Part shown: in pieces, positions 1 through 32,000 of the stretch
How positions within the stretch are numbered: position 1 is the first letter of the stretch
Layout: each line of letters starts with the position of its first letter
DNA from: Limnothrix sp. BL-A-16
GTDB lineage: Bacteria > Cyanobacteriota > Cyanobacteriia > CACIAM-69d
Assembly (NCBI GenBank): GCA_041937175.2
Contig: CP166615.1
Span: 3,167,547-3,199,546 of the forward strand
DNA: 32,000 nucleotides
Direction of reading: 5' to 3'
Made by a program: the position numbers and the translations under genes
The notes under the pieces: generated by a model
What the model was told of the DNA's origin: nothing
The model's input: only the letters and a program-made list of their open reading frames with translations
The model's database searches: none

Positions 1-1
1 G

Positions 2-598
2 GAAGATCCTGAACAGGCCTTGGATCAGGCCCTGATGGACATGCAGGATGATTTGGTGCAGTTGCGCCAAGCGGTGGCCCAGGCGATCGCCACCCAAAAG
101 CGCACGGAGCGACAACGGGAGGCCGCCGCCCAAGCCGCTGAGGATTGGTATCGGCGGGCCCAACAGTTACTGAATGTTGGCGATGAACCGGGGGCGCGAT
201 CGGCCCTCAGCCAAAGTCACGGTCAGCAAGACGCAGCCGCCCACCTTCAGGAACAGTGGGAAACCCAACGGGAGACGATCGCCCAACTGCGCAGCACCCT
301 GCGGGATTTGGAAGCCAAACTGCTGGAAACTCGCACCAAGCGCGATTTGTACGTGGCCCGCGCCCGATCGGCCATGGCCACCCAGCGAATGCACGACACT
401 CTGAATTACCTGAGCCGGCCCAACAATCCGCTGGAGCGTTTGGAGTCTTGGACCATGGAACTCGAAGCTCGTGCCCAGTTGTCCCAAACCGCCGGTCGCG
501 ATCCACTGGAGCAATCTTTTCAAGCCCTAGAATCTAACCAGCGCCTAGAGCGGGACTTAGAACAACTGAAAGCCCGTCGTCCCCCAGAGCTTCGGTAA
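2..598 (+). CDS. pspA: PspA/IM30-family protein, 5'-truncated by the window edge
   Basis: The frame is open from nt 2. EDPEQALDQALMDMQDDLVQLRQAVA aligns residue for residue with EDPEKILEQSIIDMQEDLVQMRQAVA of the downstream paralog. The sequence is long, helical and heptad-rich. It lacks the Vipp1-type C-terminal extension. TAA at 596-598. Confidence 0.8.
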   Translation, partial: EDPEQALDQALMDMQDDLVQLRQAVAQAIATQKRTERQREAAAQAAEDWYRRAQQLLNVGDEPGARSALSQSHGQQDAAAHLQEQWETQRETIAQLRSTLRDLEAKLLETRTKRDLYVARARSAMATQRMHDTLNYLSRPNNPLERLESWTMELEARAQLSQTAGRDPLEQSFQALESNQRLERDLEQLKARRPPELR

Positions 599-937
599 TT
601 CAGCAGCAACACAAGTCCGCCCTAGGGCAACTCCCGGCAGCAATTCCCAGCGGCGATTCCCAAACCTCCTAGCCGCCAAAATCCCCGGTCTTGGGCAATT
701 GCACAGGGCCCGGGCCCATCGGCCCCCCAATAGCCGATCGCGGCGGGAGAGCTAACCGAACTTGCCATGGGCCGCTGATTTTCGGTATCTAGGCTAATAG
801 GACGATCGCAACTGCCGGTCTTGATCACGCGGCCGTTGACCGATGGAGTTGGTAGTTTGGATAAAGCAGTTGGCCTTGGGGCCAAGCTTCCCAATCCCGA
901 TCGCTTCCCCGATTTAACCAGCAGGAGAGCCACCGTC

Positions 938-1717
938 ATGGGCCTTTTCGATCGCGTCAGCCGCCTGATTCGGGCCAATGTCAACGACATTGTGAACAAA
1001 GCCGAGGATCCCGAGAAAATCCTTGAGCAATCGATCATCGACATGCAAGAAGACCTGGTGCAAATGCGCCAGGCCGTTGCCCGGGCGATCTCCGCTCAAC
1101 AAAAAATTCAGCAGCAACATAACCAGGCCCAAAGTGAGGCCAACCTGTGGCGACAGCGCGCCCAACTGGCTCTCCAAAAAGGCGATGAAAGCTTGGCTCG
1201 CGAAGCCCTCAACCGCAAAAAGGTGCAAGAGGAAGCCGCCACCACCCTCAAGGCCCAACTGGATCAGCAAGTGGGAATGGTGGATCAGCTCAAGCGTAAT
1301 CTGATCGCTCTGGAAGGGAAAATCTCGGAAGCCAAAACCAAGAAAGACATGCTCAAGGCCCGGGCCCAAGCTGCCAAGGCCAACGAGCAACTGCAAGGGG
1401 CCCTCAGCTCCATGAACACCGGCAGCGCCATGGCCGCCTTTGAGCGGATGGAAGAAAAAGTGCTGGAAATGGAAGCCCGTTCCACGGCAGCTTTGGAATT
1501 GAGTGGCGCTTCGTTGGAGCAACAATTCGCATCCCTGGAAGCCGGGAGCGATGTGGATGATGAACTGGCGGCCATGAAGGCACAAATGTTGGGCGGTTCC
1601 CCAACGCCAGCGGGGGCCCTGCCGGCCAGCAATGCCGCACCGGCCACGGAGGCAAAAGACGCAGCGATCGATGCCGAGTTAGAAGCCCTGCGCCGTCAGC
1701 TCAACGACACCAAGTAG
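938..1717 (+). CDS. vipp1: Vipp1/IM30 (vesicle-inducing protein in plastids 1), PspA family with C-terminal extension
   Basis: ATG at 938 gives the canonical N-terminus MGLFDRVSRLIRANVNDIVNKAEDPEKILEQ. AGGAGAG lies at 923-929. The 259-aa product has a Pro/Ala-rich linker and a terminal amphipathic helix (AIDAELEALRRQLNDTK), typical of Vipp1 rather than PspA. The ORF-track start at 821 adds 39 non-conserved residues and is rejected. Confidence 0.85.
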   Translation: MGLFDRVSRLIRANVNDIVNKAEDPEKILEQSIIDMQEDLVQMRQAVARAISAQQKIQQQHNQAQSEANLWRQRAQLALQKGDESLAREALNRKKVQEEAATTLKAQLDQQVGMVDQLKRNLIALEGKISEAKTKKDMLKARAQAAKANEQLQGALSSMNTGSAMAAFERMEEKVLEMEARSTAALELSGASLEQQFASLEAGSDVDDELAAMKAQMLGGSPTPAGALPASNAAPATEAKDAAIDAELEALRRQLNDTK

Positions 1718-1931
1718 GCAGGACACCAAAACTGCCAAACCAAAACCGCGATCGAGTCCGGGCGGGGGCGTGCGGCCGTGCGCCCCTATGCATTGCCCAT
1801 ACAGTGGTGGATCAACGCATTTTGCGACCTAACCCGCAGGCGGCCGCCCCCTCGAAATATGGCCCTTACCGCCAAGACACCTGTGGATTTAAGATGCAAA
1901 AGGCGAATTTTCAGAAGCAAGGACAACGATC

Positions 1932-2279
1932 GTGAGTCAAGTGCGAGTCATTTCGGATGCCGAATTTGAAAGCGACGTGCTGGGAGCCTCGGGAACGCCC
2001 GTTTTAGCGTATTTTTGGGCATCTTGGTGTGGGCCTTGCCGGTTGATGAGTCCGAGTGTGGAATGGGCGGCGACCACCTGGGGCGATCGGCTTCAGATCG
2101 TGAAGTTGGAAGTGGACCCCAACCCCGTCAGCGTCAAACATTGCCAGGTGGAAGGGGTGCCCGCCCTCCGGCTGTTTCAGGATGGCCAATTGCTGGACAC
2201 CAGCGAAGGGGCCCTGACCAAGGAAAAGTTGGCGGACTTCCTCACGCCGCATGTGGGCGCAGTGCCCAGCGCGGTTTAA
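1932..2279 (+). CDS. trxA: Thioredoxin
   Basis: 115 aa with a GTG start. It carries the WCGPC active site and a cis-Pro context (EGVPALRLF), and has typical thioredoxin length. Confidence 0.85.
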   Translation: MSQVRVISDAEFESDVLGASGTPVLAYFWASWCGPCRLMSPSVEWAATTWGDRLQIVKLEVDPNPVSVKHCQVEGVPALRLFQDGQLLDTSEGALTKEKLADFLTPHVGAVPSAV

Positions 2280-2313
2280 GGGACATCGCAGCAGCATCCT
2301 GAGGCTTCAATCC

Positions 2314-3531
2314 ATGCAATTTGCCGATCGACTGAAACCGCTGCAATTCAACGTGTTTGCGGCCATGGATCGGGCGAAGGCAGCAGCGGCTGAAACCCAC
2401 GAGATTGTGGATTTATCGCTGGGATCGGTGGACTTGCCCACTTCGCCCCACGTGCTGGCGGCGATCGGGGAAGCGCTTCAGGATCCCAGCACCCACGGCT
2501 ACCAACTCTTTCGCAATACGGCGGCCTTTCGACAGGCGGTGGCCGATCGCTACGAGCGGCAATTTGGCCTGGCGATCGACCCGGAAACGGAAGTGCTAGC
2601 CCTGATTGGCTCCCAGGAAGGAACCGCTCACTTACCCCTGGCGGTTTTAAACCCGGGGGATGTGGCCCTGCTGGGCGATCCGGGCTATCCCTCCCACTAC
2701 GGTGGCGTGCATTTGGCGGGCGGTGAGGTTTATCCCATGCCGCTGTTGGCGCAACATGGCTATTTGCCGCAGTTTGACCAAATTCCGGCGGCCGTGGTCG
2801 ATCGGGCGCGGCTAATGGTGCTGAACTATCCCCACAACCCGACCACAGCGGTGGCTAACCTGGACTTTTTCCGGCGGGCGGTGGCGTTTTGTCAGCAGCA
2901 CGGCATCGTGTTGATTCATGATTTTGCCTACGACGGGATGGCCTTTGGCGATCGCCCGCCGTCGGTGTTGCAAGCGGATCCAGACAAGACGGTTTCGATC
3001 GAGTTTTTCACCCTGTCTAAGGCCTTTAATATGGGCGGCTTTCGGGCGGGCTATGCGATCGGGAACCGCGACTTGATTGCAGCCCTGCGCAGTGTCAAGG
3101 CCGCCGTGGACTTTAACCAATACCAAGGCATTTTCAGGGGGGCGATCGCAGCGCTTCAGGGGCCCCAAGCCGATGTGCAGGAACGGTTAGAAATTTTTCG
3201 CGATCGCCGGGATGCGTTTGTGGCCGCCATGAATCGGATTGGTTGGCCCCTGGAAACGCCCCAAGCAACCATGTTCGCCTGGGCTAAGTTGCCGCCGCCT
3301 TGGGAAAACCAGTCGATCGAATTCTGTAAGCAACTGGTGGCCGCCACGGGCATCGCCGTGGCCCCGGGGGTGGGCTTTGGCCCTTCCGGTGAAGGCTATG
3401 TGCGTTTTGCCCTGGTGCAAACCCCGGAACAGTTGGCGCATTCGGTCGATCGCATTGCCACCTTTTTACAAACCGGCTTGCCAGCCGACCACAAAGGTCA
3501 GGGCCTGTTGTCACTTCCTGGAATCCAGTAA
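2314..3531 (+). CDS. PLP-dependent aminotransferase, class I/II (AspC-like)
   Basis: ATG at 2314 (MQFADRLKPLQFNVFAAMD). Motifs: NYPHNPT, FAYD, and the PLP-lysine motif SKAFNMGGFRAGY. The upstream 21 codons of the track ORF overlap the trx gene end and are rejected. Confidence 0.85.
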   Translation: MQFADRLKPLQFNVFAAMDRAKAAAAETHEIVDLSLGSVDLPTSPHVLAAIGEALQDPSTHGYQLFRNTAAFRQAVADRYERQFGLAIDPETEVLALIGSQEGTAHLPLAVLNPGDVALLGDPGYPSHYGGVHLAGGEVYPMPLLAQHGYLPQFDQIPAAVVDRARLMVLNYPHNPTTAVANLDFFRRAVAFCQQHGIVLIHDFAYDGMAFGDRPPSVLQADPDKTVSIEFFTLSKAFNMGGFRAGYAIGNRDLIAALRSVKAAVDFNQYQGIFRGAIAALQGPQADVQERLEIFRDRRDAFVAAMNRIGWPLETPQATMFAWAKLPPPWENQSIEFCKQLVAATGIAVAPGVGFGPSGEGYVRFALVQTPEQLAHSVDRIATFLQTGLPADHKGQGLLSLPGIQ

Positions 3532-3554
3532 AAACGGCTGATCTTCCATACCCT

Positions 3555-3642
3555 AACCACCCTAGACAAGGAGCTTAAGCCCCTTGCCCCTACGATCCAA
3601 CCACCCTAGACAAGGGGCTTAAGCCCCTTGCCCTTACGATCC
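3555..3642. repeat. Two tandem 44-bp repeats (42/44 identical), each with a palindromic core
   Basis: Copies at 3555-3598 and 3599-3642 read AACCACCCTAGACAAGG(A/G)GCTTAAGCCCCTTGCCC(C/T)TACGATCC. Copy 2 contains the perfect 20-bp palindrome CAAGGGGCTTAAGCCCCTTG at 3611-3630. Confidence 0.8.
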
Positions 3643-3772
3643 GCCAACGGTGGAATAAGGGTTTCAGGCGATATGACGACAAGCCCTAATCACTGCAAAG
3701 GTTAGTCACCACAAAGGTTAATCAACGGCTGAATGATTGCTGAAAGGCAGATTAACCTTTTGCCCTCAGTCC

Positions 3773-4945
3773 CTACCAAGGATTGCTGAAAGTGCGCACC
3801 GGTCGCCCGCCGATGTTGGATTGGGATGGCTGCGTCACCGGTTCCGGAGCCACGGCCGGTTGGCTGGGCGGCGGGGCGATCGCGGGGCTGTTGGGAACCG
3901 TGTTGTAACCGGCGTTTAAGGGTACACCGGAACCCGTGGAGCCATAGCCTGGCATCGGAGCCGTTGGGATTTTGGGCAAAGTGCTGCCCGCCGTTGCCGG
4001 GCCGGAGCCATAGCTGGGATAGCCCGTGGGACTGCCAAAGCCGCCATAGTTCACATTGCCGGCCCCAGCATTGGGAACCGCCACATTCGGCAGTGTGGGA
4101 TTGGTTGTGCCGCTGCCGATGGTGGGAGTTGTGCCGCTGGAACCCGTGACGGGAACCGTGGGCGTTGTGGTGTTGGTGCTGCTGCTGGGGGTTGTGCCGC
4201 TGGAATCGCTGCTGCCATCACCATTGTTCAGGTAGAGGCGATCGAGCGCCGCTTGCAGGGGACTCACGGGCTGGCCGGTGGTTGTTCCATTGCCATTGAG
4301 CATGGTCGAGCTGCCTCCCACACCGTAGCTGCTGCCATTGGCATTGGCGGCCCGAGGGTCATTGCTCAAAAATTGATTCACCGCCCTTGGGGCCAAACCA
4401 CTGCCCTCGCCACCGCGCGATCGACTGCCCACGGGGCCCGCCGAACCACCACTGAGCAACTGCAAAATATCCGCTAGCTCAGAGTTGGCGTTGTTCGCCG
4501 TTTTTTCTTCATCCTGGCGATCGCGTTTATTGCGATTGTTCCGGCGCTGGTTTTGGGGCAGGGTTAGCTCCGTTGCCAACACATTAGACGAGTCAATATC
4601 AGCCGCCACCGAATCATCATCGGGCTGAGACTCCAGAATCGAGAGCCAATCTACCTTGTCCGGCTCAGGTTCGGCATTAGTCCAGCGATCGGGATTTTTC
4701 CAAAACACCCAAGCCCCCAAGGTTGCCATCGAAATCGCCATGGCCGGCAACCAGATGAAGGGTTCGCCCAACCAGCGCAGATTTCTGAGCACCAGCGTTA
4801 GGCTGAAGGTTTCGCGCAATTGCGACACCCAACCCTCATGGGTTCCTGGCTCATGGGTTCCTGAGTGCGCCTTGTGGCCGTGATGACCCGCCGGGTGATG
4901 ACTCGATGGGTGATGGCCCGATGAGTGATGGTGATGCTCGGACAT
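3773..4945 (-). CDS. Hypothetical single-pass membrane protein with a His-rich N-tail and a Gly/Ser/Thr/Pro-rich low-complexity C-terminal region
   Basis: The N-terminus MSEHHHHSSGHHPSSHHPAGHHGHKAHSGTHEPGTHEGW has about 15 His in 40 residues. One hydrophobic helix follows (FIWLPAMAISMATLGAWVFW), then about 300 aa of low complexity. An alternative GTG start lies at 4957. No family recognised. Confidence 0.6.
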   Translation of the reverse strand: MSEHHHHSSGHHPSSHHPAGHHGHKAHSGTHEPGTHEGWVSQLRETFSLTLVLRNLRWLGEPFIWLPAMAISMATLGAWVFWKNPDRWTNAEPEPDKVDWLSILESQPDDDSVAADIDSSNVLATELTLPQNQRRNNRNKRDRQDEEKTANNANSELADILQLLSGGSAGPVGSRSRGGEGSGLAPRAVNQFLSNDPRAANANGSSYGVGGSSTMLNGNGTTTGQPVSPLQAALDRLYLNNGDGSSDSSGTTPSSSTNTTTPTVPVTGSSGTTPTIGSGTTNPTLPNVAVPNAGAGNVNYGGFGSPTGYPSYGSGPATAGSTLPKIPTAPMPGYGSTGSGVPLNAGYNTVPNSPAIAPPPSQPAVAPEPVTQPSQSNIGGRPVRTFSNPW

Positions 4946-5291
4946 AGTTAGGGTCACCAGAGCAGGATCAGAGAGTGGTTGGAGAGCGGGTCGGGGCTGG
5001 GGAGGCTGAACGAGAGCCGCTGGACGGAGACAGGGTAGAAGCGAGCGAAACCCCTAGACGAGAACGAGCCTTGGAGCGATGGCTCATTTTTAGGTAACAA
5101 TTGCTGCTTCCATTCTATCGGGTCTGGCAACCCTGAAGCCAGGGCCTACCCCCAACGCCTGGGGCCCGCCCCCTGAAATTCGCCAGTACCCAAACGGAGA
5201 ACCGACACCAGCGATCGCCCCAAACGGCCCAACCTTGGTTTAGGGTGGCTTCTGGCTAATCAGTTGCCGGGATTCCCGAAAGGTTTGTTGG

Positions 5292-7031
5292 ATGAAAAAC
5301 GCATGGGCTTGGATAGGGGCGCGATCGGGCGATCGACGCTGGAGCATGGTGCTCAGTGGAGCCATGGCGTTGTTTTATGGCTGGCAATCGGTGAAGTGGG
5401 CCACCCGCAATCCCTATATCGTGCAAGACGATGTGCGCCAGCATGTGTTTTGGGCTTTTCGCTACCTGGATCCTGGCCTCTTTCCCGGTGACTGGATTGC
5501 TGACTATTACCAATCCGTTGCGCCCCTGGGCTATCAGTGGCTCTATCACGGAGCCGCCCTCCTGGGCTGGGATCCCCTAACGGTCAGTAAATATTGGCCG
5601 GTGATTTTGGGTTTGGTGACCACGGCCCTGACCTGGCGAGTGATGATTCGGCTGTTGCCCGTGCCTTGGGTTGCCCTGTTGGGTTGCATTTTGGTGAATC
5701 AAAGCCTGTGGATGGAGGATGATTTGGCCTCGTCCACGCCGCGAGCCTTTGCCACGCCCCTGGTGTTGGCGGTGATGGATGCGCTGCTGAGTCGATCGCT
5801 CTGGGGTTGTTTAGGGGCGATCGCCCTCAGTGGTCTGTTTTATCCCATGGTGGCGGTGGTGGCGGCGGCGGCCTTAGCGGTGAATTTGGGCCGGCGCTGG
5901 TGGGCCACCCGTCGGGGGCGATCGCATCCCGAGGCCCTGACTCCCCTGGACTGGCGCTTGGCGATCGGGGGCATTGCCATGGCGGTTGCGGTGCTGTTGC
6001 CGGAATTGCTTACCAGCAGCGAGTTCGGCCCCGTGATCAGCCGATCCCAAGCCGCCGCCCTGCCGGAATTTAACTTTGTGGGTAATGAATACGGGCGATC
6101 GTTCTTTTTTCACCCCAATCCGCTGATTTTTTGGCTGTTTGCCCCCCGTAGCGGCTTCCTGTGGGTGGGATTTGTGCCCCCGATCGCCCTGGCGGCCTTG
6201 GCCTTGCCCCGCTGGTTGAGCCGGCCCGCCCGCGCCCGTCAATTTCCCTTAGCCAGTAGCCTTTCGCCTCACTTCGCCATGCTGGGCGACTGGGTTTGGG
6301 GTGGTTTGGGACTGTTTCTCGCTGCCCATGCCCTGCTGTTTCGGTTGTATTTACCCAATCGCTACGGCTATGTGCCCTTGCGGGTGGTGTTACCGGTGGC
6401 AGGGGCGATCGCCCTGGGCCTGTGGCTCGATCGGCAAATGCAAGCCACCCAACCCCAAAAACCGCGTTGGTTCTGGCCCCTGGTGAGCCTTGTTCTCAGC
6501 CTGTCGATCGTTGTGCCCATGGTTCCTAACTTAGCCGTGTCCAGCCAATTGCAAATGGAAGGACGCATGGCCGAAGTCTATGAATTTCTGCAAAAACAAC
6601 CGAAGGATATCCTAGTGGTTTCCCTGTCCAAGGAAGCGGATTTCATTCCTATCTTTGCCCGGCGATCGATTCTCGCCAGCCGCGAATTTGCCCTGCCTTA
6701 CCATTGGGGCTATTACCGAGTTTTACGTCAACGCATTGAAGATACCATCCGCGCTCAATACACCAGCAACCTATCAGAGGTGAAAGCTTTCTTGCGGAAA
6801 TATCAAGTGAATTTCTGGTTATTAGAACCCTGGTCACTCTCAAAGTCTGACTTGGCGGATAACACTTGGTTACAACAATTTCAGCCGCTCATTCAAGACG
6901 TGAGTAACCGACTCGATCGCGGTGAACCCCCAGCTTTGGAACGGGCGATCGCTCCCTGTTCAGTTCTCGAGAATAAGCGCCTCCAACTGCTCGATGCCCG
7001 CTGCATTTTGCAGCTACCATCAGAACCCTAG
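5292..7031 (+). CDS. Polytopic integral membrane protein with a C-terminal soluble domain (possibly GT-C-like; function unknown)
   Basis: 579-aa ORF with an ATG start. About 10 or more hydrophobic segments occupy residues 20-420, followed by a roughly 150-aa hydrophilic tail. The GT-C suggestion rests only on this architecture. Confidence 0.7.
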   Translation: MKNAWAWIGARSGDRRWSMVLSGAMALFYGWQSVKWATRNPYIVQDDVRQHVFWAFRYLDPGLFPGDWIADYYQSVAPLGYQWLYHGAALLGWDPLTVSKYWPVILGLVTTALTWRVMIRLLPVPWVALLGCILVNQSLWMEDDLASSTPRAFATPLVLAVMDALLSRSLWGCLGAIALSGLFYPMVAVVAAAALAVNLGRRWWATRRGRSHPEALTPLDWRLAIGGIAMAVAVLLPELLTSSEFGPVISRSQAAALPEFNFVGNEYGRSFFFHPNPLIFWLFAPRSGFLWVGFVPPIALAALALPRWLSRPARARQFPLASSLSPHFAMLGDWVWGGLGLFLAAHALLFRLYLPNRYGYVPLRVVLPVAGAIALGLWLDRQMQATQPQKPRWFWPLVSLVLSLSIVVPMVPNLAVSSQLQMEGRMAEVYEFLQKQPKDILVVSLSKEADFIPIFARRSILASREFALPYHWGYYRVLRQRIEDTIRAQYTSNLSEVKAFLRKYQVNFWLLEPWSLSKSDLADNTWLQQFQPLIQDVSNRLDRGEPPALERAIAPCSVLENKRLQLLDARCILQLPSEP

Positions 7032-7038
7032 GGCATAT

Positions 7039-7128
7039 TCATTTCCTTAAATCAGCGGTATGACAAAGGCTACTAGCTCGATAGATAGCATCAAAAATAT
7101 CGAAGAAATGGGCATCATCACGATTCAT
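7039..7128 (-). pseudogene. hepT: Truncated remnant of a HepT (DUF86/HEPN) toxin gene
   Basis: A 29-codon ORF, MNRDDAHFFDIFDAIYRASSLCHTADLRK. Its ATG (7128-7126) overlaps the end of mntA, as in intact mntA-hepT operons. The sequence matches my recollection of the DUF86 N-terminal pattern M-x-R-D-x3-[YF]-[LF]-x-D-I-[LF]-x-A-I. It stops 8 nt from the stop of the convergent gene ending at 7031. The Rx4-6H HEPN motif is absent. Confidence 0.4.
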
Positions 7129-7435
7129 AAATAATTACTGCGGTACTTAAAATTTCCTGGCGACGAATCCAGTTGCTACCTTCTTGAATCGCCTCTTTGA
7201 TGACCAGATCAACAGGGCGATCGAGCAGATCTTCAAGTTGATGCTTGATTCTAACGAGGGTCAATAATCCTTGAGGAGCATCGGGTGCGAAGGAAATCAA
7301 CAGATCAATATCGCTATTTTCTCGAAAGTCTTCTCGCAAAACAGAACCAAAGAGGGCTAGTTCAGCAATTTTCCATTGCCGACAGACTTCGATCAGCTTC
7401 TCCTCAGGAATTGCAAGGCGATTTGTTGGAAACAT
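7118..7435 (-). CDS. mntA: Nucleotidyltransferase-domain antitoxin (MntA/MNT family)
   Basis: 105 aa with the minimal NTase motif LFGSVLREDFRENSDIDLLISF (G-S...D-x-D). Confidence 0.85.
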   Translation of the reverse strand: MFPTNRLAIPEEKLIEVCRQWKIAELALFGSVLREDFRENSDIDLLISFAPDAPQGLLTLVRIKHQLEDLLDRPVDLVIKEAIQEGSNWIRRQEILSTAVIIYES

Positions 7436-7436
7436 C

Positions 7437-8003
7437 CTAACTAAAAATATCGGCGACTTTCAAGGTGAAATCAGCAAATAGGGGCGAGGTTAATTCGTCT
7501 TCGGCGAAGAGGGTGAAAACGAGTTCTAAACGGGCTTGCGATCGCCGATAGATCTCAACGGTTTGTTGTTGCCAATCCACGATCCAATATTCCCGCACCC
7601 CGACTCGGGAGTAGAGCTTGAGTTTCACTTGGCGATCGCGCGCAATGTCTTGGGGTGCTTGGGAAATCACCTCAACAACTAACTCAGGAGCCGCCGTGAA
7701 ATGCCCCGCTTCATCAACGCAGCTTGCGGCTTTTTCATCGCTGATCCAAATCAAATCGGGGATGACGTTTGCTTCTCCCGCAAAAATTAACCCCGGTGTT
7801 TGTAGGGCTTCTCCAGTGCGATTGTCTGAGTCTTGGGTGGGGAGCGATCGGCAGAGGCACGTTAATACTCGCTGGTGTTTCCAGTGGGGGGCGCGGGTCA
7901 CGTATAGGTCTCCGTCGATGATTTCGTAGCGATCGCCGGTGTCGGGGAAGAGTGCTAAATCGGCGGTTGTCCACGGATTTTTCGGGTCAGCATTGGCAAC
8001 CAT
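7437..8003 (-). CDS. Uma2-family (DUF820) restriction-endonuclease-like protein
   Basis: YEIIDGDLYV, PDLIWIS, PELVVEVIS and VREYWIVD match the PD-(D/E)xK-type Uma2 signature blocks. Its stop lies 1 nt from the mntA start. Confidence 0.85.
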   Translation of the reverse strand: MVANADPKNPWTTADLALFPDTGDRYEIIDGDLYVTRAPHWKHQRVLTCLCRSLPTQDSDNRTGEALQTPGLIFAGEANVIPDLIWISDEKAASCVDEAGHFTAAPELVVEVISQAPQDIARDRQVKLKLYSRVGVREYWIVDWQQQTVEIYRRSQARLELVFTLFAEDELTSPLFADFTLKVADIFS

Positions 8004-8094
8004 GGGGGTTCACGCTGGGTAGGTAGCAGCGGTGCTGGGGCGTTATGTTGATTGTACTGACTGGGGCAGGGCGATCGTAGCGGGCATCGGTTTT

Positions 8095-8430
8095 CTAAGC
8101 TGCGCCGTAGTTGGTGTATTGGCGTTTGTAGGGTGGTTGGAGACCGAGAATAATGTCTTCTCGGGGGACACCCATCGCGATTAATTCTTCGGCGGGATTT
8201 TGGTCGGTTAGGTTTTGTTGGAGCCAGATTTTGCCGTCTTTGATGTCGAAATGAATGATGCAGTGATAGACGCGGTTGAACTCTTGCCAACCGACGTTCA
8301 TCCATTGGTAATGGTCGCGATCGCTATCAAAGATCAATTGCACTTCGACGTTTTCTGCTACGGGATCATCTTGGGCATATTGGCTCAGTAGGGTTTGAAT
8401 ATATTGTCGGTATTGGGCTATTTTTTCCAT
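8095..8430 (-). CDS. xisI: XisI-family protein
   Basis: 111 aa with DRDHYQWMNVGWQ...IHFDIKDGKIWLQQN...ELIAMGVPREDIILG, typical of XisI. It overlaps xisH by 13 nt. Confidence 0.85.
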   Translation of the reverse strand: MEKIAQYRQYIQTLLSQYAQDDPVAENVEVQLIFDSDRDHYQWMNVGWQEFNRVYHCIIHFDIKDGKIWLQQNLTDQNPAEELIAMGVPREDIILGLQPPYKRQYTNYGAA

Positions 8431-8834
8431 TGGATGATCCTCTCCTGAGCTGGATCGTAAACAACAATTGAGACTTGATACCGCTCTACGGCTGCCTGAG
8501 TGAATTCGTATTGAAAAAATGTTTGGTAAGAATCAACTGGAACGGCTAGATAGAGGGTTCGTTCTGGTTCGATCGATTCTAGGGCAAGGCGATAGCTGAG
8601 GAATTGGCCGAGAGCAGCATAGAAGTCTGTGACGGCGGAAGGGTTCAGAAAGCTTTTGATTTCGACGGCGATTTTTTCACCGGATCGTTCTGCGGCGAGT
8701 AGTCGTTCTGCGGCGAGATCAACGCGAAAGTTAACATTGCCAAATTTGAATCTGAGGGGATCATCAGTAATCACCCATTGTTCTTTTTCTAGGGCGTGTT
8801 TAACGGCTTCGTGGAACAGATCTTTGGCAGCCAT
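8418..8834 (-). CDS. xisH: XisH-family (endonuclease-like) protein
   Basis: 138 aa with MAAKDLFHEAVKHALEKEQWVITDDPL...VDLAAERLLAAER...IAVEIKSF, typical of XisH. Confidence 0.85.
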   Translation of the reverse strand: MAAKDLFHEAVKHALEKEQWVITDDPLRFKFGNVNFRVDLAAERLLAAERSGEKIAVEIKSFLNPSAVTDFYAALGQFLSYRLALESIEPERTLYLAVPVDSYQTFFQYEFTQAAVERYQVSIVVYDPAQERIIQWKK

Positions 8835-8994
8835 AGACGTTGGGCAGAGTTACCGAATTTTAGCATTCCGATCCGGCTGCGTCTGGGTTTGAGGCAGGGC
8901 GATCGCTTGCTCCGGTTGGCGGTTAGCTAAAATGGTGGGGAGCTAGTTTAGCGCTGTCGAGGTTGGGGATACATTCACGGGTTGGAGGTTGTCG

Positions 8995-9237
8995 ATGCAA
9001 ATCACGATTACTTTGCCGCCGGATTTGGAGGGATATTTGCTGCGTCAGGCGGCTCAGACTGACCTTCCTTTGCCGTTGATTGTGCTACAGATTCTTCGGC
9101 AACTGATCCAGATGCCACCGGGTGTTACGACTCAGTGGCCGGAGGCTGTTTTGAATTATGAGCCAGATCCCGATTTCCCTGAGTTTGAGTCCTATCGTAA
9201 TGAGTTGATTGATCCCCAAGAAATAGAGTTATTTTGA
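8995..9237 (+). CDS. Putative type II antitoxin partner of VapC
   Basis: Small acidic 80-aa ORF. ATG at 8995 lies 7 nt after GGAGG (8984-8988); the track start at 8989 is TTG. Its stop overlaps the vapC start by 4 nt (ATGA). The family itself is not recognised. Confidence 0.6.
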   Translation: MQITITLPPDLEGYLLRQAAQTDLPLPLIVLQILRQLIQMPPGVTTQWPEAVLNYEPDPDFPEFESYRNELIDPQEIELF

Positions 9238-9644
9238 TGCGCTATCTTTTGGATACTTGCGTCATCAGTGACTTTGTTAAGGGTGATGCACCAACAATAA
9301 TTCGGTTTCGGAATACGCCCCCGACGGATATTGCAATTTCGGCAATTACGGTGATGGAGTTACGTTATGGTTTGGCGATTAATCCACAACGCGCAGGGAA
9401 GGTTGAACCAATAATTTCTGACATTCTGGCATCTGTAACCATATTGCCATTTGGACTGGCTGAAGCGGAAAGATCGGCTGAGGTTCGGGCTATTTTGAAA
9501 TCACAGGGTCAACCGATCGGGGCTTATGATGTGTTGATTGCGGCGACGGCGCTTGCACATCAATTAATTATGGTGACTGCTAATCAGCGAGAGTTCGAGC
9601 GAGTTCCTGGGCTATCGATTGAAAATTGGCGACAGGCAGATTAG
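9234..9644 (+). CDS. vapC: PIN-domain ribonuclease toxin VapC
   Basis: 136 aa. YLLDTCVISD supplies the first acidic residue of the PIN domain. Later motifs are ITVMEL, AYDVLIAATA and TAN. Confidence 0.85.
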   Translation: MMRYLLDTCVISDFVKGDAPTIIRFRNTPPTDIAISAITVMELRYGLAINPQRAGKVEPIISDILASVTILPFGLAEAERSAEVRAILKSQGQPIGAYDVLIAATALAHQLIMVTANQREFERVPGLSIENWRQAD

Positions 9645-9770
9645 GGATTACTGAAGTGTTTCTAGAACTCAACAAAATTTTATCACTTTAGTATTTTTAT
9701 TTGGTGGTTTGTTGTGCCAGGTTTAGGGCAGTGTTTTGGTGACTATCCACCGAGGGATTGAGGCGGCCTC

Positions 9771-12700
9771 ATGGACGAGCAACGACTTCAGGCTTATTTG
9801 CAATTGATTCAGCAGTTGTTGGCTTGTCCGGCGGGGGAAGAGGAAAGCGTTTTGCAAGCCCAGGTGGAGTTGGTGGATGCGGGGCTGGTGGAGGTGATGG
9901 GACAGGTAGCTGACCTAATGGTGGAAAAAGGAGACAACAACGCCGGCCGATTGCGACAGTTTTCTGAGCAGGTGGCGCAGGCGTTGGGGCTGGAGTCAGC
10001 GACGGCGAGTGGTGCGGAGGATATGGATCAGTTTGTGGGGGAGGTGATGGAGCAGATTCTCCAAACCCAAGGCAATCCAGCGCAGGTTTATGGGTTTTGG
10101 CAGGTCGATTTAAATCGATTTAACGAAGCATTTTTGGCAACGCTGCCTATCACTTTTCGCCGCTTGATCGGGCAAAATGACCCCAAACTAATTGCGGCTA
10201 TCTTTGCTAGGTTTGGAAACTTGATTCAACAATTTCCAATCGGTTCGCATTGGTTGAATCTGGAATGTGCAATTACGGTCTACGAACAGGCGCTGATGAT
10301 CTACACCTGCGAAGCGCTTCTCGAAGATTGGGCCATGACCCAAAACAACCTGGCAACTGCTTACAGCAATCGAATCCGAGGGGAGAAGGCGGACAACCTA
10401 GAACTAGCGATCACCGCCTACAAACGGGCGCTGGAAGTCCTCACCCGCGATGCTTGTCCTGAAAATTGGGCAGGGACTCAAAACAATCTGGCCAATGCTT
10501 ACAGCAATCGAATTCGAGGGGAGCGGGCGGACAACCTAGAACTAGCAATCACCGCCTACAAACGGGCGCTGGAAGTCTACACCCGCGATACTTTTCCTGA
10601 AAATTGGGCCATGACTCAAAACAACCTGGGAGAAGCTTACCGCTCTCGAATCCGAGGGGAGAAGGCGGACAACCTAGAACTAGCGATCACCGCCTACAAA
10701 CGGGCACTGGAAGTCAGAACTCGCGATGCTTTTCCCAAAGATTGGGCAGGGACTCAAAACAATCTAGCCAATGGTTACGGTGCTCGAATCCGAGGGGAAC
10801 GGGCGGACAACTTAGAACTAGCGATCACCGCTTACAAACGAGCGCTGGAAGTCTACACCCGCGATACTTTTCCTGAAAATTGGGCCATGACCCAAAACAA
10901 CTTAGCAACTGCCTACAGCAATCGAATCTGCGGGGAACGGGCGGATAACCTAGAACTAGCGATCACCGCTTACAAACGAGCGCTGGAAGTCCGTACCCGC
11001 GAGGCGTTTCCTGAAGCTTGGGCAGCGACCCAAAACAACCTGGCAAATGCTTACAGCGATCGCATCAGAGGAGAACGGGCGCACAACCTAGAACAAGCGA
11101 TCACCGCTTACGAACGGGCGCTGGAAGTCTACACCCGCAATGCTTTTCCCGAAAATTGGGCCATGACCCAAAACAACCTGGGAGAAGCTTATCGCGATCG
11201 CATCCGAGGGGAGCGGGCAGACAACCTGGAGCGAGCAATCATCGCTTGCGAACGGGCGCTGGAAGTCTATGCCCGCGATACTTTTCCACAAAATTGGGCC
11301 ATGACCCAAAACAACTTAGCAACTGCCTACAGCAATCGAATCTGCGGGGAGCGGGCGGACAACCTAGAACTAGCGATCACTGCCTACAAACGGGCGCTGG
11401 AAATCTACACCCGCAATGCTTTTCCACAAGATTGGGCAGGGACTCAAAATAACCTGGCAAATGCTTACGTCGCTCGTATCCAAGGGGAACGGGCAGATAA
11501 CCTGGAGCAGTCGATCGCCGCCTACAAACGGGCGCTGGAAGTCTACACCCATGATGCTTTTCCTGAACAATGGGCAATGACCCAAAACAACCTGGCAAAT
11601 ACTTACAGCCAGAGAATTCGAGGGGAACGGGCGGACAACCCGGAACGGGCGATCACTGCTTACGAACAGGCGCTGGAAGTCCGCACCCGCGAGGCGTTTC
11701 CCGAAGATTGGGCAGCGACCCAAAACAACCTAGCAATTGCTTACCGCGATCGCATCCGAGGGGAACGGGCGGATAACCTCGAACAAGCGATCGCTGCCTA
11801 CGAACGGGCGCTGGAAGTCTTCACCCGCGAGGCCTTTCCGAATGACTGTCGCCGTACTTCTCGATCGCTCGGCGATCTTCAAAGCGAGTTGCAAAACTGG
11901 GATGCTGCGACCCAAGCCTATGGGCAAGCCCTCGCCGCTGCGGAAGATCTCTACCAAGCCTGCACCCTGCTCGACAGCCAAGCCGGTGAGCTAAAAGCAA
12001 CCGCCAACCTGCCCCGCCGCGCCGCCTATGCCTACGCCAAAGCCAGTCAACTCGCCACAGCCCTCGAAACGATCGAACGGGGCCGCGCCCGGGGCCTCAG
12101 CGAACGACTCCAACGCGATCGCGCTGACCTCGCACAACTCCAACAACAGCGCCCTGACCTGTTCGATCGCTACCGCGACATCACCAACCAACTGCAAAAC
12201 CTGGAAAGCCAACAACGCGACCAGCAAGTCCGCGATCGCCAAGCCATCACCCCCGAACAACACCGCAACGAAGCCCAAAGACTCCGCCAGGAATTGACCG
12301 AGGCGATCGCCCAAATTCGCCAAGTCCCCGGCTATGAAACCTTCCTGCAAGCACCCAGCCTCACCGAAATTCAACAAAACCTCAGCACCGAAGCACCCAC
12401 CGTCTACCTGATCCCCACCCCCAACGGCAGCCTCGCCCTAATCGCCACGCCCCAGGCGATCGCCCCCCTGTGGCTCGATGATTTCCCCGAAGCCACCCTC
12501 ACCGACTTGGTGCAAACCTGGCTCCAGGCTGACAGAGAGTCCAAAGTGGCTAACTATGAGTACAGTAAAGACCCGGAATCACTAGCCAAGATGCAGACCC
12601 GAAATGAAAAGCGGGAGCAGTGGCACAACGCGATCGACCAGGGAACCCGCCAACTGTGGGACAACCTAATGGCTCCCCTAATCGATCGGCTCAAACAACA

Positions 12701-13553
12701 CAACCACACCCAAGCGATCCTGATTCCCACCGGCTTGCTCGGATTGTTGCCCCTCCATGCCGCCTGGACAGAAGACCCCAGCCGCCCCACCGGCCGCCGC
12801 TACGCCCTCGATGAGCTGACCTTCACCTACGCCCCCAACGCCCAATCCCTCGTGGCCGCCCGGGCGGTGGCGGATGCCTTGCGGAGCAATATCGCCCAAC
12901 AATTCCCCGACAGCCACCTCGATTCGATCCTGGCGATCGACAATCCCCGCCAAGACCTGCCCAGCTCCGAACGGGAAGTCACGGCCGCCGTCAAAACCTT
13001 CCCCCACCCCACCGTCCTGCGCCACGAAAAAGCCACCACCGCAACCGTTGCCGACAACCTGGGTCAACAGGCGATCGTCCATTTCTCCTGCCACGGAACC
13101 GCCAACTTCAACGAACCCCTCAACAGCGGCCTGCTAATGAGCGATGACCTGTTGACCCTGCGCGAGCTATTTAACCTCAAGCTCACCGAAGGCAACAAAC
13201 GCGGCATCCGGCTCGCCGTCCTCTCCGCCTGCGAAACGGGACTCCCCGGCCTGGACTTAGCCGACGAGGCGATCGGCTTGCCCGTCGGACTGTTGCAAGC
13301 AGGCGTGGCCGGGGCGATCGCCTCGCTCTGGGCCGTGAGCGACCTCAGCACCATGATTCTGCTCACCAAGTTCTACGACCTCTGGCGCAACGATCGCCTC
13401 ACCCCACCCGCAGCCCTCCGCCAAGCCCAACAATGGCTCCGCAACGCGACCCTTTCCGAAATTCGCCAGCTCACCGGCATCAGTTTCCGAGGCGCTGAAC
13501 ACCCATTTGCCCACCCCTACTACTGGGCAGGCTTCAGCTACACCGGCATATAA
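9771..13553 (+). CDS. TPR-repeat / CHAT-domain (caspase-like peptidase) protein
   Basis: 1260 aa. It has the cyanobacterial-type N-terminus (RLQAYLQLIQQLLACPAGEEESVL), then 12 x 46-aa TPR-like repeats, then a coiled-coil linker. The C-terminal CHAT domain keeps the catalytic dyad contexts HFSCHG (His codon 13092-13094) and LSACETG (Cys codon 13230-13232). Confidence 0.9.
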   Translation: MDEQRLQAYLQLIQQLLACPAGEEESVLQAQVELVDAGLVEVMGQVADLMVEKGDNNAGRLRQFSEQVAQALGLESATASGAEDMDQFVGEVMEQILQTQGNPAQVYGFWQVDLNRFNEAFLATLPITFRRLIGQNDPKLIAAIFARFGNLIQQFPIGSHWLNLECAITVYEQALMIYTCEALLEDWAMTQNNLATAYSNRIRGEKADNLELAITAYKRALEVLTRDACPENWAGTQNNLANAYSNRIRGERADNLELAITAYKRALEVYTRDTFPENWAMTQNNLGEAYRSRIRGEKADNLELAITAYKRALEVRTRDAFPKDWAGTQNNLANGYGARIRGERADNLELAITAYKRALEVYTRDTFPENWAMTQNNLATAYSNRICGERADNLELAITAYKRALEVRTREAFPEAWAATQNNLANAYSDRIRGERAHNLEQAITAYERALEVYTRNAFPENWAMTQNNLGEAYRDRIRGERADNLERAIIACERALEVYARDTFPQNWAMTQNNLATAYSNRICGERADNLELAITAYKRALEIYTRNAFPQDWAGTQNNLANAYVARIQGERADNLEQSIAAYKRALEVYTHDAFPEQWAMTQNNLANTYSQRIRGERADNPERAITAYEQALEVRTREAFPEDWAATQNNLAIAYRDRIRGERADNLEQAIAAYERALEVFTREAFPNDCRRTSRSLGDLQSELQNWDAATQAYGQALAAAEDLYQACTLLDSQAGELKATANLPRRAAYAYAKASQLATALETIERGRARGLSERLQRDRADLAQLQQQRPDLFDRYRDITNQLQNLESQQRDQQVRDRQAITPEQHRNEAQRLRQELTEAIAQIRQVPGYETFLQAPSLTEIQQNLSTEAPTVYLIPTPNGSLALIATPQAIAPLWLDDFPEATLTDLVQTWLQADRESKVANYEYSKDPESLAKMQTRNEKREQWHNAIDQGTRQLWDNLMAPLIDRLKQHNHTQAILIPTGLLGLLPLHAAWTEDPSRPTGRRYALDELTFTYAPNAQSLVAARAVADALRSNIAQQFPDSHLDSILAIDNPRQDLPSSEREVTAAVKTFPHPTVLRHEKATTATVADNLGQQAIVHFSCHGTANFNEPLNSGLLMSDDLLTLRELFNLKLTEGNKRGIRLAVLSACETGLPGLDLADEAIGLPVGLLQAGVAGAIASLWAVSDLSTMILLTKFYDLWRNDRLTPPAALRQAQQWLRNATLSEIRQLTGISFRGAEHPFAHPYYWAGFSYTGI
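10251..11906 (+). repeat. 12 in-frame tandem 138-bp (46-aa) coding repeats inside the CHAT gene
   Basis: The unit is ADNLELAITAYKRALEV.TRD.FPENWA.TQNNLANAYSNRIRGER. Unit starts fall exactly every 138 bp (10251, 10389, 10527 ... 11769). Several units are near-identical at the DNA level. Confidence 0.9.
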
Positions 13554-13580
13554 TCAAATCAACCAACTTGCCATCTCAGA

Positions 13581-13850
13581 ATGCCAGTTCTGTCAATGTT
13601 TTATGGGCTAATTGTTTCCATGTACTTCATGGATAACAAAGAGCACAAACGCCCACACATCCATATTTCCTATCAAGGCAAAGAAGCGGTTTTCAGTATT
13701 CCAGAGGGCGAAGTTCTATCGGGCAGCTTACCTCGAAAACAAACTCGACTAGCACAAGCATGGATTGAAATTCATGCAGATGAACTGGTCGCAAACTGGG
13801 AGCTGGCGATCGCTGGTCAACCACTTTACAAAATTGAACCACTGAAATAA
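13581..13850 (+). CDS. DUF4160-family small protein
   Basis: 89 aa. MPVLSMFYGLIVSMYFMDNKEHKRPHIH is the characteristic DUF4160 N-terminus. It starts 27 nt after the CHAT gene stop. Confidence 0.8.
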   Translation: MPVLSMFYGLIVSMYFMDNKEHKRPHIHISYQGKEAVFSIPEGEVLSGSLPRKQTRLAQAWIEIHADELVANWELAIAGQPLYKIEPLK

Positions 13851-14116
13851 TGATGAATCCTAGGGTTGTCCATGTACTTGCGCGTGATCACTACAAACTT
13901 GAAATCCAGTTCACCAATCAAGAAGTGCGAATTTATGACTGCTCAACACTTTTAGATTTTGGCGTATTTCAAGAACTCAGAGACGAAACTTACTTCCGGA
14001 AAGTCAAGGTATTTAACGGCACAGTTACTTGGCCAAATGAGCAAGATATTTGCCCAGATACGCTCTATCTAGACTCTATCCCTTTACCGATTGCAGCCCA
14101 ACCGTTGTCAGCATGA
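13850..14116 (+). CDS. DUF2442-family small protein
   Basis: 88 aa. It is the usual partner of DUF4160, and its ATG overlaps the preceding TAA by 1 nt. A VTWPNEQDICPDTLY-type C-terminus is present. Confidence 0.75.
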   Translation: MMNPRVVHVLARDHYKLEIQFTNQEVRIYDCSTLLDFGVFQELRDETYFRKVKVFNGTVTWPNEQDICPDTLYLDSIPLPIAAQPLSA

Positions 14117-14547
14117 ACACCACCTACGATCGCGATTTCTATGCTTGGACACAGGAGCAAATTGTGCTGCTGCAAAACCGAGATTTCGGGGCGATCGACC
14201 TCCCCAACTTAATCGAAGAACTCGCCGCCATGGGTCGCCAAGAACGTGAACAACTTGTTAACCGTTTAGGTGTATTGATTGGTCATCTATTGAAATGGCG
14301 CTATCAGCCTGATATGCGAACCAACTCCTGGATCGGTACAATTCGCGAACAGCGGCGACGGATTCAGCGCTTACTCAAAAATAATCCAAGCTTGCAGCCA
14401 TTTCTAGATGAAGCCTTCCGCGAAGCATATCTTGATGGGCGAGATCTGGCTATTCAAGATACTAACCTAGAGGATTCAGTCTTTCCAAAGGCTTCACCAT
14501 TTACGCTGGAATTTGTCCTTTCGGACAATTTAGAGGAATCAATCTAA
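14113..14547 (+). CDS. DUF29-family protein
   Basis: ATG at 14113 overlaps the DUF2442 stop (ATGA). YDRDFYAWTQEQIVLLQNRDF..IDLPNLIEELAAMGRQEREQL is the DUF29 signature. The track start at 14050 would overlap the previous gene by 67 nt and is rejected. Confidence 0.8.
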   Translation: MNTTYDRDFYAWTQEQIVLLQNRDFGAIDLPNLIEELAAMGRQEREQLVNRLGVLIGHLLKWRYQPDMRTNSWIGTIREQRRRIQRLLKNNPSLQPFLDEAFREAYLDGRDLAIQDTNLEDSVFPKASPFTLEFVLSDNLEESI

Positions 14548-14591
14548 TTATCGAAATCACCTTTAAAGGCTCCCTCTTTCCAAACTACTCC

Positions 14592-15047
14592 ATGCTCTAC
14601 ACCGACGAAGATCTACTTGAAGCTGCTCGCACCATTCGCAGCGAATTGCCAGATTTGTTGGATTCCGAAACCGCACAAAGCCTAGACGATCGCCTTGCTG
14701 AACTACTAAATCAAGTCCCCTTAGATTTGCGCGATCTACATTACGAAACCATCAGCGAGATCGCCACTCAAGTCGAAGAGTCTTTAAAAACACACGAGTC
14801 CACAAAGACTTGGCTAAAATCTTTTCTGATTGATTCATCCAATCACCAATGCCAAAGTTTTGAACCTCTTCCCGGTAATGCCAGTTACGTGGCAACCGAT
14901 AAATATATTTGTCCCCACGGCGACTATCGCTGGTCTCGGCGCAGCATTGGCCAACCGATTCCCCGCTGTCCAACCCATGATGTGCTCCTAATCCCGATCG
15001 CCGAATTTCAGCAGTTACGGTCTAGCTCATCGCAGGAGAACCCATGA
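14592..15047 (+). CDS. Hypothetical protein with an acidic helical N-domain and a C-terminal Cys/His zinc-ribbon-like motif
   Basis: 151 aa with an ATG start. CPHGDYRWSRRSIGQPIPRCPTH (CPH-x16-CPTH) sits near the C-terminus. The stop overlaps the next gene start by 4 nt. No family recognised. Confidence 0.6.
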   Translation: MLYTDEDLLEAARTIRSELPDLLDSETAQSLDDRLAELLNQVPLDLRDLHYETISEIATQVEESLKTHESTKTWLKSFLIDSSNHQCQSFEPLPGNASYVATDKYICPHGDYRWSRRSIGQPIPRCPTHDVLLIPIAEFQQLRSSSSQENP

Positions 15048-15973
15048 CTGCCAAGGTGCTCGAAGGTGCAGGCGGCAAGGTTGCAGAACAGTGGATTTCG
15101 AGTCTGCTGACTTCTGCCATTGTCTTTTGGGCTGGGGGCTTGGTGGCGGTTATTCAGCGATTTGGCTGGCAACCCTTCACGGACTGGTTCACCAAACAGC
15201 CGGAGCCATTACAGTTGGCTTTGTTGGTCGCTGTATTGGGTGGAGCGATCGCCTCAGCCGCCGTTGTTGAGCGATTTCAACTAATGGCTTTACGCGGTCT
15301 AGAGGGCTATTGGCATCCTATCTTTAATGGCTTGAAAGCTCGATTAATTCGTCAGCAGATCAAGAATAAAGGAAAGCTTGAAGCACAGTTTCAAGACTTA
15401 GATAACCGCCCAAGACGCACCAGTCGCGATCGCCAATTACGCATCAAGCTCGATCGCCAACTCAGTGATTTTCCCACCCAAGATATTGATATTATGCCCA
15501 CGCCATTGGGAAATATCTTGCGGGCAGCGGAGTTACGATCGCTCGATAAATATGGGCTGGATGCGGTGATTTGTTGGCCGCGATTGTGGTTGTTATTACC
15601 CGAGTCTGCCAAAGCAGATTTACAGGCAGCGCGGGCCGAGCTGAACGCGATGGCTCGGCTGTGGATCTGGAGTTGGCTATTTTTGGTTTGGGTATTCTGG
15701 GCTTGGTGGGCAGCCCCGATCGCCATTATTTCGGCGTGCTTTGCCTATCACTGGGCGATCGCGGCGGCCAAAACCTATGGCGACTTGATCGAAGCCAGTT
15801 TTGATCTTTATCGTGGCTTGCTCTACGAGGCTTTGCGATTACCCTTTCCGAAGCAAGCAGACCAAGAACCAGCCGCCGGACGGATGTTAACTCAATATCT
15901 TTGGCGCGGTACTTTGCCAGAGTCCTACAAATTCATTGCAACTTCAGAAGTTTCTCCAGTCACTGATCAGTAG
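15044..15973 (+). CDS. Hypothetical 4-TM membrane protein
   Basis: 309 aa. AGGAG at 15034-15038 lies 5 nt before the ATG. Two N-terminal hydrophobic helices (about residues 15-38 and 57-77) are followed by a charged roughly 120-aa loop, a Trp-rich helical hairpin (LWIWSWLFLVWVFWAWWAAPIAIISACFAYHWAIAAA), and a soluble tail. No family recognised. Confidence 0.65.
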   Translation: MTAKVLEGAGGKVAEQWISSLLTSAIVFWAGGLVAVIQRFGWQPFTDWFTKQPEPLQLALLVAVLGGAIASAAVVERFQLMALRGLEGYWHPIFNGLKARLIRQQIKNKGKLEAQFQDLDNRPRRTSRDRQLRIKLDRQLSDFPTQDIDIMPTPLGNILRAAELRSLDKYGLDAVICWPRLWLLLPESAKADLQAARAELNAMARLWIWSWLFLVWVFWAWWAAPIAIISACFAYHWAIAAAKTYGDLIEASFDLYRGLLYEALRLPFPKQADQEPAAGRMLTQYLWRGTLPESYKFIATSEVSPVTDQ

Positions 15974-16161
15974 AAATCCATGCATGAACATTAATCCCAT
16001 GGCTTTCCCACCTCAGGCGATCGAGCATGGTTGTCTCCCTGAATCTCGATCGCAACAAACATAGGCGACAGACTGAGGCGCGATCGCAGACCCGTAATGA
16101 TTGACGGCGAGGGGGATAATGACCATTCAATCCCCCGATTCCCCTGGGTGACGGGGCAAGG

Positions 16162-16842
16162 CTAGGAAGCTTTGGGAAACTCGTATCGCTTCAATTCCGT
16201 GGTGGTTTGCAGCGCATTGCTGGCATCCCAAATTTGCCACTTCACCGGCCCGACCCGATCGGCGTACCACATCACCTTGCGGAAGGCCGTTCCTGCTTTT
16301 TCGCCCGTAATTTCCACCCGAATCGTATTAAATTTGCCCGCCGGAACCGTGACTTCTTCCGTTGCCGCTGCCTTGTAGGATTCGGAGGCATTCGTGGTGG
16401 CTGCGCCCACCTGTTGACCAGTCCAAGACCATTGATCGCCCACTTTAGGTGGATTTTTTAAAATGGGCTTAATCGGCTCATTCACCGTTTCGTTGGTGAT
16501 GCCGTTGCGAGCCAACACAAACTTGATTTCCTTGACCCAACCTTCTCCCTTGAGATAGAGCAAATTAGACGGCCCAAACCCCAAGTCTTGCTCCGTGGTA
16601 TAGCGCATTTGCGAGCCGTCGCGATCGGCCCCAATCACCTTGATTAGCAAGTTGCCCGTTGTGCCCTGTGCCGCATTGGTCGTGGCATATTCCCAACGAC
16701 CATTCAAGGGAAAGGGGTAATAGTCGGGTGGGGGCGGCGCGGCCCACAGGCCCGTTGCCGTTAACAGTGCGATCGCCAGGCCCACCATAAACCCAACGGC
16801 CCAGCGGACTCCCACAACCTCCCTCAGCCGCTGCCAATTCAT
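16162..16842 (-). CDS. Hypothetical exported or membrane-anchored protein
   Basis: ATG at 16842 gives MNWQRLREVVGVRWAVGFMVGLAIALLTATGLWAAPPP, a signal or anchor sequence, followed by a beta-rich-looking domain. The track start at 17001 adds 53 residues in an AT-rich region and is rejected. Confidence 0.6.
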   Translation of the reverse strand: MNWQRLREVVGVRWAVGFMVGLAIALLTATGLWAAPPPPDYYPFPLNGRWEYATTNAAQGTTGNLLIKVIGADRDGSQMRYTTEQDLGFGPSNLLYLKGEGWVKEIKFVLARNGITNETVNEPIKPILKNPPKVGDQWSWTGQQVGAATTNASESYKAAATEEVTVPAGKFNTIRVEITGEKAGTAFRKVMWYADRVGPVKWQIWDASNALQTTTELKRYEFPKAS

Positions 16843-17235
16843 GGAACTAGCTTGGTGCTGGTTTTGATGTGGCCGATGTTGCGCAATCTTAAGCCAAAAA
16901 AACATCTTTTCAGATCCAGAACAACTGCTCCCATCAAGATAGGCATTACTTGCCTGATTGCACAGGAAATATGTTGATCTGTTAAGTGCCAATCCAATCA
17001 ATAAAAATGAGAAGACTTTTTTTGTAATCTCTGATGATTTTAGTTTTGAAATTTTAAGTTTTTGATTTTAAAGGTTTAAGTATCGATGAGGCTTTGATTT
17101 CTGAATTTTGGGTTGGATGTTGTTGAGTCTCAAGAATTTTCAGAATTGGATCAACTGGACTGAATTGGAGTGCGTTGGGCAGGTCAGCGGCCTTAAGATT
17201 GACGCAATAACCCGCCCAGAAAACCAACATGAAAC

Positions 17236-17266
17236 GGGTGAGTTGATCGCCCGGATCAACTCACCC
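17236..17266 (-). terminator. Probable intrinsic terminator of glmM
   Basis: A perfect 13-bp stem, GGGTGAGTTGATC / GATCAACTCACCC, with a 5-nt loop, lies 18 nt downstream of the glmM stop. On the transcribed strand it is followed by GTTTCATGTTGGTTTTCT, which is only moderately U-rich. Confidence 0.55.
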
Positions 17267-17283
17267 GATCGGGCGCTGGGAGC

Positions 17284-18780
17284 CTAGCTCAGATGCGATC
17301 GCACCACGGCCGCCAGGCGATCGGCCCAGTGGCGCACCAAATCTGCTTCGGCCGCTTCCACCATCACCCGAATCACCGGCTCCGTTCCCGAAGCCCGCAC
17401 CAAAATCCGGCCCGCATCGCCCATTTGGGTTTCCGCCTGGGCGATCGCCTCGGCCACCGGGGCGCAATCTTGCCAGCCCAACCGGCGCGCGCGATCCTCA
17501 ACCCGCACGTTTTCCAGCAGTTGCGGGTATTTCTGGAAGCTGTCATCCACCCAGGCCGCGAGCGATCGCCCGGACTGCTTCACCAGGGCCGCCAGGTGCA
17601 GCGCCACCAACGTGCCATCGCCACTAACCGCGTAGTGGCGGCAAAGGATGTGACCCGACTGCTCACCGCCGAGCATGTAGCCCCGATCAAGCATCGCCTT
17701 TTGCACGTATTGATCGCCCACGGCCGTGCGAATCAGGTTGCCACCTTGTTTTTGCCAAGCCCGCTCAAAGCCCAGGTTCGCCATCACCGTCGAAACGATC
17801 GTCGCTTCCGGCAGCTTGTCGCTCGATCGCAGGGTTTGCCCCCAGAAATAAAGGATGTAGTCACCATCGACCACGCGCCCCTTGCCATCCACCGCCAACA
17901 CCCGATCGGCATCCCCATCAAAGGCAAACCCGAGATCCGCTTGATGTTCAACAACAGCCGCCTTCAGGGACTCTAAGTGAGTGGAACCGCAGTTCACATT
18001 AATTCGATCGCCGTCCGGTTCCCCGTGCAACACGATCACCGCTGCGCCCAACTCCTCAAACACCGCTGGGGCCACCTTGGCGCTCGCGCCCCAAGCCGTA
18101 TCCAACACCACCTTCAAACCCGCCAACGGGCGATCGCCCCAGCCCTCTTGCTCCAGGGTTTGCTCCAAGGACACCGCATAGCCGCGCACCAACTCGGGCC
18201 GGAAATAGCCCCGGCCGCAACCGGTCACGGGTTCCAAGCCGGGTAGAACATGGTGGCGCAAGGCCGATTCAATTTGTTGTTGGGCTTCTTTGGCCAGCTT
18301 GTGCCCATCGGGGCCGAAGAACTTCAAGCCGTTGTCGCCGGGCGGGTTGTGGCTGGCGGAAATCATCGCGCCCCCGATCGCCCCGGTCGCTTCGACTAAA
18401 TAGGCCACACAGGGAGTCGGGCACAAGCCCACATTCCACACCTCCAGCCCGGCCGCCGTCAGCCCCGCCGTCAGGGCCGCCGCCAACATTTCGCTGGAGT
18501 TGCGGGAATCTTGGCCCACGACGATCGCCCCGTTGCCCGATCGGGCCGCAAACACGCGCCCGGCCCAGTAGCCCACATGCAGCGCCAAGCTGGCGGTCAA
18601 CACCTCGCCCACGCGCCCGCGAATCCCGTCGGTTCCAAACAGGGGCACGCTTTCGGGAATTTCCAGGGGCGACAACCCATGCAGATTCAGGTTCAAGCTT
18701 GGTTGCTCCAAATCCTGGGGTTTTTGGTTCAACCCAAGTTCGCCCGATTCGCGACCCAACCGAACAGGAGACGTAACCAT
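17284..18780 (-). CDS. glmM: Phosphoglucosamine mutase
   Basis: LFGTDGIRG, the active-site serine loop [15 protein letters not shown], the DGDADR metal loop and the GEQSGH sugar loop are all present. ATG at 18780 gives the roughly 45-aa N-terminal extension usual in cyanobacterial GlmM. The track start at 18864 is rejected. Confidence 0.9.
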
Positions 18781-18973
18781 AATTGCGCTCACTCCACACC
18801 AAGGGTTTGTGTTGCTTTCCACACCAAATCGATCTTGCATCCGCACGATCGACATAGTTCGCAACTCGCCTGAAGGATAGCACGGGCCGATCGAGGGGGT
18901 CGATCGCCCCGGATACCATGGCGGGGTCTGGGGGAGTGAGTAAACTTAAAGCAGATGTGAGGAGCGATCGCCC

Positions 18974-19471
18974 ATGTTTGACCAAAACGAGTTAGCCAAT
19001 CTTGAGAAAAATATCAAGCGCCTTAAGCAGCAGTTAGCGGGCAAACGCGACACCCTGGTCACGATCGCTTCAGACGAAAAAGTACGGATTCGGCAGCAAA
19101 TTGAAGATCTACGCTCCGAGATCAACGGCTTGGAGCGGGAATATTGGGAACTGCTGCATCAGCGATCGATCAGCTTTGAGCCGTCGGAGGATGAAGCTGA
19201 ACCGATCGTGGCGGAATGGGTTGAGAAAGCCAATCAGTTAGAGACGAATCCGCCCGCCAACGTGCCTGCTGAGATTTTGCAGCAGGTGCAGGCGGTGGCC
19301 AAACGGTTGGATCAGCCGGGTCAATCGGCTGCGATCAAGGTGAAGGGGATGATTTCGGCGTTGCCACCATTTTTCTCGGTGGGCATTGAGACCGAATTGG
19401 ATGTGGCGGGATTTGTAAAAGGCAATTTCCCCACTTTTTGGAACTGGGCGGCGGCACTCGCAAAAAAGTAG
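18974..19471 (+). CDS. Hypothetical coiled-coil protein; possible detached or frameshift-linked N-terminal module of the downstream STAND NTPase
   Basis: 165 aa. GAGGAG lies 9 nt upstream of the ATG. The N-terminal heptad region is LEKNIKRLKQQLAGKRDTLVTIASDEKVRIRQQIEDLRSEINGLEREYWELL. The C-terminal aromatic/hydrophobic segment is ISALPPFFSVGIETELDVAGFVKGNFPTFWNWAAAL. The ORF ends ...GCA AAA AAG TAG. Confidence 0.65.
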   Translation: MFDQNELANLEKNIKRLKQQLAGKRDTLVTIASDEKVRIRQQIEDLRSEINGLEREYWELLHQRSISFEPSEDEAEPIVAEWVEKANQLETNPPANVPAEILQQVQAVAKRLDQPGQSAAIKVKGMISALPPFFSVGIETELDVAGFVKGNFPTFWNWAAALAKK

Positions 19472-21573
19472 ATGGCCCGGTTCCAACGCCGGGCCAAGAA
19501 CCGCCGACAAATTTGCAGGATCGGGGGGTCGATCGCGATCGCTTCTTTGGACGCGATGACGTATTGCAGGATTTGCACGATCGGTTGGGGCGATCGGATC
19601 GGGTGGCGGTGACGAGTGTGGCGGGCATGGGCGGCGTGGGCAAAAGTGAGCTGGCGGTGCAGTATGCGCGGTGGCGGCTGCGGGAGGGGGACTATCGCGG
19701 CGGGGTGGTGTGGCTGGCGGGGGAACGGGCGGGGATTGAGCTATTGGGGTTTGCGAAGGCGCAGTTTTTCCCGGATGTGGATTTGGCGCAGTTAGGCGAT
19801 TTACGCGAACAGTTGACGTTTATTTGGTCGCGTTGGCCGGTGCCTGAGGTTCCGCCGGAGTCGGTGCTGTTGGTGTTTGATGATGTGACGGATTACCGAT
19901 CGCAGGTGGCGGATCTGTTGCCGAGTGACAAGCGGTTTCGGGCGATCGTCACGACGCGGGAGCAGATCCAGGGGATCGATCGGTTGGATTTGGCGGTGCT
20001 GGCTCCGGCGGCTGCGTTGGACTTGTTGCGATCAATCGTTGGGGAAGCGCGGATCGCGGCGGAACCGGAGACGGCGAGCGAGATCTGTGAATGGCTGGGC
20101 TTTTTGCCGTTGGGTTTGGAGTTGGTGGGCTATTATCTCCAGCGCAAGCCGAATCTGTCGCTGGCAAAGCTGCTGGAACGGTTGAATGAGAAGCGTTTGG
20201 CGGCGAGGGCGTTAATCGATGTGCCGGTGACGCTGACGGCACAGCGGGGGGTCGCGGCGGCGTTTGAGTTGAGTTGGGAGGCGATCGGCGCGCAGGAGTG
20301 GGGCGAGTCGGCGCAGGCGTTGGCGATGCGGCTGAGTCTGTTTGCGGCGGCTCCGATTCCGTGGGGCTTGATGCAGGACTGTTGGGCGGCGGCGGATGAG
20401 GAGGAGTTGGAGGATTGGCGCGATGGGTTAGTGGCGTTGCATCTGATTGAGGATGTCACCGGGGAGCGCTATCGGTTGCATCCGCTGATTCGGGAGTTTT
20501 TTGCAGCGAAGTTGGCGGCGCGGGCGGAGGCGACAGCCTGGCGGACGGCGTTTGCGGTGACGTTGACGAAGATTGCGAGAACAATTCCGCAGACTGTGAC
20601 GCTGGAACAGCAAGCCCAGGTGCGCGAGGCAATGCCCCATCTGGAAGCCGCGACGGATTATTGCGACCTACTGAGCGATGATGATTGCGGCTGGCCGTTC
20701 ACTGGTTTAGCCCGGTTTTACGAAGCCCAAGGCCTGTTCGAGGATGCCGAGCGTTGCTCTCAGCATTGCCTCGATATGCGCGAAACCCGCTTCGGAGCCG
20801 ACCACCCTGATACCGCCACCAGCCTCAACAATTTGGCGGCATTGTATGAATCGCAAGGGAAATACGATCGCGCCGAACCGCTCTACCAACGCGCCTTAGA
20901 CATCAGAGAACAGCAACTGGGAGCCGACCCCCCCGCTACCGCCACCAGCCTCAACAATTTGGCGGGATTGTACCGATCACAAGGGAAATACGATCACGCC
21001 GAACCGCTCTTGCAACGCGCCTTAGCGATCAGGGAACGGCAACTGGGAGCCGACCACCCCCATACCGCCAGCAGCCTCAACAATTTGGCGCTTTTGTATA
21101 AATCGCAAGGGAAATACGATCGCGCCGAACCGCTCTACCAACGCGCCTTAGCGATCTATGAACGGCAACTGGGAGCCGACCACCCCAATACCGCCAGCAG
21201 CCTCAACAATTTGGCGCTTTTGTATAAATCGCAAGGGAAATACGATCGCGCCGAACCGCTCTACCAAAGCGCCTTAGACATCAGAGAACGGCAACTGGGA
21301 GCCGACCACCCCGATACCGCCGCCAGCCTCAACAATTTGGCGGTGCTGTATTTCTATCAAAATCGCTGGGGCGAGGCGGAGCGGTTGCTGGTGCGGGCGC
21401 TGCTGATTTGGGCGCAGGTGTTGGGCGAAGCGCATCCCGACACGCAAAGCTCGATTCAAAGCTTGTTCAGCCTAATCGGTGCAGCCCTGAACCAGGGACG
21501 CGCCGCCGAACTCTCCGACCACCCCGTCACCCAATCCATCCTGCAACAACTCACCACCCCACCCAACCCGTAG
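19438..21573 (+). CDS. NB-ARC (STAND P-loop NTPase) protein with C-terminal kinesin-light-chain-type TPR repeats
   Basis: The Walker A motif GMGGVGKS lies at 19624-19647, preceded by FFGRDDVLQDLHDRL. The Walker B context is LLVFDDV, followed by a helical/winged-helix region and then 42-aa TPR units. The 5' end is uncertain. The frame is open from 19390, with no ATG before the P-loop and only TTG candidates (19438, 19513) without an SD. See the frameshift finding. Confidence 0.85.
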   Translation: MELGGGTRKKVDGPVPTPGQEPPTNLQDRGVDRDRFFGRDDVLQDLHDRLGRSDRVAVTSVAGMGGVGKSELAVQYARWRLREGDYRGGVVWLAGERAGIELLGFAKAQFFPDVDLAQLGDLREQLTFIWSRWPVPEVPPESVLLVFDDVTDYRSQVADLLPSDKRFRAIVTTREQIQGIDRLDLAVLAPAAALDLLRSIVGEARIAAEPETASEICEWLGFLPLGLELVGYYLQRKPNLSLAKLLERLNEKRLAARALIDVPVTLTAQRGVAAAFELSWEAIGAQEWGESAQALAMRLSLFAAAPIPWGLMQDCWAAADEEELEDWRDGLVALHLIEDVTGERYRLHPLIREFFAAKLAARAEATAWRTAFAVTLTKIARTIPQTVTLEQQAQVREAMPHLEAATDYCDLLSDDDCGWPFTGLARFYEAQGLFEDAERCSQHCLDMRETRFGADHPDTATSLNNLAALYESQGKYDRAEPLYQRALDIREQQLGADPPATATSLNNLAGLYRSQGKYDHAEPLLQRALAIRERQLGADHPHTASSLNNLALLYKSQGKYDRAEPLYQRALAIYERQLGADHPNTASSLNNLALLYKSQGKYDRAEPLYQSALDIRERQLGADHPDTAASLNNLAVLYFYQNRWGEAERLLVRALLIWAQVLGEAHPDTQSSIQSLFSLIGAALNQGRAAELSDHPVTQSILQQLTTPPNP
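19462..19495 (+). promoter_or_regulatory. Candidate -1 programmed ribosomal frameshift cassette (slippery heptamer + stem-loop)
   Basis: A_AAA_AAG (19462-19468) is in the zero frame of the upstream ORF, immediately before its TAG (19469-19471). After a 5-nt spacer comes the hairpin GGCCCGG (19474-19480), loop TTCCAACG, CCGGGCC (19489-19495). The -1 frame is the NB-ARC reading frame. Confidence 0.4.
20794..21423 (+). repeat. 5 in-frame tandem 126-bp (42-aa) TPR coding repeats, plus degenerate flanking units
   Basis: The unit is GADHP.TA.SLNNLA.LY.SQGKYDRAEPLYQRAL.I.E.QL. Unit starts fall at 20794, 20920, 21046, 21172 and 21298. Units 3 and 4 are almost identical at the DNA level. Confidence 0.9.
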
Positions 21574-21578
21574 GGGCG

Positions 21579-21675
21579 CATCGCCATGCGCCCTCCGATA
21601 CGCGAGATCTCCGCAAACCAATTCGTGGCAACCGATCGACCCGGTTGGAGGGCGTACAGCGGTACGCCCCTACCC
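21579..21675. repeat. 97-bp dispersed repeat, copy A (two internal GC-rich hairpins)
   Basis: CATCGCCATGCGCCCTCCGATACGCGAGATCTCCGCAAACCAATTCGT...GACCCGGTTGGAGGGCGTACAGCGGTACGCCCCTACCC. Hairpins are GGGCGCAT-CGCC-ATGCGCCC and GGGCGTAC-AGCG-GTACGCCC. It matches copy B except for an 11-bp central patch and a few point differences. Confidence 0.8.
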
Positions 21676-21809
21676 GATCGCCCTTCCCGCCAAAAACCGG
21701 ATCGCAATCCCGAGGGGCGATCGACGGTGCGTGGGAGACAAACCCGCCAAACCATTACCCCGTAAGCGTTCTCCCACACACCCTACCCGTCGGCCATTGA
21801 TGCGGGAAC

Positions 21810-22142
21810 ATGGACAAAATGAACTACCCCCAACTGGTGCAACAGGCCCTCGACTATCACCACCAACACAGCCAAACCAGCAGCGACCTAGAAACCCACG
21901 CCATCTATGACCAACAACGCGATCGCTACCAACTGTTGCGATTTGGCTGGCAGGGGAGCGATCGCACCTTTGCCTGTGTGGCCTACGTGACGATCGAAAA
22001 CGGCAAAATCTGGATTCACCGCGACTTCACCGAACCCGGCATCGCCCATCAACTGCTCGAACAAGGCATCCCCAAAACCGATATCGTCCTGGCTTTTCAC
22101 GCCCCCAACCTGCGCCCCTACACCGAATTCGCGATCGGTTAA
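21810..22142 (+). CDS. xisI: XisI-family protein (orphan, no adjacent xisH)
   Basis: 110 aa. DQQRDRYQLLRFGWQGSDRTFACVAYVTIENGKIWIHRDFTEPGIAHQLLEQGIPKTDIVLAF aligns with the XisI at 8095-8430. Confidence 0.8.
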   Translation: MDKMNYPQLVQQALDYHHQHSQTSSDLETHAIYDQQRDRYQLLRFGWQGSDRTFACVAYVTIENGKIWIHRDFTEPGIAHQLLEQGIPKTDIVLAFHAPNLRPYTEFAIG

Positions 22143-22209
22143 CCCCCTCGCTGGGGGAACCCGATCGCCCCCTGATCGTCGCCAAAACCGACCAATTCCC
22201 GTCGGGACA

Positions 22210-22306
22210 CATCGCCATGCGCCCTCCGATCCGCGAGATCTCCACAAACCAATTCGTTTCCATGGATTGACCCGGTTGGCGGGCGTACGGCGGTACGCCC
22301 CTACCC
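22210..22306. repeat. 97-bp dispersed repeat, copy B (same orientation as copy A)
   Basis: CATCGCCATGCGCCCTCCGATCCGCGAGATCTCCACAAACCAATTCGT...GACCCGGTTGGCGGGCGTACGGCGGTACGCCCCTACCC. It ends 12 nt before the stop of the convergent GH57 gene. Confidence 0.8.
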
Positions 22307-22318
22307 GGCGCGGGGTGA

Positions 22319-23908
22319 TTACAACGGGCGATAGACGCGGTAATTCACGTTGGGGAAGATATTGTCGATCGCCTCCACCTTTTGCAGCCAGCCCGAATCC
22401 ACCTTGCCCGCGCGAATATCGTCGTAGAGCTTCGTGAACCGCATCATGTGCGATCGCGTCCGGCGCACCGCGTAGGGAACCATCGTTCCCGTCCGCATAA
22501 TGAACGCCCAGTCCGACGACTGCGCCAACAGTAATTCCCGCGCCGCTTGATTCAGGGCCCGCCACTCCAGCTCATCGGCCGGCTCCAGTTTGGATAGCTC
22601 GATCATCCGTTCCGCACCCTTGTGCAGGTGCGGATAAATCCAAGCGTTGGTGTCATTCAGCCAATATTCATGGAAGCCCTTATAGCCCCAGCTCGATTGG
22701 GACGGGCGACAAACTTGCTGGGTCGGCTGTTTCTGCAAATAATCCGACAGGTGGGTCATCTGGAAAGTGTTTTGGTCAAACCAAGACTTCCGGAACAGGA
22801 AATCCAGGAACCAGGGGCCTTCGTACCACCAGTGCCCAAACAGCTCCGCATCGTAGGGCGACACCACGATCGGGGGGCGCTGCATCAACCCATTCAGATA
22901 GGAAACCTGTTGGCTGCGGTTGAACATGAAGTTGGTGGCATGTTCCGCCGCCTTTTCCCGCGCCCAGTAGGGATCGTAGAGCGCCTTATCGGACAGGCCC
23001 GCCGTCCGGCTGGTGATTTTGTGGTATTTGATGCCCACATTTTTTCGTTGGCCGTTGGGCATGATGTAGGGCTTGATGTAGTCGTAGTCCGCTTCCCAGC
23101 CGATGTCTTTGTAAAACTCTCGGTATTCGGCCGCGCCGGGATAGCCCACTTCGGAAGACCATACCTGTTGCGAAGATTCGTGGTCGCGGCCAAAGGCGGC
23201 CACCCCGGCTTCCGTGAAAATGGGCGAATAGGTACCGAAGCGGGGGCGCGGCCGGGCGTACAAAATCCCGTGGCCATCGGTGAGGAAGTAGCGCAGGCCG
23301 GCATCGGCCACCATCCGTTCCAGGCCTTCGTAGTAGGCGCATTCGGGCAGCCAAATGCCTTTGGGGGCGCGGCCGAAGTTTTCTTCGTAGTGGTCAACGG
23401 CCACTTTCAGTTGGGCCCACACGGCTTGGGGATACATCTTCATCAGGGGCAAATAGCCGTGGGTGGCCCCGCAGGTGATGATGTCGATGTTGCCGGAGTC
23501 TTGGAATTTCTTGAAGGCGGTGACGAGATCGCGATCGTACCGTTCCCAAAGTTCCCGCACTTCCTGGAATTCTTTGATGTAGTGCTCGGCCAGGTAGCGC
23601 AGGTGGCCGTTGAATTCGTTGTGGACGTATTCTTTTTCGACGAGTTCTTGCAACTGAGCGAGGTGCTGATCGTAGCGGTCTTGCAAGAGGGGGTCGCGGA
23701 GCATGGACACCAGGGGCGGGGTCATGCTCATGGTGATTTTGAAGTCTACGCCATCGCGCTCGAGTCCTTCAAAGGCGCGTAACAGGGGGACGTAGGTTTC
23801 GGTGATGGCTTCGTAGAGCCACTCTTCCTCTAGAACGTAGTCGCTTTCGGGGTGCCGGACGAAGGGCAGGTGAGCGTGCAGGACGAGGGCGACATAGCCA
23901 AGGGTCAT
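22319..23908 (-). CDS. Glycoside hydrolase family 57 protein (1,4-alpha-glucan branching enzyme type)
   Basis: MTLGYVALVLHAHLPFVRHPE..., WLPECAY and other GH57 blocks are present, at about 529 aa. ATG at 23908 is preferred over the TTG at 23929. Confidence 0.9.
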   Translation of the reverse strand: MTLGYVALVLHAHLPFVRHPESDYVLEEEWLYEAITETYVPLLRAFEGLERDGVDFKITMSMTPPLVSMLRDPLLQDRYDQHLAQLQELVEKEYVHNEFNGHLRYLAEHYIKEFQEVRELWERYDRDLVTAFKKFQDSGNIDIITCGATHGYLPLMKMYPQAVWAQLKVAVDHYEENFGRAPKGIWLPECAYYEGLERMVADAGLRYFLTDGHGILYARPRPRFGTYSPIFTEAGVAAFGRDHESSQQVWSSEVGYPGAAEYREFYKDIGWEADYDYIKPYIMPNGQRKNVGIKYHKITSRTAGLSDKALYDPYWAREKAAEHATNFMFNRSQQVSYLNGLMQRPPIVVSPYDAELFGHWWYEGPWFLDFLFRKSWFDQNTFQMTHLSDYLQKQPTQQVCRPSQSSWGYKGFHEYWLNDTNAWIYPHLHKGAERMIELSKLEPADELEWRALNQAARELLLAQSSDWAFIMRTGTMVPYAVRRTRSHMMRFTKLYDDIRAGKVDSGWLQKVEAIDNIFPNVNYRVYRPL

Positions 23909-24063
23909 AGCAATTGTCCTAGAGCGCAATTAATAAGGCTGAGGCGATCGCTCGTGGGATCGCCCTGGCCGGATCGGCGTAAAGCTTGGCTTAAGCTTTA
24001 GCAGATTTTAAGGCGAAGTGCGACCGGGGGTAGGTCGTGAATTTGACCAGATGTTGGGCAATC

Positions 24064-24129
24064 GGGATCTATGGGGATCTGGGGGGATCTGTCGGGATCG
24101 GTTGGGATCGGTTGAAGTCTCGGGAGATC
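24064..24129 (+). repeat. Helically phased GGGATC array / G-quadruplex-type motif
   Basis: GATC occurs at 24066, 24076, 24086, 24096 and 24106, exactly 10 bp apart and each preceded by GGG or more, plus one more at 24126. G-runs G3-N6-G4-N4-G6-N7-G3-N7-G3 fit the G3+N1-7 quadruplex pattern on the + strand. Confidence 0.8.
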
Positions 24130-24395
24130 CCAGGCAGAAGGGCAGCAAACAACCCCCTGGCCACTGTAGACGGGGAGACGGCGTGAACTAACGGTGTGCG
24201 CCGGGCGTTGTTAATCAATGGGCTGGCGATCACAGGCGATCGGGTGTTGGCTTTCGATCGCTGGGGAGGGGTTCGGCTGCCCGTTCGCAGGGTGGCTGGG
24301 CGGTTGCTCCCAATCAGCGTTGGCCGCGCCAGAATGGAGATGATTCCAGTGGTGCTCCATGGGCCACTCTGCGCCGAGCACAAGGAGCAAAACCC

Positions 24396-24794
24396 ATGCG
24401 TTTAAGCCTGATGGGCGATTCCCTCAGAATTGACTTGGAGGGTTGGGAAAAGCTGTGGGCTTTTCATTGGCCCCTCTATTTGGAAGTCCCGATCGCGCAA
24501 ATTCAAGCCGTGCAGTTGGGAGCACCGCCCAGCGACTGGCGAGAACTGCGTGCGCCGGGTACGTTTCTGCCGGGTGTGATCAAAGCAGGAACCTATTACA
24601 CAAGGCGTGGCCGGGAGTTTTGGTATGCCACTCATGATGGCGGAGAGTTTCTGACGTTGAGGCTGACGGGCCATCAATACGCTCAGGTGGTGTTGACGCT
24701 GCTGGATGCGGCTGACTGGCAACAGCGCATCGATCGAGTCATCCCGCCGCCGACTCCCGTGGGCTTGGAGCAACTTCAGTTTGGCTCGCTCTAG
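24396..24794 (+). CDS. Hypothetical small protein (possibly bacterial PH-like fold)
   Basis: 132-aa ORF with an ATG start. Composition is consistent with coding sequence. No motif recognised; the fold suggestion is weak. Confidence 0.55.
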   Translation: MRLSLMGDSLRIDLEGWEKLWAFHWPLYLEVPIAQIQAVQLGAPPSDWRELRAPGTFLPGVIKAGTYYTRRGREFWYATHDGGEFLTLRLTGHQYAQVVLTLLDAADWQQRIDRVIPPPTPVGLEQLQFGSL

Positions 24795-24860
24795 CTTTGG
24801 CCCGCCCTAGCTTGGATCGCGATCGCCCATGGACGACTGGCGCTGGGCCCAGGTTGGCGA

Positions 24861-26297
24861 TCAGAATTCGGCGGTGAGGGGCAACCACACTTCAAAACTG
24901 GTGCCGGGTAAATCGAAGGGGCGATCGGGATAGGTTTCTGGCCAACGGGGCGATCGCAATCGGAGGTGGCCCCCATGGCGCGCAATGATTTCGTGGGTGA
25001 TGGCCAGACCCAGGCCCGTTCCTTTCCCGATCGGCTTGGTGGTGAAAAAGGTCTCAAAGATTTTGGTCTGAATGGCTTCGGGAATGCCGGGGCCGTTGTC
25101 GGCAATTTCCACCATCACCCAGCCCGTCACATCCATGGTGCGGGGTTCCACCGCCGCGATCGAGGCCGGCTCGATCGCCGCCAAATCCGCCGGCAACTCG
25201 TTCATGCATTGGGTGCGAATCATGATTGTCGGCTGCCAGCGTTGTCGCTCCAGTGGCGGAATTTGGTTTTGCACCTCCAGCAGCGCATCCACCGCATTGG
25301 CCAGCAGGTTCATAAACACTTGGCTCAGGTGTCCCGACTGGCAAGCCACCAGGGGCAATTCTCCATAGGTGCGAATCACTTCCACCCCTTCTCGCAGGCG
25401 GTTGTTAAGCACGATCAGAGTGCTCTCAATGCAATCGTGCAGGTCGGCAGCCTTGAAGTTTTCTGACCCCACATGGGAAAAGCTTTGGAGACCGGCAACG
25501 GTTTTTTTCAGTTTGTCTGCCCCGATCGCCATGCTGTCGATCAGTTTGGGCAAGTCCTCCCGCAGGAAGTCGAACTCCATGGTCGATCGCAACCGTTGCA
25601 AGGTCTCGGGAACTTCCGGCAGCAGGGCTTCATAGGCCGTCACCAGCTCAATCAAATCTCGGGCGTATTGGGTCAGATAAACCACATTGCCCGAAATGAA
25701 ATTCACCGGATTTTTAATTTCATGGGAAATGCCCGCCACCATCCGCCCCAGGCTGGCCATCTTCTCCGCTTGAATCACCTGAGCGCGGGTTTGTTCTTGA
25801 ATCCGCTGCATGGCTAGCTCGTGAATTTGGGATTGAGCCACCAGCAACTGGTGAATATCCAGCAGACAATAGCAGCCTTCCTGGGATTCCACCGCCAACG
25901 GTTCATAGAGCAAATCGGGCGATCGCTCCAGGGCCGCCCGCCCCGCCTGCACCACAAGCGTGCTGCCCGACAACACCAACAGCGGCACATGGGCGTATTG
26001 ATACATTACGCGCAGGGGCCGATGTAGAAATAACTCCGGGCCATATTGCCGGCTCAGGTGCTTAAAAAAACGCCGCCGCGACAGCAGCCCCGCAAAGGCT
26101 CCTCGATCGAGCAATACGGCCCCTGGCAGCAGGGGATCCGCCTCCAAGGCTTGGGCCAGCTCAATCCCCGGCTGTGACAAATCCATGGCAAAGCAGGATA
26201 GGCACAAGTCATTGAGCGTGGACTCCAAATTCAGCGAGGCAGCAAGATTGGGCAGCACAGCCGGAGCAGCCATGGTTGAAGTGGAAGTGGCAAGCAT
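24861..26297 (-). CDS. Soluble sensor histidine kinase (orphan)
   Basis: H-box ISHEIKNPVNFI, N-box NLLANAVDA, G1 DNGPGIP and G2 GKGTGLGLAI are present. A roughly 170-aa N-terminal sensory region has no TM helix. No response regulator is adjacent. Confidence 0.85.
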   Translation of the reverse strand: MLATSTSTMAAPAVLPNLAASLNLESTLNDLCLSCFAMDLSQPGIELAQALEADPLLPGAVLLDRGAFAGLLSRRRFFKHLSRQYGPELFLHRPLRVMYQYAHVPLLVLSGSTLVVQAGRAALERSPDLLYEPLAVESQEGCYCLLDIHQLLVAQSQIHELAMQRIQEQTRAQVIQAEKMASLGRMVAGISHEIKNPVNFISGNVVYLTQYARDLIELVTAYEALLPEVPETLQRLRSTMEFDFLREDLPKLIDSMAIGADKLKKTVAGLQSFSHVGSENFKAADLHDCIESTLIVLNNRLREGVEVIRTYGELPLVACQSGHLSQVFMNLLANAVDALLEVQNQIPPLERQRWQPTIMIRTQCMNELPADLAAIEPASIAAVEPRTMDVTGWVMVEIADNGPGIPEAIQTKIFETFFTTKPIGKGTGLGLAITHEIIARHGGHLRLRSPRWPETYPDRPFDLPGTSFEVWLPLTAEF

Positions 26298-26904
26298 AGG
26301 AAATGAGGGTGCAGAGGGACGGGCGAGCAGCCAACAGGCTCAGAGCATTGCACAGGGGGCTTTGGGCCAATCTCGGGGCCGAGATTTCATGGGGAAAAAT
26401 GAATCAGGCTGGCACGCTCGATCGAAATCGCCTTAGATAGCCCATACAACCCCAAGAAAATCCAGTGTTGATCAACTAATTGCCTTGGCCAAGGGCCTCG
26501 GTCAATTGATTCAGTTTAATGAATCGATCGCTTGGAATCGGGGTCTTAAGATTACTTGGTTGCAGGTAAGCGTTCCCGACTTCTATCCTTTTCAAGGCTA
26601 ACATCTTACAGCAGGAAAGACAGAATAGATCTACCATAAAATCTTGTCAAAGCATCTGATTTCAATCAGCCCAGCGTTGTCAGGGCAAGGCTTTGCCGTG
26701 ACAGCAAGTTCATTATTGAATCATCGGCTCAAGAGATCTTCATGATCTTTTTTGGGGATATTTTTAGGAAATGGGCTAAGGGAATTTTTATTGAAACTTG
26801 ATCTGTTGATAATATGCGTTTAACCAATACTTAAACAAATGACAGTAACAATCTTTTCTGCGCTAGGTTTTGCTACCTGGAGCTGTGGCGGCCTTGTTCG
26901 ATCT

Positions 26905-26997
26905 TGATTGTTCGATTCTGATTGCCCTATTTTGATTGCCCGATCTTGAGGTTCAGCACTATTTTGGGTGCTGTTTCTGGTGCTGTTTTTGGTGCTG
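26905..26997. repeat. Two short tandem micro-arrays in a long intergenic region
   Basis: TGATTG recurs at 26905, 26919 and 26933, with TGAG at 26947 (14-bp period). GGTGCTG recurs at 26967, 26979 and 26991 (12-bp period). Confidence 0.6.
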
Positions 26998-27123
26998 GGC
27001 CATGGGTTCGATCGCGCTCTGTTCGATCGCGTTCTTGAGCCAATTCCCGATCGAGGTTTGGATATCGCCATTCGATCGGGAATCGATCAGACCCGATCGC
27101 GGCCATGAGGGTCAATCAGCAAC

Positions 27124-30012
27124 CTAGCAAAGGGGATGGCGAGCCGATTGGGAACGGGGCAAGGAACGAATGGCCGGTGGCAATCCGGCATTGAGAAACA
27201 GACCGGCTTCCTCGGCGGGCACGGCTCTGGAGAATAAATAGCCCTGGCCAAAGCCGCAGCCCAAGTCTCGCAGGTGATCAATTTGGGGCTGGGTTTCAAT
27301 GCCCTCGGCAATGACGCTGAGGCCCAAATCGTTGGCTAAACCGATGACGGCACGGACGATCGCCGCGTCGCGCTGATTTTCGAGCATGGCTTGAATGAAC
27401 GATCGCTCGATTTTGATCGAGTCGATCGGGAATTCCCGCAAATAGTTGAGGGAGCAGTAGCCCGTGCCAAAGTCATCGAGGCAAATTTTAATCCGCCGTT
27501 CCCGCAGTCGATCGAGACAGGCACGGCTGGCGTTGGGATCCAGCGCCAAGGAGGTTTCGGTGATCTCTAGGCGCAGTTCATAGCCTTCCAGGTCGTAGGC
27601 ATCCATCAGCACTTCAATCAGGTCGGCCAATTCGGGAACCAGTTGCCGGGCCGAAAGGTTGACATTCACCCAAATGGGGAACACTTCGGGCATTTGGGTT
27701 TTCCAGATGGCAATTTGCTTGCAAGCGGACTGCAACACCCAATTCCCGATCGGGACGATCGCCCCGCGATCTTCCGCTAACCCAATGAAAGAAGCGGGCA
27801 TCATTAACCCGTGGCGCGGGTGTTGCCAACGAATCAGGCTTTCAAACCCCACAATCGATCGGGAGTCGAGGGAAACAATCGGTTGGTAATGCAAACAAAA
27901 TTCCCGCCGCTCGATCGCCCAGCGCAAATCCGTTTCCAGTTGCAAGAGCTGTTCCGTGTCCGATTGCAGGGCCGCATCAAAAATCACAAAACTGCCATTT
28001 CGCTGTTGTTTGGCCCGATGCAAGGCCGCATCCGCATCGCGCAAAATCCGATAGGGTTGGTCGGGGCGCGAATCTCCGTGGGAATCGGGGCGGCAAACAA
28101 TGCCCATGCTCGCTTGCAAAAACACATCACGCCCATCCACCACAAAGGGATCGCGAAACACATCCTGAAGGCGGTGGGCGGCGGCCTTGGCGGCGGCCAA
28201 CTGCCCCTCGTCGGAGGTGGCGGCGGACTCCACCAACACCACAAACTCATCACCCCCCGTGCGAGCCAGCACGTAATCGGGGGAAATGGCCTTTTCCAAA
28301 CGGCCCGCCAGCATCATCAGCAGCCGATCGCCCACCCAATAGCCCAGACTGTTGTTAATCCGTTTGAAGCCGTCAATATCCAAGAACAACAACACAAAGC
28401 GAAACTGCGGATCGCGCCGCCCCCGAGACACCGCTTCCACCAACCGCTCCAAAAACCAAGACCGATTCCACAGGCCCGTCAGCACATCATGGGAGGAGTT
28501 GTATTGCAATTGGGCTTCTACCCATTTGCGGGAGGTGATGTCTAGCAGGCATCCTTCGTAATAGAGCAATCGTCCGTTGCGATCGCGCACGGCTTGGGCC
28601 CGTTGATCCACCCAAATGCGTTGGCCGTCTTGGCAATAGACCTGACATTCAAAGTTGCAAGCATCCTGACTTTGTTCCAACAGCTCTAGGAAGCGCACTT
28701 CATCGGCCGGGCGCACGTAGAGGCGGCGATCGGTGGCATTCAGGGCCCGCAGGGCCGCCTCAGGAGACTCATAGCCCAAAATGGCCGCAAAGGCAGGATT
28801 GGCATGGAGATAGCGACCATCGGGAGACACCTGAAAAATCCCCTCGATCGCCCGTTCAAATAGGTTGCGGTAGCGGGCTTCGGCCTGTTTGTGCTGCAAA
28901 ATGGGCCCCAGTTGGGCGGTGACGATCGCCAACCGGTTCAGCAAGGTTAAGTCCCGCTCTCGGGGGCTGGTGGCAAACAAAGTCAGCACCGCCAACACAT
29001 GATCGCCGGTCAGAATGGGCAACACCACGCTCGATCGCAAGCCCACCCCCAGGGCCATTTGGCTGCGGCTGCAATGGTCGATCGACTCCAGCTCATAGTT
29101 GCTGATCCATTCCGGGCGTTTGGTTTGCCAAACTCGTCCCGGTGGCTGGCAACCCAGTTTCAGGGTCAAATCCAAGCTAGCCTGCCGAAACAAGTTCACC
29201 CCCTCGATCGCACAGAACCAAGCGGGGCTGCAAACCAACGACGCACCATCTAGGCTGGGCACCCAAGCTTCGCCCGCAACCCAGCCGGTTTCTTGGCCCA
29301 ACACTTGCAACGCTTCTTCCAAAGCGGAGTCAAAATCAGCCGCTGCACTGGTCACGGCCACAACCCGGTTCCACAAATCGGCATAGGCCGGGGATTGGGC
29401 TTCGGCTAAGGATGAAGCTGCCGCCTCTGCAACGGTGGAAGGGCAAGATTCCGCACTGGCTGCACCACCCATGGGCCCCATGGAACGGTTGCCCCCCTGC
29501 ACCACCCCATCCCCCAACGCCTCAGGATTGGCATGGGCCAGAAAACGGGGCAATCGGAGCGATCGGGGAAATTGGGGCGATCGAACCCGAGGCCAGCGCC
29601 ACCGGCCCAACGAACCAGGAACCGCCCCCAAGGAATCCGCCGCCATCAGGCTTGGATCCAACACCTTCAGCAGGCGATGGCGCAAGAGGCGATCGCTCAG
29701 CCACAGCACCAGGGACAAACCCGTTAAGCCCAGGGGGCCCCACAATTCCGTGTAGGGGCTGCGAGGCGGCAATTCTGCGGGCCAAGGGGTTGTGGGCGTT
29801 GGGCCTGTTCCCAAATCTCGGGGCGATCGCGCCATGGCCGATCGCCCCACCCCCTCAACACAACCCAAGCAGACCACCAAGGCCACAGCCAGCCCTAACG
29901 GGAGAACCGATCGTTGCGGACGACTTTTACCCCCCGGCCGCCGGATTCGGCAGCTCGATCGGTGATTTTGTTGACTGCGCACTACACCCCAACCATTTCG
30001 TCCTTGAGTCAT
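27124..30012 (-). CDS. Multidomain c-di-GMP signalling protein (2 TM, GAF, PAS, GGDEF, EAL)
   Basis: GGDEF site ARTGGDEFVV. EAL blocks are EFCLHYQPIV, ELRLEITE, DDFGTGY and QGYLFSR. PAS-like (FERAIEGIFQVSPDGRYLHANPAF) and GAF-like regions precede them. The Pro/Arg-rich N-terminal roughly 200 aa make the exact start uncertain. Confidence 0.85.
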   Translation of the reverse strand: MTQGRNGWGVVRSQQNHRSSCRIRRPGGKSRPQRSVLPLGLAVALVVCLGCVEGVGRSAMARSPRDLGTGPTPTTPWPAELPPRSPYTELWGPLGLTGLSLVLWLSDRLLRHRLLKVLDPSLMAADSLGAVPGSLGRWRWPRVRSPQFPRSLRLPRFLAHANPEALGDGVVQGGNRSMGPMGGAASAESCPSTVAEAAASSLAEAQSPAYADLWNRVVAVTSAAADFDSALEEALQVLGQETGWVAGEAWVPSLDGASLVCSPAWFCAIEGVNLFRQASLDLTLKLGCQPPGRVWQTKRPEWISNYELESIDHCSRSQMALGVGLRSSVVLPILTGDHVLAVLTLFATSPRERDLTLLNRLAIVTAQLGPILQHKQAEARYRNLFERAIEGIFQVSPDGRYLHANPAFAAILGYESPEAALRALNATDRRLYVRPADEVRFLELLEQSQDACNFECQVYCQDGQRIWVDQRAQAVRDRNGRLLYYEGCLLDITSRKWVEAQLQYNSSHDVLTGLWNRSWFLERLVEAVSRGRRDPQFRFVLLFLDIDGFKRINNSLGYWVGDRLLMMLAGRLEKAISPDYVLARTGGDEFVVLVESAATSDEGQLAAAKAAAHRLQDVFRDPFVVDGRDVFLQASMGIVCRPDSHGDSRPDQPYRILRDADAALHRAKQQRNGSFVIFDAALQSDTEQLLQLETDLRWAIERREFCLHYQPIVSLDSRSIVGFESLIRWQHPRHGLMMPASFIGLAEDRGAIVPIGNWVLQSACKQIAIWKTQMPEVFPIWVNVNLSARQLVPELADLIEVLMDAYDLEGYELRLEITETSLALDPNASRACLDRLRERRIKICLDDFGTGYCSLNYLREFPIDSIKIERSFIQAMLENQRDAAIVRAVIGLANDLGLSVIAEGIETQPQIDHLRDLGCGFGQGYLFSRAVPAEEAGLFLNAGLPPAIRSLPRSQSARHPLC

Positions 30013-30220
30013 GCCTGCCCCTACTTATCAGCGACATCAGCCCTAGTTTTGGTAATCCCGGGCCGTCGTTTTTGAGTGCTAGCCAGCCATCGCTCATCGA
30101 TCGTCTACCCCATGGTCGATCGGGAATAACCCAACCAACGCTTTGCAGAATTGGCGAAAAATCGATTGGCGTTTGGGATTAGCGTTCAATTTTTCGCGCC
30201 CAGCTTTTAGTGTCCTCTAT

Positions 30221-31312
30221 TTAAATTGTGACCTTCAAAGCATGATCTTTGGCCAGTCGTTGATCGCGCCGCACCAACCGACCGTTAAACCCAACAATTT
30301 CCCGAGGTAGCTGATCATCACGCAGGGAGCGGAAAGGATTGAGTTGATAACTGCTATACCGCAAATTGGGAGATCCAAACCGTGCATCAATGACGGTCAA
30401 AGTACGGATTGGAGTGCTAGAGGTGCCCAGCCACGATCGCGCACCGCCTCCCAAACATCCCAGGTGTAATAGATCGACCGTACCCATGCGCGCCGGAAAG
30501 TAAGCATGGTGATGGCCCGTGATGTAGGCCGTGACTTGGGCCCGTTCCAAGAGCGATTGCACTTGGGTGGTGTCTCGCAACACATTTCCCGGCTGGTTGC
30601 GTTGGGGAGTAACCGCATGGAGTGGCATATGACCCAACAACAATCGCACCTGGGCTGCTCGGCCGACTTCTGAGGTAAACAACTGCTCAGCCCGTAATAA
30701 TTGTTCCGTACTAATGACGGGCCCCGAAGCATCCCAGGAGACAATTAGGGCATTTCCCATCCGAAATGCATAAAAAAAAGGGAACCAGGCATCATCCACC
30801 CAGTCCCAATTCATTGTTGATCGCTGCCTTCGCCAATAGGCTGCGGCTTCGTTTCGATCGAGTGCATATTTAAAAGTTCGATCGGGCAAGGTGATGTTTG
30901 AAGCGTCGTGATTGCCCAAGGTGAACGCAAAGGGAATCCCCCCTTGGCGCAGCGGTTGATAGATGGTGCGATCGAAACCGGCCCACATGGCTTGGAACTG
31001 CGATCGGGTGAGGCCCAGCTTTTGGCCCGCCACCATGTCCCCGCCACAAACCACCAAATCCGGCTGCCAGCGCTGAATCAGGGCGATCGCCTGATGAACC
31101 TCCGCGCGGTAATCCGTTTCGCCATAGCCATTGTTCAGATCGCTGATGGCAATGATCCGCAAATCACCCCGATCGGGTGGGGGCGTTTGCTCCAAATTGG
31201 GAGGACTTTGGGCCCAGGTGCGATCGGCCCGTTGCAGCCAGGTCGCCGCCCCCGTGGCCAGCACACCACCGGTCAATAGATTTTGAACAAACTGACGACG
31301 GGATTGAGTCAC
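30221..31312 (-). CDS. Tat-exported calcineurin-like metallophosphoesterase
   Basis: GTG start. Twin-arginine signal MTQSRRQFVQNLLTGGVLATGAATW. Metallophosphoesterase blocks are ISDLN, GGDMV, GNHD, GHMP and GHHH. Confidence 0.8.
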   Translation of the reverse strand: MTQSRRQFVQNLLTGGVLATGAATWLQRADRTWAQSPPNLEQTPPPDRGDLRIIAISDLNNGYGETDYRAEVHQAIALIQRWQPDLVVCGGDMVAGQKLGLTRSQFQAMWAGFDRTIYQPLRQGGIPFAFTLGNHDASNITLPDRTFKYALDRNEAAAYWRRQRSTMNWDWVDDAWFPFFYAFRMGNALIVSWDASGPVISTEQLLRAEQLFTSEVGRAAQVRLLLGHMPLHAVTPQRNQPGNVLRDTTQVQSLLERAQVTAYITGHHHAYFPARMGTVDLLHLGCLGGGARSWLGTSSTPIRTLTVIDARFGSPNLRYSSYQLNPFRSLRDDQLPREIVGFNGRLVRRDQRLAKDHALKVTI

Positions 31313-31341
31313 AATGACGGCCTCTGGGGGGTAATCAACCG

Positions 31342-31405
31342 TGATTGATTAACTTGCTTGATTAACTTGACTGATTAACTTGACTGATTAACTTGCTTGA
31401 TTAAT
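31342..31405. repeat. 4.5 tandem copies of a 13-bp unit TGATTAACTTG(CT/AC)
   Basis: Units lie at 31346-58, 31359-71, 31372-84 and 31385-97, with a partial unit at 31398-31405. The array starts 30 nt upstream of the metallophosphoesterase GTG and runs into the aroK stop codon (31401-31403). Confidence 0.85.
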
Positions 31406-31961
31406 TTTCGGTGGAGCCAGTCACCTCCGGCCGCAAGACTCCGCGAATGCCCACCAGAATTTGATCCACCACTTGGGCGGGGGACTGCTCCGGCTCGATC
31501 GCCACTTGCAAGTCCGCTTGGGCATATTGGGCCGATCGACGATCGCGCAATTCCGCCAAGGCCGCCACCGGGTCGGACGACTGCAACAGGGGCCGCTGGG
31601 CAATTTCGGCCGGATCCGCCTGCAAGCGGCCCACGATCGTTTCCAGGGCTGGATCTAACCAAATCACCAATCCATGGCGCAAATAACCCCAATTTTCCGG
31701 TTGGGTGACAATGCCGCCCCCGGTTGCCACCACCAATCGCTTATAGGCGGACAGTTGCGCCAAAACCTGAGTTTCCAGTTGGCGAAAGGCCGCCTCGCCT
31801 TCGGTAGCAAAAATTTGGGCGATCGACTGGCCCGCAGCCTGCTCAATCAACTGATCTGTGTCAAAAAAGCGATAATCCAGGGCGGCAGCTAACTGGCGGC
31901 CGGTGCTGCTTTTTCCTGACCCCATTAGCCCGACTAAATACAGACTGGTGCCACGAATCAA
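31401..31961 (-). CDS. aroK: Shikimate kinase
   Basis: Walker [23 protein letters not shown], and the shikimate-binding GGG block (VVATGGGIV). 186 aa. The start is TTG at 31961, so the exact start is uncertain. Confidence 0.85.
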
Positions 31962-32000
31962 GGTGGCGAGATGTTGGGGATTGGGTGGATCGGAAAAGTC

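Follow-up and report, generated by a model that had tools for sequence, protein, structure and literature searches.

The window, i.e. the whole 32-kb stretch of DNA analysed, contains a block of six co-directional genes, g1 to g6, on the + strand at 9771-15973. A sequence-only reading had described this block, and ORF calls gave the same gene coordinates and junction spacing (+27, -1, -4, +44 and -4 nt in order from g1 to g6), while its assignments of TPR-CHAT, DUF4160, DUF2442 and DUF29 domains agree with Pfam. The genes and the main features of g1 are:

9771..13553, + strand: g1, TPR-CHAT protein of 1260 aa (Pfam CHAT and TPR_10/TPR_12)
10280..11839, + strand: TPR array of g1, 11.3 copies of a 138-nt (46-aa) unit (Tandem Repeats Finder)
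13092..13232, + strand: catalytic dyad codons of g1, H1108 (13092-13094) and C1154 (13230-13232), located by motif
13581..13850, + strand: g2, DUF4160, DhiT-like putative toxin, inserted cargo (Pfam E 5e-25)
13850..14116, + strand: g3, DUF2442, DhiA-like putative antitoxin, inserted cargo (Pfam E 2e-11)
14113..14547, + strand: g4, DUF29, inserted cargo (Pfam E 2e-49)
14592..15047, + strand: g5, soluble partner of 151 aa, without a Pfam family, with homologues 5' of g6
15044..15973, + strand: g6, four-TM protein of 309 aa (AF2 and hydropathy), without a Pfam family

The earliest possible start of g4 is a TTG at 14050; the ATG at 14113, which gives the -4 overlap, agrees with where the Pfam DUF29 model begins. 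The start of g6 and the stop of g5 also overlap by 4 nt. Within the block, no terminator-like sites were found on the + strand, and promoter-like sites were not above the shuffled expectation. This pattern is compatible with co-transcription of the block but falls short of showing it, and tight co-directional spacing on its own is weak evidence of linkage. Comparative data, described below, support the linkage of g1, g5 and g6 only. Neighbours of the block are TA, XisHI, DUF3108-like and GlmM-like genes; the locus is chromosomal and adjoins the glmM-like and other housekeeping genes.

g1 consists of an N-terminal domain (aa 1-170), the TPR array, whose tandem units share 80% nucleotide identity, a helical middle region (~720-960) and a CHAT domain (PF12770, aa 960-1257, E 2e-54). 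With a score of 185 bits (cut-off 24) and with both His and Cys present, g1 is a member of the CHAT (caspase-fold) family. As previously proposed, the dyad is intact, with H1108 in HFSCHG and C1154 in SACETG. Among the 48 CHAT domains linked to cassettes of the type described below, the catalytic His is kept in 47 and the Cys in all 48, i.e. the active-site dyad of the linked proteases is under selection. Hydropathy analysis revealed no TM segment in g1, the sole weak hydrophobic stretch falling within the CHAT fold, and Pfam matched no NTPase family. Comparison of g1 with its ortholog in Limnothrix FACHB-1083, in which the DNA flanking the cassette is 85-95% identical to the window, revealed that the C-terminal ~530 aa (middle region and CHAT) are ~93% identical, while the N-terminal domain and the TPR array are only ~28-30% identical. 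Where this sensor half diverges between close strains, g5 and g6 are constant at 95% and 93% identity, respectively. This sensor-specific divergence is immune-receptor-like behaviour of g1.

For g6, hydropathy analysis places TM segments at approximately 18-36, 57-75, 202-220 and 223-241, and the AF2 model is all-helical (pLDDT 90.5, pTM 0.83). These computations confirm the earlier description of a 4-TM protein and support a predicted helical fold with a large, highly conserved cytoplasmic domain. The family is large, with more than 1172 homologues at ~50% identity and 6247 50%-identity clusters in a profile search at E<=1e-3. An alignment of 67 sequences has 38 invariant columns, and the cytoplasmic domain contains many invariant polar residues. 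Conservation of this degree (~50% identity across orders, 38 invariant positions) is unusual for a simple pore former and could reflect an enzymatic, structural or sensing role. g5 lacks a TM helix by hydropathy and begins with a four-helix domain (aa 1-87); this is followed by a disordered linker (aa 85-101) with a conserved LPG motif and, toward the C-terminus, by a Cys...Cys-x2-His knuckle (aa 102-135). All of 38 homologues keep G95 in the linker as well as C107, C126 and H129. The AF2 model, which is of moderate confidence (pLDDT 71), has a small beta knuckle at the Cys/His site. "Zinc-ribbon-like" is, therefore, a fair description of g5, with zinc binding putative, as only three ligand positions are conserved. 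No relatives of either protein were found in Pfam, NCBIfam, PADLOC, PDB or BFVD (viral structures), which bears out the earlier view that the block matched no described system. Pfam gave no match even at E<=10 for g5 or g6, nor for 38 g5 and 67 g6 family members scanned singly, and Foldseek of g6 against PDB gave no match with E<0.1.

To place the block in a comparative context, we surveyed 80 GTDB species-level genome loci carrying a g6 homologue, 72 of which had enough flank to judge the presence of a protease gene and are referred to as informative. A g5 homologue lies directly 5' of g6 in at least 72 of the 80 loci, typically with a gap of -4 to +45 nt, and the two are fused into a single protein in two independent high-GC representatives (P0251 and P0279), in one of which TPR and CHAT genes lie 1.3 kb away in divergent orientation. 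Thus, g5 and g6 are coupled. A g1-like TPR-CHAT protein is encoded on the same strand and ends less than 2.5 kb 5' of g6 in 49/80 loci; in 29 of 47 CHAT-linked loci, the distance from the CHAT stop to the g6 start is at most 560 nt, leaving room only for g5. In another 20 loci, a giant Peptidase_C14-nSTAND1/NACHT(-WD40) protein is encoded within 3 kb of g5-g6, mostly immediately 3' and on the same strand. In total, a CHAT or C14 protease adjoins g5-g6 in 69/72 informative loci. The three loci with no protease nearby indicate that g5-g6 does not strictly require a protease gene next to it. A neighbour-joining tree groups the C14-linked g6 proteins in a single clade nested within the CHAT-linked ones, which argues for one partner switch followed by co-inheritance. 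Several loci (L058, L070, L071, L076 and L084) have two to three tandem TPR-CHAT paralogs before a single g5-g6 pair. The cassette is found mostly in filamentous cyanobacteria and also in Competibacteraceae MAGs and high-GC bacteria; its presence is patchy, several genomes carry multiple cassettes, up to three copies per genome, and one copy is pseudogenised (L085). Based on the synteny of g5, g6 and the protease across the survey, together with the absence of the DUF genes from all other cassettes but that of one near-identical strain, we conclude that the real unit is TPR-CHAT + g5 + g6 and that the trio is inserted cargo. A point against a three-gene unit is that GC3 is 0.47 in g5 and 0.53 in g6 but 0.745 in the half of g1 that encodes CHAT.

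The gene content and conserved synteny of the cassette match no described system, and PADLOC recognised no known defence model for any component. TPR-CHAT + g5 + g6, whose linkage extends over dozens of species, appears to be a new cassette for cell suicide or immunity. Bacterial gasdermin systems resemble it in that the gene for a caspase-fold protease adjoins that for a membrane-acting protein of ~300 aa, an arrangement seen in the 69 informative loci with a protease, and also in the predicted logic, in which activation of the protease would free a membrane-damaging effector and cause abortive infection. However, g6 is predicted to be an all-alpha integral four-TM protein and not a soluble beta-rich fold, the cassette has an obligatory third protein, g5, and the protease has a TPR sensor of its own. 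g6 was rejected as a gasdermin based on its all-helical 4-TM model, the lack of a gasdermin match in PADLOC or Pfam and the Foldseek result above. The type III-E Craspase (Cas7-11 with Csx29, cleaving Csx30) shares with the cassette a TPR-CHAT protein with a His/Cys dyad and a predicted substrate that is a small, dedicated, co-encoded protein, cleavage of which would release a downstream response; by contrast, activation of g1 would need binding of a ligand by the TPRs and not target RNA. g1 is not a Csx29: it scores 44.3 bits against the NCBIfam cut-off of 300 with only the CHAT part aligned. The 32-kb window contains no CRISPR-like repeat array, no Cas7-11-sized giant ORF besides g1, and no Csx30/Csx31 or RpoE.

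Similarly, the EACC1-caspase "System 4" (PMC7159879) combines a constant small membrane-protein gene with a caspase-superfamily protein with STAND/repeat modules, and EACC1-caspase systems and the cassette are both enriched in multicellular bacteria. The System 4 trait of a 3' N-terminal-caspase fusion with variable modules is seen in the C14-STAND-WD40 relatives, which also have the same order of a 5' membrane gene and a 3' caspase. In the window, however, the partner is a C-terminal CHAT protease encoded 5' of g5-g6, and while EACC1 is a single-TM protein found mainly in actinobacteria, the constant part here is the soluble g5 plus the 4-TM g6. Neither protein qualifies as EACC1, since g6 has four TM segments and g5 none, and neither has a Pfam match at E<=10. 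The C14 proteins beside g5-g6 in 20 loci have the same architecture as the cyanobacterial Apaf-1-like caspase-STAND-WD40 proteins (Nature 2026, PMC13581612), which that paper, in the passages searched, treats as stand-alone STANDs, naming no g5-g6-like partner there. The window differs in having the TPR-CHAT version without an NTPase; for the same reason, g1 is not a STAND/NLR-type (Avs-like) sensor, while its sister C14 proteins do carry nSTAND1/NACHT. Finally, DdvA (PMC11506125) in phage defence likewise ties TPR-CHAT to a signalling step embedded in the membrane, with linker cleavage as the proposed switch. In DdvA, however, the TPR-CHAT part is periplasmic and forms one protein with a TM helix and a zinc anti-sigma domain, and the output is an ECF sigma factor; g1 lacks a TM segment and no sigma-factor family is encoded among the neighbour genes, arguing against a DdvA-type anti-sigma factor.

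Based on these data, we suggest a model in which a cytoplasmic sensor protease targets or works via a membrane effector pair to bring about abortive infection or programmed cell death, a reading that we consider probable. In this model, the fast-evolving TPR array of g1 would bind an invader-derived or damage-derived ligand, and ligand binding would turn on the CHAT protease. The protease would then act on g5-g6, with the exposed linker of g5 or a variable cytoplasmic loop of g6 as the likeliest target. Once released, g6 would depolarise the membrane or damage it, leading to death or arrest of the infected cell within the filament. In the sister version of the module, a caspase(C14)-STAND-WD40 (Apaf-1-like) protein replaces TPR-CHAT. 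The LPG motif of the g5 linker is conserved in CHAT-linked and C14-linked versions alike; because these proteases are expected to differ in cleavage preference, LPG as the cleavage site is weakened. The dominance of filamentous cyanobacteria matches the bias of caspase/STAND conflict systems toward multicellular bacteria (Kaur et al. 2020, PMC7159879). More tentatively, and with less confidence than in the model as such, we speculate that g5-g6 might be an unrecognised, widespread caspase-controlled membrane death effector, i.e. an all-alpha functional analogue of gasdermin wired to TPR-CHAT or to caspase-STAND-WD40. In the lineage of the window, the three DUF genes were inserted between g1 and g5 as toxin-antitoxin-type cargo.

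The sequence-only reading had instead treated all six genes as one system, with the protease controlling or controlled by the DUF proteins and the membrane protein as the terminal effector. The co-directional, tightly spaced layout with no internal terminator-like site on the + strand fits that reading, as does the closest relative, a near-identical Limnothrix strain (L001), in which DUF2442 and DUF29 also lie between CHAT and g5. However, that strain lacks DUF4160 and has a different extra gene, of 205 aa, in its place, and DUF4160, DUF2442 and DUF29 are within the cassette in none of the 80 other species-level loci, a DUF4160 homologue being absent from all 80; in one locus (L006), a DUF29 gene is present outside the cassette. 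In other genomes, the same cassette junctions hold other small selfish genes, i.e. Uma2, MNT+HepT or PIN/VapBC. Moreover, the GC3 of the trio is 0.39-0.46 (0.389 for g2 and 0.393 for g3) versus 0.745 in the adjacent CHAT-coding DNA, and the trio has phage-encoded relatives in PHROGs (PHROG 14333 for g2 and PHROG 11797 for g4), while none were found there for g1, g5 and g6. DUF4160/DUF2442 is also the domain pair of an autonomous, experimentally validated type II toxin-antitoxin system, DhiTA of Dickeya dadantii (PMC8198452). g2-g3 share with DhiTA the domain pair, the toxin-first order and an overlap of a few nucleotides, here 1 nt; g2 scores 91.3 bits against the NCBIfam toxin_DhiT equivalog, just under the cut-off of 100, and is a putative toxin. 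This likeness concerns only the inserted g2-g3 cargo and not the cassette. Thus, the trio is foreign to the cassette, and a single six-gene system is very improbable. The proposed neighbourhood survey for an association unique to this genome accordingly had a split outcome: the trio is unique to it, while for CHAT, g5 and g6, which recur in 49/80 loci, uniqueness is rejected. More generally, small TA-type genes enter cyanobacterial operons often enough that false "multi-gene systems" look real.

Two further explanations accept the three-gene cassette. Sequence alone does not tell in which direction information passes between the protease and g5-g6. Flow could be reversed, with g5-g6 acting at the membrane as a sensor or anchor: upon disturbance of the envelope or membrane, the pair would recruit the protease or activate it, and the protease would then be an effector acting on cellular or viral proteins. 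This would resemble the proposal for the EACC1-caspase "System 4", for which Kaur et al. (2020; PMC7159879) predicted that the small TM protein encoded 5' of the caspase fusion is a caspase-activating membrane sensor, as well as the promiscuous bacterial caspase-like effectors that have been shown. The C14-linked relatives, with their order of g5-g6 and then caspase-STAND, favor this possibility; a receptor or scaffold also fits the high conservation of g6 and its invariant polar cytoplasmic residues better than a simple pore former does, and DdvA illustrates that TPR-CHAT modules can serve membrane signalling rather than killing (PMC11506125). By contrast, the proteases already own sensors (TPR, or STAND plus WD40) and these diverge sharply while g5-g6 stay constant, and tandem variable TPR-CHAT paralogs that share one g5-g6 pair are more economically explained if the pair is a common output. 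We consider reversed flow unlikely. Even less likely is that the cassette serves development or housekeeping in filamentous cyanobacteria, whether by the death of selected cells (necridia), which would fragment filaments or release hormogonia, or by a HetF-like function in membrane-located division or differentiation. The prevalence of the cassette in filamentous cyanobacteria, its position beside the glmM-like and housekeeping genes in the window, and the role of HetF, a CHAT-family protease described as a divisome component in Anabaena (PMC8406250), are in line with such a role. However, the patchy presence, multiple copies and pseudogenised copy, the sensor half swapped between near-identical strains, the many TA-type insertions and the spread to Competibacteraceae MAGs and high-GC bacteria are characteristic of accessory conflict genes rather than of core developmental machinery.

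Filamentous cyanobacteria encode TPR-CHAT and caspase-STAND proteins in great abundance, yet almost nothing is known of their targets. g5-g6 is a constant two-protein partner for one large protease subfamily and makes the target question directly testable, i.e. is g5 or g6 the substrate, and is g6 a membrane executioner? Characterisation of g6 would give prokaryotic caspase biology a new class of effector or partner and would be relevant to how bacterial and eukaryotic forms of apoptosome-like immunity are linked in evolution. If g5-g6 is the death effector of the more tentative reading, wired to TPR-CHAT or to caspase-STAND-WD40 proteins as the closest bacterial relatives of Apaf-1, a full route from sensor via caspase to membrane executioner would exist in multicellular cyanobacteria, built from protein families without described homologues. 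The window also contains a separate NB-ARC-TPR gene at 19438-21573.

Based on the gene calls and a survey of related genomes, we suggest that the gene block in the window combines a conserved three-gene cassette with inserted cargo. In this arrangement, which we hold with high confidence, the TPR-CHAT gene (g1) and the last two genes (g5 and g6) form the cassette, while the three small DUF genes between them (g2, g3 and g4) are cargo of the toxin-antitoxin (TA) type. The ORFs are the following.

9771-13553, + strand: g1, a TPR-CHAT protein of 1260 aa
13581-13850, + strand: g2, DUF4160 (Pfam)
13850-14116, + strand: g3, DUF2442 (Pfam)
14113-14547, + strand: g4, DUF29 (Pfam)
14592-15047, + strand: g5, without a Pfam family
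15044-15973, + strand: g6, without a Pfam family and with four hydrophobic segments

The sequence-only reading had taken these genes for one operon and one system led by the protease. ORF calls and Pfam bear out the six + strand ORFs, the junctions of +27, -1, -4, +44 and -4 nt, and the domain calls. The linkage of CHAT, g5 and g6 also stands, but the six-gene system does not, since in the synteny of 80 loci the unit is three genes. Promoter and terminator scans of the block were uninformative, with counts at or below the shuffled expectation and no + strand terminator-like site within it, and Rfam gave no match anywhere in the window. The window is cyanobacterial by its closest homologues, which are from Limnothrix, and by its HIP1 content. 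The HIP1 octameric palindrome GCGATCGC occurs 48 times in the window, where about one copy is expected; DUF2442, DUF29 and g5 (13850-15047) have none.

The unit was delineated around g6 homologues at 80 species-level genome loci (L numbers below), in which ORFs were searched with the six window proteins. At no fewer than 72 of the 80, a g5 homologue lies directly 5' of g6, usually with a gap of -4 to +45 nt. Directly upstream, 49 of the 80 loci have a g1-like TPR-CHAT gene, with similarity covering CHAT as well as the N-terminal and middle regions of g1. The association of CHAT with the last two genes, part of what the sequence-only reading had proposed to look for, is recurrent. The CHAT stop is at most 560 nt from the g6 start at 29 of 47 CHAT-linked loci, which leaves space for g5 alone. 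One cassette free of inserts is that of Calothrix sp. NIES-2100 (AP018178.1, L004/L009), with a CHAT protein of 1105 aa, g5 of 127 aa and g6 of 290 aa. At 20 more loci, all without CHAT, there is instead a giant protein in which a Peptidase_C14 caspase comes first, then nSTAND1 or NACHT and, in most cases, WD40 repeats, and its gene is mostly positioned right after g6 on the same strand. Flanks are too short to judge at 8 of the 80 loci, and only three lack a protease near g5-g6, one of these having a pseudogenised g6. In a neighbor-joining tree of g6, the C14-linked proteins form one clade nested among the CHAT-linked ones, which points to a single partner switch followed by co-inheritance.

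The tie between g5 and g6 extends to gene fusion. Two fusion proteins, P0251 (L086 7001-8350) and P0279 (L087 1188-2552), come from high-GC bacteria (contigs of 66-70% GC), and in both the zinc-knuckle part of g5 is degenerate. From such fusions, the C-terminus of g5 would be expected close to the N-terminus of g6. One fusion locus has TPR and CHAT genes 1.3 kb off in divergent orientation, and the L087 contig, which carries the second fusion, ends within a TPR-like gene. A called gene of 311 aa beside the fusion in L086 has the look of a false ORF in high-GC DNA and was disregarded. Two 'Candidatus Competibacteraceae' MAGs (L035, contig JAXMFU010000006.1; P0129, P0153) likewise have annotated g5 homologues or full CHAT-g5-g6 cassettes, which suggests that the genes were either transferred horizontally beyond cyanobacteria or mis-binned. 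In Nostoc mirabile (L085 10001-11037), the g6 homologue is split into three ORF pieces, preceded by an ORF that is left over from the g1 N-terminal region and g5; the cassette copy here is in decay. In Alkalinema, a protein of ~610-630 aa lies between the caspase-STAND gene and g5-g6 (L022 7777-9603 and the equivalent position in L028), and the L022 copy, which was scanned, has S-layer-homology (SLH) domains.

The sequence-only reading had counted the DUF trio as members of the system, a claim that the survey contradicts: at none of the 80 loci are DUF4160, DUF2442 or DUF29 inside the cassette, with the sole exception of L001, from the near-identical strain Limnothrix sp. FACHB-1083, which has DUF2442 and DUF29, lacks DUF4160 and carries an extra 205-aa gene. 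L. redekei (L006) has, of these extra genes, only the last.

L001 8852-9469 and L006 8888-9520, between CHAT and g5: protein of 205-210 aa without a Pfam match, absent from the window

In the window, the half of g1 that encodes CHAT has a GC3 of 0.745 and the trio one of only 0.39-0.46, and in PHROGs the trio has phage-family relatives while g1, g5 and g6 have none. DUF4160 and DUF2442 are the validated DhiTA toxin-antitoxin pair (PMC8198452), and g2-g3 have the same toxin-first overlapping arrangement. The trio is thus, judging from these sequence features, inserted cargo and not part of the cassette. Other loci carry different small selfish genes at these junctions: Uma2 between g5 and g6 (L007, L010, L038 and L052) and, between CHAT and g5, MNT plus HepT (L014 and L039) or PIN/VapBC (L027 and L034). 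TA genes are ubiquitous in cyanobacterial genomes. Another small protein, MQTRDRPIAI.N.TLNTL..ELG.ECQ...LNQLQLPNL..., without a Pfam match, recurs at the CHAT-g5 junction of several unrelated genomes; it may belong to the cassette as an additional accessory component or be one more TA-like insert. Just 5' of it, L013 and L054 have a lysine-rich partner ORF of 61-89 aa.

L013 1031-1300 and 1519-1953, L054 9308-9568, L072 8133-8399 and L082 9488-9823: protein of 86-89 aa

In g1, CHAT spans aa 960-1257 (E 2e-54) alongside TPR_10/TPR_12 repeats (Pfam), and the dyad H1108/C1154 is intact; among cassette-linked CHAT domains, the catalytic His is kept in 47 of 48 and the Cys in 48 of 48. In the TPR region (10280-11839), a 138-nt unit is repeated in tandem 11.3 times, with 80% nucleotide identity. 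Comparison with the L001 ortholog (window 9771-11930 against L001 5238-6680 for the sensor half) separates the two ends of the protein: the C-terminal ~530 aa, comprising the middle region and CHAT, are ~93% identical, but the N-domain and TPR array are just 28-30% identical and differ in length. The protease, g5 (95%) and g6 (93%) are constant in surroundings of 85-95% DNA identity, and only the sensor half has been exchanged or has diversified, apparently through a module swap or very fast divergence limited to this part. In addition, L058, L070, L071, L076 and L084 have, within the upstream 10 kb, two or three TPR-CHAT paralogs in tandem before one g5-g6 pair, resembling an array of alternative sensors with one common output. 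Pfam at E<=10 found nothing meaningful in the N-domain or middle region of g1, and an adaptor domain (EAD or Death-like) common to the g1 N-domain and g5 was rejected at an hhalign probability of 0.2%.

The model of g5 (AF2, pLDDT 71) has three parts: four helices form the N-domain, a disordered linker follows (aa 85-101) with a conserved LPG in which G95 is invariant, and a small beta knuckle holds C107, C126 and H129, all of them invariant. The model of g6 (AF2, pLDDT 90.5, pTM 0.83) is all-helical with 12 helices; its hydrophobic segments lie at about 18-36, 57-75, 202-220 and 223-241, and the basic loop 78-204 points to the cytoplasm. Of the g6 positions, 38 do not vary among 67 sequences; they include the motifs LEGYW, PT.LGN.LR..E, YGLD..CWPRLW and FD..R..LY. 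The g6 family is large: word-indexed searching gives more than 1172 matches at ~50% identity, and a profile run against 1.84 billion representatives collects 6247 clusters at E<=1e-3, of which 741 reach E<=1e-30. Word-indexed searches with g5 gave 7 and then 49 homologues, and membership of its family was set from the loci instead. Neither protein has a relative in NCBIfam or a meaningful Pfam match at E<=10, and Pfam scans of 67 g6 and 38 g5 homologues, one at a time, gave no recurring family, some g5 members having scattered, non-significant zinc-finger matches. PADLOC matched none of the six proteins, the g6 profile found nothing among PDB sequences, and IMG/VR viral contigs held no g6 relatives. 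Structure prediction and Foldseek, which the sequence-only reading had suggested, were run on the g5 and g6 monomers and returned no known fold relatives (g6 against PDB and BFVD, g5 against PDB; best E 0.24-1.0, TM-scores ~0.2-0.3).

Gene content, synteny, fusions, conservation patterns and fold class come directly from the tools; for function, the best-supported reading, held tentatively at somewhat below even odds and inferred at every step, is that g1, g5 and g6 form a three-component conflict cassette. The variable TPR array of g1 would sense a ligand, ligand sensing would turn on the CHAT protease, and the constant g5-g6 pair would be the output, with g6 as a membrane-acting executioner. 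The likeliest cleavage target would be either the exposed linker of g5 (aa 85-101) or the cytoplasmic loop of g6 (aa ~100-150), which is variable and tolerates insertions. Anatomy and mechanism taken together, we regard the overall explanation as somewhat more likely than not.

The main rival reverses the flow: g5-g6 would sense or scaffold at the membrane, and the effector would be the protease. Kaur et al. 2020 (PMC7159879) describe caspase/STAND conflict systems in multicellular bacteria together with the EACC1-caspase pair, for which such an arrangement, membrane protein as sensor and protease as effector, is proposed. The strong conservation of g6 lends this alternative some weight, but it is disfavoured by the hypervariability of the sensor halves and by the tandem sensor-protease genes that share one g5-g6 pair. 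A role in the development of filaments is possible, but fits poorly with the patchy, multi-copy, TA-riddled and sensor-swapping behaviour of these loci. For the conflict cassette, the proposed logic is shared with bacterial gasdermin systems and Craspase-Csx30, whose proteins are unrelated to these. In the literature searched, including papers on caspase/STAND, Death-like domains, DdvA and DhiTA, no g5-g6-like pair is described; thus, the proposed protease-gated membrane effector system would be built from undescribed families, in agreement with the sequence-only reading, which had recognised no described system here. A term search of the paper on Death-like and TRADD-N domains in bacteria (Kaur et al. 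2021, PMC8195603) gave nothing on CHAT proteases or TM effectors. According to two further papers, the closest Apaf-1 homologues are cyanobacterial, some with N-terminal caspases (Nature 2026, PMC13581612), and little is known of most TPR-CHAT proteins (the DdvA paper, PMC11506125).

Exchange of small-gene cargo is seen at a second site as well. A XisI/XisH pair lies upstream of a VapBC module in the window (8095-8834, - strand), L001 has a DUF3368/UPF0175 pair there (3577-4294), and the DNA on either side is ~87% identical between the two. The window also holds another repeat-sensor gene.

18974-21573, + strand: NB-ARC (STAND) TPR protein of 711 aa and an overlapping 165-aa ORF, ~3.5 kb downstream of the cassette

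The 165-aa ORF, without a Pfam match, overlaps the start of the NB-ARC-TPR gene and may encode the effector domain at the N-terminus of that protein, detached through a frameshift or an incorrectly called start. The array of this gene (20794-21351) has 4.4 copies of a 126-nt unit at 89% identity, and the high-identity tandem DNA repeats in g1 and in the NB-ARC-TPR gene suggest ongoing repeat turnover.

Follow-up and report, generated by a model that had tools for sequence, protein, structure and literature searches.

A 32,000-nucleotide stretch of the Limnothrix sp. BL-A-16 genome (hereafter, the window) contains a short open reading frame (ORF) for a helical protein that overlaps, in the –1 frame, a long ORF for a STAND NTPase, which raises the question of how ribosomes reach the second. 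The short ORF (18974 to 19471, stop included, on the plus strand like all coding features described here) starts with an ATG, and a Shine-Dalgarno (SD)-like GAGGAG, already noticed in a preliminary description of this DNA, lies 9 nt upstream of it (18959 to 18964). Standard decoding yields an all-helical module of 165 aa, which matches NCBI entry ACAF42_13440 (hypothetical protein, Limnothrix sp. BL-A-16) with 100% identity. The ORF ends GCA AAA AAG TAG, so that its A6 tract (19462 to 19467) forms part of a slippery heptamer, A_AAA_AAG (19462 to 19468), with the zero-frame UAG stop (19469 to 19471) directly 3' of it. The heptamer stands in the zero-frame X_XXY_YYZ register, which permits re-pairing of both tRNAs. 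The –1 frame, translated as ..KKVDGPVPTPGQEPPTNLQDR.., stays open over 19390 to 21573, and from the slip site it runs to a TAG stop (19462 to 21573). The preliminary description had claimed both the in-register heptamer abutting the stop and the –1-frame NB-ARC/TPR ORF open from 19390, and the sequence bears it out on each. Together with 18974 to 19468, the –1-frame ORF encodes a predicted 866-aa trans-frame fusion with the junction ...AAALAKK|VDGPVPTPGQ; the predicted junction peptide is ALAKKVDGPVPTPGQEPPTNLQDR or, with preceding residues, (ALAKK)VDGPVPTPGQEPPTNLQDR. We consider it likely that programmed –1 frameshifting by the ribosome at a dnaX/IS911-type A_AAA_AAG site gives rise to a free EAD9-like module and to the 866-aa module-STAND fusion, a reading that comes from sequence comparison.

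The –1-frame ORF opens with a P/T/G-rich linker (VDGPVPTPGQEPPTNL; 19468 to 19515) that, by alignment, ends in the P-x-N-L motif starting the STAND core. An NB-ARC-type STAND NTPase module (19540 to 20662; Pfam NB-ARC, E 2e-11, and AAA_16) with the P-loop GMGGVGKS (19624 to 19647) follows, and then a TPR_10/TPR_12 repeat array (20704 to 21453; TPR_12, E 3.7e-84; TPR_10, E 5.8e-84), presumably the sensor part. The order of P-loop-bearing NB-ARC and repeat array identifies the product as a STAND NTPase of the NB-ARC clade with a TPR sensor. The NB-ARC module has 676 homologues at E ≤1e-10, and most of them are cyanobacterial proteins of the NB-ARC-TPR kind. PADLOC returned only generic TPR matches for the STAND protein, and its models of characterised anti-phage STAND systems (Avs and others) were not matched.

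Where could translation of this ORF begin? As had been proposed, no ATG precedes the P-loop: the first ATG lies within GMGGVGKS itself, at codon +55, and the only earlier start candidates are TTGs with no SD. An ATG with an SD before the P-loop was absent from every locus that we compared. The first downstream candidate in the window, a TTG at codon +17, lies 3' of the proline of P-x-N-L, a residue that is invariant both in frameshift-entered ORFs and in in-frame relatives with other N-terminal domains. At other loci the first candidates fall at codons +26 (L001), +47 (L009), +62 (L010) and +61 (L040), and the peptide encoded 5' of the downstream candidates is conserved between loci and with in-frame relatives. 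Gene callers start the STAND ORF upstream of the heptamer, at TTG 19438 (P0072), codon –8 in the –1 frame; no SD precedes this codon, and its presence follows from the conserved zero-frame FPTFW codons. Termination followed by reinitiation was also considered and rejected, as there is no –1-frame start codon near the stop and the ATG at 19472 belongs to the zero frame, where it opens only a short ORF.

These observations bear on the possibility that the locus consists of two ordinary adjacent genes, the STAND gene starting at a weak TTG or GTG (19438 or 19513) and the terminal KK being kept for protein reasons. Gene callers do annotate separate ORFs (P0001 and P0072), TTG and GTG codons are present at –8 and –6 in the Limnothrix group, and weak or absent SD sequences are frequent in cyanobacteria. 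However, most lineages have a –1-frame stop three codons 5' of the heptamer and hence no upstream TTG, so that an inefficient TTG start, one of the alternatives raised in the preliminary description, does not hold generally, and the downstream start candidates lie inside conserved sequence or beside the P-loop. The frame relation is –1 throughout, and a KK protein motif cannot account for the invariance of NNA-AAA-AAG at the codon level. Moreover, the two relatives without the heptamer, L014 (GCG AAA AAG TGA) and L021 (with a different C-terminus), are also without a long –1-frame ORF downstream. We therefore regard the arrangement of two separately initiated genes as unlikely and conclude that the –1-frame ORF is probably functional and entered at the slip site and has no credible start of its own, with the TTG at –8 as a caveat for the Limnothrix group.

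The heptamer alone is not a rare sequence; the window contains six copies of A_AAA_AAG versus 7.7 expected. It is its conservation across relatives that makes this copy more than a chance occurrence. We compared 66 related loci and carried out an exhaustive protein search. The loci provided 42 distinct intact module genes, which formed 15 clusters at <80% nucleotide identity; A_AAA_AAG stands in register in 12 of these, with A_AAA_AAA in one (L024) and A9G in another (L022). Among 15 lineage representatives with <85% nucleotide identity, the heptamer is the sole invariant run of more than 3 nt in the gene. Third-position identity in the module gene averages 0.55, the surrounding synonymous sites being saturated, and codon usage predicts the heptamer in only 0.07 to 0.095 of A/L-K-K endings, per lineage. 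Every heptamer-bearing locus keeps the register and has its zero-frame stop 0 to 1 codons past the heptamer, and a long downstream ORF in the –1 frame is present in every lineage. The slip site is thus conserved beyond what the protein requires, and the proposal of a dnaX-type –1 frameshift fared well in the ortholog comparison, where heptamer, register, adjacent stop and –1-frame ORF were kept across diverse cyanobacteria. At the protein level, the exhaustive HMM search found that the protein stops at the module in 115 of 126 representatives; 75 of these 115 have KK within their last eight residues (52 of 57 in the closer half), compared with 1 of 120 in a control set. Plain in-frame fusions were absent from the close relatives (0 cases), all 71 protein clusters being ≤243 aa.

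Because of this conservation and the lack of an in-frame fused close relative, an assembly error, an A7 artefact and phase variation, which had been put forward as the simplest alternatives to frameshifting, can be dismissed as the main explanation. Homopolymers are error-prone and the window comes from a single assembly, as a sequencing or assembly error, or a recent frameshifted pseudogene of a once-fused gene, would demand. The same arrangement nevertheless recurs in dozens of independent assemblies, including isolate and complete genomes (among them the Microcystis ichthyoblabe FBCC-A1114 chromosome and Coleofasciculus sp. H7-2, with the protein also in Acaryochloris marina NIES-2412), and neither ORF is disrupted, the protein sequence of each being conserved. 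The comparative data effectively refute an error or pseudogene, to which we assign a negligible probability.

A homopolymeric run might also change the frame without any help from the ribosome, through RNA polymerase slippage that inserts one A in some transcripts or through phase variation of the DNA. Transcriptional realignment has a precedent at Thermus dnaX (cited in PMC3711429), and the longer runs of L024 (A7) and L022 (A9) could support it. Yet efficient slippage on bacterial A-runs is cited for n>7, with 10% frameshifting measured at A7 (PMC3711429), and A6 is below such lengths. Selection for polymerase slippage would favor longer A-runs, AAA-AAA being equally acceptable to the protein, whereas neither the G at position 7 nor the exact X_XXY_YYZ register varies; an A7 allele with the ORFs fused in frame was absent from the 71 close clusters and the 66 loci; and the downstream hairpins and SD-like tracts found at these loci are stimulators of ribosomes. 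Slippage by the polymerase or in the DNA is accordingly improbable, and a ribosomal shift remains the preferred explanation.

The hairpin in the window lends further weight to ribosomal frameshifting. The seven-pair G/C stem that had been described, GGCCCGG (19474 to 19480) with CCGGGCC (19489 to 19495), is present, and folding with ViennaRNA extends it to a 9-bp stem (19473 to 19481 with 19488 to 19496) that has a 6-nt loop and starts after a 4-nt spacer downstream of the heptamer (hairpin, 19473 to 19496). Its ΔG is –18.6 kcal/mol (z = –3.34); none of 200 dinucleotide shuffles folded equally well, and it ranks among the lowest 1.5% of local 42-nt windows. The Limnothrix group conserves the stem arms or else has C-to-U changes in them that keep a G.U pair, by which the stem survives a P-to-L change, and the loop is variable. 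Across the 17 lineage representatives, a hairpin in the lowest 10% of local windows was found in 11 (Fisher p 1.6e-6) and an upstream SD-like tract in the lowest 10% in seven (p 1.6e-4), although the lineages are related, so the combined p-values overstate their independence. One or both elements occur in 12 of the 17, and the NACHT-linked subgroup (L002, L010 and L032) has neither. Conservation of the hairpin in orthologs, one of the checks named in the preliminary description, is thus supported within the Limnothrix group and in the majority of the remaining lineages, with some exceptions. A pattern scan of the minus strand also allows the hairpin and A/T-run to be read as an intrinsic terminator, with the stem (19496 to 19473) followed by TCTACTTTTT. 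However, 5 nt separate the T-run from the stem, the position is not the end of any minus-strand gene, the site lies within plus-strand coding sequence, and other lineages retain the heptamer with quite different hairpins or with none, all of which makes a terminator very improbable compared with a recoding signal. Rfam assigned no known RNA family to the slip site, giving only a chance snoRNA match (E 0.2).

Similarity to the E. coli dnaX (tau/gamma) site is close. The heptamer is identical and in the same register, and the window has a G/C hairpin downstream at similar spacing. The SD-like upstream stimulator of dnaX is absent from the window and is found in some of the module relatives. In E. 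coli, AAG is shifty due to the absence of tRNA-Lys(CUU); the window contains no tRNA genes that would inform on the Lys-tRNA repertoire. As in dnaX, two N-terminally coincident products are predicted from one mRNA, but the outcome is inverted: in dnaX the shift leads to the shorter product, the –1 frame meeting a stop almost at once, whereas here the short product is the one made by standard decoding and the long one would require the shift. The dnaX proteins are unrelated to the module and STAND proteins. The locus also resembles the OrfA/OrfAB arrangement of the IS3 family (IS911/IS150), where a short upstream ORF likewise has A_AAA_AAG close to its 3' end, a –1 shift joins a long downstream ORF without an efficient start of its own, the short product and fusion share an N-terminal interaction domain, and the short one modulates the long one. 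Unlike IS3-family elements, the locus has neither transposase nor terminal inverted repeats and is not a mobile element, and the ORFs joined downstream encode STAND NTPases and TPR arrays. Phage tail chaperones (G/GT) and retroviral Gag/Gag-Pol also shift close to the 3' end of a small or structural ORF that is abundantly expressed, making a minor fusion at a set ratio, but on other slippery sequences and for viral assembly, in contrast to the chromosomal, conflict-system-type gene described here.

AlphaFold2 modeled the module as eight helices (pLDDT 88.7, pTM 0.80). Residues 4 to 56 (18983 to 19141) form a helical-hairpin segment that resembles Pfam PF19962 (EAD9); its score of 20.3 bits (E 4.7e-4) falls short of the gathering cutoff, 25 bits. 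Ten of 22 module family members matched EAD9 at E<0.01 (best, 9.2e-5), and one relative (P0002) has a precomputed PF19962 match. A Foldseek search of the PDB gave no significant match for the module (best, ESCRT-III CdvB; E 0.31, TM 0.42), a profile search of the PDB reached an E of only 0.017, PADLOC produced zero matches, and Pfam PspA/IM30 and coiled-coil matches were sub-threshold; we treat the likeness to ESCRT-III/PspA as only a lead. Apart from the sub-threshold EAD9 match, these searches gave the module no significant structural or family assignment, and we refer to it as a putative EAD9-like domain.

This putative assignment places the locus near the EAD-coupled STAND/NLR-like conflict systems, in which a small non-enzymatic helical domain lies N-terminal to a STAND core (Kaur et al. 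2020, PMC7159879). Shared traits are the constant module with rapidly varying partners, the cyanobacterial distribution and the weak EAD9 match. Membership in these systems involves one copy on the core NTPase and another on an effector or separate protein, usually adjacent, and a second copy, free or effector-linked, is expected to pair homotypically (PMC7159879). A tblastn search found no second module copy in the window, and neither the 71 close protein clusters nor the exhaustive HMM search contained a module fused to an enzymatic effector. In the published systems the two copies come from separate genes, whereas here both are predicted to come from one cistron by recoding; Kaur et al. (PMC7159879) make no mention of frameshifting.

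A working model can be outlined from these similarities. Ribosomes would initiate at ATG 18974, and the majority would terminate at the UAG after the heptamer, releasing the free 165-aa module. A fraction would pause at the 9-bp G/C hairpin that begins after the 4-nt spacer, exchange AAA-AAG for AAA-AAA by slipping back and read on from GUA for 701 further codons, yielding the 866-aa product (module, P-rich linker, NB-ARC NTPase and TPR array). This fusion may act as an NLR-like sensor with the module in the N-terminal adaptor/effector position, and the free module, made from the same mRNA, would be in excess. Upon oligomerization of the STAND protein, homotypic contacts might let free module join the copies carried by the sensor, or be nucleated by them, following the EAD principle (Kaur et al. 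2020). In this model, how efficiently ribosomes shift would fix the proportion of sensor to adaptor, in keeping with the fixed ratio that the preliminary description had envisaged.

To our knowledge, programmed –1 frameshifting is accepted in only a few chromosomal bacterial genes (dnaX, copA, csoS2, cdd and chlD) in addition to IS elements and phages. A literature search found no published report of recoding in the STAND/NLR-like class of immunity and cell-death proteins, and the GeneTack paper and its supplements do not mention the module family. If the model is right, annotation has split many such genes in two, recording the halves as a "headless" STAND gene and a "hypothetical 165-aa protein", the stoichiometry of sensor and adaptor in a prokaryotic NLR-like system becomes testable, and a natural cyanobacterial frameshift cassette becomes available for synthetic biology.

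Comparison of the loci shows the predicted recoding signals to be conserved as a cassette combined with a number of unrelated partners of the STAND or TPR kind. The partner ORFs comprise several types of NB-ARC+TPR, and NB-ARC+DUF7779, NACHT, nSTAND5-like, P-loop+TPR and TM+TPR. The signal travels with the adaptor-like module, whose partners span at least three NTPase clades. In distant relatives the module is fused in frame, N-terminal to nSTAND1 in P0270 (E 4e-123), to a P-loop NTPase (AAA_16 and weak nSTAND1 matches) plus TPR in P0276, and to TM+TPR in P0235; the frameshift would supply both a STAND-fused and a free copy. Paralogous NB-ARC-TPR proteins have other EADs or CHAT in the position of the module. 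More tentatively, module and slippery site might constitute a portable recoding cassette that makes any downstream STAND/NLR-like sensor a two-product gene, with an abundant free adaptor/effector and a rare sensor-borne nucleator, a one-mRNA bacterial counterpart of NLR-nucleated adaptor polymerization (ASC, death-fold filaments). Frameshift efficiency could then set the immune or cell-death threshold, or tune it when stress or phage perturbs translation. The signal is conserved over many cyanobacterial genera, including bloom-forming Microcystis. Some Microcystis loci with a –1-frame ORF of only 34 codons were considered as counter-examples and set aside as secondary disruptions, a ParE-toxin ORF being inserted before an NB-ARC ORF that is still present.

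Recoding signals where the small ORF meets the STAND ORF, the conservation of those signals among relatives, and in-frame fusions of the same module elsewhere point to programmed -1 ribosomal frameshifting, which we consider quite probable and which would yield a 165-aa module and an 866-aa fusion. The small ORF (18974-19471, plus strand) encodes the module from an ATG preceded by GAGGAG, and its product matches a hypothetical protein of the cyanobacterium Limnothrix sp. BL-A-16 with 100% identity. The preliminary description had proposed a dnaX-type shift into an NB-ARC/TPR ORF, and the features that it named were all found when the sequence was read directly. The small ORF ends GCA AAA AAG TAG, with the heptamer A_AAA_AAG in zero-frame register at 19462-19468 and the UAG adjoining it 3'; the -1 frame stays open between 19390 and 21573, with no ATG ahead of the P-loop and the first one inside it; and the hairpin after the heptamer has, in its predicted fold, a 9-bp stem with a 4-nt spacer (-18.6 kcal/mol, z = -3.34). 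From the heptamer on, the -1 frame translates as KKVDGPVPTPGQEPPTNLQDRGVDRDRFFGRD... and then encodes an NB-ARC NTPase domain (P-loop GMGGVGKS) and a TPR_10/TPR_12 array. Since A_AAA_AAG occurs 6 times in the whole window against 7.7 expected, the heptamer alone is not unusual there, and its significance must rest on comparison with relatives.

A word-indexed search returned 71 clusters of the small-protein family, all 92-243 aa long and without any NTPase fusion; the ending ...[A/V/L]KK was shared by nearly all of the full-length ones. In genome and metagenome contigs we located 66 loci, some of them in isolate and complete genomes, from Limnothrix, Microcystis, Coleofasciculaceae, Symploca, Leptolyngbyaceae, Merismopediaceae, Pseudanabaena, Phormidium, Lyngbya and others. 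Their 42 distinct intact module genes formed 15 clusters with <80% nucleotide identity between clusters, 12 of which end NNA AAA AAG, the codon ahead of the two lysines being GCA, CTA or TTA. A further cluster carries A_AAA_AAA (locus L024, whose module ORF at 3515-4462 is enlarged to 315 codons with an extra coiled-coil segment) and another TTA AAA AAA AAG (L022). Wherever the heptamer is present, the zero-frame stop lies 0 or 1 codon past it, and the long ORF that follows (300-827 codons) is always in the -1 frame, never +1. Two relatives are without the heptamer: L014 ends GCG AAA AAG TGA, and the C-terminus of L021 is different and longer. Both lack a long -1 ORF and therefore serve as natural controls. 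Of two tandem module genes on the L045 contig (218-866 and 1352-1829), only the second has the heptamer. Tested against related loci, the proposed frameshift thus held up, with heptamer, adjacent stop and -1 ORF kept across cyanobacterial lineages, and we regard an error or a pseudogene as an exceedingly improbable source of the split frame.

Within module genes, lysine is encoded by AAA (55%) or AAG (45%), alanine by GCA in 28% of cases and leucine by A-ending codons in 39%, frequencies at which chance alone would give an A/L-K-K peptide this heptamer in 7-9.5% of lineages. Across 15 representatives at <85% identity, mean third-position identity was 0.55; the heptamer was invariant, no other 7-nt window in the gene was, and the longest invariant run outside it was 3 nt, a Trp codon. 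Because the lineages share ancestry, exact p-values are not to be read at face value, but the contrast in these alignments between the heptamer and the saturated synonymous sites beside it is clear despite that kinship. Slippage at the heptamer would presumably be ribosomal rather than transcriptional and presumably occurs at a useful rate in these organisms; we hold transcriptional slippage or phase variation to be quite unlikely as the route into the -1 frame.

The STAND ORFs might alternatively be genes of their own that start weakly. Most lineages have a -1-frame stop 3 codons ahead of the heptamer, making a start upstream impossible, and no locus examined had an ATG with a Shine-Dalgarno (SD) sequence between heptamer and P-loop. 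The first ATG, GTG or TTG codon of the -1 ORF lies at +26 in L001, +47 in L009, +62 in L010 and +61 in L040, and the peptide ahead of these candidates (for example, a P-x-N-L...F-x-G-R motif, or SQEKLLQAV in the NACHT group) is conserved both among frameshift-entered ORFs and in paralogous NB-ARC-TPR proteins with conventional starts. The paralogues bear 40-90 residues of other N-terminal domains before the motif (Pfam PF19954, PF19959, PF19961, or CHAT), and since they attach a domain at that very point, the -1 ORF is "headless" there. We conclude that the -1 ORF depends on entry from upstream. The window's own group has TTG/GTG at -8/-6 in the -1 frame, lacking an SD and produced by conserved zero-frame FPTF[W/C] codons; gene callers take these codons as the start, and on sequence alone an independent STAND start may be possible at the window's own locus. 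Overall, we consider separate genes unlikely.

For 17 lineage representatives, we took windows sampled along the same genes as the background for the best 42-nt fold beginning 2-6 nt past the heptamer. This fold fell in the lowest 10% in 11 representatives and in the lowest 5% in 6 (Fisher p 1.6e-6). The hairpin sequence varies from lineage to lineage; within the Limnothrix group, both stem arms are invariant or show C to U with a G.U pair kept despite a Pro to Leu change, and the loop varies freely. An SD-like purine tract such as AAGGAGG or GGGGAGG, with strong anti-SD pairing, lies 6-20 nt upstream of the heptamer in the ...RLKK subgroup, Microcystis included (L006, L011, L012, L015; duplex -9.6 to -15 kcal/mol), and, with weaker duplexes, in L024 (-8.6) and L037 (-7.7). 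At least one of the two stimulatory elements was present in 12/17 representatives. Microcystis has the tract without a hairpin, the window has the hairpin but lacks the tract, and the NACHT-linked group has neither, so that stimulators seem to differ by lineage. The window's hairpin could also be read as a minus-strand intrinsic terminator, as the hairpin (19496-19473) followed by TCTACTTTTT scores as an intrinsic-terminator-like site; however, the T-run and the stem are 5 nt apart and the spot is not the end of any minus-strand gene, and we think this reading very unlikely.

The module cassette is constant between loci and its -1 partner variable. Every -1 ORF starts KKV or KK after the slip. 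Partners comprise several subtypes of NB-ARC+TPR (the window, L001, L015, L039, L045, L049, L024), NB-ARC+DUF7779 (L004), NACHT (L002, L010, L036 and relatives), an nSTAND5/AAA_16 type (L022), P-loop+TPR with no NB-ARC match (L028), TPR only (L040), TM+TPR (L012) and no recognised type (L008, L037). In Microcystis, "long" and "short" loci part ~60 nt past the heptamer, and the -1 ORF is down to 34 codons in L020, L042, L050, L053 and L059. We rejected the short loci as counter-examples, reading them as secondary disruptions by a ParE-toxin ORF; in L042, the locus examined, this ORF (3850-4116) separates the module gene from the remaining NB-ARC ORF (4189-5133). The heptamer is intact. The breakpoint just past the linker suggests partner-swapping recombination.

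An exhaustive HMMER profile search of 1.84 billion representatives found 278 relatives of the module, 126 of which include its C-terminal part. Most of these (115/126) end at the module with a tail of <=20 aa, and KK occurs within the last 8 residues in 75 of the 115 and in 52/57 of the closer half; the figure for NB-ARC proteins used as a control was 1/120. The other 11 run on in frame past the module, among them fusions to nSTAND1 (P0270, E 4e-123), to a P-loop NTPase that matches AAA_16 and, weakly, nSTAND1, plus TPR (P0276), to TM plus TPR (P0235) and to a GUN4-like domain (P0255). Rosetta-stone fusions of this kind show the module serving as an N-terminal domain of STAND proteins, the same arrangement as in the predicted trans-frame product. 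The module also occurs downstream of TRADD-N (P0207, ending ...KALAKKS), a helicase-like region (P0192, ...LAKR) and an unknown 500-aa region (P0200, which with P0207 ends ...LAKK(S)).

AlphaFold2 confidently modeled the module from 22 sequences as all-helical (pLDDT 88.7, pTM 0.80), with a long predicted helical hairpin (residues 3-67) and, after it, six shorter helices. Residues 4-56 gave a sub-threshold match to Pfam EAD9, and 10/22 relatives match it too. No significant match came from Foldseek or a profile search against PDB, or from PADLOC, and we therefore infer the module's function from architecture; the best Foldseek hit, closed ESCRT-III CdvB, was not significant, and this resemblance, with a weak PspA/IM30 Pfam match besides, is only a lead. 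EADs are small helical adaptors with one copy on a core NTPase and another on a partner, for which homotypic pairing has been proposed (Kaur et al. 2020, PMC7159879). In contrast to those systems, a single cistron here would be the source of the free as well as the STAND-borne copies, which might act by an adaptor/nucleation model. In some Limnothrix-group relatives (P0002, P0008, P0010), the module ORF is lengthened upstream by a motif, MSD..QQGIIANDQ.TVNIG.., that also begins paralogous NB-ARC-TPR proteins without the module (P0073, P0075, P0082); in the window, the frame for this extension is closed by TAA at 18947.

Within the literature covered, full-text searches found no report of frameshifting with STAND, NACHT, NB-ARC, EADs, anti-phage systems or cyanobacteria. 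A recoding review (PMC5009743) yielded nothing relevant on STAND, NTPase or cyanobacteria, and TPR, NB-ARC and ATPase were absent from the text of the GeneTack survey (PMC3711429). Slippage as such is a classical mechanism; what appears new is a recoding cassette joined to NLR-like sensors and reshuffled between them.

The frameshift locus is set between housekeeping genes, phosphoglucomutase (17284-18864, minus strand) and a GH57 branching enzyme (22319-23929, minus strand), apart from a conflict-system-type gene for a 1260-aa TPR + CHAT (caspase-like) protein 6 kb upstream (9771-13553, plus strand). A 110-nt direct repeat with 88% identity (21567-21676 and 22198-22307) lies on either side of xisI (21810-22142); each copy has 27-nt inverted arms, giving it a MITE-like or palindromic character, and the first starts at the STAND ORF stop codon. 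The palindrome GCGATCGC, the cyanobacterial HIP1 repeat, is present in several copies within the stretches read (18800-19800 and 21400-22400).

Follow-up and report, generated by a model that had tools for sequence, protein, structure and literature searches.

Programmed −1 ribosomal frameshifting probably joins a small helical domain to a STAND NTPase in cyanobacteria

A stretch of 32,000 nucleotides from Limnothrix sp. BL-A-16 (the window) contains a small ORF, here called ORF0, which is followed directly by a reading frame for an NB-ARC/TPR protein. This arrangement raises the question whether the small protein represents the "missing" N-terminal module of the NTPase and, if so, how the two are brought together. 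The downstream ORF encodes a STAND NTPase of the NB-ARC clade: the Pfam model NB-ARC was matched with 44.0 bits (cut-off 23.5; E = 2.1e-11), TPR_12 and TPR_10 with E values of about 1e-84, and the translation contains the motifs GMGGVGKS (Walker A) and LLVFDDV (Walker B). Inside the TPR region a unit of 126 nt is repeated in tandem 4.4 times with 89% identity (positions 20794–21351; Tandem Repeats Finder). The domain content of the ORF bore out the original prediction that the NB-ARC/TPR protein has no N-terminal effector domain of its own. The features of the locus are compiled in Table 1.

Table 1. Features of the ORF0–STAND locus, in positions of the window.
Feature	Position	Strand	Basis
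Shine-Dalgarno-like GAGGAG of ORF0	18959–18964	+	Read from sequence; 9 nt 5' of ATG
ORF0, all-helical domain protein of 165 aa	18974–19471	+	ORF list; ATG start
−1 slippery heptamer A_AAA_AAG (0 frame gcA AAA AAG)	19462–19468	+	Sequence, comparison
−1 frame continuation, 701 codons and stop	19468–21573	+	Translation
Linker (VDGPVPTPGQEPPTNLQDRGVDRDR), ending in conserved FFGR motif ahead of the NTPase	19468–19554	+	Comparison
0-frame stop TAG directly 3' of the heptamer	19469–19471	+	Sequence, comparison
Putative 3' stimulatory hairpin, UGGCCCGGU / loop UCCAAC / GCCGGGCCA	19473–19496	+	RNA folds
NB-ARC (STAND) NTPase module, boundaries approximate	19540–20500	+	Pfam NB-ARC, AAA_16, nSTAND1
Walker A / P-loop GMGGVGKS	19624–19647	+	Read from sequence
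TPR_12/TPR_10 repeat sensor region	20704–21453	+	Pfam, Tandem Repeats Finder

The small gene had been correctly recognized; it possesses an ATG start and a Shine-Dalgarno sequence. Its close homologs were all stand-alone proteins (71/71), the whole domain family comprises 275 representatives at 50% identity, and a length of about 165 aa is kept across hundreds of clusters. A long heptad coiled coil with a hydrophobic tail had been expected; AlphaFold2 yielded instead a compact seven-helix bundle (pLDDT 89, pTM 0.81), and the presumed C-terminal tail corresponds to helices (residues 119–164) which are packed into the bundle. Transmembrane segments were not found by hydropathy scanning, with a maximum Kyte-Doolittle value over 19 residues of 1.23; the usual cut-off is about 1.6. 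In Foldseek searches of PDB and BFVD no match had an E value below 0.28, and the top match of the model was closed ESCRT-III CdvB (E = 0.34, TM 0.38). A profile search of PDB sequences produced coiled-coil noise only, and matches in Pfam, NCBIfam and PADLOC were sub-threshold and of the coiled-coil type; one member of the family matched Pfam PspA/IM30 with E = 1e-3, also sub-threshold. Assignment to ESCRT-III or PspA was discarded, the resemblance being too weak for use. A membrane-active or enzymatic effector was not supported by these results, with neither a transmembrane segment nor a significant match in PDB, BFVD, Pfam or PADLOC. For ORF0 Pfam EAD9 (PF19962) reached 20.3 bits, which is below its cut-off of 25; of 16 family members, 7 were matched at E <= 0.01 (best 9.2e-5, sub-threshold), and the match spans residues 4–56 only of the domain. 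Two C-terminal motifs, LPPF and FPTF, are kept in the family. Representatives with 150–180 aa have KK within the last 8 residues in 51 of 71 cases, compared to 0.3% per position elsewhere.

In all locus contexts examined, the small gene directly precedes an NB-ARC/TPR or a NACHT gene. In distant homologs the domain and the NTPase share a single reading frame, with the domain at the N-terminus; the partner is a STAND NTPase with TPR_12 repeats (P0155), nSTAND1 (P0156) or NACHT (L052/L054). This conserved pairing and the in-frame fusions of distant homologs support the view that the upstream protein is the N-terminal module which the STAND NTPase appeared to lack; a complete absence of homologs fused or adjacent to STAND NTPases would have spoken against it, and both kinds were found. 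The tripartite layout is present in neither ORF alone; it occurs in frame in P0155, P0156 and L052, and in the product predicted for a −1 frameshift, which would join ORF0 and the −1 continuation to a protein of 866 aa with the order domain, NB-ARC, TPR.

The STAND protein had been thought to begin about 30 residues before its P-loop; the presumed start codon is absent, and the frame is open from position 19438 to 21573, i.e., from 62 codons before the P-loop. Its overlap with ORF0, in the −1 frame, is 34 nt long. Ahead of the P-loop methionine this frame has no ATG, and the only candidate starts in the window are two TTG codons (19438 and 19513), neither of which is conserved. An ATG at 19472, directly after the stop, was dismissed as a start of the STAND frame: it lies in the 0 frame, opens a short ORF which is not conserved, and is absent in L011 and L039. 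A start signal comparable to the Shine-Dalgarno sequence of ORF0 was not found for the downstream frame. Across lineages, defined as clusters at 90% identity (n = 31), four (L019, L022, L024, L055) contain no ATG, GTG or TTG in the −1 ORF before the conserved FxGR motif; several others have some such codon in the linker, and no start codon conserved in position was detected among the remaining lineages. Many lineages have a stop just 3 codons 5' of the heptamer, which closes the −1 ORF on that side. The conserved linker motifs P-x-N-L and FxGR lie 5' of any start codon that is itself conserved, and the conserved motif KREASQEKLLQAV of the NACHT type likewise lies 5' of candidate starts.

ORF0 terminates with GC-A AAA AAG-TAG. 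The heptamer is of the dnaX/IS3 type, and from it the −1 frame continues without interruption into the NB-ARC frame. No other heptamers work as efficiently in E. coli as C_CCA_AAG, G_GGA_AAG and A_AAA_AAG (PMC4066793); that A_AAA_AAG is so slippery was shown in this species, which has a single lysine tRNA (PMC5009743), and the lysine tRNA complement of Limnothrix may differ. No tRNA genes were found in the window. AAAAAAG by itself is unsurprising in a single sequence (6 matches in the window, 7.7 expected), and its significance therefore derives from comparative conservation only. An in-frame A_AAA_AAR at the C-terminus of the domain was present in 29 of the 31 clusters, A_AAA_AAG with a stop 0–1 codon later in 27; in 28 clusters a stop follows the heptamer either directly or after one codon. 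L032 has A_AAA_AAA in place of A_AAA_AAG; in L052/L054 the run is A7, and domain and NACHT are joined in one frame as a natural fusion; in the sister lineage L078 A_AAA_AAG is replaced by G_GGA_AAG, together with a hairpin. The codon before AAA AAG is GCA, GTA, CTA or TTA, i.e., the amino acid varies and the third base is always A. From local codon usage a heptamer frequency of 0.054 would be expected; the binomial P of about 1e-30 overstates independence, because the clusters are phylogenetically related. Synonymous sites are saturated along the gene and frozen in the last three codons, with codon identities for the same amino acid of 0.98–1.0 in the latter and 0.35–0.63 in the rest of the gene. 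The two loci which lack a heptamer, L058 (junction GCG AAA AAG TGA) and copy 1 of L055, are those without a downstream −1 ORF. No intact locus has its −1 frame interrupted after the heptamer, and in most lineages (24 of the heptamer-bearing clusters) this frame remains open for 370 to more than 1000 codons. The junction was found in Acaryochloris, Microcystis, Leptolyngbyaceae, Coleofasciculaceae, Symploca, Vacuolonema and metagenomes; in a sister branch, with taxa including Stenomitos, Tychonema, Microcoleus and Phormidesmis, the same cassette precedes NB-ARC-TPR, TM-TPR and CHASE2 modules. An in-frame X_XXY_YYZ heptamer, an overlapping −1 ORF without a conserved start and suppressed synonymous variation, as in known frameshift cassettes, were found together.

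A further element of such cassettes is a 3' stimulatory structure about 5–9 nt after the heptamer, and a putative one was found. In the window a GC-rich stem of 9 bp begins 4–5 nt after the heptamer, with a fold energy of −18.6 kcal/mol for a segment of 42 nt. Ranked within its own locus, the equivalent segment fell into the top 5% for stability in 19 of 28 lineages, and it was more stable than shuffles of synonymous codons in 11 of 28 (Fisher p = 2e-9). In most lineages the hairpin begins about 4–7 nt 3' of the heptamer, with stem sequences which are unrelated between lineages; it is weak or absent in about one third of them, including the Microcystis type, L021, L024, L040 and L044. A minus-strand signal resembling a terminator (hairpin plus complement of the A-run) was rejected, since the T-run is about 5 nt off the stem, no minus-strand gene ends at the hairpin, and the G_GGA_AAG variant has no minus-strand T-run. 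An upstream Shine-Dalgarno-like stimulator was inseparable from the coding constraint on the residues K-A-L-A-K-K, and an Rfam search of positions 19300–19700 gave no significant family (best E = 5.4).

From these comparative data it appears probable, at roughly three chances in four, that the two ORFs are one recoded gene, from which programmed −1 frameshifting would yield a free domain of 165 aa and a fusion protein of 866 aa. The conserved cassette, which appears to join the ORFs, speaks against the original prediction of two products which are made separately and then interact. That notion would correspond to an ordinary two-gene operon, with the STAND frame translated by coupling or by re-initiation at TTG, GTG or a near-cognate codon near the stop of the small gene, and with interaction of the proteins after synthesis. 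Gene callers do annotate two genes, with varying starts; the two TTG codons of the window and the linker codons of several other lineages could serve such initiation, and strong Shine-Dalgarno sequences are often missing in cyanobacteria. We consider an operon of this kind quite unlikely, since no start is conserved in position, four lineages have none of the three start codons before FxGR, and linker motifs are conserved upstream of the candidate starts; moreover, it would leave unexplained the frozen synonymous sites of NNA-AAA-AAG, the swap to G_GGA_AAG, the hairpin, and the loss of the heptamer exactly where the −1 ORF is missing. Transcriptional slippage, by which RNA polymerase would add one A in the run of six, would give the same fused frame, comparable to the genomic A7 of L052/L054, and poly-A runs are known slippage sites of RNA polymerase (PMC3711429). 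The runs for which efficient transcriptional realignment was described exceed 7 A or 8 T (PMC3711429), and the run here has only 6 A; conservation extends to the terminal G and to the frame of the heptamer, the 3' hairpin and the adjacent stop are stimulators of ribosomal frameshifting, and G_GGA_AAG of L078 has no homopolymer run, which together make this origin of the fusion highly improbable.

Homopolymer runs are prone to indels and in-frame versions of the gene exist, so that an ancestral fusion split by a deletion of 1 nt, or a sequencing artefact, had to be considered as well. More than 25 lineages share the out-of-frame layout, and their sequences come from isolates, MAGs and metagenomes of different projects; both ORFs are intact over 500–1000 codons, and the small ORF is conserved at about 165 aa in hundreds of clusters. 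Such a broken gene or artefact is effectively refuted by the comparison. A toxic role of the free 165-aa protein, as an effector which acts on membranes once the STAND sensor has released or activated it, would be compatible with frameshifting. The sub-threshold likeness to membrane-remodelling helical proteins (PspA/IM30, ESCRT-III CdvB) and the conserved motifs LPPF and FPTF may be quoted in its favour; it is nevertheless very unlikely, since all of these matches fall short of significance, the bundle predicted by AlphaFold2 is compact and soluble and has no transmembrane segment, and the domain is also fused to TIR/SEFIR effectors and to sensors other than STAND, as would be expected of an adaptor.

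Fusion partners of the domain include sensors (STAND, CHASE2, TM-TPR, GUN4) as well as, in another branch, effectors (TIR/SEFIR, TRADD-N), a pattern which would be expected of an adaptor. Of the two roles originally envisaged for the small protein, effector or adaptor, these partners favour the latter, and the membrane-active effector is disfavoured. Like effector-associated domains in general, it is a small nonenzymatic domain which occurs on a core NTPase and on separate effector or signalling proteins; we infer a homotypic adaptor role, comparable to that of EAD or Death domains. A search of PADLOC-DB 2.0 for defence components returned a generic TPR model only (3.3e-15), and coiled-coil noise for the small protein. 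Judging from family resemblance, the module may have an immune or cell-death role.

Under programmed frameshifting, ribosomes would initiate at the ATG of ORF0 and synthesize the helical domain; most would stop at the TAG and release the free domain, and a fraction would slip back by one base while lysine tRNAs occupy AAA-AAG of the heptamer, where the adjacent stop and the hairpin may stall them. Shifted ribosomes would read a Pro/Gly-rich linker, the NB-ARC NTPase and the TPR repeats, producing the fusion. The cell would therefore contain a free and a sensor-tethered copy of the domain, in a ratio set by frameshift efficiency. Both copies could co-assemble, as do tau and gamma of dnaX or the phage tail chaperones G and GT. 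Ligand-driven oligomerisation of the STAND part might cluster the tethered copies, which might then nucleate assembly of free copies or recruit proteins with the same domain, e.g., the TIR/SEFIR fusions. That the shared ORF is itself the signalling mechanism, an oligomerised sensor nucleating the polymerisation of far more abundant free copies at a stoichiometry fixed by frameshifting, is an idea by analogy to ASC/PYD or HET-S/NWD2 signalling and at present rather unlikely. As a possible further step, frameshifting at the Lys-Lys site may respond to lysine tRNA and to the state of the ribosome, and therefore translation stress induced by infection could raise the dose of the sensor.

Clustering of caspase-like and NLR-like components, which had been suggested from the proximity of a CHAT gene, did not hold across loci. 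Five ORFs lie between the module and the CHAT gene (DUF29, two hypotheticals, a DUF3108-like ORF and the phosphoglucosamine mutase gene glmM) and not, as stated before, glmM and one hypothetical gene. The flanking genes of the module differ in every locus, and only L080 has a CHAT gene nearby. The N-terminus of the CHAT protein is unrelated to the family profile (hhalign, probability 0.2%). A functional link between the module and the CHAT-TPR gene was dismissed, since CHAT is not a conserved neighbour and its N-terminus is unrelated.

The plan of a short product and a frameshift fusion is the same as in the phage tail assembly chaperones G/GT. In the IS3 family (OrfA/OrfAB of IS911 and IS3) the upstream ORF likewise ends just after a heptamer of the A_AAA_AAG type and is followed by a start-less −1 ORF with a 3' structure; a short product and a long fusion share their N-terminal domain (PMC5009743), as is predicted here. 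Unlike these, the module is neither a mobile element nor a phage gene, with flanks of ordinary chromosomal genes which differ between loci; its −1 frame contains NB-ARC and TPR, and neither the DDE transposase typical of IS3 elements nor a tape-measure-binding domain. E. coli dnaX (tau/gamma) has the same A_AAA_AAG and 3' hairpin, which serve a fixed ratio of two isoforms co-assembling through their shared N-terminal part (PMC3711429, PMC5009743). The frameshift product of dnaX is the shorter protein, whereas in the module it is predicted to be the long one, and an upstream Shine-Dalgarno stimulator like that of dnaX could not be demonstrated in the module.

A helical nonenzymatic domain on a core NTPase with an adjacent separate copy is also known from EAD1-10 and the bacterial Death-like adaptors of NTP-dependent conflict systems, which, like our domain, are preponderant in multicellular cyanobacteria and are fused elsewhere to TIR/SEFIR, TRADD-N, NACHT and STAND (PMC7159879). 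Differences are the size (about 165 aa compared to 62 in the EAD9 model, with the gathering score missed), the lack of an effector on the stand-alone copy, and that the copies would be one ORF decoded in two ways and not paralogs. The predicted fusion matches the tripartite plan of Avs and bNACHT proteins (N-terminal module, STAND NTPase, repeat sensor); unlike those, it has at its N-terminus no known nuclease, protease, SIR2 or TIR, and PADLOC gave no match of the module to an Avs or NLR model. In fungal NWD2/HET-S and in bacterial amyloid pairs, an NLR and a neighbouring small protein share an N-terminal signalling element, which points to templated or nucleated assembly. The module differs in that an amyloid motif is missing and a complete folded helical domain takes its place as the common element; this would be shared by recoding and not by a duplicated motif, and the free copy has no effector domain such as HeLo or Bell.

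In the literature searched, no report was found which combines frameshifting with STAND, NB-ARC, NACHT or defence systems. NLR-like STAND proteins of bacteria are central to prokaryotic immunity and to the origins of eukaryotic innate immunity, and have been treated as single polypeptides or simple operons. Known chromosomal genes with −1 frameshifting are few and include dnaX, copA and csoS2; recoding throughout this family, if true, would extend them by a new cellular class. It would account for the many STAND genes of cyanobacteria which seem to be without an N-terminal domain and a start codon, and would mean that annotation pipelines wrongly divide such genes into two and give them invented starts. 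It would also provide a testable model for a fixed ratio of adaptor to sensor. The helical domain, with its 275 representatives, forms a large, uncharacterised family which links STAND, NACHT, TIR/SEFIR, TRADD-N, CHASE2 and GUN4 modules.

The NB-ARC/TPR ORF of the window (STAND ORF), which ends at position 21573, was recognized by Pfam NB-ARC (44 bits; cut-off 23.5) and by TPR_12 and TPR_10 (E about 1e-84), and its NTPase lacks an N-terminal domain of its own. The open frame begins at 19438, i.e., 62 codons ahead of the P-loop, inside the upstream 165-aa ORF (small ORF) and in the -1 frame. No ATG was found upstream of the P-loop in the STAND frame of the window, where the only candidate starts are TTG 19438 and TTG 19513; the STAND ORF has no credible start codon. 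In its TPR region a 126-nt (42-aa) unit is repeated 4.4 times in tandem with 89% nucleotide identity (20794-21351); this suggests that the repeats of the presumed sensor were expanded or homogenised recently.

The small ORF ends with ...CTC GCA AAA AAG TAG. In the 0 frame, gcA AAA AAG constitutes an X_XXY_YYZ heptamer, A_AAA_AAG, and the stop codon follows directly. This heptamer is the shift site of Escherichia coli dnaX and of many IS3-family elements (PMC5009743), and in measurements in E. coli it ranks among the top three -1 heptamers for efficiency (PMC4066793). Following a -1 slip, the codons would be GTA GAT GGC CCG..., and the reading would continue as V-D-G-P-V-P-T-P-G-Q-E-P-P-T-N-L-Q-D-R-G-V-D-R-D-R-F-F-G-R, i.e., in the NB-ARC frame, with a predicted trans-frame product of 165 + 701 = 866 aa and a predicted junction peptide ...AAALAKKVDGPVPTPGQ....

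Features of the small ORF, the junction and the STAND ORF (window positions)
Feature	Position	Strand	Remark
GAGGAG	18959-18964	+	precedes ATG of small ORF
Small ORF, 165 aa	18974-19471	+	ATG start
Slippery heptamer A_AAA_AAG	19462-19468	+	
Hairpin, 9 bp, UGGCCCGGU-UCCAAC-GCCGGGCCA	19473-19496	+	4-5 nt 3' of heptamer
Walker A motif GMGGVGKS	19624-19647	+	STAND ORF

Rfam contained no element matching the junction region. A minus-strand terminator-like site indicated by a consensus scan (19473-19496) consists of the hairpin and the complement of the A-run; it was rejected as an A-run artefact and is probably a by-product of the cassette. HIP1-type palindromes (GCGATCGC) are present at 18964-18971, at 19533-19545 and elsewhere near the locus, and also inside several hairpins of related loci, in keeping with a cyanobacterial origin of the window. 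The sequence AAAAAAG occurs six times in the window, with 7.7 occurrences expected; one heptamer in one sequence thus means little, and the question is a comparative one.

Close homologs of the small protein numbered 71, all stand-alone and all cyanobacterial; in the contexts of six of them the small gene was always followed by a same-strand NB-ARC/TPR gene, the other flanks being unrelated. One scan of a genome collection and one of metagenomes provided 61 further loci (loci are given L-numbers). The 165-aa domain of the small ORF was located by profile HMM, and clustering of the loci at 90% identity resulted in 31 lineages with an intact domain C-terminus. An in-frame A_AAA_AAG, with a stop 0 or 1 codon further on, was present in 27 of the 31; one lineage had A_AAA_AAA, and in one (L052/L054, two assemblies) seven A's bring the domain into the same frame as a NACHT NTPase. 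The lineages lacking the heptamer are exactly the two without a downstream -1 ORF, namely L058, which ends in GCG AAA AAG TGA, and copy 1 of L055. The codon ahead of Lys-Lys specifies Ala, Val or Leu, depending on the lineage, and its third base is always A; from local codon usage, a frequency of 0.054 would be expected for NNA-AAA-AAG with those amino acids. Codon identity in same-amino-acid pairs was 0.35-0.63 in ten-column bins along the gene, so synonymous sites are saturated; in the last three codons it was 0.98-1.0.

From the heptamer to the STAND NTPase, the -1 frame is open in every lineage which is not truncated or visibly disrupted; often, a stop in this frame lies just three codons ahead of the heptamer. 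No conserved initiation codon for this frame was found among the lineages compared: in L019, L022, L024 and L055, ATG, GTG and TTG are all absent ahead of the conserved FxGR motif, and other conserved motifs (P-x-N-L-P in the NB-ARC type, KREASQEKLLQAV in the NACHT type) are located upstream of any candidate start. Most lineages contain a stable hairpin from about 4-7 nt after the heptamer, with unrelated stem sequences. In 19 of 28 lineages it falls within the top 5% for stability when compared with windows of equal length from the same locus, and in 11 of 28 it exceeds synonymous-codon shuffles in stability (Fisher p = 2e-9); about a third of the lineages, the Microcystis type among them, showed no convincing hairpin.

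A HMMER search of 1.84 billion representative proteins yielded 275 family members, mostly of about 165 aa. Of the 71 members with 150-180 aa, 31 have KK as their last two residues, and in 51 KK occurs among the final eight; elsewhere in these proteins its frequency is 0.3% per position. For a sister branch with only ~35-45% identity, the DNA of five loci was compared, from Microcoleus, Tychonema, Stenomitos, Phormidesmis and Oscillatoria. Four of them possess the ending NNA AAA AAG TAR and a hairpin; the products of their -1 frames are NB-ARC-TPR, TM-TPR (in two loci) and CHASE2 proteins. The fifth locus (L078, Oscillatoria sp. FACHB-1406, 4950-5030) reads GTG GGA AAG TAG, i.e., G_GGA_AAG, a different, equally classical slippery heptamer, which is likewise among the three most efficient in E. 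coli (PMC4066793). Its hairpin begins 5 nt downstream; the -1 ORF, for which no Pfam match is recorded, extends about 230 codons past the heptamer. Such a swap is hard to explain by anything but selection for tRNA re-pairing.

Comparison of the loci shows a conserved, putative -1 recoding cassette, by which the domain ORF would be joined to sensor modules of various kinds. All of the analysis is computational, and this is its main caveat. Independent initiation of the STAND gene of the window appears improbable: TTG 19438 and TTG 19513 are available in its frame, but their use would not explain why synonymous sites are frozen, why an alternative heptamer and a hairpin exist, why some lineages have no start, and why the heptamer is lost at loci without a -1 ORF. 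Transcriptional slippage at the A-run would give the same product as frameshifting; it is disfavoured, since the A-run is short, the terminal G of the heptamer is conserved, and G_GGA_AAG of L078 contains no homopolymer run. A pseudogene or a sequencing error is excluded, since the arrangement recurs, with its ORFs intact, in more than 25 lineages.

Several variant loci were noted. In some loci the cassette precedes a -1 ORF for something other than a STAND NTPase, namely a 163-aa protein without Pfam match in L045 (874-1362), a 585-aa TPR-like protein without P-loop in L048 (981-2735), and a CHASE2 protein in L080 (4990-6449), where a CHAT gene on the other strand lies about 1 kb beyond. In L032/L071 (about 3500-4462) a 315-aa domain ORF with two partial or complete domain copies in tandem ends in A_AAA_AAA GCG TAG, not in A_AAA_AAG. 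Several Microcystis genomes (L003-L005, 8501-9300) carry a RelB/ParE toxin-antitoxin pair within the linker that separates the NB-ARC ORF from the slippery site, and this pair breaks the -1 frame after 32 codons; in L003 the NB-ARC ORF is also split, and in Microcystis L027 and L059 the cassette is uninterrupted. A second case of a toxin-antitoxin element at the domain/STAND junction is L055, which has two tandem domain-gene copies (about 600-865 and 1260-1828): copy 1 has lost the heptamer and runs in frame into a Phd/YefM-type antitoxin-like sequence, and copy 2 has kept A_AAA_AAG and the NB-ARC frame.

AlphaFold2 with the family alignment predicted a confident seven-helix bundle for the domain (pLDDT 89, pTM 0.81). 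Foldseek against PDB and BFVD gave no significant fold match, and a profile search of PDB sequences gave no match. Pfam EAD9 was matched below threshold (residues 4-56, 20.3 bits; cut-off 25), with matches in 7 of 16 members. The domain is N-terminal in in-frame fusions with a STAND NTPase with TPR_12 (P0155; P-numbers are family representatives), nSTAND1 (P0156), TPR (P0116) and GUN4 (P0132); in a separate branch without the KK ending it is situated at the C-terminus of TIR/SEFIR (P0205), NACHT (P0163) and TRADD-N-like (P0219) proteins. Partners on both the sensor and the effector sides are the criterion of Kaur et al. for effector-associated adaptor domains, for which coupling of components via homotypic interaction was proposed (PMC7159879). 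Because of these partners we read the domain as a probable EAD-like adaptor, not assigned to EAD9.

The central intuition of the original prediction, that the upstream protein is the missing N-terminal module of the STAND NTPase, was right, and the fusions to STAND NTPases which it had proposed to look for do exist; the frameshift cassette, the key feature, was not part of it. An effector or membrane-active function is unsupported: the small protein has no hydrophobic stretch of transmembrane grade, and its supposed aromatic/hydrophobic tail corresponds to the last three helices of the model. The suggested clustering with CHAT genes found no support in the locus contexts, where flanks vary. 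The CHAT-TPR gene of the window lies 5.4 kb upstream of the module, and most flanking genes up to about 5 kb away are of the housekeeping type (glmM, GH57 branching enzyme, histidine kinase, GGDEF/EAL protein). The 1260-aa TPR-CHAT protein (9771-13553) showed a weak NCBIfam match (E = 1.1e-11, far below the cut-off) to Csx29, the TPR-CHAT protein associated with type III-E CRISPR. Lower G+C in this region (0.47-0.52 at 7-11 kb and 14-16 kb, about 0.58-0.62 elsewhere) suggests an acquired island. A XisI-family gene (Pfam E = 1.7e-37) is located just downstream of the module (21810-22142) and also in the related MAG locus L006 (11293-11616), there accompanied by DUF2283.

The arrangement was found neither by full-text searches on frameshifting with STAND, NB-ARC, NACHT, cyanobacteria or defence systems, or on EAD9, nor in recoding surveys (PMC3711429, PMC5009743) and a cyanobacterial RNA-structure survey. 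Neither -1 PRF as a mechanism nor STAND and adaptor domains as parts are new; what appears undescribed is their combination and its spread over a large cyanobacterial family.

Programmed ribosomal frameshifting would yield a majority of free domain and a minority of domain-NB-ARC-TPR fusion; both forms would share the domain and could assemble together, in the manner of dnaX tau/gamma, IS3 OrfA/OrfAB and phage G/GT. Binding of a ligand by the TPR array may then cause STAND oligomerisation and clustering of the tethered domains, which could nucleate or recruit free copies, or perhaps other domain-bearing proteins. An immune or cell-death role may be proposed from family resemblance only; PADLOC gave no match for the module. 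A natural benefit of the arrangement would be that a sensor which is potentially dangerous is made in small amounts and at a locked ratio.
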